The notes beneath the pieces are model-generated. The model was not told the origin of the DNA and searched no databases. It saw only the letters and a program-made list of their open reading frames with translations. The translations under genes and the position numbers were made by a program. DNA of 64,000 nucleotides from an uncultured virus (IMG/VR IMGVR_UViG_3300031565_000019) (Duplodnaviria; Heunggongvirae; Uroviricota; Caudoviricetes): the IMG/VR virus record IMGVR_UViG_3300031565_000019. One strand, written 5' to 3'. The stretch's first letter is position 1, and each line of letters begins with the position of its first letter. Below are positions 1 through 64,000 of the stretch, one piece after another.

Positions 1-126
1 TTCACTAAAATTAAGTATCGTTATGCAATCGGACAACGTACTTCCCCTTCTGAAATGGGTGAATTTTCGGGATTTTGTGAGGACTCTGAAATGAGAGAGA
101 TTGATATTAGTGATATAAATTTGTAA
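1..126 (+). CDS. 3' end of a gene entering the window (hypothetical protein)
   Basis: Frame 1 is open from base 1 (FTKIKYRYAIG...DINL) to TAA at 124-126 and is followed by a terminator. Confidence 0.5.
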   Translation, partial: FTKIKYRYAIGQRTSPSEMGEFSGFCEDSEMREIDISDINL

Positions 127-214
127 TAATCTTAAAACTAAATCTAAAACAGCAGGAGGGTTAAAAATAAATGCACGTAGAAGCATAATCAGCAAATTAA
201 TTCGTCAATGTGTC

Positions 215-238
215 GCCTCCAGAAATGGGGGCTTTTTT
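215..238 (+). terminator. Rho-independent terminator
   Basis: GCCTCCA-GAAA-TGGGGGC hairpin followed by T6. Confidence 0.75.
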
Positions 239-443
239 ATTGGACAAAAATGGGGAGAGGGGGGTAGGGGGGTGTGGGGCTTTTTTTCTGTGGTTGAAAA
301 CTTTTTAACACCTGGCGAATAATTCTCAAAATTATAGATTATACTACAAATTGCGAGAAGAAATTATTGTCATTGCTTAAAGCATTGATAATGAGGTAAA
401 AGAATATGACGCTTTTTTCTGTTTTTAATTAGTCTTAATAAAA

Positions 444-851
444 ATGGCAGCTTCAAAGGGAAATAAGTACGCATTAGGGAATAATGGAGGCAGACCGCCA
501 TTATTTAAGTCACCCGCAGACTTAGAGAAGAAAATTAACGAATACTTTGAATATTGCTCAGATAGTGATGTAATTATAACTATTTGTGGATTAGCGCTTT
601 ATCTTGGATTTTATGATAGACATTCTCTTTATGATTATCAAGAAAAAAGAGAAGAGTTTTACCCCATTATAAAAAGAGCAAGGTTAACAGTTGAGGAGTA
701 TTATGAATCGCGTCTATCGGGTACTACACCAACAGGGGCGATTTTTGCATTAAAAAACATGGGCTGGAAAGATACGCATGAGATTGAAGGTGACATAAAA
801 GGTGAAATAACAATAATAAGAAAAGTGATTGATGGTAGAAACAAAGATTGA
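444..851 (+). CDS. terS: terminase small subunit (P22 gp3-like DNA-packaging protein), module 1
   Basis: N-terminal 'KGNKYALGNNGGRPPLF' and 'GAIFALKNMGWKD' motifs typical of this TerS family; overlaps the TerL start. Confidence 0.85.
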   Translation: MAASKGNKYALGNNGGRPPLFKSPADLEKKINEYFEYCSDSDVIITICGLALYLGFYDRHSLYDYQEKREEFYPIIKRARLTVEEYYESRLSGTTPTGAIFALKNMGWKDTHEIEGDIKGEITIIRKVIDGRNKD

Positions 852-2052
852 GTTAACCTACACACCGGCTCAGTTAGATATGTTTTTTAATATCCCTGCC
901 GGGACAAAGTATCAGGTCGTCACTAAGGGGAGGCGTTTTGGTGCCACGCGTGGGGCGGCTCATGCTTTTATCGAATGGGCAATCGAAGGAAAGAAATTAC
1001 TTTGGGGTGATACGATCAACGGAAATATAGACAGATATTTTGACAGGTATTTTCTTCCGGCACTTAATAAGACAAATATAACATACAACTATCAGCGTCA
1101 ACATAAACAATTGACAATTGAAAACGGATATATTGATTTTCGTTCAGCTGACAGACCGGAGAACTGGGAGGGCTTCGGCTATGATGTGATATTTTTGAAT
1201 GAAGCGGGTATTATTTTGAAGAACAAATATCTCTATACAAATGCGGTGCTTCCGATGTTAATGGATAGTTCTACAAGTTTATTGGTCGCTGCCGGAGTGC
1301 CAAAGGGCAAATTTGATAAGAATAATGATGATCATCCGTTTTATACAATTTTCAAAGCAGCTAAAAATAAAACACCAGGATATAATCTCCTGGAATATTC
1401 AAGTTATGATAATCCATTACTACCGGAAGAGGAAATAAAAGAGCTTGAAAAAGAAATATGTCGTATGTCACCCGGTATGGTAGAACAGGAAATATATGGT
1501 CATTTTGTTGATGGCATATCCGGGGTGCTTTGGACACCTGAAATGATTCATTATTCTGATATTCCAGATCTGAAACATATAGTAATCGGGGTTGACCCTT
1601 CAGGATCGAAAGATGGTGACGAGGTAGGTATTATTTCGGCAGGGATAGCGCATAACAGCAATATCTATATTTTAAGTGATAAAACAGGTGGTTATACACC
1701 TCTGCAATGGGGTACAATTACAGTAAATGAATATAATATACTTAAAGCTAATTCCATAGTTGTAGAGCGTAATTTCGGCGGGGACATGGTTAAATCGAAT
1801 CTATTGAATGTCGATAAATTTATTAAAGTCAAAGAAGTGACAGCCTCAAGAAGTAAAGAAATAAGGGCGGAACCAGTTGTCGGTCTTTATGAACAAGGCA
1901 GAGTATATCATGCGAAAGGATTACATAAACTCGAAAACGAAATGTTAAGATGGGTTCCCGGTCTGGGTAAGTCACCTAACAGGGTGGATGCTTTAGTCTG
2001 GGCAATAACGGATTTAATGGGACCCAAAATAAATACGAATGTATGGGCTTAA
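829..2052 (+). CDS. terL: terminase large subunit, module 1
   Basis: Walker A-like 'KGRRFGAT', Walker B-like 'VIFLNEAG', nuclease 'IGVDPS' and C-terminal 'SPNRVDALVWA'. Confidence 0.92.
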   Translation: MMVETKIELTYTPAQLDMFFNIPAGTKYQVVTKGRRFGATRGAAHAFIEWAIEGKKLLWGDTINGNIDRYFDRYFLPALNKTNITYNYQRQHKQLTIENGYIDFRSADRPENWEGFGYDVIFLNEAGIILKNKYLYTNAVLPMLMDSSTSLLVAAGVPKGKFDKNNDDHPFYTIFKAAKNKTPGYNLLEYSSYDNPLLPEEEIKELEKEICRMSPGMVEQEIYGHFVDGISGVLWTPEMIHYSDIPDLKHIVIGVDPSGSKDGDEVGIISAGIAHNSNIYILSDKTGGYTPLQWGTITVNEYNILKANSIVVERNFGGDMVKSNLLNVDKFIKVKEVTASRSKEIRAEPVVGLYEQGRVYHAKGLHKLENEMLRWVPGLGKSPNRVDALVWAITDLMGPKINTNVWA

Positions 2053-3548
2053 TTTTCAATAAATATAAAAAGATCGCCGAGCAGCAGAAGTTCATGCTTG
2101 CCGAAATGGAGATTAAGGTGACAGAGCAGAATCAGCTCTACCGGGCTTTGTATCAATTTCTTTCAACAGGCATGGCCCTGGGCAAAGATTCGCAGATGAA
2201 GGATTATGTCAGGGAAGGTTATGAGGGCAATCCCGATCTTTTCAGCATAGTCACCAAGCTGGCCGGCATGTTTGCTCAGGTAATGGATAAAGTGAAACTC
2301 ATGCAGCGGAAGGGAGATAAATATGTCGAAGTTGAAAATGAAGAGATTGATAAAATATTTGAGAGGACTAATTACTATCAGAATTTCATGGAGTTCTGTC
2401 GTCATTGGGCAATAAGCAATTACATCACCGGCAATGGCATAGTTTACGCTCCACGTTTTACGGCAGGAATTAACCAGGGTAAGCTGACAAATGATGGTAT
2501 GATAATGATGCCGACCCAAAACGTGACAATTTATTCAAAGGGCTGGCGCCAACCGATAGGAACTTATAGTCTGGATATTGATGAGACTTACCGGATCGAT
2601 GCAGAGGATGTATGGCATGAACGGTTTGCTCCGACACTCAGCTATGAAGAGGGCCGGAACTTTATGGGCATGTCACCGGTGAAGGTAGCCCATGATATCA
2701 TCAACAGCCAGAATAAAGGTTATGAGATAACGGCGAAGATGTACAGCTATGGTCATCCACCGGGGATCCTCAGCAAAGAAGCTGAACACGGTGACGAAAC
2801 AACAGCAGAACAGGAATCGAAATTCAGGGAACGGTACCGGACCAAATATCAGGGAGTGGACAATATGGCCGTACCCATCTTCACCCTGGGCAAATTATCA
2901 TATACGAAGATAGGCTATGATAATATGAAGGAACTGGATATTATCTCCATGAGTGAACATGGCCGGAGAGTATTCTGCAATATCCTGCAAACACCATCGC
3001 AATTATTTAACGACACCGCAGCAAGTACTTATAATAATCAACTTCTGGCAGAAAAGGCCATGTATACAAATCGGCTTATACCCGATGTGTCGCAATTCTG
3101 TTCAGGATTTAACAATATTGTCAGAGCCTATGGAGACTTTATTGTAAAACCTGATTATTCAGAAATTGAATGTCTGCAGGAAGATAAAGTCAAAAAGGTC
3201 GAATGGGTAAGCAAGCTATACCAGGACGGGATTATCAGCGGCGATATGTATCTGGAAATGATCGGAGAAGAACCAACAGGACTGCCGGAGATGCAAGTCC
3301 GATATACTAACGCTAATAGGATCCCTATGGGTTTTGAAGAGAATGCAGACATAGAACGGAGCGATAAATTTTATCTGGAGCACGGGATAAGTGATTATTA
3401 TGACAAGTCGAAATTCAGGAGAGATAATGTTGAAAAACATATAGTTAAATGTAGTAATTGTGATTACGAGTTTGATTATTTATCTATTTCAGAAGCAGGG
3501 ATGGGATATGTTTTATGTCCTAAATGTGGTAAAACGGTTACGCAATAA
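2043..3548 (+). CDS. HK97-family portal protein with C-terminal Zn-ribbon extension
   Basis: Position after TerL; 'GNGIVY', 'GMSPV', 'PPGIL' and 'STYNN' portal motifs; terminal CxxC-x19-CPKC. Confidence 0.88.
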   Translation: MGLIFNKYKKIAEQQKFMLAEMEIKVTEQNQLYRALYQFLSTGMALGKDSQMKDYVREGYEGNPDLFSIVTKLAGMFAQVMDKVKLMQRKGDKYVEVENEEIDKIFERTNYYQNFMEFCRHWAISNYITGNGIVYAPRFTAGINQGKLTNDGMIMMPTQNVTIYSKGWRQPIGTYSLDIDETYRIDAEDVWHERFAPTLSYEEGRNFMGMSPVKVAHDIINSQNKGYEITAKMYSYGHPPGILSKEAEHGDETTAEQESKFRERYRTKYQGVDNMAVPIFTLGKLSYTKIGYDNMKELDIISMSEHGRRVFCNILQTPSQLFNDTAASTYNNQLLAEKAMYTNRLIPDVSQFCSGFNNIVRAYGDFIVKPDYSEIECLQEDKVKKVEWVSKLYQDGIISGDMYLEMIGEEPTGLPEMQVRYTNANRIPMGFEENADIERSDKFYLEHGISDYYDKSKFRRDNVEKHIVKCSNCDYEFDYLSISEAGMGYVLCPKCGKTVTQ

Positions 3549-3610
3549 GTAAAGGAAATGAAGCATGCAAATATTAATAAGTTATCACATGCAATGTAAA
3601 ATTAACTGAT

Positions 3611-3769
3611 ATGACAGCAAAAAAGGAAAAGACAGTATTCAGCAGGGAGCAGGTCATTGCGCTTTTGAATAAGCAGAAAGAGATATGCTCATTATGTATT
3701 GATGGCAACTGTACCGAGTTTACAGCAAAGAAAAAAGTGCTGGAGGCAAAACTTGTAATCGAAGAGTGA
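3611..3769 (+). CDS. small hypothetical protein (52 aa, below the ORF-track cut-off)
   Basis: MTAKKEKTVFSREQVIALL...LVIEE; fills the gap between portal and head-morphogenesis genes. Confidence 0.55.
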   Translation: MTAKKEKTVFSREQVIALLNKQKEICSLCIDGNCTEFTAKKKVLEAKLVIEE

Positions 3770-3791
3770 AGTTCTTTGAAAAACTGAGGTT

Positions 3792-4565
3792 ATGAATCGC
3801 AGGGAGAGGTTATGGAGATCGATCGACAGGAAAAAGGCAGGCTACAGAAATAATTTTAAACCTGTTTTTATGAGGGCCTTCGATAAGCAGATCCAGCCTT
3901 TATACAAGAAGATTGCAGAGACATCAGATATAAGGGATATTGAACTGCCGCCACTGAATGACCATGCAATCGAAGAGGCTTATATAAAATTGTATATGAC
4001 AACGACTGTGGATTTTTTCAAGGCAAAAAGGGGACAATGGAAAAAGAGTTTTACAAAACAGGTTGATGATGAGATTTTTGAAGATTTGATAATGGAGAAG
4101 ATACTTATATATCTGAAACTACACGCTGGGGAGACGGTGGTCGCTGCAGGCGATACCAGTGTTACTCTCATCCAGCAGCTTCTGAAGAAGCTAATACCTG
4201 AAATAATGGATCAGGGCATCGGAGGGGGGGAAGCACAGACCATGCTCCGGGATATGATACAGAGTCAGTGGCATGAGATGAAATACTACAGGACGGAGAG
4301 GATTGTAAGGACCGAAGTGAACAGGGCCAGTAATTGGGGCAGCCTGGAAGGGACCAAGAGTCTGGGAGTGCCTATGCTTAAGGTCTGGCTGAGTGCTTTC
4401 GCAGGTGAATCACGCCCCGAGCACATGGATGCCGATGGTCAGAAGGTCGATCTGGAGGAGCCGTTCATTGTCGGAGGTGAAGAGTTACAATATCCGGGCG
4501 ATCCGGCAGGCAGCGCAGCGAATACCATAAATTGCCTTTGTAGTTTATACGAAGAAATACGTTGA
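3792..4565 (+). CDS. head morphogenesis protein (SPP1 gp7 / Mu gpF family)
   Basis: 'ERIVRTE', 'KVWLS...RPEH...DGQ' and 'YPGDP...INCLC' motifs. Confidence 0.88.
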   Translation: MNRRERLWRSIDRKKAGYRNNFKPVFMRAFDKQIQPLYKKIAETSDIRDIELPPLNDHAIEEAYIKLYMTTTVDFFKAKRGQWKKSFTKQVDDEIFEDLIMEKILIYLKLHAGETVVAAGDTSVTLIQQLLKKLIPEIMDQGIGGGEAQTMLRDMIQSQWHEMKYYRTERIVRTEVNRASNWGSLEGTKSLGVPMLKVWLSAFAGESRPEHMDADGQKVDLEEPFIVGGEELQYPGDPAGSAANTINCLCSLYEEIR

Positions 4566-4599
4566 TAATGAAGAAAAATAATAAATTATTCGCAGCATA

Positions 4600-5277
4600 A
4601 TGGAAAAGATATTATTTAAAAGTTTTGAGCATCAGGTCAAGGACCTCGATGAAGCAAAAGGGATTGTCACGGTTTACATCAACAGCTTTAACAACCAGGA
4701 CAGCGACGGTGATATCTCACTGCCGGGATCCTTTAAAAGGACATTCAAGAACAATGGCAATACGATCCAGCACTGGCTTAACCATGACAGGGATAAACTG
4801 ATCGGAGTCCCGATCAAACTTTATGAAGATGACTTCGGTGCGATAGCGGTCTCCCAACTCAACATTAAGAAGCAACTGGGTAAGGATGTATTCGAGGACT
4901 ATAAACTATTTGCAGAGCATGACAAGACGCTGCAGCACTCGGTAAGGGTGCAACCAATAAAATTTGAGGAAGATCGGACCGGGGATCAATATAGTCGGAA
5001 GGTGAGCGAATGGAAACTCGTTATGGAGTTTTCAACCCTTTATGGCTGGGGTGCTAATCAGCAAACGCCATTAATTGATATCAAAAGCCTTAAGGATCTG
5101 GAACTGATGATGCGCGAAGGCAATTACAGTGATGAGAAAGCCAGAGTTATTGAAGAAACATATAACAAGTTGAAGAGATTATTAGATGCCACAGACTCGC
5201 CAGGCACTCCCTCAGGGGACCCGCCAGCACTCGAAAGCGATCTAATCAAATATTTTTATAAACAATTAAAAATTTGA
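4600..5277 (+). CDS. HK97-type prohead maturation protease
   Basis: 'DSDGD...GSF', 'LNHD...IG' and 'EFS...WGAN' motifs; directly upstream of the capsid gene. Confidence 0.88.
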   Translation: MEKILFKSFEHQVKDLDEAKGIVTVYINSFNNQDSDGDISLPGSFKRTFKNNGNTIQHWLNHDRDKLIGVPIKLYEDDFGAIAVSQLNIKKQLGKDVFEDYKLFAEHDKTLQHSVRVQPIKFEEDRTGDQYSRKVSEWKLVMEFSTLYGWGANQQTPLIDIKSLKDLELMMREGNYSDEKARVIEETYNKLKRLLDATDSPGTPSGDPPALESDLIKYFYKQLKI

Positions 5278-6575
5278 TAGTTATGGCAAAAGAAGAAAAA
5301 ACTGTCGAACAGATAGCGGAAGAGATTAACAGTTCTATTGAAGGCTTGAAAAAGTCTATCAAGGACAAGGCCGATCTCGCTGCTCTTGAAACAAGGTTCG
5401 ACGCGATAACAACCAAGCTGGATAAGCTCGTGGATAAGGACGGTAAGACGATCGTCCCTGAAGAAATATCCAAGCAGCAGGAACAGCTTGACGAGATTTC
5501 TACCCAACTCAAGCAGCTCGGGGAACACCAGGCCGGGAAGGGCAAAAGCGCGAGCGCACAAGTGCTGGAAAAGGTCAAAAGCAAAGATTTCCAGGACAAG
5601 GTGAAGGCTTATTCCGGGCGTGGTGAGATAGGACACTTTGAAGTGGATATGCCGAAAGTTGCTGCTCTTATTGATACTGATGATATCAATGCTGGCACGA
5701 TTGAGACACAGGTTGAACCGGGTGTCTCCGCAGCTCCCTGGCGAGCCAATCCAATCTGGGATAACATCAACAAGGGTGTTATTGGCCAGGGCCGGGATTC
5801 GGTAAGCTGGTGGGAAGAAACGACCCGCACTGATTCGGCCGCTATGATAGCAGAGCAGACAGCTCCCACTGTAGGATCGGCAAAGACATGGACGAAGCAG
5901 AGCCTGGATATCATAATGATTAAAGATTTCACTAAGGTTTCAAAGTCTGCTCTCGAAGATTTTGAGTATATCACCAGTGAGGTCAATGATCTGATGAGCA
6001 ATGGCATACCCAGGTACAGGGAAGGACAACTGCTCTCCGGAGCAGGGACAACTTATCCCAGAGGACTCACATATTATGCAAAGACCTTTGCAAAGCCGGC
6101 TAATTTCAATTTAGTGCCCGCGGCCAATGAAGGTGACGTGCTGGCAGCAGCCATCCTTCAGTGCATGAACGGTAACACCGCAGATACCAACAAGAAGGGG
6201 TATATTCCTAACGTTATTCTTTTGAATCCGGGTGATACTGTCAACATGAGATTGCTGAAAAACTTGAATGCGAGTTATGTACATCATCCACTGCTTGCTC
6301 CTGATGGTTCCTCATTCCAGGGTGCAAGGATTGCAACCAGTCTTGATCTTACTGCCGGACAATTTATTGTCGGGGATTTTTCAAGAGCAAAGGCTTATGT
6401 GAAACGTACCATGAACATATCGTTCCATTATGAGAATGAGAATGATGTTTTGGCCGATCTGGTTCTGGTGCTGGCAAGCATACGTCTGGCAGGATTGAAG
6501 GTTACCGCTGCTGATGCTTTCGCATTCGTTACGGGGACATTCGCTGCAGGAATTGCATTAATACAAACCGATTAA
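5274..6575 (+). CDS. major capsid protein (HK97 fold, N-terminal scaffold/delta domain); likely start ATG 5283
   Basis: Coiled-coil N-terminus, 'GQLLSGAG', 'ILLNPGD' and 'FIVGDFS'; gene order. Confidence 0.9.
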   Translation: MIVMAKEEKTVEQIAEEINSSIEGLKKSIKDKADLAALETRFDAITTKLDKLVDKDGKTIVPEEISKQQEQLDEISTQLKQLGEHQAGKGKSASAQVLEKVKSKDFQDKVKAYSGRGEIGHFEVDMPKVAALIDTDDINAGTIETQVEPGVSAAPWRANPIWDNINKGVIGQGRDSVSWWEETTRTDSAAMIAEQTAPTVGSAKTWTKQSLDIIMIKDFTKVSKSALEDFEYITSEVNDLMSNGIPRYREGQLLSGAGTTYPRGLTYYAKTFAKPANFNLVPAANEGDVLAAAILQCMNGNTADTNKKGYIPNVILLNPGDTVNMRLLKNLNASYVHHPLLAPDGSSFQGARIATSLDLTAGQFIVGDFSRAKAYVKRTMNISFHYENENDVLADLVLVLASIRLAGLKVTAADAFAFVTGTFAAGIALIQTD

Positions 6576-6590
6576 AGAAAGGAGGAAAAT

Positions 6591-7133
6591 ATGAAAAAGT
6601 TATTTGTAACTATTATCGGGCTTCTCCTTATTGTGGGATTGCAGGCCCAGACATCCGGGACAACTTACACGCTCCCGGCGAACGTGACATTTTATACTGC
6701 TTTTAGTAATAGCCATGTTGGTGACTGGGATGCTACGACACTGAAAGACTCGATAGCAGGAACAGCAGCAGCAAAGACATGGATATTCGCTATCCAGAAG
6801 CCCAGGTTGTATTATTATCAATTTTTTGTCGAATATGATACAGTGCTGACTCCCGCGAGGGTACTTGGCAACCATGTCATAGTATGGCTTGATGCGAGTA
6901 TTGACGGTGTGACTTATTGCGCTATAGACAGTGTTTTATTTCACCCTGATTTCAGCTCATTGCCTACACAGATTCAGGCTTCACCTACATTGGCAGCTCT
7001 ACGGTCATATAATCTTAAAGATGTGACTACCGGCGTGCTTTGGCGTTATCTCAGGATCAGAGCCATAGGGTTGGATGCGAACAAATGCGCAATTATCTCT
7101 AAGCTGGCCGTTAAGGTTGGTTTAAAAGATTAA
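6591..7133 (+). CDS. signal-peptide-bearing protein next to the capsid gene (possible decoration protein)
   Basis: MKKLFVTIIGLLLIVGLQAQ Sec-type leader; beta-rich body ending 'WRYLRIR'. Confidence 0.6.
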   Translation: MKKLFVTIIGLLLIVGLQAQTSGTTYTLPANVTFYTAFSNSHVGDWDATTLKDSIAGTAAAKTWIFAIQKPRLYYYQFFVEYDTVLTPARVLGNHVIVWLDASIDGVTYCAIDSVLFHPDFSSLPTQIQASPTLAALRSYNLKDVTTGVLWRYLRIRAIGLDANKCAIISKLAVKVGLKD

Positions 7134-7149
7134 GTTAAATGATGAACGA

Positions 7150-7178
7150 GGGGAGCAGAGATCCTGCTCTCCTTATTT
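7150..7178 (+). terminator. stem-loop, probable weak terminator or mRNA stabiliser after the head genes
   Basis: GGGGAGCAG/CTGCTCTCC stem followed by TTATTT. Confidence 0.5.
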
Positions 7179-7190
7179 AAAATCGAGATT

Positions 7191-7454
7191 ATGAAATTAG
7201 TGAAAGTAGTATTGAAAACGGGGAGAACCATCGAAGTGCTCCCCCAGGAAGTTGAGATCCTGAAAGAGGCCGGAATGCTGAAAGAATCCAAAGTCCCGAA
7301 CGTGACTAAGGAGGAGAAAGAGGTTGGTCAGACAAAGGCTATAACGGTTACTCGCAGATCAAAAAACTGGTATCCCGGGCCGGGTGAAACAGAAGAACCA
7401 CCTCCGAGACCAGCAAATATTGATTCAAAAAGTTTCAAAACAGGTAAGAAGTAA
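7191..7454 (+). CDS. small hypothetical virion-assembly protein
   Basis: Clean ORF coupled (TAATG) to the head-tail connector gene. Confidence 0.6.
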   Translation: MKLVKVVLKTGRTIEVLPQEVEILKEAGMLKESKVPNVTKEEKEVGQTKAITVTRRSKNWYPGPGETEEPPPRPANIDSKSFKTGKK

Positions 7455-8008
7455 TGGACACACGGATCAAGACCGATGCAGCACAGGAGCCTCTCAGCCA
7501 GGATGAGCTTTCAACTTTTATCAAGTTCGAAGATGATAACGCTGAGGAGGATCTGCTCATAACCAATATGATCAGGTCCGTCCGTGCACATTTTGAGAAG
7601 CGGACAGGTCTGGCATTTGCAGAAAAGACCTTCGAGACCCTGTTCCGGTACGATGACAAGCCATACCTCCTGCCTCGATCACCGATTATCAGTGTTGACA
7701 AAGTCGAAACTGTCGATTACCAAGGAACAAAAGTCGAACTGGTACTGAATTCCGGTTATTACAAGAGAGGCCTGTATGAAGTGGAGATTAAGGCATCGGA
7801 GATGACCAGCGACAGATATTATGATCTGCTGGTTACTTACAAAGCAGGATATGGACATGCAGATACCGAAAAACTACCGGCAGACCTTCTGGAATGTATG
7901 AAGATGCAGGTCAAACAATGGTATGACAACAGGGATGATTTCTATGAGTTTAATATCCTCGGCAGCATTGACAAGATTCTTAACAAGTACAAGACGAAAG
8001 TAATATGA
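7454..8008 (+). CDS. head-tail connector/adaptor (HK97 gp6 / phiE125 gp8-like)
   Basis: 'EPLS', 'EDLLI', 'LPRSPIISV', 'YKAGYG', 'LPADL' and 'WYDNR' motifs. Confidence 0.85.
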   Translation: MDTRIKTDAAQEPLSQDELSTFIKFEDDNAEEDLLITNMIRSVRAHFEKRTGLAFAEKTFETLFRYDDKPYLLPRSPIISVDKVETVDYQGTKVELVLNSGYYKRGLYEVEIKASEMTSDRYYDLLVTYKAGYGHADTEKLPADLLECMKMQVKQWYDNRDDFYEFNILGSIDKILNKYKTKVI

Positions 8009-8319
8009 GGCCGACGAAGTATAATAAACGAGTTACCATCCAGAAACTCACCAAGGTGGAGAATGACATCGGAGGATGGACCAACACATGGGACGACCTT
8101 TATTCATGCTGGGCCTCGGTGCTACCAGTTAAGGGATTTAAGAAACTCGAATATGCCAAACTGGAGTACGCAGAGGCATACGAAGTGGAGATGCGCAAGA
8201 GACTGATAAACGCAGACGGTGACTGCCGCGTGGTTTATGGAGGCAACAATTATCAGATCATCTCATTTATGATCACCGATGATAAAGTTAACCTGGATAT
8301 TGGGAGGAACGCAGGATGA
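8005..8319 (+). CDS. head closure / head-tail joining protein (SPP1 gp16-like)
   Basis: 'RVTIQ...DIGG...W...WASV' motif; position. Confidence 0.85.
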   Translation: MRPTKYNKRVTIQKLTKVENDIGGWTNTWDDLYSCWASVLPVKGFKKLEYAKLEYAEAYEVEMRKRLINADGDCRVVYGGNNYQIISFMITDDKVNLDIGRNAG

Positions 8320-8804
8320 TAACTTTTACAATAGATGACCGCCAGTTCCGGCAGCAGATGCGACAGTTTGCCAAACGTAAAGACGGTGAATTCAAGCATG
8401 CTGTTCTCCGGGCCACACTTGAGATGGAGAAGATGGCCAAGATGAAGGTCCGGAACTTTACCCGTAGTGCAAAAGTGAAAAGCGGTTATCTGATAAATAA
8501 CATCCGCAAACGCATCATAGCATCAGGACTGACAGGGGAAGTTATCAGCTGGGCCGGATACTCCCAGGCATTCGAAGAAGGAACCAGGCCGCATATCATA
8601 AGGGCCAGAAACAAGAAAGTCCTTGCTGGACCAAAACGCAGTGCTCCTTCAGGATGGGATATAAGCGCGAAGAGCGCCTCGATGGGTTATGCCACCTATG
8701 GCAAGCAAGTACAGCATCCCGGCACGAAACCGCATCCTTACATGTATCCGTCATGGAGAGCCGCATGCCAGCAACTGGAGAAACTTATTAAACAAGCATT
8801 ATGA
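8316..8804 (+). CDS. HK97 gp10-like neck/tail-completion protein
   Basis: 'SGYL', 'EEGTRPHII' and 'VQHPGTKPHPYMYP' motifs. Confidence 0.85.
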   Translation: MITFTIDDRQFRQQMRQFAKRKDGEFKHAVLRATLEMEKMAKMKVRNFTRSAKVKSGYLINNIRKRIIASGLTGEVISWAGYSQAFEEGTRPHIIRARNKKVLAGPKRSAPSGWDISAKSASMGYATYGKQVQHPGTKPHPYMYPSWRAACQQLEKLIKQAL

Positions 8805-9226
8805 CATACAGGGATCCGTCGCAACAACTACTGAAAGCTTACCAGAACATACTGGACGGACATATCATCTATGAAGGTGAGACGATAACCGTCGGTACCA
8901 GGATCCCCAGGAAGAAAACGAAATACGTGTATTTATATATCGAGGCAACGAATAACTATAGTACAGGTGACAAGGTTCTTTATAATATCACGATGGCCAT
9001 GCAGATAGTGAGCATGCAGGATATTAGCGAAGGCGACGAGACAGTCGTGAATAGTATTCTTGATCAGGTGCTGGGGCTTGTCGGCGATCCCGACTCGATA
9101 ATCATGAATGATTTTAACTGTCTGACCAGCACTTTCGGAGACTCGGAACATGATACGGAGATGAGCGAATCCAATTATATTATAACAAAGAAATTGCGAA
9201 TGTTGCATTTTATAGAACAAAAATGA
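8801..9226 (+). CDS. putative tail terminator protein
   Basis: Size and position after the gp10-like gene. Confidence 0.65.
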   Translation: MTYRDPSQQLLKAYQNILDGHIIYEGETITVGTRIPRKKTKYVYLYIEATNNYSTGDKVLYNITMAMQIVSMQDISEGDETVVNSILDQVLGLVGDPDSIIMNDFNCLTSTFGDSEHDTEMSESNYIITKKLRMLHFIEQK

Positions 9227-9786
9227 AAATGAAAAAGATTAAATTTTTTATACCGCTGGCATTTATAATGCTGGCAGTAATTTTACTCGCCACAACAAGT
9301 GTGCGTAATGCCCGCCTTATTAGCCGGTTGACGGTAACAGAGAACCTCGTCACTCCCACGACTTCCACTTTCATTGAGATTAATGGGCTTGATGAGGTTG
9401 TAAACTATACACCTGGCAGCCTCCGTTTTGATGTAGACAATGTATGGGCAGATACTGTTTGCCATACAGGTATTATCGATTTAACAAGCCTTACCAATTC
9501 GCTCGGTGAGACATTGGATCTGACAGGTGATGTTGTTGTTGCTGCTAAATTCCGCTTGGTTGATGTTGTCGGAGCAACATGTGTTATCAGCAATGGAGTA
9601 TCAACTTCTTATCCTCTTTTTGGTACTACATACTCATTTCAACTTAACGCGAATCAGAGCCTGCTTTTCAAGGCAGATACCGTGCTTGCACCTGTCTCCG
9701 CGTCATTAAAGCATATTACTTACACCGGGAGCAGCGATGCGGCAATACTTTATGTAATTCTGTTAACAGCAGATAGTTATCAATAA
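9223..9786 (+). CDS. signal-peptide-bearing hypothetical protein within the tail operon
   Basis: Basic-hydrophobic N-terminus (MKKIKFFIPLAFIMLAVILLA); overlaps the upstream stop. Confidence 0.6.
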   Translation: MKMKKIKFFIPLAFIMLAVILLATTSVRNARLISRLTVTENLVTPTTSTFIEINGLDEVVNYTPGSLRFDVDNVWADTVCHTGIIDLTSLTNSLGETLDLTGDVVVAAKFRLVDVVGATCVISNGVSTSYPLFGTTYSFQLNANQSLLFKADTVLAPVSASLKHITYTGSSDAAILYVILLTADSYQ

Positions 9787-9801
9787 TTAATATTTATAGA
9801 G

Positions 9802-10212
9802 ATGAAAGTACCAGGTTACAAAATTCTATTACAGTTCGATAGCAAGACCCTTGTCGGTTATCGCAGTCAGAGCATGGATGCAGAGGCTGATATGGGCGAT
9901 GCTACAACTGGAGCATCAACAAATCAGTGGAAGGAAGTTATCCCACTGTTCAAGGGCATGGAATTCAGCGTTGACGGTCTTTATGATCCTGTCGCTGGGG
10001 ATAATAAAAGCTTTGATGATGCTTTTGATCTATTGAAAGGCGGGACTAAATTCACAGCTAAGTACGGCAACACAGAAACCGGCAGTAGATATTATTCCGC
10101 AGATGCTTATATCCGCAGGGTGCATATCGAAGGACCTCATGATGATCTTGCCAGTTATACCGTTGATGTTATCGTATCGGGTGAACCGACGACAGGAACA
10201 GTTGGGGCATAA
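9802..10212 (+). CDS. major tail tube protein (TP901-1-like)
   Basis: 'DATT...WKEVIP..K...SVDGLY' and 'GPHDD.ASY...SGEP' pattern; position. Confidence 0.8.
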   Translation: MKVPGYKILLQFDSKTLVGYRSQSMDAEADMGDATTGASTNQWKEVIPLFKGMEFSVDGLYDPVAGDNKSFDDAFDLLKGGTKFTAKYGNTETGSRYYSADAYIRRVHIEGPHDDLASYTVDVIVSGEPTTGTVGA

Positions 10213-10574
10213 TGGAAAAGTGGCAGACAGAGATAAGCCTTAAATTCAAAAGGGTTCCTTGGCGCTTTAAGGTGGGCTTTACCTACGAATGGAAGGCGTG
10301 GCTGATAGCTTATGATCATTTTGACATGGGACCGGAAGAGTTCTCAAAATTGGATATCGATAAGCAGATCACAGGACTGGCTTACGGTGCAGCAGCGTGG
10401 CACTTGTTAAAGAATGGGGAGAAGGTATTCTTCAAATATGTTGATCTTGAAGAGGCATTGCTAAAGGCCAGCAAAGCAGAGAATATGAAGTTGACCGATG
10501 CCATGTCGTATGCCAAATTCCCGGACTGGCTAAAAGCCTGCAGGGAAGCAGGAAAAAAAAAAGAAGAGACTTAA
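10212..10574 (+). CDS. tail assembly chaperone (gpG-like)
   Basis: Between tail tube and tape measure; ends in a slippery GGA10G run. Confidence 0.75.
   Translation: MEKWQTEISLKFKRVPWRFKVGFTYEWKAWLIAYDHFDMGPEEFSKLDIDKQITGLAYGAAAWHLLKNGEKVFFKYVDLEEALLKASKAENMKLTDAMSYAKFPDWLKACREAGKKKEET
10551..10563 (+). other. programmed -1 frameshift site (gpG-gpGT type)
   Basis: GGAAAAAAAAAAG contains A-AAA-AAG; the -1 frame is open (KKKRRDLTIADIYD) into ORF 10595-10879. Confidence 0.8.
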
Positions 10575-10594
10575 CAATCGCCGACATTTATGAT

Positions 10595-10879
10595 ATGGCC
10601 TTTGCGGAATTGGGACTTAATGAAGAGGAGTTTTTTTCATTGCCGCCGTTTCGAACTTATCTGATGCAGATGAGATATAACAGAGAGATAGAACGACGAT
10701 GGGAACAGACAAGGTTTCAGGCTTCAGTGCAGCATAACACCGCACAGGGAAGGAAAAGAAACATAACACCACAACAGTTGATAAAACTTTCTTTTGATAA
10801 TAAATCAGGGATACCGGAATGGACGCAGGAAGAAGCACAGGAGTTAATAAATAAGTGGCCGGATATACCAAAAAACTAA
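10595..10879 (+). CDS. tail assembly chaperone C-terminal part (gpT-like, reached by frameshift)
   Basis: In the -1 frame relative to 10212; 'LGL..EEFF.L' motif. Confidence 0.75.
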   Translation: MAFAELGLNEEEFFSLPPFRTYLMQMRYNREIERRWEQTRFQASVQHNTAQGRKRNITPQQLIKLSFDNKSGIPEWTQEEAQELINKWPDIPKN

Positions 10880-10885
10880 TGTAGC

Positions 10886-12466
10886 GTGAAAATTATTGGT
10901 CAGCTGAAAGCTATTTTAGGGTTAGATAAAACCCGCTTTGATCGAGGGCTCAACAGTGCAGAGAAGAGAACCAGTCAGTTCAGTGCAGGGATAAAAAGGC
11001 TGGCAGGATTCATGGCTGCTGCTTTTTCTGTTACGGTAATTATTAGTTGGGCAAAAAAAGTATTGCAAAGTTATGATACACAAGCCAAAGCAGAAAGGTC
11101 TCTACTTGTAGCTCTGAAGGGACGGGAAGACATTCAAAAGAATTTAATCCGGCAAGCACAATCACTGCAGCGAATTACACTTTTTGGTGATGAGCAAACG
11201 ATACAGGCTGCCGCCAGGCTTGCAATGATGCTTGGTACAAATGAGGCAGCTATAAAACGTTTATTGCCTCTTGTTCAGGATTTGGCGACAGCAAAATTTG
11301 AAGGTAACCTGGTTACTGCAGCCGAATTAGTTGCTAAGTCCATCGGCTCCTCAACTAATGCTTTGTCCCGCTATGGCATCACGATAGAAGGTACGGTGGG
11401 CAGTGCTGACCGGCTAAGATCAGCAATTGAGGGTTTGAATAAGCAAGTCGGGGGGCAGTCAGCAGCAGCAGCAGAAGTGGGGATAGGTGCATTTACTCAG
11501 TTAAAAAATATTATTGGTGATTTAGGTGAGCAAATAGGTAAATTCCTTGTTGATAACAAGACTTATAAAGGATTAACACAATGGGGCAGGGATTTTGTTG
11601 AAATAGCAGCTCAGGAGAATGTAGGATTTTTAAAAGCCATAGGTCAGGCATGGTTTAAAAGAAATGAGACAATAAAGAAAATTCATGAGGAAAACGCATC
11701 CACAGAAGAACTGACAGGCACTACTAAGGTTTATATCCGGACAGTAGCTGATCTGAGAGAAGAATTGCAAGGCTATAAGGAAGATATTGAAAGCATGGCT
11801 GTTTCTGACAGAGAAGGGATACAGGTATTATTAAAAAAAATACAGGAAACAGAAAATTATATAACCACACTGACAACTCTCGAACGCAAACTTATAGCAC
11901 TTGAAAGTATTTCCGGATTAAGGGCTCCTGCCGTATCTGCCGGCTTCCCCGCCGCTCCGGGAATACAACCATTTGGAGGTACAATTGCCACGGGAGCAGA
12001 GATCAATCAAAGGCAGATAGAGGCAATGACTGAATCTTTGCAGGAACAACAGATTGCAGTAGGCATATTAAGCAATGCCTTTGATACATTATTCACATCA
12101 ACGGAAGATGGGTTTAAGGCAATGGTTGATTCTATTATTTCAAACTTGAAGAGATTGGTGGCTGAATTACTGGCGAGGGTTGCAGTTTTAGCTATTTTGA
12201 ATGCCTTAACCGGTGGTGGGGCAAGTTTTGCAACAATCTTTAAGGGAGCGACTGCAAGTATGGGGCTTGCCAAAGGAGCCAGCGGTGGTACTGTCCCTTC
12301 CGGATACCCTCATGATACCTTCCCGGCCATGCTGAGTTCAGGAGAGACAGTACTCACAGCAAGACAAAGCAGGGATTTCAACAGAACCATAAATATAATT
12401 GTGTCCGGCGATATAGCTGGCAGGGCAATTGCCTTAGTAGGACGAAGAACGGAGGAAGAAAACTAA
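10886..12466 (+). CDS. tail tape measure protein, module 1
   Basis: Ala/Gly-rich helical protein after the chaperones; C-terminal 'ASGG.VP...DTFPAMLSSGE.VL'. Confidence 0.85.
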   Translation: MKIIGQLKAILGLDKTRFDRGLNSAEKRTSQFSAGIKRLAGFMAAAFSVTVIISWAKKVLQSYDTQAKAERSLLVALKGREDIQKNLIRQAQSLQRITLFGDEQTIQAAARLAMMLGTNEAAIKRLLPLVQDLATAKFEGNLVTAAELVAKSIGSSTNALSRYGITIEGTVGSADRLRSAIEGLNKQVGGQSAAAAEVGIGAFTQLKNIIGDLGEQIGKFLVDNKTYKGLTQWGRDFVEIAAQENVGFLKAIGQAWFKRNETIKKIHEENASTEELTGTTKVYIRTVADLREELQGYKEDIESMAVSDREGIQVLLKKIQETENYITTLTTLERKLIALESISGLRAPAVSAGFPAAPGIQPFGGTIATGAEINQRQIEAMTESLQEQQIAVGILSNAFDTLFTSTEDGFKAMVDSIISNLKRLVAELLARVAVLAILNALTGGGASFATIFKGATASMGLAKGASGGTVPSGYPHDTFPAMLSSGETVLTARQSRDFNRTINIIVSGDIAGRAIALVGRRTEEEN

Positions 12467-14826
12467 TGGCATGGGGAGAAAAATATAAAGTACTGGTGCG
12501 GGACCGCTTTAATGTTTTGTGGACAACAAAAATATATAAGGATGGTTACTCAGGCGTTGTCACTACTCTTATCGGAGCAGGCAGTACTCCTCTGAAATTT
12601 GAGTTTTGTAATAAGTCGGATAATATCATGGATCCCATCAAGAGCTCAAGAGTCATTCTGAAGGTATGGTCTTTTAGCATGTTTGCTTTGGCAGAATTAT
12701 ATTCGGTCGAAGATATGTACCATAAAGTAGAAATCTTTCATGGAGAAAATTTATACTGGACGGGGTACATTGACCCTCATCAGTGTACGGAGCAATATGG
12801 GCCGGTCCCTTATCCTGTGAATATTTATTGCATTGACGGATTGACATTGCTTAAAAATATTCTCTATGACGATGACGGTGAGTATTATAACGGACGTATC
12901 CGGGAGAGCCAGATCATTCTTGATATACTTGCAAAAATAGGTTTTACTTCATTTTACGAGTTTTGCAATATCTACGAAGACAGGATGGCCGATAATGTTG
13001 GTGACTCGCCGATGGATCAGACATTTCCAGATGTGGATATTTTCAAGGATATGTACTGCTATGAGGTACTTGAAAAATTGTTAGGGAAAAATAATATTAT
13101 CCGGCAGAGTTACGGGGCATTTTATATCACCAGGCCGACGGAGATGATAGGAGATAGCGTGGCAGGGAGGTACTTCACCGGTGCGACAACAAAGAACTCG
13201 GTTATTATTGTTCCCGATCAGTTCATTTACCGGCCAGACACGCATCCGTCACGGACTATCAGACAAGTGCCTGTAGGAACAAAGATGATGCAATCTCCTA
13301 TCAAGAAAGTAACTATTAAACAGAATTACGGAAATAAAGAGAGTTGGTTAGATAACTGGAAATTTGAAAGGGATACATTTTCAGGCAGTCCATTTGAAGG
13401 ATATAGTTGTAAAAATTGGGAAAAGGCCGGGGGTGTAGCTATACATCCTATTAGTGCTGGATTACCTTCGGAATCTGAGGGTATATTAATAGAGTACAAT
13501 ACTTACCCAAGTCTAACCAAGTATATTAAGCAAACTTATGGTACAAAAGCATTAACCAGTGCTACCGATGTTTTAAAACTCGAATTTGACTATTTATTTC
13601 ATAATTTATCAGGCAGCCCTCAAGACCCTGTATATTTTTACATTGAAATATACTCAGCAGATGGGCATTATCTCCACATAGGTCTTGATGATATAGAAGA
13701 GGGGATATGGCATAATTATCAAGACCAGGTTATAATCGGTGATGCTGCTCCAGAGGGGATTCCTGAATGGAGATCCTATCAAAGAATAATACCAGGACTT
13801 CCCGCAGTCGGTAATTATACAGTTAAAATATATGGTGCTGTTAATGCTTATGGTAATTTGGTATGGGTAGGTATTAGGAATTTTAGATTCTATTGCACTT
13901 CAGATAAGATTTTAATATTGAAAGTCAAACAAACGTTAAAAACAGTATTTGGAAAATACTTTAAACGTAAATATGTTTGGATGCCACAACGAACATTTGT
14001 TGATGTCGAAGAGATTGTAGAAAAACAATATACCAAAACCAATCCCATTAATGGCGAAGAGGTAGAACTTGATCATATTCTTGGTGATGTAGTTAATTCG
14101 GATATTGACAATGTACTGGAACAGTTCGCCGGGGCGCTGGCATTGGGTACTGCACAGATAAGAGTTGATACTATCACTCTGACAGGATCATCCGGGCAAT
14201 GTTCATTACTCTGCAATGGGTTAGGACGTTTCGCGGAATGGAACGCATCACTCACACAAACGGCAGCAGATTTTGTAACTAATTACGCAGCTTTATATCT
14301 GCCTACCGGTGTAGTACTGACTTCCTCTGGAGCAGATGTTATCTTCACGGGAACAGTAGCAGGATTTGAATTTTATGGTGAAACATCTGTTGGTTATCAG
14401 TCAGGAACATTGGATGGAACAGTTGTTTATACCACACCGGCTTATGCCTTATTCCCATCTGAGTCATGGAGTCGCAGGGGAACGGTAGAAATGAAAGAAC
14501 TCTTGCAGATCATCTGTGATGAGATAGCGGAACAATATAGCAGACCTAAACAGTTGATTCAGATGCCTATCATGGACATGGCAGGACCAATGGCAATCAA
14601 CCTGCTGGGAAATATTCAGGACACGATAAATACTCTTGATGGCAAAGCTCGTGTCTTTGTTATTAACAGGGGGGAGTTTGATGTGAGAAACAGGATGTGG
14701 ATGCTTGATCTTTTTGAGATAGGGACGAAAGACATCGTGGAAGAGGAGCCGGGCGAAGGTCCTTATACAGCAGACAATATGGTGGTTACAGTTGATTCAA
14801 CAGTTATAACAGTAGATTCATTATAA
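12466..14826 (+). CDS. tail tip / hub-type structural protein
   Basis: Large gene coupled to the tape measure; 'LYWTGYI' and 'CIDGL..LK' motifs seen in Bacteroidota phage tail proteins. Confidence 0.65.
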   Translation: MAWGEKYKVLVRDRFNVLWTTKIYKDGYSGVVTTLIGAGSTPLKFEFCNKSDNIMDPIKSSRVILKVWSFSMFALAELYSVEDMYHKVEIFHGENLYWTGYIDPHQCTEQYGPVPYPVNIYCIDGLTLLKNILYDDDGEYYNGRIRESQIILDILAKIGFTSFYEFCNIYEDRMADNVGDSPMDQTFPDVDIFKDMYCYEVLEKLLGKNNIIRQSYGAFYITRPTEMIGDSVAGRYFTGATTKNSVIIVPDQFIYRPDTHPSRTIRQVPVGTKMMQSPIKKVTIKQNYGNKESWLDNWKFERDTFSGSPFEGYSCKNWEKAGGVAIHPISAGLPSESEGILIEYNTYPSLTKYIKQTYGTKALTSATDVLKLEFDYLFHNLSGSPQDPVYFYIEIYSADGHYLHIGLDDIEEGIWHNYQDQVIIGDAAPEGIPEWRSYQRIIPGLPAVGNYTVKIYGAVNAYGNLVWVGIRNFRFYCTSDKILILKVKQTLKTVFGKYFKRKYVWMPQRTFVDVEEIVEKQYTKTNPINGEEVELDHILGDVVNSDIDNVLEQFAGALALGTAQIRVDTITLTGSSGQCSLLCNGLGRFAEWNASLTQTAADFVTNYAALYLPTGVVLTSSGADVIFTGTVAGFEFYGETSVGYQSGTLDGTVVYTTPAYALFPSESWSRRGTVEMKELLQIICDEIAEQYSRPKQLIQMPIMDMAGPMAINLLGNIQDTINTLDGKARVFVINRGEFDVRNRMWMLDLFEIGTKDIVEEEPGEGPYTADNMVVTVDSTVITVDSL

Positions 14827-14828
14827 TT

Positions 14829-16241
14829 ATGAAAAAGTTACTTATTCTTATTTTATTTTTTATCAGTCTGGCATCGTATAGTCAGATTCAGAATATTGGG
14901 GTCGGAACGGTTCCAAATGACGGTACTGGCGATCCTCTTCGCACGGCATTTATTAAAGTGAACAATAACTTCAGTTATCACGCTGGGTTGATTGATCTGA
15001 AGGCCAATCTGGCTTCGCCGACATTTACAGGAGCACCTTTGGCAACTACGGCAGCACCAGGAACAAACACGACACAGATAGCTACAACGGCATTTGCACG
15101 AATTGAAACATCAGGGCAGATCGCTGATTCCGTGACAGCTCGTATTGCAGCAGCAGCAGCAATAAATACTATTTCTCCTGTCTGGGCAACAGATACAGCA
15201 AATGCTCCCGGTAGTATAATAACTTTTACTCAGTTACAGAGTTTTACAGGTGGTGGCGGAACAGCAGGTAAATATTACGAAGTAAGTGGGAGGGTTGGAG
15301 GATTGGGATTCCCGTCAGCAGGAGACTCGACAGATTCTCATTCTTCATGGATTGGCAGAAAGCTAATTGTAAGCCGTGAAGGTAATGAACAACAGCAACA
15401 TGCAGATAATACTGAAGAAGATGGGTTTCGATTCGACAACGTGACAGGGATAGTTACTTTTAGACCTGTCTTGGCTGACAGGGAACAATTAATATATCGG
15501 GCAACAAACACAATACAGTACGAAAGTTTGACTGCTGAAGGTGGTGGAGGAGAAGCTGAATCTGTTTTGCTGGATTCTATTCGGGCTTATTTGCAGATGG
15601 ATGAAGATATAGGAGTGACCCTCAGTGAAAAGGTAGGAGGTTATAATGGGACTTTGTACGGATCAGGAGTATTGGGTAATCCGGGTAAGGTCGGATTATC
15701 GGTCAAAGTACTTGACAATGGGGCAGTCGTTATTCCTTATAATTCTGCATTAGCTGTCGTCGGGGATAGATTAAGTATATCGGTATGGTTCTATCTTACT
15801 ACTCTTCCTTCCGTATCGGGGGTTAGAAATACTTTATTCACTCTTTGGGACAATACATATCATATTGCACACACGTTGTCTGTTTTTACTGATAATAAAG
15901 TATGGGGAGAAATTCATAATTCCACTGCCGATGAACATTATGTTAGTAGTACTTCAACAGTCTCAACGGGCCAGTGGTACAATGCAACTCTTGTCTGTGA
16001 GGGGACAGGTAGAACATTAAAGATGTATCTTGATGGGGTGCAATCGGAAGGTAATATCTTCAACGGTACATTACATTCTTTTGATGGCAATATAACGATA
16101 GGTAATCAGCAGTCCGGTAATCTTTACTGGTTCAGGGGCTATATTGATGAAGTAGGTTACTGGTACCAAAGATTAACTCCTGCCGATATTCTTTTACTCA
16201 AACCGGCAACCACAGGAACCACTTATCCATTTGTACCATGA
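14829..16241 (+). CDS. fibre-like protein with signal peptide, 'NDGTGDPLR' motif and C-terminal LamG/ConA-like domain
   Basis: Sec leader; 'PNDGTGDPLRTAFIKVNNNF'; 'ASPTFTGAP...TQIATTAF' fibre repeat; 'GQWY...MYLDG...FRGYIDEV' LamG. Confidence 0.75.
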   Translation: MKKLLILILFFISLASYSQIQNIGVGTVPNDGTGDPLRTAFIKVNNNFSYHAGLIDLKANLASPTFTGAPLATTAAPGTNTTQIATTAFARIETSGQIADSVTARIAAAAAINTISPVWATDTANAPGSIITFTQLQSFTGGGGTAGKYYEVSGRVGGLGFPSAGDSTDSHSSWIGRKLIVSREGNEQQQHADNTEEDGFRFDNVTGIVTFRPVLADREQLIYRATNTIQYESLTAEGGGGEAESVLLDSIRAYLQMDEDIGVTLSEKVGGYNGTLYGSGVLGNPGKVGLSVKVLDNGAVVIPYNSALAVVGDRLSISVWFYLTTLPSVSGVRNTLFTLWDNTYHIAHTLSVFTDNKVWGEIHNSTADEHYVSSTSTVSTGQWYNATLVCEGTGRTLKMYLDGVQSEGNIFNGTLHSFDGNITIGNQQSGNLYWFRGYIDEVGYWYQRLTPADILLLKPATTGTTYPFVP

Positions 16242-18175
16242 GGAAACTATTAACCATATTATTCCTGTTTTGCAGTCTGATATTATCGGCAGCTACTTAC
16301 TACATTGATCCTGTCGGTACGGACGGTCCTTCTCACACGGGACTGATAGATGATCCGTGGAAAACACTCGGTTACGCCTGTACAAGGGTATCGGGAACAG
16401 GAGATATAATTCATGTTAATCCCGGCACATACATAGAAACAGGAGTTAGTAATCTTGCAGAGGGTGTAAGTATAGAGGGAATTGGTGATCAGTCACTGAT
16501 AAAATCACATCTTGCTGCTGCCGGTAGTTTCGAAGGACTGATAAGACTCGCTTCCGGATCAGTAACAGATGGTAATCAAAGTATAAGTAAAATTAGACTT
16601 GATGGAGATAACTATGCAGGTTATAAGGCAATCAGCATATATCAACGGAACCATGTGGTTATCCATGATGTAACAGTAGTTAATTTTCGCATCGAAGGGA
16701 TACGGTTCGGAGGACCGGGCCAGACGCATGGCAACGAAGTATATAACTGCACGATAACTAATTCTGGATGGTATTACAACGGCGACCAGCGTCCCAATCT
16801 TAATGCCGAGAACACGACAGGGATGCTTATTCATCATAACACAATTGCCGTCACTGACAGAGGCGATGGACGTTCAGGAACAGGTTTTGAGAGTTTCGCC
16901 GGGCTTGTAGGATGTAAATTTTATAATAATAATGTCTCTAATGTTCCACAGGTTGGGTCGGAATGGGCATTTACGTTTGAGACTTTCCATACCACCGGGA
17001 TAGAAATGTATAACAATAATTTTAGCGGGAAGGTAGATTTTGGACATGATATTCTAAAGGGTGCCTATGATTATGGAGTTGATTTTCATCATAACACGGT
17101 TGGTACGGCAACATTTAATTCAGTTCATGCAGATGGGTTGCAGTTTGAATATACTTCCGAGAATGTGATAGTCCGGGAGAACATATTTAAAAATCTTCAG
17201 TATCCAATTTATTTCTGTCAATATAACAGTGCAACGGAATACATTGATAACGCCTGGATTTATAATAACCTGATGTATAATGTGGGTCGTACCGGGGGAG
17301 GATCCGGGAGTGGTATATATTTTGAAACGGGGCCTGTTTTACCGGCTTATATTGATAATGTAAATATATGGAATAATGTCATTATTGGTAGTGCAACAAA
17401 TGTACCCCTGCATGGTATCTCTTTGCCTTCCGGTAACGCCGTGACAAACATGAGCATTAGGAATAATATTATTCAGGGTTTCGCTGTTGCCCCGATTTAC
17501 GCCAACCGGACTCCTTATGGCACAATCAACATTATGAGTGTCGAGAATAATTTGTTTTATCAGAACGGGAATAGCAATATCCCTCTTTATATACGTCCCG
17601 TACCTACTAACTTAACTTACCAGAATAATAACATAGGCAATCCTTATTTTGTCGGGGGTACGGATTTTCATCTGACTTCTTTATCAACTTTGGCTATTGC
17701 CGAAGGGATAAACGTTGGATTAACTTATGATTATGACGGTCAGTTATGGAATGCCACACCGAGTATCGGTGCTTATGAATACGGAGTTGCACCTTCAGTT
17801 GTGCCAACTGTTACCACGACAGTAATAACTGACATCACGACTACTACTGCAACGAGCGGGGGCAATGTCACAGATGACGGAGGGGAGAGTGTTACTGCCA
17901 GAGGTGTGTGCTGGTCAACGGGCCAGAATCCTACTACGGCAAGCAATCACACCACGGACGGCACGGGGACGGGGGTATTTGTCAGTGATATAATCAACCT
18001 GACACCGGGACTTACTTACTACGTACGGGCTTATGCAACAAACTCAGTGGGCACAGGTTATGGCAACCAGAGGAGTTTTGTTGCGAGTGCTACGCCTCCA
18101 CCAACTGGAAATGTTCTTATAAAAAGTGGCACTGAATTTATTAAAAGTGGAACACAACTTATAAAAATTGAATGA
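16238..18175 (+). CDS. signal-peptide right-handed beta-helix protein with C-terminal FN3-like domain (putative depolymerase/adhesin)
   Basis: 'ATYYIDP.G', 'PWKTL', Asn-rich parallel beta-helix repeats, 'IGAYEY' and 'TYYVRAYATN'. Confidence 0.75.
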   Translation: MRKLLTILFLFCSLILSAATYYIDPVGTDGPSHTGLIDDPWKTLGYACTRVSGTGDIIHVNPGTYIETGVSNLAEGVSIEGIGDQSLIKSHLAAAGSFEGLIRLASGSVTDGNQSISKIRLDGDNYAGYKAISIYQRNHVVIHDVTVVNFRIEGIRFGGPGQTHGNEVYNCTITNSGWYYNGDQRPNLNAENTTGMLIHHNTIAVTDRGDGRSGTGFESFAGLVGCKFYNNNVSNVPQVGSEWAFTFETFHTTGIEMYNNNFSGKVDFGHDILKGAYDYGVDFHHNTVGTATFNSVHADGLQFEYTSENVIVRENIFKNLQYPIYFCQYNSATEYIDNAWIYNNLMYNVGRTGGGSGSGIYFETGPVLPAYIDNVNIWNNVIIGSATNVPLHGISLPSGNAVTNMSIRNNIIQGFAVAPIYANRTPYGTINIMSVENNLFYQNGNSNIPLYIRPVPTNLTYQNNNIGNPYFVGGTDFHLTSLSTLAIAEGINVGLTYDYDGQLWNATPSIGAYEYGVAPSVVPTVTTTVITDITTTTATSGGNVTDDGGESVTARGVCWSTGQNPTTASNHTTDGTGTGVFVSDIINLTPGLTYYVRAYATNSVGTGYGNQRSFVASATPPPTGNVLIKSGTEFIKSGTQLIKIE

Positions 18176-19160
18176 TATGAAAAAGATAGTTTTGTTTATT
18201 ATTTTATGCCTGATGCCCTTTGCTTTGATGGGGCAGAGTACGAATGTGAGATTCAGGGTTGAGGGAACGGATGTCAAGATGAATAGAGGTGAGGATAGTC
18301 TTAATCCTTATATACCTTATGCTGAAAGGGCAGATTTGGTAACTTGGTTAAGAGATCTTGGTGTAACTATGTTTACTGATGAATACCAACTTGTATATAA
18401 TGCACTTGATATTAAGCCGGGTATTGATACGTCACGTTATCAGAACGACATGGTTTACAGTCTTGACAGTGCAGGTTACTGGGACAGGATAAAATTACTT
18501 TACATAGCTGCTCAGAGAAGTACGGCAGGGGCAAAAATAAACTGGGTTACACCCGGGACTTATAATTTGACTGATCCTGGAAGTACAGTACCGGCATTTA
18601 TCAAGTATCAGGGATTTGACGGAAATGGTACTACGCATTATCTTGCAACAGGATGGATACCTAATTCGGATTCTTTACTTGTTAATCATGGTGGTGCAGA
18701 ACCATCGGGAATAGGAAGGAATGATATGACAATAGCTTCATGGTCGCTAAGTGACATAAACACGAGCGATATACCACTTGGAGTTACTGGTGTCACTGAA
18801 TCTTATAGCCTGCGCATGTATCCACGGACGAGTGATGCTTTTATGGCAATGATTAATAGTACTAATGTATCTGATTTTGGTGACCCCGGTAGTACGATTG
18901 GATTAATGATGGCTACACGAAGAGGCAAATCGGAATTGGAGGGTTATTATAATGGTGCACATTTGGGAGATGATACAGACGCTTCAGGTGGTCTTCCGGA
19001 TAAGGAATTAGATGTACTTGCTCGCAATAATGCTGACGTGGCTGATCTTTTTTATGATGGGATTATTTCAATCATATTAGTTATGGATCAGGTTTCTGAT
19101 GCTGATGCTCTTGGACTTTACAATATTTTTCACAGATATATGACAAGGATAGGACAATGA
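18168..19160 (+). CDS. signal-peptide structural protein (lectin-like); paralogue of 61928-63073
   Basis: Sec leader from M4; long near-identical block shared with 61928. Confidence 0.65.
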   Translation: MNDMKKIVLFIILCLMPFALMGQSTNVRFRVEGTDVKMNRGEDSLNPYIPYAERADLVTWLRDLGVTMFTDEYQLVYNALDIKPGIDTSRYQNDMVYSLDSAGYWDRIKLLYIAAQRSTAGAKINWVTPGTYNLTDPGSTVPAFIKYQGFDGNGTTHYLATGWIPNSDSLLVNHGGAEPSGIGRNDMTIASWSLSDINTSDIPLGVTGVTESYSLRMYPRTSDAFMAMINSTNVSDFGDPGSTIGLMMATRRGKSELEGYYNGAHLGDDTDASGGLPDKELDVLARNNADVADLFYDGIISIILVMDQVSDADALGLYNIFHRYMTRIGQ

Positions 19161-20977
19161 GAAAGATAATTATTATAATATTATTTTTATTTATAAGTGT
19201 TTCTGTAAATGCTACTATTTACTGGGTAACTCCGCGAGGATCAAATGCAAATACTGGTGCTGATTCTTCTTCAACAGGTGCATGGCTTACCTGGCATTAT
19301 GCTTTTAATCAAACAGCCGTAGCTGGTGATACGGTTTATTTTAGAGGTGGCATTTATACTGCATATAGTACAACGATTGGTGCACAGTTAAATAATGCAG
19401 CAATGAGTGGAACTTATAATGAACCTACCTGTTTTTTTGCTTATCCGGCTGATTGGGCAACTGGCAATTATCCTATTTTTGATGGCAGTCTTTTAGCGAA
19501 GACACAAAACCAATGGGGTATTGAAATTACAAAAGTCAGCAATATTCATTTTAAAGGTTTATGGGTCAGGAATGTAAGGCAAGTAGGTACGGCCATTGAC
19601 TCTAAAGCATCAGGATGGTTTCTTTGGAGCAGTTACAGTATGACTGATTATGCACCTAATAATATCAGATTTGAGAATTGTGTTGCTCATCACATAGGAG
19701 GGGCTGGTTTTGAAAAAATGATTGCTGATACTTTATATTTCATAAATTGTGATGCTTTTAATTGTTGCGATTCACTGTCTGTTGCTGATCCTGGTGGTCA
19801 TGGAGAGGGGTTTGGTATATTTGGCAGATCAGGCACACATAATGATGCATATATGTCTTATACATATTTATTTGGTTGTAGGGCATGGATGTGTTCAGAT
19901 CAAGGTTTTTCTTATTGTTCTAAAGGAGTGATAGTTACAGATCATTGCTGGTCTATACATAATGGTGATATGCCATTCCCGACAAATACTGCAAGAAAAG
20001 GTTCTGCATGGAAATTATGGTATTATGATGCTACACAAGTTAAAAATTCAAGTATTACACAAATAGTAATGCATAATAGTATAGGTGCTTATAATGCATT
20101 TCATGGTTGGAACTGGACAGATGCATCAGAACCTACAATGCCGGAAATAAGATGCCATATATATAATAATCTCTTCTATGGTAATACTTATTCTGTACCT
20201 TATTATGGTTCGCCGTGGGGTTATAATATGATGGATGATGTACAAACTGATACAGTTGGTAAGTGGGATCATAAATATTATAACAATTTATCTTATGATG
20301 TAAATGATTACAGATATGATATATTGGGAGGTGTCAATGGATCAAATAATCTTTGGAACGTGTCCGGATCGCCTGTTACTGATCTTTATTTTCTGAGTCT
20401 TGATACAGCAGGGATGCTTGGTGTAGGAACAAGAAAAGCGGATGGTTCATTACCCGATACTGATTTTGGCAAATCTTCATCAACAAGTCCTTTGATAGAT
20501 GCAGGAATAGATGTATTTGGTATAGACTTTAATGGTGAAGCACCTGATATTGGGTGGGTGGAATACGAACCACAAGACCCGCCAGTTGATCCAATAGTTA
20601 TAGTAGTTGTAGATATTTCCGCAGGAGCAGGACAGGCGACAATAGGATGTAACGTGACGGATGACGGCGGGGGAACGGTATCAGACAGGGGTGTGTGCTG
20701 GGCATTAACTGCCAATCCCGTAATTACTGACAGTCATAACCATAATGGAACAGGCACGGGAACATTTAACTCATATATAACAGGACTATTGCCAATTACC
20801 ACTTATCATGTAAGGGCCTTTGCGACTAATGAGGCGGGCACGGGATATAGTGCAGATTCAGAGTTTATGACAACTTCCGATGCGGGACTTGGTGGTGATG
20901 TCGTATTTAGTCCTGATGGGAAGCCTTTATTTATTTACGATAATGTCAGTGGAACTTGGAAAATATTAGTAAAATGA
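19157..20977 (+). CDS. signal-peptide beta-helix (PL9 pectate-lyase-like) protein with FN3-like domain
   Basis: 'AGDTVYFRGG', 'CRAW..SDQGF', 'RKADGSLP' and 'APDIG' PL9-like motifs; 'TYHVRAFATN'. Confidence 0.75.
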   Translation: MRKIIIIILFLFISVSVNATIYWVTPRGSNANTGADSSSTGAWLTWHYAFNQTAVAGDTVYFRGGIYTAYSTTIGAQLNNAAMSGTYNEPTCFFAYPADWATGNYPIFDGSLLAKTQNQWGIEITKVSNIHFKGLWVRNVRQVGTAIDSKASGWFLWSSYSMTDYAPNNIRFENCVAHHIGGAGFEKMIADTLYFINCDAFNCCDSLSVADPGGHGEGFGIFGRSGTHNDAYMSYTYLFGCRAWMCSDQGFSYCSKGVIVTDHCWSIHNGDMPFPTNTARKGSAWKLWYYDATQVKNSSITQIVMHNSIGAYNAFHGWNWTDASEPTMPEIRCHIYNNLFYGNTYSVPYYGSPWGYNMMDDVQTDTVGKWDHKYYNNLSYDVNDYRYDILGGVNGSNNLWNVSGSPVTDLYFLSLDTAGMLGVGTRKADGSLPDTDFGKSSSTSPLIDAGIDVFGIDFNGEAPDIGWVEYEPQDPPVDPIVIVVVDISAGAGQATIGCNVTDDGGGTVSDRGVCWALTANPVITDSHNHNGTGTGTFNSYITGLLPITTYHVRAFATNEAGTGYSADSEFMTTSDAGLGGDVVFSPDGKPLFIYDNVSGTWKILVK

Positions 20978-21411
20978 AAACGATGAAAATTTCTCTGATT
21001 CTTTTAATAGCAACCTTTGCCGTTGCCTGCGGGCAGAAGGCTGATGATACCTTTGATAAAGTCATAACTTTCAACTATGGCTTCAGGTTCAGTCCGACAG
21101 GGCAAATTTATACCTCACTGCCCTCTATTGGTGCAACATATTGGAATGATGTTCTTAGCAAGCCGTTGAACTTCCCGCCCATTGCACACACGCACGACTA
21201 TACTACCGACTTGACGAAATTGCCGGGTACGATAGAATTAGCGGAAGCCATTGAACAGTTGGGATATTTACCTATCCCGGGCAAAACAACAGCAGAGATC
21301 AACGCTATTGTGGTTTCTGCGGGCAAAAGTGGGATAGTGAAAGACGCAACGCTTGATTGTTATAAAGTTTGGTCAAATGGTGCGTGGAGGATAATTCCAA
21401 CGACAAATTAA
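20956..21411 (+). CDS. putative lipoprotein/fibre-associated protein (likely start 20974 or 20983)
   Basis: Hydrophobic leader ending 'AVAC' (lipobox-like); 'W..V..KP..FPP.AHTH' fibre motif. Confidence 0.55.
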   Translation: MENISKMKTMKISLILLIATFAVACGQKADDTFDKVITFNYGFRFSPTGQIYTSLPSIGATYWNDVLSKPLNFPPIAHTHDYTTDLTKLPGTIELAEAIEQLGYLPIPGKTTAEINAIVVSAGKSGIVKDATLDCYKVWSNGAWRIIPTTN

Positions 21412-21450
21412 ATGGTTAATTACTATAATCAATGACATAACAATATCAAT

Positions 21451-21648
21451 ATGATCTACAAAGCAATCTTCACAACCGAATCCTTACCCGTGCTGGGTAG
21501 TATAATAGGAGCACTGTCACAGATAAGTAAATTCATACCCGAATGGAGTGCAGTAACTTCGCTGATAATACTAACTATCGTGGGCACCCTGACTGGTTAT
21601 GGACTCAAATTGTTATTGGATTGGCTATTTTCAAAAATTAAGAAGTGA
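21451..21648 (+). CDS. small membrane protein, putative holin
   Basis: 65 aa, hydrophobic, directly before the lysin. Confidence 0.5.
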   Translation: MIYKAIFTTESLPVLGSIIGALSQISKFIPEWSAVTSLIILTIVGTLTGYGLKLLLDWLFSKIKK

Positions 21649-22082
21649 TGATAAATCTTAATTTGGAGCGGAAATATTTTAAAGATACTTATACGATAGG
21701 CAGGTTAATGCTCGAAGGGAAATATTTCTGTGATACACTTGAGGACAAGGACATGGACTTGAATAAAGATGGAGATTTAGCCGATGAAGGGGAAGGAAAA
21801 GTATTTGGAGAAACAGCCATCCCATATGGGAGATACCATATTAAGGTAACATATAGTTCTAAATTCAAAAGATTATTACCTTTGATCCTTGATGTATGGG
21901 GATTTGTCGGGATCAGGATCCATCGGGGACGTTATCCGATTCATACTTCGGGTTGTGTGCTGGTAGGTGAAAATAAGATCAAAGGAGGCCTGATTGATTC
22001 GGCAAGTTACGAAGAACGACTAACGAAAATACTGCATAACTTTCAACTTAAAGGAGAGGATATTTATATAAATATAATTTGA
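21645..22082 (+). CDS. DUF5675-family putative endolysin
   Basis: 'YTIGRL...FCDTLED', 'TAIPYGRY' and 'GIRIH.G...TSGCVLVG'. Confidence 0.8.
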   Translation: MMINLNLERKYFKDTYTIGRLMLEGKYFCDTLEDKDMDLNKDGDLADEGEGKVFGETAIPYGRYHIKVTYSSKFKRLLPLILDVWGFVGIRIHRGRYPIHTSGCVLVGENKIKGGLIDSASYEERLTKILHNFQLKGEDIYINII

Positions 22083-22083
22083 A

Positions 22084-22281
22084 ATGACACAAGCGAATTA
22101 TATGCAGATATTAAAACAAAGTCATGAAGAAAAAATGGCAATGTTCATGAAATGCACTAAAAAGAAACTTGCAGAAATGCTTATTACTTGCAATGATCTT
22201 CTTGATAAAAAATTGTTGAATGTTCAATATATTGAGGATAGATCAGCCGAAATAACCTTTAATGATGGTTTGGACGATTAA
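22084..22281 (+). CDS. hypothetical protein
   Basis: ORF following the lysin in the same operon. Confidence 0.5.
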   Translation: MTQANYMQILKQSHEEKMAMFMKCTKKKLAEMLITCNDLLDKKLLNVQYIEDRSAEITFNDGLDD

Positions 22282-22441
22282 AAAAATAAGGAGATGAAAT
22301 GTTCAGAAGTTTATAAGTGGTATATGCGTTACAAGTCGGTAAAAACCTTTGTGTTAAAAATAATAAGTTCATTCTGGTTTTGGTTAGCAATAATTTGTTT
22401 ACTTTTACTTTTTGGTATCTTTGGATTAAAATATTTGTAAG

Positions 22442-23224
22442 ATGTGCTGGAAGAAGATTCTCGATTGCTTTAAACCTGATCCCGTTGTCCCGATAACAGG
22501 CAATAAAGTTGCTTTGCTGTTTGCCATTGATGATTATTATGGAACGCAAAATGATTTACCTGATTGTGTTCTGGACCAAACTCATGTTGCAGACTTTATT
22601 GCTAAAAACTATCCTGAATTTATAGTTAAGAAATTCAAAAACTCAGAGGTTACAAGAAACAATTTCAAGAGTGCTATTGTAGCACAGTTGGCAACTATGC
22701 AATTAGGAGACATCTTGCTTATCTATTATAGTGGACACGGGACGAATGGTCCTGATGCAAGCGAGCCTGATGGTTATAGGGAAGGACTTTATTTATATGA
22801 TGGTACTTTCTGGGATGATGAATTTACAACTATCCTACAAAACATTTCAGCAGAGGAAAAGGTCATTATTGTTCTTGATAGTTGTTTTGCTCAAGGGTCA
22901 ACTACTCCGAAGAATAGTAAGTTAAGAAAGCCGAGGTTTGTTCATACTCAGGAGATAAGAAAGAGTGCGAAAAGACTCAAGACTATCCTTAAATCAGATA
23001 CAATGGATTATATTGTATTTGCAGCCTGTCAGGAGAATCAGACATCTTCAAGTACTGGAAGAGGGGGCGTATTTACATTGCATTGGGTTGAGGCATGGAG
23101 AAGGCACTATACATATCGCCAATGGAATTATATGACAACACAATTACTGAGAGATGATAATGAAACACAGATACCAAATATTGAAGGTGATGAAAATTTG
23201 ATGGAACAAATAGTATTAACCTAA
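22442..23224 (+). CDS. caspase-family (peptidase C14, metacaspase-like) protein
   Basis: 'ALL..I..Y...L..CV.D', catalytic 'YYSGHG' and 'DSC', 'AAC..NQTS' and 'Q.P'. Confidence 0.9.
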   Translation: MCWKKILDCFKPDPVVPITGNKVALLFAIDDYYGTQNDLPDCVLDQTHVADFIAKNYPEFIVKKFKNSEVTRNNFKSAIVAQLATMQLGDILLIYYSGHGTNGPDASEPDGYREGLYLYDGTFWDDEFTTILQNISAEEKVIIVLDSCFAQGSTTPKNSKLRKPRFVHTQEIRKSAKRLKTILKSDTMDYIVFAACQENQTSSSTGRGGVFTLHWVEAWRRHYTYRQWNYMTTQLLRDDNETQIPNIEGDENLMEQIVLT

Positions 23225-23236
23225 AAATTAAAGAAA

Positions 23237-23449
23237 ATGAGTGCATTAAAAAACCTTTACAATCGGAATATTCCTACAAGGAACTTGATCTCCACAATTA
23301 CAGGCGCAGTTGTACTTGTAATATCGGGGTTCTCTTTATTTGGTATTCTTACAGCGGAACAGGCTGCAAGTCTTACTCAATATGCAACAGCTATTGTTAC
23401 AGCAGTTGCAGGAATAATTGGTTTATTTTATGTAGTTGATCCAGCATGA
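23237..23449 (+). CDS. two-TM membrane protein, putative holin
   Basis: 70 aa with two hydrophobic helices in the lysis region. Confidence 0.55.
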   Translation: MSALKNLYNRNIPTRNLISTITGAVVLVISGFSLFGILTAEQAASLTQYATAIVTAVAGIIGLFYVVDPA

Positions 23450-23898
23450 AAAAGCTATTAATCATTTTGTTTCTGGCAATAGGATTGTCAGGAATGGCGC
23501 AAAAGCCTTTAAAGGCGTTTTTAAGCCCTGTGCCGAATGACCTCTTTAATACGATACAAACTATTGACAGGGATATTACAGTTGATCAGAGGTCGTCTGT
23601 GTGGCTTCTAAGGCCATCTTTTACAATTACCGCAGTACAGTGGAACTGGGATAAGGTTGCAAAGCAATTTAATGCAACGGCTTTTCAGAGTGCAGGAATT
23701 GGAATTGGATGGAATCACTACACAGAAGTTAATGGGTTGCCTTTTAATAACTATGGTGTAAATGCGCTTTTGTTACTTGGTACTGATATTTCAGCCGGGA
23801 TAACATTTAGCGGATTAGGTATTTTCAATTTCGGTGTAGTTTATAATTTCAATCTCAAACAGCCGGGATTGCTTACAGGAATACAGATTAAATTTTAA
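23446..23898 (+). CDS. secreted beta-rich protein with terminal Phe (possible small outer-membrane protein)
   Basis: Sec leader; amphipathic beta pattern; ends 'GIQIKF'. Confidence 0.55.
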   Translation: MKKLLIILFLAIGLSGMAQKPLKAFLSPVPNDLFNTIQTIDRDITVDQRSSVWLLRPSFTITAVQWNWDKVAKQFNATAFQSAGIGIGWNHYTEVNGLPFNNYGVNALLLLGTDISAGITFSGLGIFNFGVVYNFNLKQPGLLTGIQIKF

Positions 23899-23928
23899 GT
23901 TTTTTTCATGGTTGGTTAGTTTAGGGTT

Positions 23929-23959
23929 AGGGGCAGGCGTGGTTCCCTGCTCCTTTTTT
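23929..23959 (+). terminator. Rho-independent terminator closing module 1
   Basis: AGGGGCAGG/CCTGCTCCT stem followed by a T run. Confidence 0.75.
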
Positions 23960-23960
23960 A

Positions 23961-23991
23961 TTTGTTTATATCAAAATAGTTATTATCTTTG
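23961..23991 (+). promoter_or_regulatory. Bacteroidota housekeeping-sigma promoter
   Basis: TTTG (23961-23964), 19 nt, TATCTTTG (23984-23991); matches the -33/-7 consensus. Confidence 0.8.
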
Positions 23992-24090
23992 TCATTGAAT
24001 ATAATATTCTGTGTCGGCAGAAGGAATAACGATTTAAAACCTACCGGGGAGTAAGAGCCGACACTCTGAAACTCGGTAGGTATTTTTATT

Positions 24091-24378
24091 ATGAATAAGA
24101 TTATTTATATGGATATTGAATTTAAAATACCTATTTATCCGAGCAAAAATCATGCTTATCATGGATATTATTGTGCCGACAAAATAAATACTGCTTTTAG
24201 ATTGAATAAAATTAAAAAACAACCATGCGAGATTTGTGGTAGTCTTGAACATATCGAAAAACATCACGAAGATTATAATAATCCATTAGATATAAGGTGG
24301 TTGTGTCGGGTACATCATTTGGATTTACACAAACTATTTAGACATATCAACAAACAACCTTGTTTAGAATTATTCTAA
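24091..24378 (+). CDS. HNH-like Zn-binding endonuclease
   Basis: 'PCEICG...HHEDY..PL.IRWLC..HH'. Confidence 0.7.
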   Translation: MNKIIYMDIEFKIPIYPSKNHAYHGYYCADKINTAFRLNKIKKQPCEICGSLEHIEKHHEDYNNPLDIRWLCRVHHLDLHKLFRHINKQPCLELF

Positions 24379-24465
24379 ATTAAGGAGGATATTAAAAATA
24401 ATTGATAAAATGTATTAAGAATATTAACAATACTATTTATATTTACAATATCAAAAATTATAATT

Positions 24466-24630
24466 ATGGCAGATGAAGTTGGATTAGTAGTTAAGGTTCC
24501 GAAAGACTTTGATATAAAGTTGAGAACATATTTGCTCGAATTAGAGCGAATGGGAATTAAAAAAACACGTGCAGAAATGGTAATTAAGCTTGCTATCATT
24601 GGTTTTAATACGGAAGTGAGGGACGTATGA
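24466..24630 (+). CDS. small protein, possible ribbon-helix-helix regulator (54 aa, not in ORF track)
   Basis: MADEVGLVVKVPKDFDIKLRTYLLELERMGIKKTRAEMVIKL...; strand-helix-helix pattern; ATGA overlap with the next gene. Confidence 0.5.
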   Translation: MADEVGLVVKVPKDFDIKLRTYLLELERMGIKKTRAEMVIKLAIIGFNTEVRDV

Positions 24631-24809
24631 AAACAAGTAGATTTATGGGAATGTTCGGAGCTTTACTATTAGCTTCATTAAATCCAAATACTGATGGTCC
24701 TAAATTCAGGGGGTCTAATTTTACTGTTGGTAGCTATAACCCTATATTTTTCCCAAAGCGGAAAAAGTTAAAGGGATGGATGAGAGAAAACAGACGTTTC
24801 AAACATTGA
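24627..24809 (+). CDS. hypothetical protein
   Basis: Coupled to the upstream ORF. Confidence 0.45.
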   Translation: MKTSRFMGMFGALLLASLNPNTDGPKFRGSNFTVGSYNPIFFPKRKKLKGWMRENRRFKH

Positions 24810-24875
24810 TAATATAAAAAGGGTGGAGATAGCATCAAAGCCTTCGATTGCTAAAAATAGTTCTTTGAAAAGATA

Positions 24876-25090
24876 GTTGCTGTGGCGAAAATCGAGACGC
24901 AAATACTGTGAGCAGAAGGTGAACTGCGATATTATTGATCTCAAGAGGACAAATATCAAGATTAAACAAAACTATCCGGGTAGGCTACTTGCAGGGCAGA
25001 TAAGCCGAGTAAACTGGGATGTCTTTTACCGGTGGGTGTCAACAAACCGTTGCAGGTGTAGCCAAGTACAAGCCAATCCTGCCAGCAACT
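24876..25090 (+). ncRNA. tRNA-like structured RNA with large inserts
   Basis: Perfect 7-bp GTTGCTG/CAGCAAC acceptor-like stem, T8-G9, GCG/CGC D-like arm and GCAGG/CCTGC T-like stem; 21-nt T-loop and about 150-nt central insert. Confidence 0.55.
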
Positions 25091-25406
25091 ATTCTTTTAA
25101 TCTAATTAACTGATTATGAATTTGAATTTTATATTTTATCCTTCATCAAATATTGAAATAATGAAAAAATTACTAATAATATGGATCATCATTGCCACCC
25201 TTGCGATTGCTGTTGTGGGTGCAGTGTTAGCTGTGAGGATCGAGAACAAAAATCTAATCATAAATAAACTTAATAAATAACCAATGGAAACCGCATTAAT
25301 AATATTGGGAATAGGCATCCTATTGTATGTAGGATTATGGAATCATTCAAAGTCAATTGACAGACTTGCAGATATTTTAGAAAAATATCTTAAAACCAAA
25401 TAACTA

Positions 25407-25634
25407 ATGAGCATTAATTACAGTTACGGTAATAAAGGGATAACATCCTGCACTTTCTGCAATGAAGAGTTGACGTGGGAGCATCCTGGTAAGATTGCGA
25501 AACGTGTGAGGGGCGACAAGATTTACAAAGAGACTATCTGTGATAAGTGCCTTATTGAATCTGATGAGTTTTATGAAGCTTATGTGGAAGATTGCGAGTT
25601 GAATGATTACCCGAATGATTACGATATAATTTAA
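25407..25634 (+). CDS. small Zn-finger-like hypothetical protein
   Basis: CTFC...CDKC. Confidence 0.55.
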   Translation: MSINYSYGNKGITSCTFCNEELTWEHPGKIAKRVRGDKIYKETICDKCLIESDEFYEAYVEDCELNDYPNDYDII

Positions 25635-25639
25635 AACTA

Positions 25640-25918
25640 ATGGAAACAAAAGACAAGTTAATTGAAAAACTGAAAGAGATATTTAATTATCTTAATGATA
25701 GAGCAAATACAGTAACTCTAAACTGGAGTTATTATATTGATTTACGAAAAGAGATTGCCGCTCTTGACAAGCAGGTTGAGGAGGAAAAACTGATACTTCA
25801 TGACTGGCAACATTTACCTGAAGGAAAATATAAAGACAATTCAGAATGGCATATTCCAAATAAAGATGACATGAAGCAGGTTGAGGAACAGAAATCAAAA
25901 CCAATTAAAACCAAATAA
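25640..25918 (+). CDS. hypothetical protein sharing modules with 36024-36434
   Basis: 'TKDKLIEKLKE' and 'EIAALDKQVEE' occur in both. Confidence 0.6.
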   Translation: METKDKLIEKLKEIFNYLNDRANTVTLNWSYYIDLRKEIAALDKQVEEEKLILHDWQHLPEGKYKDNSEWHIPNKDDMKQVEEQKSKPIKTK

Positions 25919-26093
25919 AATGAAAAAACTATTATTATTTCTCGTTTTACTGCTAATTTGTAGCGGTTGTGCATACCAGCGTTACCATGCGCAGAACTTC
26001 AAACCTGACCGGAAGGACAATAAAGTCAGGGATTGCAGCGTTTACGACAATGCCGATACTATGAAAGATCATTATAAGAAAAGAAACCAATGA
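25881..26093 (+). CDS. small putative lipoprotein (likely start 25920)
   Basis: MKKLLLFLVLLLICSGC lipobox-like leader. Confidence 0.55.
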   Translation: MRNRNQNQLKPNKMKKLLLFLVLLLICSGCAYQRYHAQNFKPDRKDNKVRDCSVYDNADTMKDHYKKRNQ

Positions 26094-26305
26094 AACTTGA
26101 ATTAAAAAAAGAAAAGAAATTAAAAGATATTCCACTTGGAAGCCTTTTCTTATTTAATGGCACTGTTGGATTGAAAACGGAATATCGTACAAATGGGAAA
26201 TGTGATGCGTATATTGTCGGTTCTGGTGAATATTTTTGGGGAGGAACTGATAATGCAATTGACAGAGAAAACTTGAATGTTTTTGAAATTAAGATTAAAA
26301 AATAA
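26090..26305 (+). CDS. hypothetical protein
   Basis: Coupled ORF in the early operon. Confidence 0.6.
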   Translation: MKLELKKEKKLKDIPLGSLFLFNGTVGLKTEYRTNGKCDAYIVGSGEYFWGGTDNAIDRENLNVFEIKIKK

Positions 26306-26308
26306 CCA

Positions 26309-26638
26309 ATGACAACAGACGAAAGATTAGAAAGAATGAAAAAAGTTATTGATTCCTGGTCGAGGGATCCGGAACTTAACAAATTAAGTCAATGGCTGGC
26401 ACCGACACTTGAACAACTTGGCGAGTTGCAGGAACGGTTAGGCAGAAGGATACAATCAGGTATCATGGAAGATCTGATGCGTGCTAATACCTTACAGAAA
26501 GTGGATACTATTGTTGTTGAAAACGTCTGGTATTTTGAAAGGTGGCCGGTGCTTATACGATTCGCTGCAAGGGCACGAAACAGGATTGAAAGAGTTAATA
26601 ATTTAAAATTGGCATCGTGGAAAAATCAAATGAATTAA
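26309..26638 (+). CDS. hypothetical protein
   Basis: TAACCAATG start context shared with neighbouring genes. Confidence 0.6.
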   Translation: MTTDERLERMKKVIDSWSRDPELNKLSQWLAPTLEQLGELQERLGRRIQSGIMEDLMRANTLQKVDTIVVENVWYFERWPVLIRFAARARNRIERVNNLKLASWKNQMN

Positions 26639-26639
26639 C

Positions 26640-27068
26640 ATGAATGATCTATATGACTATATTGAATATGTCCTTTGTGCTGGTGAGGGAGTTTCTCCTG
26701 AAGAGTTGCAGACAAAAACCAGGAAAGCCGAAGTTCTCTTTACCCGGCAGCTAATAATGTACTTTGCAGATGAATTCGCAATTGGTACTTATGAAATGAT
26801 CGCTTCCAGATATGGACAGGATCATGCTACACTCAACAATACGAAAAAAGTAATTAATAACTACATTGATACTGACAAATTCAAAAGAGGTAAAATATCC
26901 TATTACAGAGGTGTTTTATGTGGAGTGCAAAAGGTATCTCGGAAAATTGATGCTTTGCTTGCAATGTTTAGTGTTCTTGATAAGGAGCTTGCAGGACTTG
27001 AACAGAGGTATTTGAATTTACAGATCCTTGTTGAGAATCTTAAGACTGAATTAATAGAATTGAAATAA
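26640..27068 (+). CDS. DnaA C-terminal (domain IV)-like HTH protein
   Basis: 'L..KTRK.EV...RQL.MY...IA..YG.DHAT' resembles the DnaA DNA-binding domain. Confidence 0.75.
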   Translation: MNDLYDYIEYVLCAGEGVSPEELQTKTRKAEVLFTRQLIMYFADEFAIGTYEMIASRYGQDHATLNNTKKVINNYIDTDKFKRGKISYYRGVLCGVQKVSRKIDALLAMFSVLDKELAGLEQRYLNLQILVENLKTELIELK

Positions 27069-27116
27069 TGACCGTATTGACAATAAGGTAAAGCATTTGA
27101 AATAAACTTAAACCAA

Positions 27117-27383
27117 ATGGATCAAAAAGAAATGATTGAAAAAGTTGCTGCCGGTTTGCGGCGAATGGGTAAAAAACCGGATTATTTATTGTTTTTTAAA
27201 TTATACAGGAATGATGAATCAGTTTGGGACAATGAGGAAATCTGTGGAATAAAGGTAATTCATACGGACGAATGGCTTTCAAGAAATGATGATAAAGATT
27301 GTCCTTTTTACCCCTGCTGGAAACAAGAAGGTGAATATTCTAATGAGGTTTATGATTTCCGCAGAGGATACGATGAGGCTTAA
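27117..27383 (+). CDS. hypothetical protein
   Basis: Clean ORF with A-rich leader. Confidence 0.55.
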   Translation: MDQKEMIEKVAAGLRRMGKKPDYLLFFKLYRNDESVWDNEEICGIKVIHTDEWLSRNDDKDCPFYPCWKQEGEYSNEVYDFRRGYDEA

Positions 27384-27421
27384 AAAAATAAACAATCAAA
27401 CTACCATTAAAAGACAAAAAG

Positions 27422-27736
27422 ATGAGAAGCTATATTTATAAAAAAACAGAATTTGATCCTTTGGCCCGGACACACTATTGTCTTTATACCGTTGGATTTT
27501 ACGATATTGATGGCGGGTGGCAACCAGAATCGGATCATGATACTGCGGAACTGGCAGCGGAAAGAACAGCCTGGCTGAATGGTGTGAATCAAATTACAAA
27601 ACTCACCGCAGCAGCACCGGATTTGCTTGAAGTTTTAACTGAACTCTTTAATTTACTTGAAGAAAATGAGCCACAATGGTATTTAAAAAGTCATTATAAT
27701 CATGCAATTAAAGCAATTAAAAAAGCAACATTATGA
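27422..27736 (+). CDS. hypothetical phage protein
   Basis: 'LYTVGFY...W..ESDH...A....WLNG' and 'AAAPDLLE' are common phage early-gene motifs. Confidence 0.65.
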   Translation: MRSYIYKKTEFDPLARTHYCLYTVGFYDIDGGWQPESDHDTAELAAERTAWLNGVNQITKLTAAAPDLLEVLTELFNLLEENEPQWYLKSHYNHAIKAIKKATL

Positions 27737-27969
27737 AAATTACAAAAACGTATAACTGGAATCGCAGGGATTTTTCTTATGATGCAAGATGTGAACATTG
27801 CGGAAATGAAGAAAAATACACAGGCGGTTATGATGACGACCGTTATTACAATTGGGTAATGCCGGCCTTAAGATGTAGAAAATGCTGTGAAAGCACTAAT
27901 TCCAAACCATTGAAGGATGTGCTCAACACCGTTACTATCCCCAGGTATGATCCGGATATTGAAATGTAA
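27733..27969 (+). CDS. Zn-ribbon hypothetical protein
   Basis: 'RRDF...CEHCG...GYDD...CRKC'. Confidence 0.65.
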   Translation: MKITKTYNWNRRDFSYDARCEHCGNEEKYTGGYDDDRYYNWVMPALRCRKCCESTNSKPLKDVLNTVTIPRYDPDIEM

Positions 27970-28391
27970 CTAATTGTTAATAACATTCGTTCTTTGTTTT
28001 ATTGTTATTCAAAAGATGTTTGTATATTGCACTCGGTTTGTAAGGGATATAATACAAATGATGCAATTACAAGGTATAAGACTCTATGATCCGGCGAATA
28101 CTTCCGCCGAGAGGCTGTCGTTTGTAATCCCTTACACGCCGGACATAGGGTTTTTACATAGTTTTTCCCAGCCTGTGATTATATTGACAGGGAATCCAAA
28201 ACGGAGCAGGATAAGAAGTCTGGTGAGATAATACAAATCCAGGCAACTTGTAACTTCAAGACCTGGTCGGTAATAAACAAAGATTCAATACCAGCCTTTA
28301 CCGGGGAAGGTTGCTTCGATCCTGAGTACATTTAGAATGTAAATTGAGTAATAAAAATAAGATTACCGGGTAAAAGTTGTAACGTAACTAA

Positions 28392-28745
28392 TTGAAAGTA
28401 ACTATAAATAAACTTAAACAAATGAAAAAACTACTATTGATTTTAATATTAATTTTTGCTGGCATAATATGTCAGGCACAAGAGAAACGAATTTATTATC
28501 GTCCAGATGCTATAAGGTCTGTTATAGATGAAATGTTTGATCAAATTTATCAAAGGGTTGATTCATTGGAGAAACGAATTATAGAACTTGAAAATAACTG
28601 TTTAGTTATGGAAGTAGATTCTACTGCACATCACTATGGATCGTTTGAATATCCTGATTCATTGATTCTTAAATATGAAAAATATAATAAAATTGTTTCT
28701 TATAAAAAACTGATTATTGATGACAAGATAAAGCATTTGAAATGA
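28392..28745 (+). CDS. secreted hypothetical protein (likely start 28422)
   Basis: MKKLLLILILIFAGIICQAQ leader. Confidence 0.55.
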   Translation: MKVTINKLKQMKKLLLILILIFAGIICQAQEKRIYYRPDAIRSVIDEMFDQIYQRVDSLEKRIIELENNCLVMEVDSTAHHYGSFEYPDSLILKYEKYNKIVSYKKLIIDDKIKHLK

Positions 28746-28794
28746 TTGAGCTTTCTTTTCTTTTTCGGGGAATATTAATTAAACAATAGATAAA

Positions 28795-29217
28795 ATGGCA
28801 ATACTTGCACAGGAATTGAGAATCGGAAATTGGGTACACCATAATACTGAATGGAATTATAAGATTGGATCAAATAATACCACTGCTACGACTTTTCATG
28901 AGTTCGATTTTCAATGGGATGAAACAGACTGGTATGCTTTAGGTGAATGTACGATGTTTTTGAAAAATATTAATCCTATTCTTTTAACCAAAGAATGGCT
29001 ATTGAAGTTCGGGTTTAAATATAATGGAATGAATTGGGTTAAAGATAAATTACCAATGACTGATTTTCGTTATAATGTTAGTTTTACTTATTTCTATAAG
29101 GGCAAACTAAAGTGTAATAATATTTCTAACCCAATTAAATCTATTGAGATTGAATATGTTCACCAGTTTCAGAATCTTTATTTTGCATTAACAGGAGAAG
29201 AACTAACAGTAACGTAA
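28795..29217 (+). CDS. Bacteroidota-phage hypothetical protein
   Basis: 'ELRIGNWV', 'PI.LT.EWLLKFGF' and 'YVHQFQNLYFALTGEEL' family motifs. Confidence 0.75.
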   Translation: MAILAQELRIGNWVHHNTEWNYKIGSNNTTATTFHEFDFQWDETDWYALGECTMFLKNINPILLTKEWLLKFGFKYNGMNWVKDKLPMTDFRYNVSFTYFYKGKLKCNNISNPIKSIEIEYVHQFQNLYFALTGEELTVT

Positions 29218-29237
29218 CTAATTAAACAATAGATAAA

Positions 29238-29420
29238 ATGAGTAGTAAAGCACAATTTAAGGAAGCATTAAAAGGTGATAAGCAAATCATCAGAGAACTC
29301 AAAAAAGAAAATGCAAAATTACAGGAAAGACTTGAGTTAAGAGCAAAAATTATTGATATTCAGCACCATCAACTTTTGGAAAGATTGGAAAAGAAACGCT
29401 GGTGGCAGTTCTGGAAATAA
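29238..29420 (+). CDS. small coiled-coil protein with 'KKRWWQFWK' tail
   Basis: ORF with characteristic aromatic/basic C-terminus. Confidence 0.6.
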   Translation: MSSKAQFKEALKGDKQIIRELKKENAKLQERLELRAKIIDIQHHQLLERLEKKRWWQFWK

Positions 29421-29447
29421 CTATAAATAACCTTAATAAATAAACCA

Positions 29448-29861
29448 ATGAAAGAATTGATTAAAGAAGTAGTTTTCAAAAAGGAAATTGATAGTAAGTT
29501 TGGCAAACTTTATTCCTTCAACGTAAAGTATGATGATAAGGTGGCTATTTACCGGTCAAAGTCCAAAGATCAGAAGAAATTCATTGCTGGGGAGGAAGCG
29601 GAATTCACAGAAGAAACGCAGACTTACACTGATAAACAGGGCAATCTTCAAGAATATTTTGTTATTAAACCAGTGATGCAAAACAGGCAGTCAAACTTTG
29701 GTAAGTCGCTCAGTAAAGAGAAAGCTCGTTACAGTGCTATGGCTGTCAGTTACGCAAAAGACATGGTTTGTAATGGTAGGATACCAAAGGAGGATTTGAA
29801 TGATCAGGCTTGGATACTTTTCGAGTTGATGAATGAAATGGATAAAACGCTGGAATCATGA
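29448..29861 (+). CDS. hypothetical protein, possible ssDNA-binding/annealing partner of the exonuclease
   Basis: Directly upstream of and overlapping the YqaJ-like gene; OB-like beta pattern (inference). Confidence 0.45.
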   Translation: MKELIKEVVFKKEIDSKFGKLYSFNVKYDDKVAIYRSKSKDQKKFIAGEEAEFTEETQTYTDKQGNLQEYFVIKPVMQNRQSNFGKSLSKEKARYSAMAVSYAKDMVCNGRIPKEDLNDQAWILFELMNEMDKTLES

Positions 29862-30481
29862 TAATTCATAATATAGAACAGCGCAGCGAAGCTTGGTATT
29901 GTGCTAAATGTGGACTTGTAACATCAACCAGGTTTAAATCTTTATGTGCAAAAGAAACAACCGATTCTTATAAAGATTTGGTAACTAATTTAGCTTGTGA
30001 AATAATCACTGGTAAGATTGAAGAAACATATTCTAATACCTTAATGGAGCAGGCACTCGAATTAGAACCCATTGCCAGACAAGAATATGAATGGATAACG
30101 GATATTCCAGTTAAGACAGTCGGATTTATCACACCGGATGAAGATCATAAATATCATAACTGGATTGGTGATTCTCCGGATGGACTTCTGCCTGAAGATG
30201 GAATACTTGAAATAAAATGTCCTTTAGCTCGGACACACTTTGAATATATTGAAGCAAATAAACTACCTTCAGAATACCGGTATCAGGTGCAGGGTCATCT
30301 TTTCGTTACTGGGTTGAATTTTTGCGACTTTGTTTCTTTTGTTCCCGGCATGAAGTTATTCATTAACAGAGTTGAACCTGACTTAGAACTCTTTGCCGAA
30401 TTTGGGAGGCGACTTGATATTTTGATTCCGCAAGTTGAACAGAAATTATTAATGTACGAACGATATAATATCTACGAATGA
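29858..30481 (+). CDS. YqaJ/lambda-exonuclease-like viral recombinase
   Basis: 'EQRSEAW', 'LEPIAR..YE', 'SPDGL....LEIKCP' and 'YQVQG'. Confidence 0.9.
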   Translation: MIIHNIEQRSEAWYCAKCGLVTSTRFKSLCAKETTDSYKDLVTNLACEIITGKIEETYSNTLMEQALELEPIARQEYEWITDIPVKTVGFITPDEDHKYHNWIGDSPDGLLPEDGILEIKCPLARTHFEYIEANKLPSEYRYQVQGHLFVTGLNFCDFVSFVPGMKLFINRVEPDLELFAEFGRRLDILIPQVEQKLLMYERYNIYE

Positions 30482-30837
30482 AAATATTTCAAATTCCTGC
30501 TGAATTAAAAAGATACAGATCAATGATCAATAAGATGCTTCAAATTTCCTTTGAGACATCAGAATTGACTCCTGAACAAATGGCGAATATCCACTGGTCA
30601 CTTGATAAAGTTGGATTTTTGGCTTTCGCTCCTGATCCCTTCACTACTCAGGAACTTGATGAGATTGATAAGCTCAAAGTTGAATTCAATGATACTGGTA
30701 AACCACCCTCACAGAGATTGCGTGCAGTTTTGTTTTTATTATGGAAGCAAGACCCTGAAGGTTACAAGACTTCAAATGATCATTATATATCAAAGATGGA
30801 AACTCTTATTGAACATTTTAAAGGGAAATTAGCATGA
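30478..30837 (+). CDS. conserved phage hypothetical protein
   Basis: 'K.PSQRLRAVLF..W' motif common in phage recombination regions. Confidence 0.65.
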   Translation: MKIFQIPAELKRYRSMINKMLQISFETSELTPEQMANIHWSLDKVGFLAFAPDPFTTQELDEIDKLKVEFNDTGKPPSQRLRAVLFLLWKQDPEGYKTSNDHYISKMETLIEHFKGKLA

Positions 30838-30984
30838 AAAAAGGAAATTGGAGAAATTTTTTTCCTGATACAAAATATTCTGATTTACTGATATGGATAA
30901 ATGAACAGATATCGGGGAATTATACTAAAGAAGATAAGGAGAATAATGGAGCATTGGTTCTTAAAAATAAGATCAGCATAATCA

Positions 30985-31419
30985 TTGAAATATTTGATAA
31001 AGATTAAGCTTAAAATGAAAGCGAAATCCCTGCCTCAACTGATAGCTAAATGCCAATTGCTCTTCAATAAGTACGTCCGGGCCCGGGACCTGTCAGGAGA
31101 CCATTTTAAATGTATTTCCTGCGGTCAGATCAAGTCGGAACGTTTCATGAACTGTGGACACTACTATAACGTTGGGCACTACGCAGGACTTCGTTTCAAT
31201 GAAGATAACGCACACGGGCAATGTAATCATTGTAATACGTTTCTGCATGGTAATCTGATTGAATACCGGGATAACCTCTTTATGAAAATCGGTGCTGAAC
31301 GTTTTGAGAATTTGAAACTTAAAGCTTTGTATTACAAACGGAGCGGGCACAAATTTAGTCGTTTCGAGGTGATACAGAAAATTGAAGAGTTAATGCGGAA
31401 ATTAAAAGAATTGAAATGA
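30985..31419 (+). CDS. ninG: NinG/Rap-family endonuclease (likely start 31015)
   Basis: 'FNKYVRARD', 'CISCG', 'CGHY', 'LRFNEDN.HGQC..CN' and 'GNLIEYR'. Confidence 0.88.
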   Translation: MKYLIKIKLKMKAKSLPQLIAKCQLLFNKYVRARDLSGDHFKCISCGQIKSERFMNCGHYYNVGHYAGLRFNEDNAHGQCNHCNTFLHGNLIEYRDNLFMKIGAERFENLKLKALYYKRSGHKFSRFEVIQKIEELMRKLKELK

Positions 31420-32240
31420 AATTATTGAGAATATTTCCACGTAAAACAAATGCTACACCTATTGATGAAAATGTAATTATCAACAGGATGCCAAATTTAT
31501 TTGATGAAGCAGATCAAATTCATATTTCCGTTGCTTTTAGTTGGGATATTCCGATAGCCGAAAAACTTTATAAAGAATGGTATTTTGTTGCACCAATTAA
31601 AATAGGTGGACCTGCCTTTAATGAACCAGGGGATGAATTTGAACCCGGAATGTATTTAAAGCAAGGATATACAATTACATCAAGAGGATGTCAGAATAAA
31701 TGTTGGTTTTGTTCAGTATGGAAAAGAGAACCAGAATTGAAAGAATTGCAAATAAAAGACGGATGGAATGTTTTAGACGATAATTTATTGCAATGTTCAG
31801 AAAATCATATTCGGAAAGTATTTGAAATGCTTAAAAGGCAAAATCATAAACCGAGATTTACCGGTGGTTTGGAGGCAAATTTATTAACAGAAGAAAGAGC
31901 AAAACAATTAAAAGAATTAAGACCAGAAGCATTATATTTTGCTTATGATACACCGAATGATTTGGATTCCCTGATAAATGCGGGATCCATTTTAAAAAAT
32001 GTTGGATTTGGCAAATCACATGATATGATGTGTTATGTTTTAATTGGTTATCCGAATGATACAATCGAAAAGGCTAAAAAAAGAATTGCACAGACCGTCT
32101 ATGCAGGATTTATGCCTTTTGCAATGCGTTATAGAGATGAGAAGGGATTGGTTTTAAAAGAAAGAAAATGGAATTTATTTCAACGCGAATGGACAAATCC
32201 AATTATTTGTGCTGCAAATTGTAAAAAATTAAAAAATTGA
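31416..32240 (+). CDS. radical SAM superfamily protein
   Basis: 'TSRGCQNKCWFC' CxxxCxxC, 'LDDNLL' and 'YVLIGY'. Confidence 0.85.
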   Translation: MKLLRIFPRKTNATPIDENVIINRMPNLFDEADQIHISVAFSWDIPIAEKLYKEWYFVAPIKIGGPAFNEPGDEFEPGMYLKQGYTITSRGCQNKCWFCSVWKREPELKELQIKDGWNVLDDNLLQCSENHIRKVFEMLKRQNHKPRFTGGLEANLLTEERAKQLKELRPEALYFAYDTPNDLDSLINAGSILKNVGFGKSHDMMCYVLIGYPNDTIEKAKKRIAQTVYAGFMPFAMRYRDEKGLVLKERKWNLFQREWTNPIICAANCKKLKN

Positions 32241-32426
32241 AATGACAACTTACTATCAAATATTAGTCCGTGGAAGACCAATGAAGCCTACTCAGGGTGC
32301 TCCTTATGAGTTTAGTACCTATCAGGAGGCCCTGGATATGGTCAGTATGTGTTACGGCTTAGAATCGCTTAAAAAGGACGTGGAGATAATAGAAGTAAAT
32401 CCGTATTTGAAGATAAAATAACTAAT

Positions 32427-32714
32427 ATGAAAGAATATCCAGATACAAGAGATTTAATGATTATCAAAGAATGGGATGCTATTAAAGATCCATTTGGGCT
32501 AATAGAATTTATCGAATCTGTTACATGGACTCCCGATTGGTGTATAGAAATAAGAGGGAAACATATAAAGTGGTTTGAATTTCATACAGCGGGTTGGTCT
32601 GGTAATGAGGAAATAATTGAAGCACTAAGAGAAAATCAAATGTTCTTTGCCCTTTATTGGAAAAAAACTTACAAGGGAGGGCATTACTATTTTAAAGTTT
32701 ATAAACTTAAATAA
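32427..32714 (+). CDS. hypothetical phage protein
   Basis: 'HTAGWSGNEEII.AL...GGHY' motif. Confidence 0.7.
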   Translation: MKEYPDTRDLMIIKEWDAIKDPFGLIEFIESVTWTPDWCIEIRGKHIKWFEFHTAGWSGNEEIIEALRENQMFFALYWKKTYKGGHYYFKVYKLK

Positions 32715-32722
32715 TTAAAACG

Positions 32723-32908
32723 ATGGCACAGAGAAAAGTATTTGTAAGTAAAGCTGGTATTGAATTAGCAGCAATGGTAACGAATGACAATGAATTGTCG
32801 TTGGAAATCAAAGACGGTGAAGATAAATTAGCTATTTTCCTGGAAGCAGATGATACCGCAGATCTGATTCGGGAGTTGCAGAAGATCAAAAAGATTATTG
32901 CAAAATAG
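32723..32908 (+). CDS. hypothetical protein
   Basis: Clean ORF ending at the left direct repeat of array A. Confidence 0.55.
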   Translation: MAQRKVFVSKAGIELAAMVTNDNELSLEIKDGEDKLAIFLEADDTADLIRELQKIKKIIAK

Positions 32909-32979
32909 TGGTATTTAATAAATAAGTTGCAATTTTCATTGAAAATCTCAGAAATTCATGAATTTAAACAATGTTGATT

Positions 32980-33449
32980 TCTAAATATCGCATTAAATGG
33001 GCATTTGCGAAAAGCAAAAACATCAAAAAAATAAAGTTCTTTGATATCCAATATACTTTTAAAAAAACTTCAGGAACCAAAAAGTTATTTCTTCTTGGCA
33101 ATACTTTTTGAAAAAGTTCAAAGTTAAAAAAGTTATTCTTTGGCTCACGGACTTTTCAAAAAAGTTCAAAAGTAAAAGATTGTATCTCTAAAACTCAGAA
33201 GGTTTTGAAAAGTCCAAAAGTAAAAGATTGTATCTTCAAAACTTGAAAGGTTTTAAAAAGTTTGAAATTTAAAAAGTATAACTTCAAAAGTTGCAATCTC
33301 AAAAAAAGTTTGAAAATCAAAAAGTATATCTCTGAGAAAAAAACTTTTTAAAAAAGTTTCATTTTAAAAAAGTATAGATTACTTCGCTGAACTTTACAAA
33401 AATTGATAAATTTGAACGTCGCAAATGCCCATTAAATGTCAACTCTTAA
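32980..33449. repeat. array A: 8 degenerate 48-bp units bracketed by dyad sites
   Basis: The AAAAG-W5-CTTT anchor recurs at 33036, 33084, 33132, 33180, 33228, 33276, 33324 and 33372. End sites: CATTAAATGGGCATTTGCGA (32991-33010) and TCGCAAATGCCCATTAAATG (33419-33438). Confidence 0.9.
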
Positions 33450-33696
33450 AATTGAAATATTCGTAATTTATGATTTTTACAGAAAAAAACAGAACTTTTA
33501 AAAGATTTCCTGAAATAGTTGTATTTAATAAATAATTTTAAAAATAAGTTGTATCTTCGTACCGTAATACGAGTGACATGAATAGTAAAATTCTTATTAT
33601 TAACAATACTGCCTCCGGGCAGAAGATACCACAGAGGTTGCGGTCACTCGTTCCTGATGTGGTTTTTCTTTTGCTCTGGGGGCTTAATTTTTAATA

Positions 33697-34392
33697 GTGG
33701 CTAAAAGATTTATTGATACCGGCTTTTTAGATCAGAAATGGATAAGAAAATTAACTCCAGAGAAAAAGATATTTCTTATTTATTTGATGCTTAAATGTGA
33801 TAATGGAGGTATCATTGAATTAGATATTGAAGATATTGAATTTTGGGTTGGTAAAAAAATTGGTAATCTGGACTTTTTACCTGAAAATTATTTGATACAA
33901 TTGAATAATTCAAGTAAATATTTTATGCCGAAATTTATTGAATGGCAATATAAAGATTTAACTTCTCAAAAATATATAGTTGTTCAGGCAAGACAAATAC
34001 TTGAAAAACATGGACTTATAAATGATGATTTTACATTAAATTTAGATAAAAGTTACATAAAAGTTACAAAAGAGTTTCCTGAAAGTCAGGAAACAGGTAT
34101 AAGTAATGGTAATGGTATAGGTAATGGTAAAGAAAAGAGTGAAGAATTGTTAAAGAAGAGAGAAGATGCTTTTAAATTGGATGTTTCTATATTCTCCGGC
34201 AATTATTCACAAGAGATGCTTCAAAAGTTTGTAAATTACTGGACTGAGAAAAACAAAAGTAAAACAAAGATGCGTTTTGAGTTGGAAAAAACATTTGAAA
34301 TAAATAAACGTTTGGCGACATGGGCAGGCAGGGATAGGGATATTCTTAAAACAAGCAAATTTGAGCCTAAAATAAGCACTAAATATTTGTAA
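33697..34392 (+). CDS. putative replication initiator / replisome organiser
   Basis: N-terminal 'AKRFIDT...W.RKL....K....YL...CD..G' and C-terminal 'F.NYWTE.NKS.TKMRFELEKT....RL.TW' seen in Bacteroidota phage replication proteins. Confidence 0.7.
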   Translation: MAKRFIDTGFLDQKWIRKLTPEKKIFLIYLMLKCDNGGIIELDIEDIEFWVGKKIGNLDFLPENYLIQLNNSSKYFMPKFIEWQYKDLTSQKYIVVQARQILEKHGLINDDFTLNLDKSYIKVTKEFPESQETGISNGNGIGNGKEKSEELLKKREDAFKLDVSIFSGNYSQEMLQKFVNYWTEKNKSKTKMRFELEKTFEINKRLATWAGRDRDILKTSKFEPKISTKYL

Positions 34393-34393
34393 C

Positions 34394-34924
34394 ATGGAGA
34401 AAGACGAAAAATATCAGATGTATGCAAATGACCTTGTAATAAATGTACCTATTGACATTTTGAAGCAACTCATAAACTTATTCATGTTTGAGTCAGCTAT
34501 TAATATGGGTTGTGAAGTTAACGACAAAACACTCGAAAGGACTATTTACTACATCCAGAAGGATTATGGTTATATTCCTGTTAGTTATGTTGCTTCTGCA
34601 TTCATTCAGGGATCACTTGGTAAATTGCCTTATGCTGTCGGGATGACAAAACTTGTACCTAAAACTATACATTACTGGTTGGGGGAAGTGAGTATGGAGT
34701 ATAACAGGGCAATAGCTAAGAAGAAGCAGAAGGATCGGGAGTCGGATGTGGCTATTGCTTATGATCTGCATAAATATCCACTGGGACAAGCAATAATACA
34801 AAAAATTAGGTGGCATAAAGAGGGGAAATTGGATGGTGATGCTTGGGATCATGTGGAATTAAAGAAGCTTGCTGAGGCTATTGCGAGGAAGGAAGAGATA
34901 ACGTTTGATAAATTTTACAAATAG
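34394..34924 (+). CDS. hypothetical protein next to the initiator
   Basis: Operon position only. Confidence 0.6.
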   Translation: MEKDEKYQMYANDLVINVPIDILKQLINLFMFESAINMGCEVNDKTLERTIYYIQKDYGYIPVSYVASAFIQGSLGKLPYAVGMTKLVPKTIHYWLGEVSMEYNRAIAKKKQKDRESDVAIAYDLHKYPLGQAIIQKIRWHKEGKLDGDAWDHVELKKLAEAIARKEEITFDKFYK

Positions 34925-34926
34925 TT

Positions 34927-35343
34927 ATGGAAAATTATGAATTAAATATCAATGCGCCACCAAAACGTATTAATAACTGGTTTTCAAAAGGTCATGTTCC
35001 TTTCAATAAAGGGAAGAAATGGACTGAATGGATGGATGGCAGAAAACAGAAGAAAGTTAAAAAATGTCTTAAGCTTGGACGAGGTAATTATAATTTACCT
35101 GGTGCTAACCGAAGGGCTGTTGTAGCTATTAAAGATGGCAAACTGGTAGCATATAGGAGTGCAACGGATGCAGCTGCTATATTAAAAGCCAGAGGAGTAA
35201 AAATTAACAGACGAAATATTTGCGCTGTTTGTCACGGGGAAAAATTCACAAATGGTAAATATAGTTATGTAAGAAAGAAGGCCGGGGGCTATACATGGCA
35301 CTTTGCAGATGATACACAAAAATATAATCATTTAGTACAATAA
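34927..35343 (+). CDS. NUMOD-type DNA-binding motif protein
   Basis: 'F.KGHVPFNKGKK' and 'Y.S...AA.......NI..VC.G....AGGY.W' (NUMOD1/IENR1-like). Confidence 0.7.
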   Translation: MENYELNINAPPKRINNWFSKGHVPFNKGKKWTEWMDGRKQKKVKKCLKLGRGNYNLPGANRRAVVAIKDGKLVAYRSATDAAAILKARGVKINRRNICAVCHGEKFTNGKYSYVRKKAGGYTWHFADDTQKYNHLVQ

Positions 35344-35345
35344 TT

Positions 35346-35630
35346 ATGATTTTACTTAAATTCACACACGGCATTGAGCTTCTTATTGCTGCTCTGCTGT
35401 TGAGCTTCATTGTTATTTACATCTGTTATTGGCTTGGTGACAGGCAAAACAAGAAGGACTATGAGAAAGCGTATAACTACCTTAAATTTCTGGTTGAGCA
35501 TTCAGTTGTCAATGCTCCGACAAAGAAAGCTATCAAGGAGAAGTTTGATGAGATAAGCACGTATTCTTGTAAGAACTATGAGAAACTACAAGTACTGGAG
35601 AAGGCGTTTATTCAGAAATTTGCGAAATAA
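35346..35630 (+). CDS. membrane-anchored hypothetical protein
   Basis: N-terminal TM helix. Confidence 0.55.
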   Translation: MILLKFTHGIELLIAALLLSFIVIYICYWLGDRQNKKDYEKAYNYLKFLVEHSVVNAPTKKAIKEKFDEISTYSCKNYEKLQVLEKAFIQKFAK

Positions 35631-35638
35631 TTAGTATC

Positions 35639-36010
35639 ATGGACACAAAAAACGAATTATTTAAAAAGGTTTACATTAAGACCAAAGCTGATTTACCGAA
35701 AGGTGAAAGGGCAATATATTTTGTAGGAGTTAAAGATAATTTGAATCCTGAAGATATATATGAATGGTTTATTTATGAAAATCCTATAATGTCTGATAAT
35801 CAGGCTGAATATTGGCTCAATACATTTGACTGGTATCTTCAACCTATTGAGGAGCAGGAAGAAAAATCTATTGAAAAGCAGGAATATAATTTACCTCCAT
35901 TTAATTTTTGTCCCGGATGTGGTAAAGATTGGGAGTTTGACTCAGATGAATTTGGTTGCTGGTCATGTGGATATAGTAAGGTTAAAATTACAATGATACC
36001 AGAAAAATAA
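35639..36010 (+). CDS. hypothetical protein with Zn ribbon
   Basis: CPGCG...CWSCG. Confidence 0.6.
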   Translation: MDTKNELFKKVYIKTKADLPKGERAIYFVGVKDNLNPEDIYEWFIYENPIMSDNQAEYWLNTFDWYLQPIEEQEEKSIEKQEYNLPPFNFCPGCGKDWEFDSDEFGCWSCGYSKVKITMIPEK

Positions 36011-36023
36011 ATCAAAATAACCA

Positions 36024-36434
36024 ATGAACACAAAAGACAAGTTGATTGAAAAGCTGAAAGAATTAATTGGATATTTTGAAATAAATTATATTCCAACCGG
36101 GATCATTTATAGACAGTGGTATAATGAAATTATAAAATATCTTCCGAGTCCTATTAAAGCAAGTCCGGGTTCGAATTTTCAACCTGTTCATGCAAAAAAT
36201 ATAATTCGCAAACTTAAATCAGAGATTGCCGCACTTGACAAGCAGGTTGAGGAGCAGGAATCAAAGAGATTAACTGATGCGGAAATCACAGCAAGGGCAA
36301 AGATTTATGCAAGAGATCACAGTGAGGCACCTGATAAAGATTGTCCTGTGTGGATTGAGCATGATTATTGTGCTGGTGCTGTTATGGCGAGGGAATTTTA
36401 TACAGGTGTAATTCAGGACTTGGGGAAGGAGTAG
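36024..36434 (+). CDS. hypothetical modular protein
   Basis: Shares two blocks with 25640-25918. Confidence 0.6.
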   Translation: MNTKDKLIEKLKELIGYFEINYIPTGIIYRQWYNEIIKYLPSPIKASPGSNFQPVHAKNIIRKLKSEIAALDKQVEEQESKRLTDAEITARAKIYARDHSEAPDKDCPVWIEHDYCAGAVMAREFYTGVIQDLGKE

Positions 36435-36466
36435 GAATTAAAACTATTAAAATAAAATAAAATAAA

Positions 36467-36772
36467 ATGTCAAATTGTTATCCACAGAGGAATTTAAAAA
36501 CAGGCAAAATACAAAAGTCGCTTTGCGAGAATTGTATTAACAATCTTAAATTAAAATATCTAAAAACAGGTTCATTTTGGAGAGATGATATTATGAAAGC
36601 AGCAAGAGATGTTGAAAATGAAGTAATTTTTAATCATGAACAAAATTGTATTTATCTAAATTTTTCTGGTCATGACATGGAACGAATTGTGGTTATAGAA
36701 TGTAACCAATATAAAACCAAAAAATTAACAGAAATAGTACAAACAAAATTAATTGAATATAAAAGCAATTAA
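36467..36772 (+). CDS. hypothetical protein
   Basis: Clean ORF. Confidence 0.5.
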   Translation: MSNCYPQRNLKTGKIQKSLCENCINNLKLKYLKTGSFWRDDIMKAARDVENEVIFNHEQNCIYLNFSGHDMERIVVIECNQYKTKKLTEIVQTKLIEYKSN

Positions 36773-36775
36773 ATC

Positions 36776-36991
36776 ATGGAAGAAAAGAAACCATTTTTAG
36801 AATTTTTAGATATGGGGTTTATCCTATGGATAAGGAAGTTTGGTGATGATAAAGATAAAGATTGTCTCAGAGGTTCGGGATTCCCAACTCAAAAGGATAG
36901 AGAATCATCTGCGAGAGCTTACAAAAAATATACAAAATTTCTTGAAGGAAAGAGTGTTGATGATATTAGAAAAATTATGGATCAGAAATAA
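36776..36991 (+). CDS. hypothetical protein
   Basis: Clean ORF. Confidence 0.5.
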   Translation: MEEKKPFLEFLDMGFILWIRKFGDDKDKDCLRGSGFPTQKDRESSARAYKKYTKFLEGKSVDDIRKIMDQK

Positions 36992-37005
36992 AAACCAAAT
37001 AACCA

Positions 37006-37215
37006 ATGAGTTGCGAAATTTGTGGACGGGGAGCTTGCACGAGGAGTTTTCACTCTTTAGAAGAGCAAGCGAGCTTTGATAATGTGGGCGATAAGATTAA
37101 AGAACGCATGAGAAATATTCTCTGTAAAAGAATAGAAGGAATTAAAGGGGAATATATTGCTGATGATTATTATGTTAAATTAGCAGATGTTATTGATATT
37201 ATAGAAGATTATTAA
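37006..37215 (+). CDS. small Cys-containing hypothetical protein
   Basis: 'MSCEICGRGACTRSFHS.EEQ'. Confidence 0.6.
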   Translation: MSCEICGRGACTRSFHSLEEQASFDNVGDKIKERMRNILCKRIEGIKGEYIADDYYVKLADVIDIIEDY

Positions 37216-37263
37216 CCAATGAGTAAATATTTGCATTAAGGGGATATAAGCAGAAAAATAAGT

Positions 37264-37294
37264 TTTGATTTGTCAGAAAATATGTTTATCTTTG
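37264..37294 (+). promoter_or_regulatory. Bacteroidota promoter driving TIGR-like array 1
   Basis: TTTG (37264-37267), 19 nt, TATCTTTG (37287-37294); the predicted TSS falls in the first edge repeat. Confidence 0.8.
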
Positions 37295-37296
37295 CA

Positions 37297-37377
37297 AATG
37301 AATCATTTGATTTAAGATAACCAAAATTGACAAGTGAATCAGGATGTTCAAGATAACCAATATGCCTAAGTGAACCG
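37297..37377 (+). ncRNA. TIGR-like dual-repeat guide array 1 (2 x 36 nt)
   Basis: AGTGAATCA / 9 nt / AGATAACCA / 9 nt. Spacer pairs TTTGATTTA+AAATTGACA and GGATGTTCA+ATATGCCTA. Confidence 0.75.
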
Positions 37378-37398
37378 GAGAATATACTCCGGTTTTTT
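37373..37398 (+). terminator. Rho-independent terminator of array 1
   Basis: AACCGGAG-AATATA-CTCCGGTT followed by T run. Confidence 0.8.
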
Positions 37399-37437
37399 AA
37401 TTTGATAACATTTTTCATTTAAAATAGAAATAATTAT

Positions 37438-37445
37438 TAACTTTG
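37438..37445 (+). promoter_or_regulatory. putative -7 promoter box for module 2 packaging genes
   Basis: TAACTTTG fits TAnnTTTG; no clear -33 box. Confidence 0.5.
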
Positions 37446-37472
37446 CCGAAAAATACGGCCGAATACGGCTGA

Positions 37473-37766
37473 ATGCAATCGAATATGGCAAAGACAAGTA
37501 CATCGTTTAAAAATGGGAATAGTGGAAAACCTCCAGGAGCGCAAAATAGAACGACTAAAGAGGCGAAGGAACTTCTTGAACAAATACTACTCGGGCAATT
37601 AGATAATATCAAGGCGGCACTTGAAACAGTATTAGCGAATGATCCTGGTCGTTATCTGGATTCCTGCAATAAATTATTCACTTATGTATTGCCGAGAAAA
37701 ACAGATATTACATCTGATGGGGAAAAGATAAATATTACATTTACACCCCATGAATCTAAAGATTAA
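37473..37766 (+). CDS. terS: putative terminase small subunit, module 2 (likely start 37485)
   Basis: 'TSFKNGNSGKPPGAQNRTT' N-terminus and 'DITSDGEKI' C-terminus; overlaps TerL. Confidence 0.7.
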   Translation: MQSNMAKTSTSFKNGNSGKPPGAQNRTTKEAKELLEQILLGQLDNIKAALETVLANDPGRYLDSCNKLFTYVLPRKTDITSDGEKINITFTPHESKD

Positions 37767-38922
37767 AACATCGAATGTTTATTTTAAAAATCTGGAAGCG
37801 AAAACCAGATATGTATTCGACGAGGGAGGGACAAGATCAACAAAGACATATTCATTAAATCAGGTATGTTATACGTTGGCAGGTGAGAGCTCAAAGCCTA
37901 TCATCGTCAGTATAGTATCAGAGACAATGCCTCATCTACGCAAAGGAGCAATGAGGGATTTTTTCAATTTCCTTAAAGAGAACAATCTGTATTTTGAAAA
38001 GGATCACAATAAATCAGATAATATCTACCGGGTCAATAATTCTATAGTTGAATTTTTTTCAGTTGACATGCCGGGTAAAGTACATGGCCCGGAACGTGAT
38101 TATCTTTTTGTTAATGAACTTCAATATATTGATTACGAGACTTTCTTTCATCTGGCACAGCGGACCAGGAGACAAATATTTGCAGACTGGAATCCTGTTA
38201 GTGAATTTTGGGTTTATGATCAGTATATAAACAATCCACAATACAAAGATGATATTACCGTAATTCATTCGACGTTATATGATAATCCTTTTTTGGCTGA
38301 AGAAATTAAAAGAGATATTTTATTACGAGCTGAGCGTGATCCGAATTATAAACGAGTATATCTTGAAGGGTTAATTGGTCAGCTCGAAGGTGTTATCTAT
38401 CCTAACTGGAGATATTTTGATGAGGATGAATTATGGCCTGTTCATTTACCTTATGGCTTTGGCCTCGATTTTGGCTTCCATCCTGATCCTGATGCAATGG
38501 TTAAGATTGCAATAGATGAGAAGAATAAGAAGATTTATGCAAAGGAATGTTTCTATTTAAACGAACTATTAATATATGATTTGAAAAAAGAAGTAGGGTT
38601 ATATGCAAAATCACATAATTTAATCATTGCAGATAGTGCAAGTCCACGAATGATTACTGAATTGAGGAATACACCATTTAACATTAAGGGTGTCTTAAAA
38701 CCAGAGGGTAGCGTTATAGAGGGCATCCGGCTCGTTCAGGATTATGATATCATCACAGACAAGGAATCTATCAATCTTGTTAAAGAGCTCCGCAATTATA
38801 CCTGGAATGACAAAAAAGCAGGTATTCCAAATAAGGGATGGAATCATTTACTTGACGGAATAAGATATTATACACAAAGTACAACAGCAAGAAAAGTATC
38901 ACATCAGCAATGGCGAGGATAA
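37750..38922 (+). CDS. terL: terminase large subunit, PBSX-like, module 2
   Basis: 'EGGTRSTKTYS' Walker A, 'LFVNE', 'DWNP', 'GLDFGF..DP', 'ADSA.P' and 'NHLLDGIRY'. Confidence 0.93.
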   Translation: MNLKIKTSNVYFKNLEAKTRYVFDEGGTRSTKTYSLNQVCYTLAGESSKPIIVSIVSETMPHLRKGAMRDFFNFLKENNLYFEKDHNKSDNIYRVNNSIVEFFSVDMPGKVHGPERDYLFVNELQYIDYETFFHLAQRTRRQIFADWNPVSEFWVYDQYINNPQYKDDITVIHSTLYDNPFLAEEIKRDILLRAERDPNYKRVYLEGLIGQLEGVIYPNWRYFDEDELWPVHLPYGFGLDFGFHPDPDAMVKIAIDEKNKKIYAKECFYLNELLIYDLKKEVGLYAKSHNLIIADSASPRMITELRNTPFNIKGVLKPEGSVIEGIRLVQDYDIITDKESINLVKELRNYTWNDKKAGIPNKGWNHLLDGIRYYTQSTTARKVSHQQWRG

Positions 38923-39000
38923 GAAATATAGAAATATTAAAAAACTTTCTTAAAAAATAGTAAAAATCTTAACTTCTCCATATTTTATGGATTACAAACG

Positions 39001-39614
39001 TCGCAAACGCCCACTAAATGGGGGGATGTAAAAACAGGAAAATACAAAAATTGTAAAGTTATTTGAGGTTGGATGGACTTTTTAAAAAGAGTTAAAAAAT
39101 TAAAAGTTATTCTTTGGGTGAAATACTTTTTGTAAAACTTCCGAAAGTGAAAAGTTATTCTTTGACTTCCACGCTTTTTAAAAAAGTATGAAAACAAAAA
39201 AGTATATCTCTTACAACTGAACTTTTTAAAAAAAGTTGATTACAGAAAAGTTAATCTTTCAGTGTTGGACTTTTTAAAAAAGATTCAGATTTTAAAAGTA
39301 TAACTATAACAACAAAACTTTTCAGAAAAGTTTAAAACTGAAAAAGTTATTTCATTCCGGGTGAACTTTTAAAAAAAGTTTTGAAAAAAAAGATTCAATC
39401 TTTCGCTGACGAACTTTTTAAAAAAGTTTATTTTTGAAAAGTATATCTTTGAAAGTTGAAAGGTTTTGAAAAGTTCAGAAACAAAAAAGTTAATCTTCAA
39501 AAGTTAGAAGGTATAAAAAAGTTTCACTTTAAAAAAGTATAGCTTGCTCCGCTGAACTTTACAAAAATTGCTAAATTTGAACGTCGCAAACGCCCATATA
39601 ATGCCAATGTTTAA
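39001..39614. repeat. array B: 11 degenerate 48-bp units bracketed by dyad sites
   Basis: Anchor at 39058, 39106, 39154, 39202, 39250, 39298, 39346, 39394, 39441, 39489 and 39537 (one 47-bp step). TCGCAAACGCCCA at 39001-39013 and 39584-39596. Confidence 0.9.
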
Positions 39615-39651
39615 AATGAAAAAACAGAGAAAACAGGATTTTTGATTAAAA

Positions 39652-40302
39652 ATGAAAGAAAAAATAAGAAATATAGAAAAACTTACACTCAAAGAAATGA
39701 TGTGCAATTTTGAGTTGTATTCCGGTATTTCTGATGGTTTGATATTGCTTCCTGTTCCCGAATATTTTAAGTTAGGATCACAACACTTGCCGGTACCAGA
39801 GACATTAGATGACTTCACAGAGAATATATGTTACGGTCAGAGGATGTTTTTATCACAAAATGAGGACAATGATTTCGGTGTTATCTTCAGGGTGATAGAT
39901 GGTTATTACTATCCGTTATCAACAAATAAAAAATGGGATGCTGATAAAGCACTTTTATTCGGAAAAAATGCTTTATTTTGCAAGGTCAAAGAAATATATC
40001 CCATTGCTATGCATCTGATAAAACTGGTAAGTGAAATGGCAGACAGGGAACAATTACTCCTTCACCGGGAACCATCAAAGATTGAGCTGGCCGCCGGGAT
40101 TGAAAAGCTCAACATTTTTTCTGAATTAAGTTCGCTGGATTTCCTTAGGGATGCAATGAAAATCACAGTAGAAGAAGTCTTGTTAACGCCTTATAAGGAA
40201 TGTCTGGTCAGGTTCATGATGGCCAAAGAAACAAATGATTACCGGGAGCGTTATTTCGAGTTAATTCAGGAAGAAGCAAAATCTAAATTGAAGCGCAAAT
40301 AA
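39652..40302 (+). CDS. conserved phage protein after TerL (possible tail-assembly chaperone)
   Basis: 'P...E.AAGIE.L..F' pattern of Bacteroidota phage genes in this position. Confidence 0.55.
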   Translation: MKEKIRNIEKLTLKEMMCNFELYSGISDGLILLPVPEYFKLGSQHLPVPETLDDFTENICYGQRMFLSQNEDNDFGVIFRVIDGYYYPLSTNKKWDADKALLFGKNALFCKVKEIYPIAMHLIKLVSEMADREQLLLHREPSKIELAAGIEKLNIFSELSSLDFLRDAMKITVEEVLLTPYKECLVRFMMAKETNDYRERYFELIQEEAKSKLKRK

Positions 40303-40329
40303 TTTATAAACCAATTAAAACTTAAAATT

Positions 40330-40617
40330 ATGAGCAAATTGAAATTTCCAAAAGACACAAAAGAAATATTTAAAAGAGAGTTACTTGATTTTTTATGTTG
40401 GCATGAAAATAACCGTAATGAACGAGGACATTTAGTTTTATCTCCAATAGTAGATGAATATATAGAATTTATATCGAAAGAATCCCTACCTTGCAAGGAA
40501 GCAGAATATGAATTATGTCCTGTTTGTTTAGGTGAAAAACAATTAAATAATGATGAATTAGGTTGGTTGCCATGTGCTGGATGTTATGGCGAGGGATGGA
40601 TAAAAATTAAAAGATGA
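40330..40617 (+). CDS. hypothetical protein with DnaJ-type CxxCxGxG Zn motif
   Basis: CPVCLGE...CAGCYGEG. Confidence 0.55.
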   Translation: MSKLKFPKDTKEIFKRELLDFLCWHENNRNERGHLVLSPIVDEYIEFISKESLPCKEAEYELCPVCLGEKQLNNDELGWLPCAGCYGEGWIKIKR

Positions 40618-41054
40618 TAACAGCAAAACTTAAAACAATACTAACTGCCTCAGGTTGTACGCTGGTTCTCTATGAGCAGCAGCAGCTTATAAACCTATAT
40701 ACAGATAGGAGCGACCAATATGATGTAATAGGTCTGATCATACAACCTAATGATGTGATCCTGGAAGTGAGGGCTAATGCAATACAGGAACATTTTAATC
40801 CTTTAATTATCGAAATCATGCAACAAGTTAGACTCGAAGACAAGGCTGAAAATAATGAAACACAATTTCAGTTGCTTCTTGACATTTGCAAAGAAATAAT
40901 TATAAGGCTTATAGATGAAGCGGAATATAAGACTATCACTCCGGTAACTGTATATAAAATTCTTGAATCGAAATATGATGCAAATGTCATTGGATGGTCT
41001 ATGCCGCTCAATCTGTACTGGCTTAAAAACGAAACACGTGATCCTTGTTTATAA
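40614..41054 (+). CDS. putative tail terminator/completion protein
   Basis: 'YDANVIGW' C-terminal motif, size and context. Confidence 0.5.
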   Translation: MITAKLKTILTASGCTLVLYEQQQLINLYTDRSDQYDVIGLIIQPNDVILEVRANAIQEHFNPLIIEIMQQVRLEDKAENNETQFQLLLDICKEIIIRLIDEAEYKTITPVTVYKILESKYDANVIGWSMPLNLYWLKNETRDPCL

Positions 41055-41072
41055 ATCTTAAAAACTAAAACT

Positions 41073-41255
41073 ATGAAAACATTTAATTTATTATTAAGAC
41101 TTATTTCCGGTATTATATTTATTATCGGATGTTTTTGTGTTGGACATTTTGCAGGAAAAGAAAATATTGCTCTTGAAGTAATGTTTTCTTTTATATCAAT
41201 AATTTCATTTATTATATTTTATGTTGGGAAAGAAAAAAGTAATGAAGGGGATTGA
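41073..41255 (+). CDS. small two-TM membrane protein
   Basis: Hydrophobic 60-aa ORF. Confidence 0.5.
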   Translation: MKTFNLLLRLISGIIFIIGCFCVGHFAGKENIALEVMFSFISIISFIIFYVGKEKSNEGD

Positions 41256-41694
41256 TTTAAAGCCGGAACTAGAAGAGCTAATAAAGAACATCAGTCAGAA
41301 GAATGGCTATTATGGCAATAAGATACCTGATTCTATAATGAAGATGTTCGAAGTTGAGATAAGAGAAGATGGAGCGGGAGTCCTGGTTCCTTATTGGTTG
41401 GGGGTTTTGGAAAGAGGCCGTGGGCCACGTCTAAGAACAAAAGATTACAAATTATATTTAAAGATAAAGAGGTGGATGGCGCAACGTGGGATGTTGAAAT
41501 CAAAGACGACAAAAGGGCGGGATAACGAAGCAAAGGCAATGACATGGTATATTAACAAATATGGTAATAAGCAATTTAATAAAGGCAACCCGATATTTGT
41601 TGACGTTTACACAATGGAGCGTAAAAAAACTATTGAGAAGATAAATAATAAGTTCGCATTAACGATTGGTAATATAACAATGCAAGTGATATGA
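41221..41694 (+). CDS. neck/tail-completion-like protein (likely start 41242)
   Basis: 'LERGRGP...I.RW...RG...A....I..YG' pattern. Confidence 0.6.
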   Translation: MLGKKKVMKGIDLKPELEELIKNISQKNGYYGNKIPDSIMKMFEVEIREDGAGVLVPYWLGVLERGRGPRLRTKDYKLYLKIKRWMAQRGMLKSKTTKGRDNEAKAMTWYINKYGNKQFNKGNPIFVDVYTMERKKTIEKINNKFALTIGNITMQVI

Positions 41695-41906
41695 TAACAG
41701 CAAAATATTTTAAAAAATTGGTAGTTAATGATGTGGAATACACAGATATAATGATAATACCATCTTGGTTATTAAAATCAATTTTAAGATATGATGATGA
41801 ATTATTAAAACAGAATTATAATTCATTAACTGATTATGGTAAAGGAATAGTGAATACTTTAAAGGAACAACATACTATATTATCAATTAATTCAGATACG
41901 CAATGA
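41691..41906 (+). CDS. hypothetical protein
   Basis: ATGA overlaps on both sides. Confidence 0.45.
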   Translation: MITAKYFKKLVVNDVEYTDIMIIPSWLLKSILRYDDELLKQNYNSLTDYGKGIVNTLKEQHTILSINSDTQ

Positions 41907-42889
41907 TAACTTTAATTTCCACTCCTGAGTATGTTGAACAGTTATTACCGAAGATATTATGCAGATGGGTCGCAACGGAAAGTCCCAATAACTTTCGTTT
42001 ATTACGACAGGATTTCCCTGTATTAACAGCAGCGGAAAACGCAGGTGCTTTAAGATTAACTGTTGCTGCGGGTACATTCACAGGACAGGTCGGGAATATT
42101 ATAACTGTCTATAACAGGACGCTCGATGCAATGTATTCCGGCATGGTACAGGCAGGATCAACAACCACCATTATAGATACTGACATAGGATTTATTGACG
42201 GTTTCAATCCATCGGATTACCTGCTTAATCCCGATAGGGACTTTGCTTATTTTAATGACAACACGTTACATGCCGGATATTATTTTGAAGGTGAAATGAC
42301 CATAAACGGAATTCCTCATCCTTTAACTATCATAGCTTCGCCTGATTCGTTTGGTTATGCTGACCTTGATGTATCAGGGATTTTAAGGATAATAACCACA
42401 CTCGGGAAGGTCGGAGATTACACAGAACTAATAATGGCCGAGACGAATAAGTCCGGTAACTTCTCTTTGGCATACCGTGAATGTTGGTATGGATCGAGTG
42501 AAACGTGGATTGCTGCCGAGGGTTCTCCGCCTGTCCTTTGGTATTATGGGGAGGCAGTCAGAAGCGAGGAGCAGGGATCGAATCTGCATGAATACGAGGC
42601 TGATGATGTAAATGATGCTCCATTCTTTAATTCATTTGACAGGCCAGTTTATTTTGCGGGACTCCCTTTTGATCTTACATTTATCCTTCCTGAACGAGCA
42701 TTAATATCACCTGTGGGAGAATTAAGGGTAACAATAAGAAAATACAACTCTGCAAATACTTTGTTGAGTGAAGATATTATTGACTTTCCTGCTGATTATC
42801 TCGAAGGGCATCTCTGTTCACTCACCATTGATCCGGCAGGGATAGAGGAATATGCATCATATTTCACCGCAGAAATAACAGCTCCATAA
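41903..42889 (+). CDS. putative tail structural protein
   Basis: Acidic beta-rich protein heading the module 2 tail operon. Confidence 0.55.
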   Translation: MITLISTPEYVEQLLPKILCRWVATESPNNFRLLRQDFPVLTAAENAGALRLTVAAGTFTGQVGNIITVYNRTLDAMYSGMVQAGSTTTIIDTDIGFIDGFNPSDYLLNPDRDFAYFNDNTLHAGYYFEGEMTINGIPHPLTIIASPDSFGYADLDVSGILRIITTLGKVGDYTELIMAETNKSGNFSLAYRECWYGSSETWIAAEGSPPVLWYYGEAVRSEEQGSNLHEYEADDVNDAPFFNSFDRPVYFAGLPFDLTFILPERALISPVGELRVTIRKYNSANTLLSEDIIDFPADYLEGHLCSLTIDPAGIEEYASYFTAEITAP

Positions 42890-44907
42890 TGGGATTCGGA
42901 TTAAATCTATATGAACTTGTAAGGATTCCAATAAGCCGGAGATGCAATGGCTATTATCTTCGCTGGTATTATAATGGCTGGCATTACTGGTTATGGCATC
43001 CCGGCAGAATAGTTTTTATTACCGAAGGGGAGAAATACAGGACATTAGGAACGCAAACGCTAACAATAGGTTCAGGCCAGATAACAGAAGAACAGGTCAG
43101 ATCAATACGCACGATAAAGAACACTAAGGAAATCAATATCTATACTGATTCAGGCTGGGGTGTAGTGCGCCTTATTCCCGGCAGCGTCATAACATACAAT
43201 AATCAGATACATGGCTACGAAGTAGAGATCACTATAATCATAGGCAGCAAACAGATCTCAAGAGACGGGTTTAGTCCTGCAATATCTATCCCGGTTGTTG
43301 ATCCTTCTTATGAGTATTGTGAAACAATGTGTATTGGAGATCAGATTTGGATGTGTAAGAATTATGATTCCTATTATCCGGGCAGCAGGGTTTACAATAA
43401 TGATGAAGATAACAGGGCTGAATACGGAGGGCTTTATAAGCATAATCAGGTCATGGCTTCTGGATTCGTTCCGGCAGGTTGGAAGGTGCCGACAATAGCA
43501 GAATGGACTACATTGATAACTGAATGCGGTGGGGTTTTAGTTGCAGGGGGTGAATTAAAGGAAATAGGCACAACTCACTGGAATGCTCCTAATACAGGTG
43601 CGGTTGATACTTATAATTTTTCAGCATTAGGTGGAGGCAGATATGGATTCCTGCTCGGAGTGGGAACGCAATATCATTATTTTAAAGTTTATGGGTTTTT
43701 CTGGGCACAGGATGGTTTTATAAGAATGGATTATGATAGTGCAGAGATAACAGTTGGGACAGGAATTATTTTGCCAGGCGAGTATTATTCTGTCAGATTA
43801 TTAAGAATCGAACCTTGTATTATAACTCCTATTAAAAATGGATTGCTTTATAACTGGTATATGGCAAAAGGGCTTAATGATTGGTTTTTGCCTTCCAGAG
43901 ATGAACTAAATGCGATGTATGTTAATTTACATTCAGTAGGATTTGGAGGATTTTCTAATGGTTCTTATCATTCTTCAAGTGAATATAATGATGTTTATAT
44001 GCATTATCAAATATTTCTCAATGGAAATCAATCATATTCAGGTAAAGCAAGTGTTTTTCATGTAAGGGCTTGTAGATCATTTGAAGGAGAATTAGGTGAA
44101 TATTCATTACGTGATGTTGGACAGACAGGTGGTTTGATATTTTATATTAATGGCACGACATATTACGAGGCAGCTCCATCAGATCAACACGATTCCCATG
44201 TATGGAGTAATATTGTTAATGTTTTAGTTGGAACAAATACAGCGATAGGCACTGGAAAGGCAAATACTACAGCAATAATTAATCAGGAAGGTCATATAGA
44301 GAGCGCAGCTAAACTTTGTGATGATTTATCTTCTGATGAAAATAATATAGCTCCTGCGGGTTGGCATGTACCTACTGATGTTGATTGGAATGAATTAGCA
44401 ACATTTGTTGGAGGATCAGGAATAGCTGGCGGAATATTAAAAGAAATGGGATTAACATATTGGCTAACTCCCAATACAGGGGCATCAAACGACTATGGAT
44501 TTTCTGCACGGGGAGCAGGCGAACGTTCTGGTAATACTGGAGTTTTTCAAAGTATTTTATCAATGAGTAGGATATGGTCAATAGATGAATATTCGCCGAC
44601 AAATGGCAAATTTATATTAATGGAATATAATACTGACAATACTACACTCACAAGTACAAATAAAAAAGCTGGTCAATCAATTCGTTTAATAAAAGATGAT
44701 AGTAATGACCCCGGGACAATGACTGGCAATGATGGGAAAATATATGCCACAATTAAGATAGGTAATCAGGTATGGTTATCCCGTAATCTTGCAGAGACAA
44801 AAGATAGAAACGGAAATACAATTCCAGAGGTGACAGATAATGTCGCTTGGCTTGCTTTAGAAACAGGGGCGCTTTGTGCTTATGATAATGACTGGGATAA
44901 TGTATGA
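42889..44907 (+). CDS. tail-associated protein with FISUMP (Fib_succ_major) and DUF1566/Lcl-like C-type-lectin-fold domains
   Basis: 'IGDQIWM.KN', 'YGGLY', 'PAGW.VPT..EW..L' and 'SVRL'; 'DWFLPSRDEL..MY', 'SSSEY' and 'VRACRSF'. Confidence 0.8.
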   Translation: MGFGLNLYELVRIPISRRCNGYYLRWYYNGWHYWLWHPGRIVFITEGEKYRTLGTQTLTIGSGQITEEQVRSIRTIKNTKEINIYTDSGWGVVRLIPGSVITYNNQIHGYEVEITIIIGSKQISRDGFSPAISIPVVDPSYEYCETMCIGDQIWMCKNYDSYYPGSRVYNNDEDNRAEYGGLYKHNQVMASGFVPAGWKVPTIAEWTTLITECGGVLVAGGELKEIGTTHWNAPNTGAVDTYNFSALGGGRYGFLLGVGTQYHYFKVYGFFWAQDGFIRMDYDSAEITVGTGIILPGEYYSVRLLRIEPCIITPIKNGLLYNWYMAKGLNDWFLPSRDELNAMYVNLHSVGFGGFSNGSYHSSSEYNDVYMHYQIFLNGNQSYSGKASVFHVRACRSFEGELGEYSLRDVGQTGGLIFYINGTTYYEAAPSDQHDSHVWSNIVNVLVGTNTAIGTGKANTTAIINQEGHIESAAKLCDDLSSDENNIAPAGWHVPTDVDWNELATFVGGSGIAGGILKEMGLTYWLTPNTGASNDYGFSARGAGERSGNTGVFQSILSMSRIWSIDEYSPTNGKFILMEYNTDNTTLTSTNKKAGQSIRLIKDDSNDPGTMTGNDGKIYATIKIGNQVWLSRNLAETKDRNGNTIPEVTDNVAWLALETGALCAYDNDWDNV

Positions 44908-45178
44908 GATAGCAAAAATATCATTAATAGCTTTTATGTTCTGTGCTTTAGGGCAGAAGAAAGGAGATATATTTCATTGGTATCAGAGGTTATTAAAACG
45001 ATTACCTGTCTATGTCGGCAAACCTTTTGGTTCATGTTACAAATGCTTTACAGGGCAGGTTTGTCTTTGGTATTTCGTAATCACAAAACCATTTAAGATA
45101 ATTGAACTCTTATTTTTCGTTTCAGCAGGGATAATGATTGCAATGATTTATAATAAATTTTATTGTTTGATTAAATAA
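44876..45178 (+). CDS. small membrane protein with CxxC (DUF1360-like; likely start 44900)
   Basis: 'KPFGSCYKCFTGQ' between hydrophobic segments. Confidence 0.55.
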   Translation: MLMIMTGIMYEIAKISLIAFMFCALGQKKGDIFHWYQRLLKRLPVYVGKPFGSCYKCFTGQVCLWYFVITKPFKIIELLFFVSAGIMIAMIYNKFYCLIK

Positions 45179-48100
45179 TGGCAACCTATTACATAGCAAC
45201 TCCCGCAAATGGGGGTGATGATGCTCACTCAGGTACGATTGGCGAACCGTGGGCAACATGGCAAAAGGGTTTTGAATCTCTTGTCGCAGGAGATACTTTA
45301 TATATCGGAGGTGGTGAATATTTAACAATCGGTTCACTTAAATCAGGTGAGTTCGTAGGTGTCTATGAAGGTACACACAGCGGAGCTCCAGGCAATTTTA
45401 TTAATGTCTTTGCTGCTCCTGGTGAAGTACCGATACTGAATTGTATTGGTATTGTTGAACCGTCTATCAATCATAACGGAATTCTTTTAGAGAATATTAA
45501 TTACTGGCATATTAAAGGGCTGAGAATCAGAAATGTCAAAGAGGCAACTGGGAAACTTGCCATAGGGATTAATTTATATAAAGTCTGTAATTCAACATTT
45601 GAGAACTTACAAATATATGATAATGGAAGCGGGTTTGTTGCTTCGGGTTTCTGTGATGGAAACCTTGTAAAAAATTGTGACTCGTATGATAATCAAGATT
45701 TCACAGACGGGGGAAATTTTGCGGATGGTTTTACATTTGGTCTTTATGGTGCCGGTGCTGCTTGTCATAATGTTTTTGATGGCTGTAGGGCATGGCATAA
45801 TTCGGATGATGGTTTTGATTGTTATAGTTCTGATGGTTCTTATCGGGGTGGTTATATAACATATAAGAATTGCTGGTCATTCAATAATGGCTATACAGGA
45901 GGTAATGGAGCAGGATTTAAGGCTGGTCAGTCTTATTCTCCTAAAGAAATAGGGATTCAAAGAACATATCAGAACTGTCTGTCATTTAATAACAGCGGAT
46001 ATGGATTTGATGAATCTCAGGATATTGCAGCTTATATGGATATGAACCTATTCAATAACGTTGCATATAATAATGGTAATGATGGGTTTGCATTTGGCTA
46101 TACGGCTGGTGGAGGTGTGATAACACTTAGGAATAATATTGCATACCTGGATAATGTTGGATTAAGAGTTGATTGTGTGCATGATCATAATTCATGGGAT
46201 AGTGCTGTCACCGTTACCGATGATGACTTCTTGTCTGTTGATACAGCAGGAACCGACGGAGCACGACAACCTGACGGCAGCTTACCTGATCTTAATTTCT
46301 TGAAATTGGCAGATGGAAGTGATTTAATAAATGCAGGTGTAGATGTCGGATTGCCCTTTGAAGGTATAGCACCCGATTTAGGCGCTTTTGAATATTCATC
46401 CAAGGGAAGTCCCCCGGTAGTTCCTATAACATGTTCAGAGTCTGATGTTGATTTTATAGAGACAGCAGGCAGTTTCTATGAAATATCACCCGGTGTTTGG
46501 GGAAATGGAACAGGTTATGGAAGTTCGGATAGTTATCTTGATGTTTCAAATGACGGATATTATGCAGCAATTTATGCAGCCAAAACGGCTAATTATAATT
46601 CTGTAATTGGCCTGGATCATCTTAATACACTTATGGATTATTCCAGTTTTGATTATGCTTTGTATGTAAACTCTGATGATTTATACAGGTGTATAGTTAA
46701 TGGTTCGTATATTGATCTTGCAATAGCAGCAGTTCCCGGTGAAAGATATGCTTTATTCAGGAATGGTGATGTTATTACTGCAAAATATTATGGGGGTGGG
46801 GAATGGCATACGCTTTACGTTTTTCCGGCAACAACTAATGATCCGCTTTATATTAAGGGATCTTTAGCAATGGCTGACAAGACGCTTGTTAATCCAGTTT
46901 GTTGTACTACTATAACCAGTCCTCCTGTATCGCCTCCAGTTAGTCCACCAGTATCACCCCCGGTAAGTCCACCTGTTTCACCTCCCGTGAGTCCTCCGAT
47001 AAGTCCTCCCGTGGAACCACCAGTTAGTCCTCCAGTTTACAGAACGCCTGTAAAAATTGGAGATATTAAGGTATTAATATCTCGATGTGCTGAAGGAATA
47101 TATTTACGCTGGTATTTTAATGGCTGGCATTATTTTAACTTCCAGAATGGTTATGATATAACTATGCAAACCGAAAGCATGGGAATCCAGGTAACTAATT
47201 TCTTTTCGGTTATTTCAAAGATAGAACGTGACACGAGAATAAAATCTGAATATGCATATCAGGTAACATTGCATGGGATCACTCCCGAAAACGTTCCGGG
47301 TTTTACGGGATTGTTGCTGGCGGAGCAGGTCGAACAATACGAAGATGAGCAATGGAGAATTGTTGAAATTACCAGAGGCGATCATCTGATAAAAGAGGAA
47401 GGGACGAATGGGTATATCCTTGATTTTGAAATTACCAGAAAGGAACTACCTGATTCGTCTTCGGTTTATCAAAAGAATTTAAGGCTTTATATCGGGGACA
47501 CTCTTTGTGATATGGATGATGACGAAGTTATACCTGTAAACAAGCAAGTAAATAATATTGCGGAAATGCAGGATAGGCAGTCTGACTTCACGGCTCAGTT
47601 CAAAATACGAAAGACACGGGCGATGCGGGCTCTTTTCGAGTTGTCCGGAGAGGTCGGAGCGAATACTCTCTTCCCTTATCGGCAGCACGAATGCCGGGTT
47701 GTTCAGGATAATATAGAAATGATTACCAATGGCATATTAATACTTGAGAGAGTTGATGATCAGTATTATTATGTCTCAATCTCTTCCGGGAATATGAATT
47801 TTTTCAAGACTATTGAAACATTAAAATTATCTGATCTAACATTGGCTGGGATGGTACATAATTGGAATGCAACTTTTATGGCATCCACGCACGCTTGCAC
47901 GAGTCCTAATTGTGATATTGTATATCCGTTATGCGAGCCTTCAGATGATGGCAGTATTGCACCCCTTACAGATGATGGGGACAAGGTAGAGATGTACGGA
48001 GGTTGGATATGGCCTTTTTGCCGGGTGAAAGCTATATGGGAAGAAATATTTGAGAACGCAGGATATACTATTACGGGTGGTGATATTCTTGACAGTGATA

Positions 48101-49386
48101 TTTTTGAGAAACTGTTTATGCCTATTAGCACACGGAAAAATAACAATACGGATGCTTGGCTTTATTCGATGTTTTGGGGAGGCGCACATGGAGCCACACT
48201 TAATGACGTTTTAGGTGCGACTGATTTTCCGGGGACAACACTGATACTTGGCAATGAGCTTTTTAGACTCGGTTGGTATGAAACACCTCTTACAGCTACA
48301 TATACTATCCATGTAGGGATTATTACTTTAGCAGGAGTAGCAACACTTTCGCTTTGGAATCACGCAGCATACGTTGGGGATTTTCGAATAGTTGATTGGG
48401 GCATAGGGATAACGAATTACGAAATAGAATATGTCGGAGTGCCACTCGACCATTTAAACATACGCACGACAGCAGCCTATTATTACTATTTTTCCGTTAA
48501 TATAACAAAAATAGAGGATGCATTGATAGCATACGGATCAGATGTTGATCCACGTTATCATCTTCCGCAGATGACACAGATAGATTTTGTTAAGATGATC
48601 TGTAATTTATTCGGTTTGGTTCCTGAAGTGATAGCACGTGACAGAAAAATAAGATTCTGGAATTATCAGGAACTTTATGACAATATGATCATTGCACGGG
48701 ATTGGAGTAATTATTTATCTGAACGTGATGATGAGGTAGAGTTCAAGTTCGGAGATTACGGACGCAATAATTATCTGAAATACAAAGAATCACAGGATGT
48801 TATAAAAGACAATGGGAAAGGGAATATGCCTATTGAAGATGAAACGTTACCGGAATCAAAGGATATTGTGCAACTCAATGTTTCAACTTGTGATGAGGTA
48901 ACTATTCTGGAAGATGATTTCAGCGTTGACGTTTCTCGAATAGCATTTAATAAGTGGTACGAAGATAAAACTGACAAGGCTAATTCACATTATGATTCCA
49001 ATGAGAGCATTGATCCACGTATCGTGTATGTTGATGTTATTCCAATATTTTCACCGCCAGACCCTAAGAGTTTATGGATAAGGCCTACCGCTGCTCCTCT
49101 CGCAGGGATATTCGCTGCCCCTTCACTCGAAGTTGTCAATCCAAAGAAAGCATCATCACTCGAAGTGTCGTTCTCGAACCTTATAGTTTACTATGCAAAT
49201 ATTTCAAGGATGCTCACAAAAACCAACCTTCGTAGGTCTAAATTCAATCTTCCGGTTTACGAGGTTGCCGGATTAAAACATAATATACCAGTATATTTGC
49301 GACAATACAAGGCTTATTTTTATGTTAACAAGATCAGTAATTATGTTGCAGGGCAATTATGTACTGATGAACTTATAAAATTATAA
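45178..49386 (+). CDS. large multidomain tail protein: PL9-like beta-helix, SPPV linker, tail-tip domains
   Basis: 'AGDTLYI.GG', 'ADGF', 'CRAWHNSDDGFD' and 'GNGAGFKAG'; a block similar to the N-terminus of 42889; C-terminal 'VYLRQY.AYFYVNKI.NY'. Confidence 0.75.
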   Translation: MATYYIATPANGGDDAHSGTIGEPWATWQKGFESLVAGDTLYIGGGEYLTIGSLKSGEFVGVYEGTHSGAPGNFINVFAAPGEVPILNCIGIVEPSINHNGILLENINYWHIKGLRIRNVKEATGKLAIGINLYKVCNSTFENLQIYDNGSGFVASGFCDGNLVKNCDSYDNQDFTDGGNFADGFTFGLYGAGAACHNVFDGCRAWHNSDDGFDCYSSDGSYRGGYITYKNCWSFNNGYTGGNGAGFKAGQSYSPKEIGIQRTYQNCLSFNNSGYGFDESQDIAAYMDMNLFNNVAYNNGNDGFAFGYTAGGGVITLRNNIAYLDNVGLRVDCVHDHNSWDSAVTVTDDDFLSVDTAGTDGARQPDGSLPDLNFLKLADGSDLINAGVDVGLPFEGIAPDLGAFEYSSKGSPPVVPITCSESDVDFIETAGSFYEISPGVWGNGTGYGSSDSYLDVSNDGYYAAIYAAKTANYNSVIGLDHLNTLMDYSSFDYALYVNSDDLYRCIVNGSYIDLAIAAVPGERYALFRNGDVITAKYYGGGEWHTLYVFPATTNDPLYIKGSLAMADKTLVNPVCCTTITSPPVSPPVSPPVSPPVSPPVSPPVSPPISPPVEPPVSPPVYRTPVKIGDIKVLISRCAEGIYLRWYFNGWHYFNFQNGYDITMQTESMGIQVTNFFSVISKIERDTRIKSEYAYQVTLHGITPENVPGFTGLLLAEQVEQYEDEQWRIVEITRGDHLIKEEGTNGYILDFEITRKELPDSSSVYQKNLRLYIGDTLCDMDDDEVIPVNKQVNNIAEMQDRQSDFTAQFKIRKTRAMRALFELSGEVGANTLFPYRQHECRVVQDNIEMITNGILILERVDDQYYYVSISSGNMNFFKTIETLKLSDLTLAGMVHNWNATFMASTHACTSPNCDIVYPLCEPSDDGSIAPLTDDGDKVEMYGGWIWPFCRVKAIWEEIFENAGYTITGGDILDSDIFEKLFMPISTRKNNNTDAWLYSMFWGGAHGATLNDVLGATDFPGTTLILGNELFRLGWYETPLTATYTIHVGIITLAGVATLSLWNHAAYVGDFRIVDWGIGITNYEIEYVGVPLDHLNIRTTAAYYYYFSVNITKIEDALIAYGSDVDPRYHLPQMTQIDFVKMICNLFGLVPEVIARDRKIRFWNYQELYDNMIIARDWSNYLSERDDEVEFKFGDYGRNNYLKYKESQDVIKDNGKGNMPIEDETLPESKDIVQLNVSTCDEVTILEDDFSVDVSRIAFNKWYEDKTDKANSHYDSNESIDPRIVYVDVIPIFSPPDPKSLWIRPTAAPLAGIFAAPSLEVVNPKKASSLEVSFSNLIVYYANISRMLTKTNLRRSKFNLPVYEVAGLKHNIPVYLRQYKAYFYVNKISNYVAGQLCTDELIKL
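46918..47037 (+). repeat. in-frame (SPPV)n tandem repeat
   Basis: About 10 four-residue units written with varied synonymous codons. Confidence 0.9.
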
Positions 49387-49388
49387 TC

Positions 49389-51422
49389 ATGGCTACAGAA
49401 GAAAAAAAATACTTAGTAAATATTGAGAGCAATCTTGACAAGTATATCAAAGAGGCGGAACTGGCAAAAAAGCGAGTTGATGAACTGAAAATTGCCAATA
49501 TGTTAATGACCAAAGACACGCCACGTGATGAGGTTGAAAGGAATAATGCTGCATTGCGTGACGCACAGAAGGATTACAGGAATGCAACAAAAAGTGTTGA
49601 TCTGGCAACTCAGGCTAATAAAGCACAATCCGGCAGTTATGAACAACTTTATAAACAATGGCAGTTAGCTCAGACACAGCTTAAGTTAATGGGGAGTGCT
49701 TATACTGTTGATGCAAAAGGGATAAGAATATTATCAGATAAATATATAGAAAACAAAAAAGCTGTTGAGGATGCAAAAAGAGCTCTTGATGCTTTCGGGA
49801 AAGGTATTGCAGACAATAGGTTGAATGTGGGTAATTATGGTGAAGCGGTAAGTCAGGCATTCTCAGATGTAGGAAAAAGCATGATGGCAATGCTGGGGCC
49901 AGCAGCATTAGTGACGGCTGCTGTTGCTCTGGGCAAGAAAATATTTGATGGTTTAAAAGAGGCTATCATGTCAACGACATTTGCTATAAACATAATGAAT
50001 ATTGCAGGAGAAGTAACTAAACAAATATTCTATGATATTGCAATAAATGGAAAATTTAGTGCTGAAAGTATAATGTCAGTCGTACAAGCAACAAGAATAT
50101 TGAATGAATTAAGAACAGAACAATATAAAGTAGATTATGAGTTAGCAAAAATAAACAGAGAAAGGGCATCCCTTGAATTAACTGCACAAGATCAAATGGA
50201 AACCACATCTGTTAAGCTGGCAGCATTAACTGAAACAAAAAAACTGGATGCCATAGCTACAAAAATGGAAACGGATCAATTAAAAAAAGAATTAGCTGCT
50301 GTTGTTGATCTTATAAAAACACGCCCTGAAGATGAAAAATTACGTGCAAGAGCTTATGGCTTAATGGCTAAAATAGAAAATGCCTATGCAAGATCCGATC
50401 AGGCAATGAAAAGAGTTGAAAGCAGGAGATCAGGATTTCTTAAACAAGAAATAGCCGATCAGGAAAAAAGAGTTAAAATGACTGAGGCATGGTATGAGGA
50501 AATTGAACAAACGAATATAGCGAACGCAAAAAAGAAGGACGAGGAAATTAAAAAGGATTTCAAACGCTGGAGTGATTACTGGGATAAGATTGATGCTTTA
50601 GAAGTAGAACAAAATAAAAAGAAGGACGCAGGAATCGAAAAAGATTTCAAACGTTGGAGTGATTATTGGGACAAAAGGGATGCTCTGGAAGCAGAACGAA
50701 GTAAAAGGGATATATCGGCAGGATTTGAATTACAAAAAATAATGGCGCAGGGCAATCTTGATGTATTAAATATTATTCTTGATAATGAATATAAAGCATT
50801 AACTCAAAGTGTTGAATATCAAAGATTGACAAATAATGAAAAATTACTTGCAGATCAACAATATACTGATGCCAAAAGAGAACTTTCATTAATAAGAATG
50901 GATCAGCATTTATGGGAAGCTGATTTGATTGGTGATATAGCTGGTTCATTATCTAATTTATTCCAGAAGCAAACAGTGGCTGCAAAAGCACTTTCTGTAT
51001 CACAGGCATTAATAAGTACATATACAGCAGGCGTTAAAGCAATGGCAGAACTACCATTAGGATCAGGGCCGATTTTACGCTTCCTTACTTTAGCTTCAGT
51101 AATTGCTGCTGGTCTGTTACAAGTTAAAAATATACTTGCTGTAAAGGTTCCGGGGGGCGGAGGAGGGGGCGAATCGGCACCGGCAGCAATATCGGCCTCA
51201 ATGCCTGCAATGAGAATATACGCTCAACCAGTGGGGGCAACTTTCCTGAATCAACCACAATTAACACAGCCACAGATCAATGCATTGCCTAATCAAAATC
51301 TTTTGACGGCTGCCGATATAGCTGCTGCAATAAGTAAATTACCACCACCGATAGTGACGGTCGAGGACATAAATGCAAAGACAGCGAGTGTGAGGAAAAT
51401 TGAGGTTCGTGGAACGATATGA
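49389..51422 (+). CDS. tape-measure-like protein, module 2
   Basis: Long coiled-coil, 'RLNVGNY', hydrophobic C-terminal helices and 'P.VTVEDIN'; 29-aa internal duplication near 50530-50700. Confidence 0.75.
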   Translation: MATEEKKYLVNIESNLDKYIKEAELAKKRVDELKIANMLMTKDTPRDEVERNNAALRDAQKDYRNATKSVDLATQANKAQSGSYEQLYKQWQLAQTQLKLMGSAYTVDAKGIRILSDKYIENKKAVEDAKRALDAFGKGIADNRLNVGNYGEAVSQAFSDVGKSMMAMLGPAALVTAAVALGKKIFDGLKEAIMSTTFAINIMNIAGEVTKQIFYDIAINGKFSAESIMSVVQATRILNELRTEQYKVDYELAKINRERASLELTAQDQMETTSVKLAALTETKKLDAIATKMETDQLKKELAAVVDLIKTRPEDEKLRARAYGLMAKIENAYARSDQAMKRVESRRSGFLKQEIADQEKRVKMTEAWYEEIEQTNIANAKKKDEEIKKDFKRWSDYWDKIDALEVEQNKKKDAGIEKDFKRWSDYWDKRDALEAERSKRDISAGFELQKIMAQGNLDVLNIILDNEYKALTQSVEYQRLTNNEKLLADQQYTDAKRELSLIRMDQHLWEADLIGDIAGSLSNLFQKQTVAAKALSVSQALISTYTAGVKAMAELPLGSGPILRFLTLASVIAAGLLQVKNILAVKVPGGGGGGESAPAAISASMPAMRIYAQPVGATFLNQPQLTQPQINALPNQNLLTAADIAAAISKLPPPIVTVEDINAKTASVRKIEVRGTI

Positions 51423-51649
51423 ATCTATTTGTATATATAAGCCATAATATTGACTTGATTAAATATCTTGTCCGGATAGGTCTTATTCCTTGCGGCATTT
51501 TAAAGCATTGGCAAATTTATAGCAGATACGATTATTATAAGAAGATTGGGAATGAAAATTATAAATCTGTGCTATTTACAGCAGAGGACATGGGTGTACA
51601 GGAAAATTGGGTTTATTGTATTATCAGAAAAATGGAGACTGAATTATGA
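51419..51649 (+). CDS. small HTH-like protein
   Basis: C-terminal 'AEDMGVQENWVY.IIRKME' helix-turn-helix pattern. Confidence 0.55.
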   Translation: MNLFVYISHNIDLIKYLVRIGLIPCGILKHWQIYSRYDYYKKIGNENYKSVLFTAEDMGVQENWVYCIIRKMETEL

Positions 51650-52410
51650 AAATAACACAGGGTTACTCATCTATTACGATGAATGTAATTGGATTTTTAA
51701 AAATGCACAAATTAAGATTATATGATAATATGAATGAGCCACTTGTTGTATTTGGCTGTTATTCAGATAAGGATGTAGAGACAATTAAAAATCACAAATC
51801 AATCGTAGTAGTTCAATGGGAGGGACTTGATTCAAAAATGAAGAGTAATCCTTCAATTTTTACTGAGAAGAATATAATAAATGTAAGCCCTCATCCCAAT
51901 ATTAAAAAATACCTTGATTCAAAAGGAATACAATGTCATCTAATAAAATGGGCAATCGATGAAACTTTGCAGCCACAAATTTTAGGGAATAAAGTATATA
52001 GTTATGTGAATAAAAAAACTCCGGTATATTATGGTGGAACTTTAATTAATAAATTAAATATTCCTTTTGAAATTTTAATTGGCGATTATAGTATAAGTCA
52101 TACCGATTGGAGAACTGGCGGATGTGATGAATTTTATCCGAAATGTTTTATTGGATTGGCATTATCAGAATATGCAGGGGGTGGGACAAGTATAGTTGAA
52201 TTAGGATTAAGAGGGATAAAAGTCATTACAAATATATTGAATTTGCCTCATACAATTAAATGGAATACAATTAAAGATATTGAAGATGCCATAAATAAAG
52301 AAGCCGAAAATATAGGAAAAATCAATACATCACTTGCAGGGAACGTTTATAATAATGTTCTTTCTGATGAAAAATTAAAATGTTATGATTTAGACCAATT
52401 AATAATATGA
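51646..52410 (+). CDS. hypothetical protein, possibly GT-B glycosyltransferase-like
   Basis: 'FIGL.LS...GG..SIVELGL.G.KVITN' resembles a GT-B C-terminus; sits in a GT cluster. Confidence 0.5.
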   Translation: MKITQGYSSITMNVIGFLKMHKLRLYDNMNEPLVVFGCYSDKDVETIKNHKSIVVVQWEGLDSKMKSNPSIFTEKNIINVSPHPNIKKYLDSKGIQCHLIKWAIDETLQPQILGNKVYSYVNKKTPVYYGGTLINKLNIPFEILIGDYSISHTDWRTGGCDEFYPKCFIGLALSEYAGGGTSIVELGLRGIKVITNILNLPHTIKWNTIKDIEDAINKEAENIGKINTSLAGNVYNNVLSDEKLKCYDLDQLII

Positions 52411-53132
52411 GAATTTTAGTAACTGCATTTGCATACAATGAAATGAAGTATATCCCGGAAATGGTAAATTACTATCGTAATCAGGGATGCGATCTTTTAA
52501 TACTTGATAATTATTCCACCGATGGTACATTTGAATGGTTACAGAAAAATGGAATAAAAACGAGGCAGATAAATACTAATGAATCATTTCATTTAGGGAT
52601 TTTACAAACAGAATTGCTTAAAGATATAAAAAAAGAATCACCTGATTGGGTGGTTTATACCGGGATTGATTTTTATTATATTTTTGATAAGACTATCAGA
52701 GAAACAATATTGGATGCTTCAATGCTGGGTCATAATATAATTGAAGTGAGACATTGCACAGCTTACAATACCGGAGAAGAAAGAGGATTGCCGCTTCAGA
52801 ATTATTTTTTTCACATAGCAAGAAACCGGAATTTGCAACTGATAGCAAAATATGATCAGGGATTTAATATTTTCGCAGATGATATTAAATTAAAATTCCC
52901 AAATGTTTTTAAGCCTGATGGGTTTTCTATAAATTATGGATGCTGTAAATCTGCAAAAGAAAGAGAAGAAACATTTGCAAGACGAAAGAAGGCATGGGAT
53001 AGCGGAATGACAAAGGGTTGGGGAACGCATTATCTTGTCGGGAAAGAAAAGAATTGGATTTGGGAAAAAGAGGAATTAATTGATATTCGTAAAACAGATG
53101 ATTGGAAATATATTCAAAAAATTTTATTATGA
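52407..53132 (+). CDS. GT2-family glycosyltransferase
   Basis: 'AYNE...I' and 'ILDNYSTDGT.E.L'. Confidence 0.8.
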   Translation: MRILVTAFAYNEMKYIPEMVNYYRNQGCDLLILDNYSTDGTFEWLQKNGIKTRQINTNESFHLGILQTELLKDIKKESPDWVVYTGIDFYYIFDKTIRETILDASMLGHNIIEVRHCTAYNTGEERGLPLQNYFFHIARNRNLQLIAKYDQGFNIFADDIKLKFPNVFKPDGFSINYGCCKSAKEREETFARRKKAWDSGMTKGWGTHYLVGKEKNWIWEKEELIDIRKTDDWKYIQKILL

Positions 53133-53887
53133 TAATTTTAATCACTCCTACTGGCGCACGTCCACGACAAATAGAATTATGTGCACAATTTATGAAAAAT
53201 CAGGATTACAAAGGCGTTGTCCTTTGGATAATTATTGATGATGCCGTATTAAGAACAACGGATTTTATCAAAGACGATTTCAAAAAAGAATGGATTATTA
53301 AAAAAATATATCCTGTTCCTTCATGGAGAATTGGCCAAAACACACAAGGACGAAATATTGCGGCCGGGATAAATTTTATAAAGGATTATAAAGACATTGA
53401 AGCGATATTTATTATTGAAGATGATGACTATTACACTCCTTCCTATTTAACAAAAATGGTAAAGAAACTCGAAGGATACGATATTGCCGGGGAAATGTTT
53501 ACATTTTACTATAACATAATTATAAGAAGATATACTGTCTGTCGGAATACATGGTCGAGTTTATTCCAGACAGCTTTCACTCCGGCAATTATTCCTATTT
53601 TGGAAAAATTATATGGAATGAAATTTATTGACATGGAACTTTTTAAATTAGTAAATAACAAGAATCTTTTTAAAGACGAGTATCTGGCAATAGGAATAAA
53701 AGGGCAGCCCGGGAGGGCAGCGGTCGGCCGTGCACATGGTCGGATAATGTCGTGGACAGCCGATCCTGAACTGAAAAAATTAAGATCATTAATTGGAGAA
53801 GATGTAAATTATTATCTTAAATATTATGGCATGGATTTCCGATCAAATATTTTAACTGGAAGAAAATCATTGCTCCACAGAAAATGA
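53102..53887 (+). CDS. GT-A fold glycosyltransferase (likely start 53129)
   Basis: 'LITPTGARP', 'WIIIDD' and 'IIEDDDYY' (DxD). Confidence 0.75.
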   Translation: MEIYSKNFIMIILITPTGARPRQIELCAQFMKNQDYKGVVLWIIIDDAVLRTTDFIKDDFKKEWIIKKIYPVPSWRIGQNTQGRNIAAGINFIKDYKDIEAIFIIEDDDYYTPSYLTKMVKKLEGYDIAGEMFTFYYNIIIRRYTVCRNTWSSLFQTAFTPAIIPILEKLYGMKFIDMELFKLVNNKNLFKDEYLAIGIKGQPGRAAVGRAHGRIMSWTADPELKKLRSLIGEDVNYYLKYYGMDFRSNILTGRKSLLHRK

Positions 53888-54396
53888 GAATAGCAGTATT
53901 GGGCCTCGGAGAATCGAGAAGTTTGTTTAATTCATCAGAGTATGAATTATCAATAGGTGTTAATGATATTTGGAGATATATTCATACGGATTATGTTGTC
54001 TGTGTAGATTATCCACGAGCTTTTACACCAGACAGAATAAAGGTGATTAATGAATGTAAGCCAAAGATATTTTTCAGTCAGTTCCTGCAATGGGAAACGA
54101 GGCCGGATTTTGAGAAGATTCATATAGCGGCCGGATATCCGGATTTTATTTGCAACCTGGATCAACTGACTTATCAGAAATCTTATTGCAGCCCGTTTAT
54201 TGCCACGCAGGTAGCATACAAGAGGTTCGGGGCGACTGAAATACATTTGTTTGGTGTCGATCTATTAAATCATCCGCATCTTAATATTACCTTATGTGCC
54301 AAAATCAAAGTTCATTTTACTAATCTGAAGAAAGCTTTGCAGTTGAAGGGGTGCAAATTAATTATTTATGGCGAGGGAATTCTAAAAAATATTTAA
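53884..54396 (+). CDS. Maf/DUF115-like Rossmann-fold sugar transferase candidate
   Basis: 'AVLGLGES', 'IGVND', 'DYVVCVD' and 'GATEIHLFGVD'. Confidence 0.65.
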   Translation: MRIAVLGLGESRSLFNSSEYELSIGVNDIWRYIHTDYVVCVDYPRAFTPDRIKVINECKPKIFFSQFLQWETRPDFEKIHIAAGYPDFICNLDQLTYQKSYCSPFIATQVAYKRFGATEIHLFGVDLLNHPHLNITLCAKIKVHFTNLKKALQLKGCKLIIYGEGILKNI

Positions 54397-54403
54397 AGAT
54401 TTA

Positions 54404-54433
54404 TTTGTTTATATCAAATATTGTGTATCTTTG
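54404..54433 (+). promoter_or_regulatory. Bacteroidota promoter driving TIGR-like array 2
   Basis: TTTG (54404-54407), 18 nt, TATCTTTG (54426-54433); its upstream part TTATTTGTTTATATCAAA also occurs at the 23961 promoter. Confidence 0.75.
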
Positions 54434-54547
54434 TAATTGAGAATGACAAAATGCAAAAAATTATTATTTACAATATTGCCCCGCGGCATTAATCCCATTG
54501 AAGTCTGGTCATTCTCCTTTGATGGTTTTTTGTTGCGGGGCACGTTC

Positions 54548-54772
54548 TTTGAATCATTACATTTAAGATAACCATTGGCACAAAGTGAATCACAAATGGA
54601 AAGACAACCAATGACTAAAAGTGAATCAGGATGTTTAAGATAACCAGGAAGCGGAAGTGAATCATAATAAACAAGATACCCAATATGCTTAAGTGAATCA
54701 GAACGTAAAAGACAACCATTAAAATAAAGTGAATCATATATGTTAAGATAACCATCGTTGATAAGTGAAGCT
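54548..54772 (+). ncRNA. TIGR-like dual-repeat guide array 2 (6 x 36 nt)
   Basis: GAATCA recurs at 54551, 54587, 54623, 54659, 54695 and 54731; the second repeat AGAYAMCCA lies 18 nt out of phase; 9-nt intervening segments all differ. Confidence 0.85.
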
Positions 54773-54796
54773 TCTGAGAAATCAGGAGCTTTTTTT
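54769..54796 (+). terminator. Rho-independent terminator of array 2
   Basis: AGCTTCTGA-GAAA-TCAGGAGCT followed by T6. Confidence 0.85.
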
Positions 54797-54968
54797 ATGC
54801 TCAAAAGTTACTATCCATTTATGAATAGTAAAATAATCTCATTGTGATTTACTTTTGTCTCATAATTAAATCAAAAGACTATGAATCCGATGGGTGTTTG
54901 TTCAGCTTATACTTATATTGATCAGGTTCTATTTATTATCAATGACAATAGTTATCCGGATATAGCTA

Positions 54969-56126
54969 ATGATTTCTGGTATAATTTATTTGGCTGTGGT
55001 GGCAATTAATATGGAACCTGCAATCCTTAAAATATACAGTGATATTGGAGAATCACTTCCTGATACATTCATGGGAGAAGGAGCACAATCTATTTCTGCA
55101 AAAGATGTATCACAATTTCTTGATGATAACAAAGAGGCAACTGAGATTAATATTCTCATTAACTCCCGGGGTGGAGATGTTCAGGAAGGATGGGCAATAC
55201 ATGATCTGCTCAAAAATTCCGGAAAGAAACTAAAAACTATTGGCGAAGGCAAAATTTATTCTATTGCCACTATCATATTCCTTGTGGCAGATGAACGTGA
55301 GATAATGAAAAATGCCGATGGTCTGATTCACAATCCCTTTATCCCCCCTTACACGCTTGCTGATAAATATGAATCCGATGATCTTGAAAAGATTGCCGAA
55401 GAATTGAAGCAAGAGGAAGAGAAAATACTTGATTTTTATGTGGAACGTACAGGTACCCCGGCCGACAAACTTGCAGAATATATGAAAGAGAACACGAAGT
55501 TATCAGCAGAGGATATGCTTAGTCTTGGTTTTGCAACTAAAATAATTGAGCCTGTTAAGGCGTATGCAATTTTTAAACCGAAAATAAATTCTATTATGGA
55601 TTCAAAAGATGTAAAAACATTCGGAGAAAAGCTCGACACTATCATTTCAAAGATAGCAGCCTTCTCCCGGCTTACTACCATTGATCAGACTTTAAAAGAC
55701 AAGGATGGCAAGGAGTTCAAGCTTGAAAAAGAAACCGGAGCGCCTGCTGTCGGAGACAAGGCTTCTCCCGATGGGACTTATGTTATGGCAGACGGCAAAA
55801 CGATAGTCATAACAGACGGTGCAGTATCGGAGATCAAAGAACCTATTGCAGCCAAGACGGAACTTGAATTGGCAAATGAGAAGATAGCCGATTTGCAATC
55901 TAAACTCGATGCTGCCGAGAAAGAGAAGCCTGATCTTGTTGCTGTTGAAGCATCATTTAAGGCGAAAGAAGCACAAGCAGTCGCTCTCGCTACTGAACTT
56001 CAGGGCATGAAAAATTCATGGATTCCTGAAGGGAGGACTAAATTTAGTTCTGCCGAAAAAGTCGGATCGATTGACCTTAACAGGGTACGTGAACTGAAAG
56101 AAAAATTAACTTCAAAAACTGAATAA
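54969..56126 (+). CDS. ClpP-type head maturation protease with scaffold-like C-terminus (likely start 55011)
   Basis: 'INSRGGDV.EG', 'YSIATII' and 'LIHNP'; precedes the capsid gene. Confidence 0.9.
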   Translation: MISGIIYLAVVAINMEPAILKIYSDIGESLPDTFMGEGAQSISAKDVSQFLDDNKEATEINILINSRGGDVQEGWAIHDLLKNSGKKLKTIGEGKIYSIATIIFLVADEREIMKNADGLIHNPFIPPYTLADKYESDDLEKIAEELKQEEEKILDFYVERTGTPADKLAEYMKENTKLSAEDMLSLGFATKIIEPVKAYAIFKPKINSIMDSKDVKTFGEKLDTIISKIAAFSRLTTIDQTLKDKDGKEFKLEKETGAPAVGDKASPDGTYVMADGKTIVITDGAVSEIKEPIAAKTELELANEKIADLQSKLDAAEKEKPDLVAVEASFKAKEAQAVALATELQGMKNSWIPEGRTKFSSAEKVGSIDLNRVRELKEKLTSKTE

Positions 56127-56127
56127 T

Positions 56128-57213
56128 ATGTCACAGACATCACCAGTGTGTGGACACACACTCAACTTAGACAATCTTCACTTCACTCCTGATGAACTCA
56201 GGTCATTGAATGAACTGGTTGTAACTGCTGTTCTCGAAGCACCGGAACTTTCGTCTTTCCATACCCTTGTTACCGGAATAAAGAACGATAGACGAATCGG
56301 AATAATCCCGGGAACATTCGGGCTGGTGGGGAAAGCTGCCCAAGCTTGCGATCCGGTAGCTCAGTGTTACGAGGATGTAGCTATTGAAAAGACATGGGAA
56401 CCTCGTTATCTGGAAGTCATTATAGATATGTGCGTGGATGAACTGGCAGATACATTGATGAAGCTCGCAATTAAATGCGGGGTTGATCTTTATGATCTGA
56501 CCAAAACGGAGATCTTCACATTCATTCTGAACATTCTTTCAAAGGACATTTCGAAGATGGTTTTCCGTCATGCATGGTTCGGAGATCAGAATGCTGCACA
56601 GCTTCCGGCAGGAATTTTAACTCCGGGGACTGATCCTGCTTTCTTCAATGTCATTGACGGCTTCTGGGTTCAATTAGCAGCCGTGTATGCAGCTAATCCC
56701 TTACAGCTTGCAGCACTACCGGGGAATACGCAGTTAACTTATGCCTTACAACAGTCAGTAGCAACTCCTGTATTGATGTATGCCGCAGTAAACAATGTAA
56801 TTGATTCTGCTGTTTCCGAGCTGGCAGCACAACCTGATAGGGTTCTCCTTGTCACAAGGTCAGTAATGGACAGGTTACGCAGACAACTACAGGCACTTGG
56901 AACAGCATTTCAGGACTACAAACTGATGATCAACGGGCTGGAATTTGCTACATGGGACGGAATTAGAATCGTATCTATTCCTTTATGGGATCAATGGATC
57001 AGGGCATACGAAAATAACGGAGCGAGCTGGAATGATCCTCACAGAGTTGTTTACACAACTGTCTCCAATCTAAATATTGGGATGGCCTGTACTTCACTAT
57101 TTGATAATATTAATTCGTTTTACGATCCGAGAAGTCGTTACAACAGGATTGAGGCAGTTGATGCTTTCGATGCCAAAATTATTGACGACAGGCTCTTCAT
57201 GGTAGGACGTTAA
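56128..57213 (+). CDS. major capsid protein, module 2
   Basis: 361 aa after the protease; 'AWFGD' and 'FNVIDGFW' typical of Bacteroidota phage capsids. Confidence 0.8.
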   Translation: MSQTSPVCGHTLNLDNLHFTPDELRSLNELVVTAVLEAPELSSFHTLVTGIKNDRRIGIIPGTFGLVGKAAQACDPVAQCYEDVAIEKTWEPRYLEVIIDMCVDELADTLMKLAIKCGVDLYDLTKTEIFTFILNILSKDISKMVFRHAWFGDQNAAQLPAGILTPGTDPAFFNVIDGFWVQLAAVYAANPLQLAALPGNTQLTYALQQSVATPVLMYAAVNNVIDSAVSELAAQPDRVLLVTRSVMDRLRRQLQALGTAFQDYKLMINGLEFATWDGIRIVSIPLWDQWIRAYENNGASWNDPHRVVYTTVSNLNIGMACTSLFDNINSFYDPRSRYNRIEAVDAFDAKIIDDRLFMVGR

Positions 57214-57224
57214 AAACTGACGAT

Positions 57225-57872
57225 ATGACAATAGGTTGTAACCAAATTGTAGATTGCATCCTTAAAAACTGTGAGAACCTTGTTCCAGGGATTAAGGATA
57301 TAGCGTATTTCATTAACTATGATTGTGTAGATAAGGATGGAAGCACATTTGACGAAGATAATTCTTTATTATGTACTTCACTTCTCCTGAAAGAAACATC
57401 TCCACCCTGCTATGCATATTGTGTACAGGGATATAATTTCTCGAATGAACATACCGTTGCGATGGTCAAAAAGACTTATCAAAAGGTATGGGATCATAAT
57501 TTTATTTTCAGGATATTCGATAATACTCCCGAAGTGAAATTATGGATTCAGTCAGCCGTTGACAGCCGTTTCATGATTGTCATTGAGAACAATTACAATA
57601 AACCTGGTGCTACTGCTGCTGATGATGGCAGAACTGTTTTTGAAATTCTGGGATGGGATTTCGGACTGGAATTGAATGCAGTGGAACGAAATGTCAACGA
57701 TGAGGAGTTACTTGGCGGATGGTTGCTCACTGCCGGATGTTCTGATAAATTGAAAGAGTCACTGCCTCCACTTTCGTTTTTCGCAGCAACTATTGCAGCA
57801 ACAAGGGCTGCTTTGGCTGAACTCGTAGCGCCTTGCTGCCCGGAAGAATTCCAGCCATTACCACCGGCTTAA
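57225..57872 (+). CDS. putative major tail tube protein
   Basis: 'PGI...YFIN' and 'FE.LG...GLE' pattern; position. Confidence 0.65.
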   Translation: MTIGCNQIVDCILKNCENLVPGIKDIAYFINYDCVDKDGSTFDEDNSLLCTSLLLKETSPPCYAYCVQGYNFSNEHTVAMVKKTYQKVWDHNFIFRIFDNTPEVKLWIQSAVDSRFMIVIENNYNKPGATAADDGRTVFEILGWDFGLELNAVERNVNDEELLGGWLLTAGCSDKLKESLPPLSFFAATIAATRAALAELVAPCCPEEFQPLPPA

Positions 57873-57877
57873 TATGA

Positions 57878-58408
57878 GTGCGGATTAAGTTCCGCATTTC
57901 TTTAATGATTGAGGAAGTAATATCATTCGCCCGTGAATATATTAATAAGCCTGCATACAGGACGGCTGAACGTAAAGCGAAGATAAGAGAAGCGTTAAAG
58001 CAATTAACCGGAGAAATAATTATAATTTCATGTGGAACATGTTACATAGAGGCATTATATAAAATTTTAAAACGTACAACGATGGCAACAAGCAAATATG
58101 AATTAAGAAGAGGAGTCGTTTTACAGGTGTTTGGTGATCCTACCAAGACCTGCACTAACAATACTTTGACTGATGAACTCGCAGAATGGTATCTGACATA
58201 CCATCCGGAGAAAGCTGTTTACTTTATACGGAGGCCAGCGCCGAAAGTGCCTGTTATCCCTGCCGGGATCAAGATAATTCCACCTGCTCCGAAAGTAGAA
58301 GAAATTATCCCGGAAGAGAATTTACCGGAACAGATTATTAATGCGGTAATTCCAGATAAACCAGTCAAGGAGCCTGCAAAAAAGAAATCCTATAAAGCCA
58401 AAACGTAA
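57878..58408 (+). CDS. hypothetical protein (likely start 57905)
   Basis: 'CGTC' and 'LTDE.AE.YL'; a TGCGGA/TCCGCA hairpin overlaps the GTG start. Confidence 0.6.
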   Translation: MRIKFRISLMIEEVISFAREYINKPAYRTAERKAKIREALKQLTGEIIIISCGTCYIEALYKILKRTTMATSKYELRRGVVLQVFGDPTKTCTNNTLTDELAEWYLTYHPEKAVYFIRRPAPKVPVIPAGIKIIPPAPKVEEIIPEENLPEQIINAVIPDKPVKEPAKKKSYKAKT

Positions 58409-59559
58409 TGAAAGTATCCGCTACAAAAACAGCACAGAGAGTTGAGCGGAACATTTACATTACTTCAAAAGGAATTAAGGGATACGGCACAAATAATGAT
58501 TATCCTCAAAAGGTATTAGAGATTGTAAATAGTTCCGGAACAGGCAAAACCTGTATGGATATTTATGTTAAATTTGTCGAGGGTGCTGGATTCTTAGACG
58601 AGATATTATCTAATACAGTTTTAAATTCCCGTAAGGAGCGGGCTGATTCCCTGCTCCGCAAATTCACAAAGGATCTTAAAAATTTCAATGGTTTCGCCTG
58701 TAACGTTAAATATGACGGACTTGGACTACCTTCTGAATACTTTAATATTCCATTTGAGCATTGTCGGATCGAGATAAGATCAGACGGCACGTACACGGGG
58801 AGAATTGCTGTTCATCCTGACTGGACGAATATCACTGGCAGAACATTCAGAATGGCGGATGTGAAATTTTTTAATCGTTTTGATCCCTTTAAAGTTATTG
58901 ATGAAATGACTGAGGCCGGAGGTCCGGGGGCTTATTTGGGTCAAATATTTTACTTCACGGCAGATGGCGATCTGGAATATCCCATTAGTCCTTTCGATCC
59001 TATTGTTACTGATATGCTCACAGAAGAAAGTGTTTCGACTGTCAAGCATCGTAATGCAAAGTTTAATTTTCTTCCTGCAGGGATATTGGTAAGAAAAGGC
59101 ATTAAGCCGAGAACACTTGATAATGGTTCGATTGATCCAAATGATCCTTATAATCAAGAGCAGCAAGCAAGTTCTGATTGGATTGCAAAAGCACAGGGAG
59201 ATATGAATGTCTCAAAAATATGGGTAGTTGATGTTGATGCTGATGAGGAGGTTCCTGTCTTAATTCCTTTTGATGCAAAAAATTACGATAAGGAATTTGA
59301 CTACACGGAAAAATCTGTTCAGGAGAATATCGGGGCGATGTTTATGATTCCGCCTATTTTGAGAGGTATAGATGTAGGTGCAGGATTCGGAAGTGAATTA
59401 GTCGCACAAGCTTATAATTTTATGAACTCCATTACCGGGAATGAACGCAGGATGCTCGAAACTGCCTTCCGGGATTTGTTAGAATATTATATAATTAAAT
59501 TTGCTGATTTTACAATCAGTCCTTTACAATATGTTGCACCAATAAGCCAGCCGCAATGA
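58408..59559 (+). CDS. portal protein, module 2
   Basis: 'YG..NDYPQ', 'FV.G.GF' and 'IPPILRG' motifs. Confidence 0.8.
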   Translation: MKVSATKTAQRVERNIYITSKGIKGYGTNNDYPQKVLEIVNSSGTGKTCMDIYVKFVEGAGFLDEILSNTVLNSRKERADSLLRKFTKDLKNFNGFACNVKYDGLGLPSEYFNIPFEHCRIEIRSDGTYTGRIAVHPDWTNITGRTFRMADVKFFNRFDPFKVIDEMTEAGGPGAYLGQIFYFTADGDLEYPISPFDPIVTDMLTEESVSTVKHRNAKFNFLPAGILVRKGIKPRTLDNGSIDPNDPYNQEQQASSDWIAKAQGDMNVSKIWVVDVDADEEVPVLIPFDAKNYDKEFDYTEKSVQENIGAMFMIPPILRGIDVGAGFGSELVAQAYNFMNSITGNERRMLETAFRDLLEYYIIKFADFTISPLQYVAPISQPQ

Positions 59560-60095
59560 TAGCACTTGTAACAAAAGCCGATCTGGACAACTTTAAGTAT
59601 ATAGCCGATAGCATCAAGAATGCTACTACATGGCCGCAGTTTGTTTCGGAGGCCCAGATATTGGATATCAAATCATGGCTAACGGATGCTCTATTGCTTG
59701 AAATTGTCGGACAGGCTTCCACATTGCCTACTACAATATCAGTTAATAATCAGAAGCTTTTGGATGGAGGCATTTACACTTATTTATCAAAGACGTATTA
59801 TTTTCAAGGACTTAAAGCATGCATCCTATATTATGCCTTTGCCCGGTTTACTAACCGCACTTCATTCAATTATACGGCAGCAGGGGTTGTATTGAAAGAC
59901 AGTGATTTTTCAACTCCGGCCACGACAAAGGATATTCAGCGACTTGAAACGGAGGCTAGACTGACTGCGGATGCTATCAAATGCGAAATAATAACATTCT
60001 TAAACAGAAAATATGCTGATTATCCGCTATGGGCTTCTTCCGGATGCGGAAGTCGTTGCAGCGATAACAGACCTTTCAGGGTCATTGGTGAATAA
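59556..60095 (+). CDS. head-tail adaptor-like protein (DUF6712-like)
   Basis: 'EAQ.LDIK..L', 'LLDGG.Y' and 'GLK....YY.FAR'; follows the portal. Confidence 0.65.
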   Translation: MIALVTKADLDNFKYIADSIKNATTWPQFVSEAQILDIKSWLTDALLLEIVGQASTLPTTISVNNQKLLDGGIYTYLSKTYYFQGLKACILYYAFARFTNRTSFNYTAAGVVLKDSDFSTPATTKDIQRLETEARLTADAIKCEIITFLNRKYADYPLWASSGCGSRCSDNRPFRVIGE

Positions 60096-60106
60096 AGTTA
60101 ATAAAT

Positions 60107-60463
60107 ATGAAAGAAATAGATATACAACAAAATGTTCCGGCAATAATCAGAATAGAACTTACTGACAATAATTATATTCCTGCTATTCCTTATGTTATTA
60201 CCGGCAAAACAATATTTATTTCAGTTAAAGAAGAAACGAATTTTGATCTTGATGATACAAAAGCTATAATCACAAGCAAAATCACAGCTCATACTGATCC
60301 GGCAAATGGGATAACAGAATGGATTTTGACGGCAGCAGAAACAAAACAGGCTCTTGGAAGATATAAAGCTGATGTCAGGATTTATACCGATGCTACAAAT
60401 TATGTCAATTCTGAATCGTTCTACATTAATATTATTCCTGTTGTAACACAAAGACTCATATAA
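60107..60463 (+). CDS. BppU N-terminal-like baseplate/fibre adaptor
   Basis: 'ITG.TI..SVK', 'TDPANG....L...ET' and 'G.Y.ADV'. Confidence 0.6.
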   Translation: MKEIDIQQNVPAIIRIELTDNNYIPAIPYVITGKTIFISVKEETNFDLDDTKAIITSKITAHTDPANGITEWILTAAETKQALGRYKADVRIYTDATNYVNSESFYINIIPVVTQRLI

Positions 60464-61422
60464 TGGATCATGGTATTTCAATATCTGTCAAATCACAATC
60501 AATCGGTATAAATACAGGAGGATTACAATCAATTGGTGTAAAAGTATCAGGAGGATCAAACCTTCCTGCGCCGGTAGCGGAGAATGATTTTATAGTTGCA
60601 AATACAGGACTTAATTGGATTAAAAAGACATTAGGTGAAATAAGAACAATTCTCGGACTTGGTTCGGCTGCTTATACTGAGAGTACTGATTATGCAGATT
60701 CAGTCCATGCTCATGATGAAGACTATGAACCTGCAAATACAAATATTCAGGAACATATAGCAGATAATACTCAGGCACATTCAGATTATCTTTTGAATAC
60801 AGGCGATACAGCAACGGGAGTTTATAATTTTGATACAAATACTTTTGTTATTGATAGTATAAATCATAGAGTTGGAATTGGGACGACGGAACCTGGGGGG
60901 ACTTTAGAAATAGGTAGCGGGCAATTACTTATTCCAAAGGGTCTTTCAACAGCCCCCGCTATTGCATTCTCTGGCGACAAAGATACGGGTATGTGGGCGA
61001 GTATGGCAAGCAGGTTGGGTTTCGTAGTTGATGGAACTCAAGTTATGACCGCGTCTCCAACATGGTTTCAATTTCAAGTGCAAATGCAAACTACTCCTGG
61101 GACAGCGGCCGCTCCTGGATATTCCTTTAGAAATAATGCTGATACAGGAATGTTAAGTCCAGGCGATACTCATCTTGCTTTTAGTGTTGGTGGTACTGAA
61201 AAAGTAAGAATAGAAGAAGGCGGCAACGTCGGCATCGGAACAGCAACTCCAAACGCAAATGCAATATTAGATATCACAAGTATTACTAAGGCATTTATGC
61301 CACCGAGAATGACTACTACCCAAAGGGATAATATTCCTTCACCAACAGAAGGAATGGTTATATATAATCTTACTACTCATGTGCTCAATTTCCACAATGG
61401 TACAGCATGGGACGCAGTATAA
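60463..61422 (+). CDS. tail fibre protein
   Basis: 'LGLGSAA', repeated 'VGIGT..P', 'P..SF..D.DTG' and 'PRMTTTQRD.I.SP.EG..IYN'. Confidence 0.75.
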   Translation: MDHGISISVKSQSIGINTGGLQSIGVKVSGGSNLPAPVAENDFIVANTGLNWIKKTLGEIRTILGLGSAAYTESTDYADSVHAHDEDYEPANTNIQEHIADNTQAHSDYLLNTGDTATGVYNFDTNTFVIDSINHRVGIGTTEPGGTLEIGSGQLLIPKGLSTAPAIAFSGDKDTGMWASMASRLGFVVDGTQVMTASPTWFQFQVQMQTTPGTAAAPGYSFRNNADTGMLSPGDTHLAFSVGGTEKVRIEEGGNVGIGTATPNANAILDITSITKAFMPPRMTTTQRDNIPSPTEGMVIYNLTTHVLNFHNGTAWDAV

Positions 61423-61504
61423 ATATGACACAAGCCATGCAAAACATGTATAACAAAATTTAAATAATATATATTAATTTAAATAATAATAGGAGACTAA
61501 AAAC

Positions 61505-61780
61505 ATGGCACAACCAATAAGAACAATCGGAAACATGAACATCACACGGGTAGTACCTGTGGATTTAAGCGAGGATGACTTCATAGATGAAAATGGTTTT
61601 TTCATCAGAGCAGCAGGTAATGGTGGCGATATAAAATATTGCCCTGTGGGGAACGAAAATTCCGAAGCTATTACAAAGAATTTTGCAGGATCGGATATCT
61701 TTGTTGATCCCGAAGTGTGCAGAAGGATTTTTGCGGTTGGCACTGATGCGACTGAAATTTATGCGGGATATGGTGTGTGA
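61505..61780 (+). CDS. small structural protein
   Basis: 'RI.A.GT.AT.I' C-terminal motif common in phage spike-base proteins. Confidence 0.6.
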   Translation: MAQPIRTIGNMNITRVVPVDLSEDDFIDENGFFIRAAGNGGDIKYCPVGNENSEAITKNFAGSDIFVDPEVCRRIFAVGTDATEIYAGYGV

Positions 61781-61926
61781 TGGGAATACGAATCGGAATC
61801 GGGCGAATAGTAATCGGAGGAATAGCAGAACCGATAATTGAAATAATTCCTGCTAATGCACTACTTAATGATGATGGTACACCAATTCTGAATGATGATG
61901 GATCATATATATTAACAGACGATTAA
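61780..61926 (+). CDS. 48-aa peptide with LLNDDG repeats (not in ORF track)
   Basis: MGIRIGIGRIVIGG...ALLNDDGTPILNDDGSYILTDD; coupled on both sides. Confidence 0.6.
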   Translation: MGIRIGIGRIVIGGIAEPIIEIIPANALLNDDGTPILNDDGSYILTDD

Positions 61927-61927
61927 A

Positions 61928-63073
61928 ATGAAAAAATTATTATTATTAATATCTCTTGCTATTAGCATAGGAATAAATGGGCAGAAAATAACAAATTTAA
62001 CTGAAGCCACCACGGCTCCGACAGGTTCCTTACTTATGGTGAGATCAGGGACAACAGGAAATCTTATCAAAAGGATTACCGTGGATAATTTATTATTAAA
62101 TTATATAATCAGTGCTGACACGGCTGCAATGTTAGATAAATATCTGCGTAAACAGCCTATTGATTCTCTTGGGACTGTTGGGACGGCGGTTGGATTTTAT
62201 AATAGCGCAGGAGATACAGTTCCTCCTTATATACCTTATGCAAACAGGGCAGATTTGGTAGCTGTATTAAGAGATCTTGGTGTAACTATGTTTACTGACA
62301 AATATCAACTTGTATATAACGCACTTGATATTAAGCCGGATAGCGACACCGCACATTATCAGAATGATATGGTATATAGTCTTGACAGTGCAGGATATTG
62401 GGACAGGGGAAAATTACTTTATGTTGCTGCACAAAGAAGCACGGCAGGAGCTAAGATTAACTGGATAACGCCGGGGACTTATAATCTTACTGATCCCGGC
62501 AGTACTGTTCCATCATTTATTAAATATCAGGGGTTTGATATGGATGGTTCGTCTGATTATTTTTCAACAGATTATGTTCCTGTTACTGATTCTTTACTCG
62601 CGAGTAGTCCTGCTAATTATATTGGAGTAAATTGTACAACATTGTCTGCATGGACATTAACAGGATTAAGCGCAGGCGGCAGAACTGTAATTGGTGCATT
62701 TTCCGGTACTGGTATTGGAACACACCTCGCTACATTAAACTCAATAGCTACAAAGATTAATTCAGTATCAAATTCAGTTCTTGGTGCCCAGACAGATGGG
62801 AATGGATATACGATGGCAACAAGACGAGGAAAGACAGAACTTGAAGGATATTTTAATGGTGTTATCAATGGGACAGATAATGAAGTAAGTTATTCTCTGC
62901 AAGATGATGCTTTATTTGTTGGAGCTCTTAATGATGATGGAGGGAGTGTTTTATATTTTTATGACGGTATTATTTCGATAATACTGGTTATGGATGATGT
63001 TTCGGATGCCGATGCACTTGGAATTTTTAATATTTTCAATCATTTTATGAATCACATGGGACTGGGATTATGA
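61928..63073 (+). CDS. signal-peptide structural protein; paralogue of 18168-19160
   Basis: Sec leader, 'KITNL' fibre-anchor-like motif and the shared block. Confidence 0.7.
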   Translation: MKKLLLLISLAISIGINGQKITNLTEATTAPTGSLLMVRSGTTGNLIKRITVDNLLLNYIISADTAAMLDKYLRKQPIDSLGTVGTAVGFYNSAGDTVPPYIPYANRADLVAVLRDLGVTMFTDKYQLVYNALDIKPDSDTAHYQNDMVYSLDSAGYWDRGKLLYVAAQRSTAGAKINWITPGTYNLTDPGSTVPSFIKYQGFDMDGSSDYFSTDYVPVTDSLLASSPANYIGVNCTTLSAWTLTGLSAGGRTVIGAFSGTGIGTHLATLNSIATKINSVSNSVLGAQTDGNGYTMATRRGKTELEGYFNGVINGTDNEVSYSLQDDALFVGALNDDGGSVLYFYDGIISIILVMDDVSDADALGIFNIFNHFMNHMGLGL

Positions 63074-64000
63074 AAAAACTTATATTCATACCGTTACTAT
63101 TTCTTTCAATTTCTACCTTTTGTGGGTTGCGTTATGTTTCTACAACGGGTACAGATGATACTTATCCCACTCGTGGAACATTTGCTAATCCCTGGTTAAC
63201 TTGGAACTATGCTTTTAATCATACCCCTTCAAGTGATACCTGTTATTTCAGAGGAGGTATCTATGCAACTTCTACTGGTGTATTAGTGGAGGGGCCGGTA
63301 AATGATGGTACTCACGATCACCCCACTTGTTTTTTTGCTTATCCTGATGATTGGGATGCTGGTAATTATCCTGTTCTTGATTGCTGGACAAAACCTGATG
63401 TAGGTTACGAACAAGTCGGAATAGCACTAAGGAGGTTAAGTTATTATCACTTAAAAGGATTAACAGTTAAGAATGTTCAACAACATACTTCTGATGATTT
63501 AGCTATCGGTATATATATTTCTTTTACTGCAAATCCCGCTTATAATGTTAATAATATAATATTTGAAAATTGTACAGTTCATGATTGCGGAGGACACGGA
63601 TTTTATGCGAGTTTTTATGATACATTATATTTTGTTAATTGTGATGCTTATAATATTTGTGATAGTTTAACTACATACGATCCCGGCGGGTGGGGTACTG
63701 GATTTGGACTTTATTTTAATTACTATACAGGTTCAGATAAATCTTATGCTGAATTAAAAGGTTGCAGGGCATGGCAATGTGCAGATCAGGGGTTTTCAGC
63801 TATAAGTAAAGGATTAGTAGTTTATGATAGTTGCTGGGCAGTAAACAATGGTAATATGCCCTTTCCCACAAATATTCATACTAAAGGTAGTGGATGGAAA
63901 TCGTGGGAAAGGTATAACAAGAATCCTGCTATCGTACAACTAATCTGGAAAAATTGTATTGCTGTCGATAATGAATTTCGTGGATTTAATGGTGCCGATG
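63070..64000 (+). CDS. signal-peptide beta-helix protein, truncated by the window end; paralogue of 19157-20977
   Basis: MKKLIFIPLLFLS...'WLTWNYAFN', 'YFRGGIY', 'PTCFFAYP.DW..GNYP' and 'GCRAW.C.DQGFS'. Confidence 0.75.
   Translation, partial: MKKLIFIPLLFLSISTFCGLRYVSTTGTDDTYPTRGTFANPWLTWNYAFNHTPSSDTCYFRGGIYATSTGVLVEGPVNDGTHDHPTCFFAYPDDWDAGNYPVLDCWTKPDVGYEQVGIALRRLSYYHLKGLTVKNVQQHTSDDLAIGIYISFTANPAYNVNNIIFENCTVHDCGGHGFYASFYDTLYFVNCDAYNICDSLTTYDPGGWGTGFGLYFNYYTGSDKSYAELKGCRAWQCADQGFSAISKGLVVYDSCWAVNNGNMPFPTNIHTKGSGWKSWERYNKNPAIVQLIWKNCIAVDNEFRGFNGAD

What the first reader, a model, noticed from the sequence alone, without database searches (positions are those of the whole stretch)
37264..37398. 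Minimal two-unit TIGR-like cassette at the junction between early genes and the second terminase
Seen: a complete promoter, two 36-nt units and a terminator in about 135 bp, using the same repeats as the array at 54548. The predicted start site, about 6-7 nt after TATCTTTG, falls inside the first edge repeat, so the primary transcript would start close to the expected 5' end of a guide. The last edge repeat runs directly into the terminator stem, as in array 2. Inference: a portable mini guide cassette; two dispersed arrays served by one trans-encoded effector.
Basis: partly seen in the sequence, partly recalled or inferred. Interest (0 to 1): 0.8.

Follow-up and report, generated by a model that had tools for sequence, protein, structure and literature searches.

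The report
Stand-alone TIGR guide mini-array in phage
A soil phage carries a tiny self-contained gene for two RNA guides of the recently discovered TIGR-Tas DNA-targeting system, yet has no gene for the protein that uses such guides, so the guides probably depend on a protein supplied by another virus.

Summary
Window 37264-37398 holds a Bacteroidota-type promoter, two 36-nt TIGR units and an intrinsic terminator. The true register is a 10-nt edge repeat AAGTGAATCA, an 8-nt spacer A, a 10-nt loop repeat AAGAYAACCA and an 8-nt spacer B. The six-unit array at 54547-54797 uses the same repeats. This architecture matches the characterised array of Salicola phage CGphi29 (SpTasH), and other phages place the same repeats directly beside TasH homologues.

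Window 20862-64000 is identical to a complete 44,007-bp phage record (G001). No TasH or Nop-like gene was detected in it with five sequence and profile methods, and a positive control rang 4 of 4. Both arrays are therefore tas-less.

A natural variant (L265) carries the cassette at the same place. It has 0 changes in 72 nt of promoter plus repeats, against 7.7% in the flank (P about 0.003), and 2 changes in 30 spacer nt. Similar stand-alone cassettes occur in other metagenomic contigs.

My best reading is a functional guide-only mini-array that relies on TasH supplied in trans by another element. Expression, targets and the TasH donor are not shown. This is a new variant of a known kind.

The parts
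37264..37294 (+). Bacteroidota-type promoter of the cassette: -33 TTTG at 37264-37267 and -7 TATCTTTG at 37287-37294. Bases 37264-37275 (TTTGATTTGTCA) equal the first 12 nt of the predicted target of guide 1.
   Evidence: identical in variant L265
37296..37305 (+). First edge repeat, AAATGAATCA (9 of 10 to the consensus). The predicted transcription start near 37300-37301 lies inside it.
   Evidence: start position inferred from promoter geometry
37306..37331 (+). Unit 1 core: spacer A1 TTTGATTT, loop repeat AAGATAACCA, spacer B1 AAATTGAC
   Evidence: unchanged in L265
37332..37341 (+). Internal edge repeat AAGTGAATCA
37342..37367 (+). Unit 2 core: spacer A2 GGATGTTC, loop AAGATAACCA, spacer B2 ATATGCCT. 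A2 matches spacer A of array-2 unit 3, and B2 matches spacer B of array-2 unit 4, with 1 mismatch each. This is a hybrid of the two units.
   Evidence: L265 differs at 37349 and 37360
37368..37398 (+). 3'-truncated edge repeat AAGTGAA running into an intrinsic terminator (stem 37372-37395, then a T run)
54404..54546 (+). Promoter (54404-54433) and about 106-nt structured leader of array 2. The leader is conserved with those of tasH-linked arrays. The mini-cassette has no such leader.
54547..54797 (+). Array 2: six 36-nt units with the same repeats, a 3'-truncated edge at 54763-54769, and a terminator at 54770-54796

Best explanation
The 135-bp element is an autonomous two-guide TIGR mini-array of the SpTasH (HNH-type Tas) family.

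Proposed mechanism.
- Its own Bacteroidota-type promoter starts transcription inside the first edge repeat, close to where a mature tigRNA would begin.
- Two 36-nt units follow.
- The last, truncated edge repeat feeds into an intrinsic terminator.

The phage that carries it (G001, 44 kb, complete) also has a six-unit array with the same repeats but encodes no Tas protein. SpTasH-type proteins both process and use such RNAs, so the transcript can only mature and act if a TasH dimer is supplied in trans. The likeliest donor is a co-infecting or resident phage of the same host. The cassette would then work as a guide-only module that loads a foreign nuclease with this phage's own 8+8-nt guides. 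The purpose would be redirection or sequestration in conflicts between phages.

The cassette probably arose from array 2 or a common ancestor. Unit 2 looks like the product of recombination between two neighbouring loop repeats.

Shown here: the anatomy, the family assignment of the repeats, the absence of tas, and the conservation of promoter and repeats in one natural variant.

Inferred: transcription, processing, the trans supply of TasH, and the biological role.
For: 1. Architecture. The 10-8-10-8 register, the 5' and 3' truncated edge repeats and the terminator match the description of dual-repeat arrays in Faure 2025 (PMC12045711; passages read). They also match the array next to SpTasH in Salicola phage CGphi29, read directly. 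That array has edge AAGCGAGCCA, loop AAGACAACCA, 8-nt spacers, and a last edge running into the terminator.

2. Same repeats beside TasH.
- In IMG/VR the exact unit occurs in 8 contigs. Of the 7 that are not G001, 6 have a TasH-HMM hit next to the array.
- The L015 protein matches the solved SpTasH structure at E=6.5e-103.
- In metagenomes, 29 of 47 contigs with the unit have TasH in the locus.

3. No tas in the phage.
- Pfam scan of 90 ORFs: none.
- Nop PF01798 and PF02371 on G001: none.
- tblastn: no significant hit; best E=0.010, 28% identity over 85 aa in ORF 61928-63073, which has no TasH match in the solved-structure search.
- Three-sequence HMM on six frames: best E=0.4. Six-sequence HMM: best E=1.3.
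- hhalign against 192 open frames: best probability 1.2%.
- Genome search: nothing in G001, while 4 of 4 TasH-bearing records ring.

4. Selection. Variant L265 has 21 differences in 273 nt of flank, 0 in 72 nt of promoter plus repeats (P=0.003) and 2 in 30 nt of spacers.

5. A tas-less leader-array-terminator module like array 2 recurs in L241. Promoter, leader and terminator are conserved with compensatory changes in the stems, and no spacer is shared with array 2.

6. Engineered arrays of one to three units are processed and loaded by TasR and TasH (Faure 2025, passage read). SpTasH processes pre-tigRNA by itself (PMC13421893, passages read).

7. The phage, with array 2 unchanged, is present in 4 of 4 further soil metagenome runs.
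Against: - No RNA data exist. No RNA run holds the sequence, so transcription and processing are untested.
- No TasH donor was identified. The adjacent phage fragment and its relatives lack TasH and arrays. No prokaryote genome in the species collection carries an array with this unit: 3 stretches matched, and all are single chance matches.
- No convincing target was found.
- Unit 2 is a hybrid of two array-2 units. It carries both differences seen in L265, so it may be drifting.
- 0 of 24 terminase relatives of G001 carry a cassette at this place.
- The conservation test rests on one partial variant contig.
Confidence: 0.55

Rival explanations
1. Decaying relic. An ancestor of G001 carried a full TIGR-TasH locus, tasH was lost, and the two arrays are leftovers. 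The mini-cassette would be a duplicated fragment, with no present function.
For: - There is no tas gene in the genome.
- Unit 2 is a recombinant of array-2 units 3 and 4.
- L017 shows a TasH-like ORF that seems internally deleted, next to a single-unit cassette. This suggests that tasH decay happens.
- The closest relatives lack the cassette.
Against: - Repeats are perfect in all 8 units.
- Promoter plus repeats are unchanged in L265 while the flanks differ by 7.7%.
- The cassette has acquired its own promoter and terminator.
- The tas-less module of L241 keeps leader and terminator stems through compensatory changes, while no spacer is shared with array 2.
Confidence: 0.2
2. Tas-independent role. 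The cassette is kept for something other than guiding a Tas protein. Examples are a small regulatory RNA, or a promoter/terminator insulator between the early genes and the packaging operon.
For: - It sits exactly between the early module and the terminase operon.
- The terminator at 37372-37398 is directly followed by the terminase promoter TAACTTTG.
- Relatives have a plain terminator and promoter at this position.
Against: This does not explain why exact TasH-type edge and loop repeats in 36-nt register are retained in both units, nor why similar arrays sit upstream of terminase genes in L281 and L282.
Confidence: 0.1
3. G001 encodes a cis effector that is too divergent to recognise by sequence.
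For: Many G001 ORFs have no family assignment. No structure prediction was run on them.
Against: - The repeats are nearly the same as those used by readily detectable SpTasH homologues, so a cognate protein should be detectable.
- hhalign best probability is 1.2% over 192 frames.
- Three candidate ORFs gave nothing against solved structures.
- G001 shares no gene with the other tas-less records, including the estimated-complete G002; only the arrays match.
Confidence: 0.08
4. A minus-strand protein-coding gene (ORF 37236-37418, 60 aa), or a chance repeat.
For: An ATG-started 60-aa frame overlaps the cassette on the minus strand.
Against: - It has no family match.
- Its repetitive translation simply mirrors the 36-nt period.
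- The motif count is far above chance.
Confidence: 0.01

Closest known systems
Dual-repeat TIGR array of Salicola phage CGphi29 (SpTIGR-TasH)
   Same: - 36-nt units of a 10-nt edge, 8-nt spacer A, 10-nt loop and 8-nt spacer B
- The loop AAGACAACCA falls within AAGAYAACCA
- The edge AAGCGAGCCA matches AAGTGAATCA at 7 of 10 positions
- The array ends with a truncated edge that runs into a terminator
   Different: - SpTIGR lies directly downstream of tasH; here the genome has no tas gene.
- There are only two units.
- The promoter abuts the first edge repeat.
- A second array lies 17 kb away.
Engineered minimal TIGR arrays of one to three units (Faure et al. 2025, PMC12045711; passages read)
   Same: One to three units are enough for processing and loading by TasR and TasH.
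   Different: Those were laboratory constructs co-expressed with Tas. This one is natural, has its own promoter and terminator, and has no Tas in cis.
Virus-borne mini-CRISPR arrays and orphan CRISPR arrays on mobile elements (review PMC11656645, abstract seen in the listing; primary work recalled, not read)
   Same: Very short guide arrays on viruses without effector genes, thought to use an effector encoded elsewhere in conflicts between viruses.
   Different: A different RNA-guided system: box C/D-type dual-spacer guides and a Nop-domain nuclease. Here the expected donor of the effector is another phage rather than the host.
Phage crRNA-like regulatory RNAs and RNA anti-CRISPRs (bioRxiv 10.1101/2024.10.29.618823, abstract seen in the listing; RNA anti-CRISPRs recalled)
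   Same: Phage-encoded repeat-bearing RNAs that occupy a foreign effector. A partial match to a promoter acts as a regulatory target.
   Different: Nothing of this kind is described for TIGR. The 12 of 16 self-match seen here is only a statistical hint.

Membership tests
Dual-repeat TIGR array (Faure 2025) | Two distinct alternating 8-12-nt repeats separated by short spacers, about 36 nt per unit | tested here: met
   The 10-8-10-8 register holds in both units and in the six units of array 2.
Dual-repeat TIGR array (Faure 2025) | [quoted passage not shown] | tested here: met
   The first edge is AAATGAATCA, and the predicted start lies inside it. The last edge is AAGTGAA, fused to the hairpin at 37372-37395 and a T run.
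Dual-repeat TIGR array (Faure 2025) | Box C/D-like ends of the repeats (repeats begin UG and end CCA in TasR arrays) | tested here: inconclusive
   The loop ends CCA, and the edge contains UGA and ends UCA. The same holds for the SpTasH array (edge ends CCA or UCA). The stated rule comes from TasR arrays, and no structure was modelled here.
Dual-repeat TIGR array (Faure 2025) | Spacers vary between units and between strains while repeats stay constant | tested here: met
   All 8 units are distinct. Variant L265 has 0 of 40 repeat nt changed and 2 of 30 spacer nt changed. L241 shares no spacer with array 2.
TIGR-Tas system (array plus Nop-domain Tas gene in one locus) | A tas gene adjacent to the array, or at least in the same genome | tested here: not met
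   There is no TasH or Nop match in the window or in the rest of G001. The positive control rang 4 of 4.
SpTasH-type array subfamily | The same repeats are found flanking bona fide TasH genes | tested here: met
   6 of 7 other IMG/VR contigs and 29 of 47 metagenome contigs with the unit have a TasH-HMM hit. L015 TasH matches the solved SpTasH at E=6.5e-103.
TIGR array | Transcribed and processed into 36-nt tigRNAs bound by Tas | not testable with these tools
   No RNA run holds the sequence.

The most novel reading that the evidence does not exclude
Tas-less phages carry guide-only TIGR cassettes as weapons or decoys. The cassette RNA is matured by the TasH of a rival phage in the same cell. 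It then either turns that nuclease onto other DNA or soaks it up, acting as an RNA 'anti-TIGR'.

Guide 1 may also recognise the cassette's own -33 promoter region. The first 12 of the 16 target positions match there, in the correct A + reverse-complement-of-B geometry. Expression would then be throttled once TasH is present.

A more speculative variant treats the split match as the scar of guide-directed insertion (homing) of the cassette: 12 nt lie upstream of the cassette and ATTT lies just after the terminator.
Probability: 0.2. Interest if true: 0.85.

Novelty: new variant of a known kind. Interest (0 to 1): 0.68.

Why it matters
TIGR-Tas systems were described in 2025, and their natural targets, biological role and mode of array evolution are still open (Faure 2025 discussion, read). 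Published surveys start from tas genes, and TIGRFinder scans around tas loci. Arrays in genomes without tas would therefore be missed. Three full-text searches and term look-ups in three TIGR papers found no mention of orphan or stand-alone TIGR arrays.

A complete phage genome with two autonomous TasH-type arrays and no tasH suggests that tigRNAs can travel and be selected separately from their effector. That points to conflict between phages as the natural setting, and it gives a concrete, small test system.

The hybrid unit 2 also shows one way that new A/B spacer pairs can arise without any adaptation machinery: recombination between loop repeats.

Tried and rejected
- **Rfam.** No family matched in the window.

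- **Earlier findings and the window's own assembly.** Neither was available.

- **Candidate effectors.** ORFs 33697-34389, 34394-34921, 41903-42886 and 61928-63070 gave nothing relevant against solved structures.

- **Target geometry.** I derived the geometry (one strand reads spacer A followed by the reverse complement of spacer B, with no gap) from the wording of PMC13421893 and of the preprint 10.64898/2026.08.11.744272. It was not stated outright.

- **Target searches.**
  - No match with 1 mismatch or fewer in the window or the first related loci, in two geometries with gaps of 0-4.
This is about what chance gives. No hit locus matches the window at DNA level, and only two weak translated matches appear, neither in G001's terminase region.
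  - In four TasH-bearing phage records (235 kb) there were 2 hits at 15 of 16, against a shuffle mean of 0.16. P(2 or more)=0.03, which is only a weak hint.
  - 33 guides parsed from those records and G002 have no hit of 15 of 16 or better on the window.

- **Homing or empty-site idea.** No relative has an intact guide-1 site upstream of its terminase. The upstream regions are not homologous.

- **Expression.** No RNA holder is listed.

- **Laid contigs.** The cassette bin has depth in 4 of 4 runs. None of the 40 differences and 15 joints shown falls inside 37264-37398, but 704 differences and 35 joints were not shown.

- **Prokaryote genomes.** The 3 matching stretches are all chance single matches, one of them in a coding repeat.

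- **Looser unit pattern in IMG/VR.** This mostly recovered arrays of other TIGR families, whose Tas type my TasH HMM cannot judge.

Full report
**What is there**

A Bacteroidota-type promoter has its -33 TTTG at 37264-37267 and its -7 box TATCTTTG at 37287-37294, 19 nt apart. One base later the first edge repeat begins.

The real register is:
- edge repeat AAGTGAATCA, 10 nt
- spacer A, 8 nt
- loop repeat AAGAYAACCA, 10 nt
- spacer B, 8 nt

This gives 36 nt per unit. There are two units. Guide 1 is TTTGATTT / AAATTGAC and guide 2 is GGATGTTC / ATATGCCT. A truncated edge AAGTGAA then runs straight into a 9-bp hairpin with a T run.

The unit motif occurs 8 times in the window, 2 here and 6 in the array at 54547-54797. 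Shuffles give 0.24, and 0 of 100 reach 8. The promoter motif is modestly enriched in the window (7 against 2.97 expected; 3 of 100 shuffles reach 7). The same TATCTTTG box drives array 2. Rfam has no family for it.

**What genome it sits in**

Window 20862-64000 is 100% identical to positions 1-43139 of IMG/VR record G001. That record is 44,007 bp long, has direct terminal repeats and is estimated 100% complete.

Window 1-20861 is the structural module of a different phage, with its own terminase, portal and capsid. The two are joined inside a homologous tail-fibre gene that is 87% identical over 20499-20988. Fragments with the identical first terminase are separate IMG/VR records estimated to be 26-29% of a genome. 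The 'second terminase' is therefore simply G001's terminase.

The cassette lies in the intergenic gap between G001's early genes and its small and large terminase genes. G001's terminase is closest to those of Bacteroides and Parabacteroides phages among cultured phages (35-37% identity). That fits the promoter type. Six soil metagenome runs hold the sequence.

**Which family the repeats belong to**

The architecture matches the published description of dual-repeat TIGR arrays (Faure 2025, passages read): two alternating repeats, short spacers, a 5'-truncated first edge, and a 3'-truncated last edge followed by a terminator.

I read the array next to SpTasH in Salicola phage CGphi29 directly. 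It has the same 10-8-10-8 register, the loop AAGACAACCA and the edge AAGCGAGCCA. Its last edge runs into the terminator stem in the same way.

The exact unit of the window occurs in 8 IMG/VR contigs. Of the 7 other than G001, 6 have a roughly 315-aa ORF beside the array that hits my TasH HMM. The one from L015 matches the solved SpTasH structure at E=6.5e-103. In metagenome contigs, 29 of 47 contigs with the unit have a TasH hit in the locus. The cassette is therefore a TasH-type TIGR array by sequence.

**No effector in the phage**

None of the following found a Tas or Nop protein in the window or in the 868 bp of G001 beyond it:
- Pfam on 90 ORFs
- PF01798 and PF02371 on G001
- tblastn with three full-length TasH proteins and two other array-adjacent ORFs. 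The best hit was E=0.010, in ORF 61928-63073, which has no TasH match among solved structures.
- a 3-sequence HMM on six frames with filters off, best E=0.4
- a 6-sequence HMM, best E=1.3, and hhalign against 192 open frames, best probability 1.2%
- a whole-record protein search; the same search rang in 4 of 4 TasH-bearing records

Phage A fragments and a complete relative lack TasH and arrays. The species-level prokaryote collection has no array with this unit. Three stretches matched, all of them single chance matches. So the arrays are tas-less, and any effector must come from another element. SpTasH matures pre-tigRNA by itself (PMC13421893, passages read), so the RNA should stay unprocessed without it.

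**Evidence that the cassette is maintained**

Metagenome contig L265 (1,059 bp) is a natural variant with the cassette at the same place. The contig ends inside spacer B2.

| Region compared with the window | Differences | Length (nt) |
|---|---|---|
| Flank | 21 | 273 |
| Promoter plus repeats | 0 | 72 |
| Spacers | 2 | 30 |

The flank rate is 7.7%. At that rate the chance of no change in promoter plus repeats is P=0.003. Both spacer differences lie in unit 2.

Array 2 has a counterpart in L241: the same promoter type, a homologous structured leader, seven units and a homologous terminator. No tasH lies in the 3 kb upstream, and the gene downstream is not tasH. The leader stems and the terminator stem differ by compensatory changes, and no spacer is shared.

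Stand-alone cassettes with terminators also occur elsewhere:
- L237: two 2-unit cassettes 1.5 kb apart, with related spacers
- L279: 3 units
- L268 and L017: 1 unit each
- L281: 9 units, promoter abutting the first edge, followed by a gene resembling a small terminase
- L282: at least 12 units, upstream of a terminase 36% identical to G001's

Most of these contigs are only 1-5 kb, so absence of tas is established only for G001. It is also established, by sequence, for the estimated-complete 36-kb record G002, which has a 4-unit array.

Against this, 0 of 24 terminase relatives of G001 carry the cassette within 3 kb. Their upstream regions are not homologous. The cassette is therefore a lineage-specific insertion.

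**Origin**

Spacer A2 equals spacer A of array-2 unit 3, at 7 of 8 positions in the window and 8 of 8 in L265. Spacer B2 equals spacer B of array-2 unit 4 at 7 of 8 positions. By my arithmetic, 24 half-spacer comparisons should give about 0.009 such near-matches by chance.

Units 3 and 4 are neighbours. A crossover between their loop repeats, which deletes exactly 36 nt, would produce unit 2. The cassette therefore descends from array 2 or a common ancestor. Unit 2 is a chimeric guide whose specificity was not 'acquired' as a pair.

**Targets**

I took the geometry to be one DNA strand reading spacer A followed by the reverse complement of spacer B, 16 bp with no gap. I derived this from structural wording in two papers. 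No convincing target emerged.

Two hints remain.
- The eight guides have 2 hits at 15 of 16 in four TasH-bearing phage records, against 0.16 expected (P=0.03).
- The first 12 nt of guide 1's predicted target are exactly 37264-37275, the cassette's own -33 region. This is the only run of 12 nt or more for any guide in that geometry in the window. Only 32 of 20,000 shuffled guides do as well within 150 nt of the cassette.

Both observations are post hoc.

**Verdict**

My best reading (0.55) is a functional guide-only cassette that depends on a TasH supplied by another phage. The main rival (0.2) is a relic of a lost TIGR-TasH locus.

No transcript, processing or donor has been shown. I could not see supplementary tables of the TIGR papers or the TIGRSafari resource, which might list such arrays.

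Noticed in passing
window 20861/20862 (and 20499-20988 against G001 43521-44007): The window joins two different phages of about 40 kb each. Positions 1-20861 hold a complete structural module of another phage. From 20862 onward the sequence is 100% G001. The join lies in a homologous tail-fibre C-terminus (87% identity), which suggests a chimeric assembly or adjacent records rather than one genome.
   Followed up: partly
window 54441-54546; also L015, L188, L192, L241: The leader of array 2 is conserved with leaders of tasH-linked arrays. It appears to form two interleaved stems, a pseudoknot-like order. One stem is GAGAATGAC / GTCATTCTC and the other is GCCCCGC / GCGGGGC, followed by GTTCTT and the first edge. 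Other loci show compensatory changes: AGAGTGAC / GTCACTCT and GCCTCAT / ATGAGGC. The mini-cassette lacks this leader.
   Followed up: partly
window 33159-33328 and 39174-39475: Two arrays of about 48-bp tandem repeats, similar to each other (74-88% identity), flank the region that holds the cassette and the terminase. The second array shows length variants (skips of 108-302 bp) in the soil runs.
   Followed up: no
L017 / L208 (IMGVR_UViG_3300035158_000215): A single-unit cassette with an abutting promoter and a terminator is followed by a TasH-like ORF. The ORF jumps from the N-terminal HNH motif region to the C-terminal Nop end, which looks like an internal deletion. The contig end cuts it off.
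   Followed up: partly
L237 (JABUBN010002439.1) about 1440-1560 and 2960-3090: Two separate two-unit cassettes, each with a terminator, lie 1.5 kb apart. Their A spacers are related (ACAAAGTT against TCAAAGTT, TTTTTCTG against TCTTTTTG). There is no TasH in the 5-kb contig.
   Followed up: partly
G002 (record of L203), about 15.3 kb: A 36-kb phage record estimated to be complete has a 4-unit TasH-type array between an ssb-like gene and the next gene. It has no promoter or terminator of its own and no TasH match.
   Followed up: partly
loci L170, L175, L180, L183: 4 of the 18 exact IMG/VR matches to guide 2's predicted target fall in a conserved protein motif, ...G(T/S)DVQAYD, preceded by LG(L/V)xIG. 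It looks like a phage tail-fibre-type motif. The total number of hits is what chance gives.
   Followed up: no
window 22442-23224: G001 encodes a caspase-family peptidase (Peptidase_C14, E=3.8e-20) just after the lysis region. Its promoter is of the same TATCTTTG type.
   Followed up: no
window 23957-23998 against 54400-54440: The promoter of array 2 is duplicated (88% over 43 nt) upstream of the early ORF at 24091.
   Followed up: no
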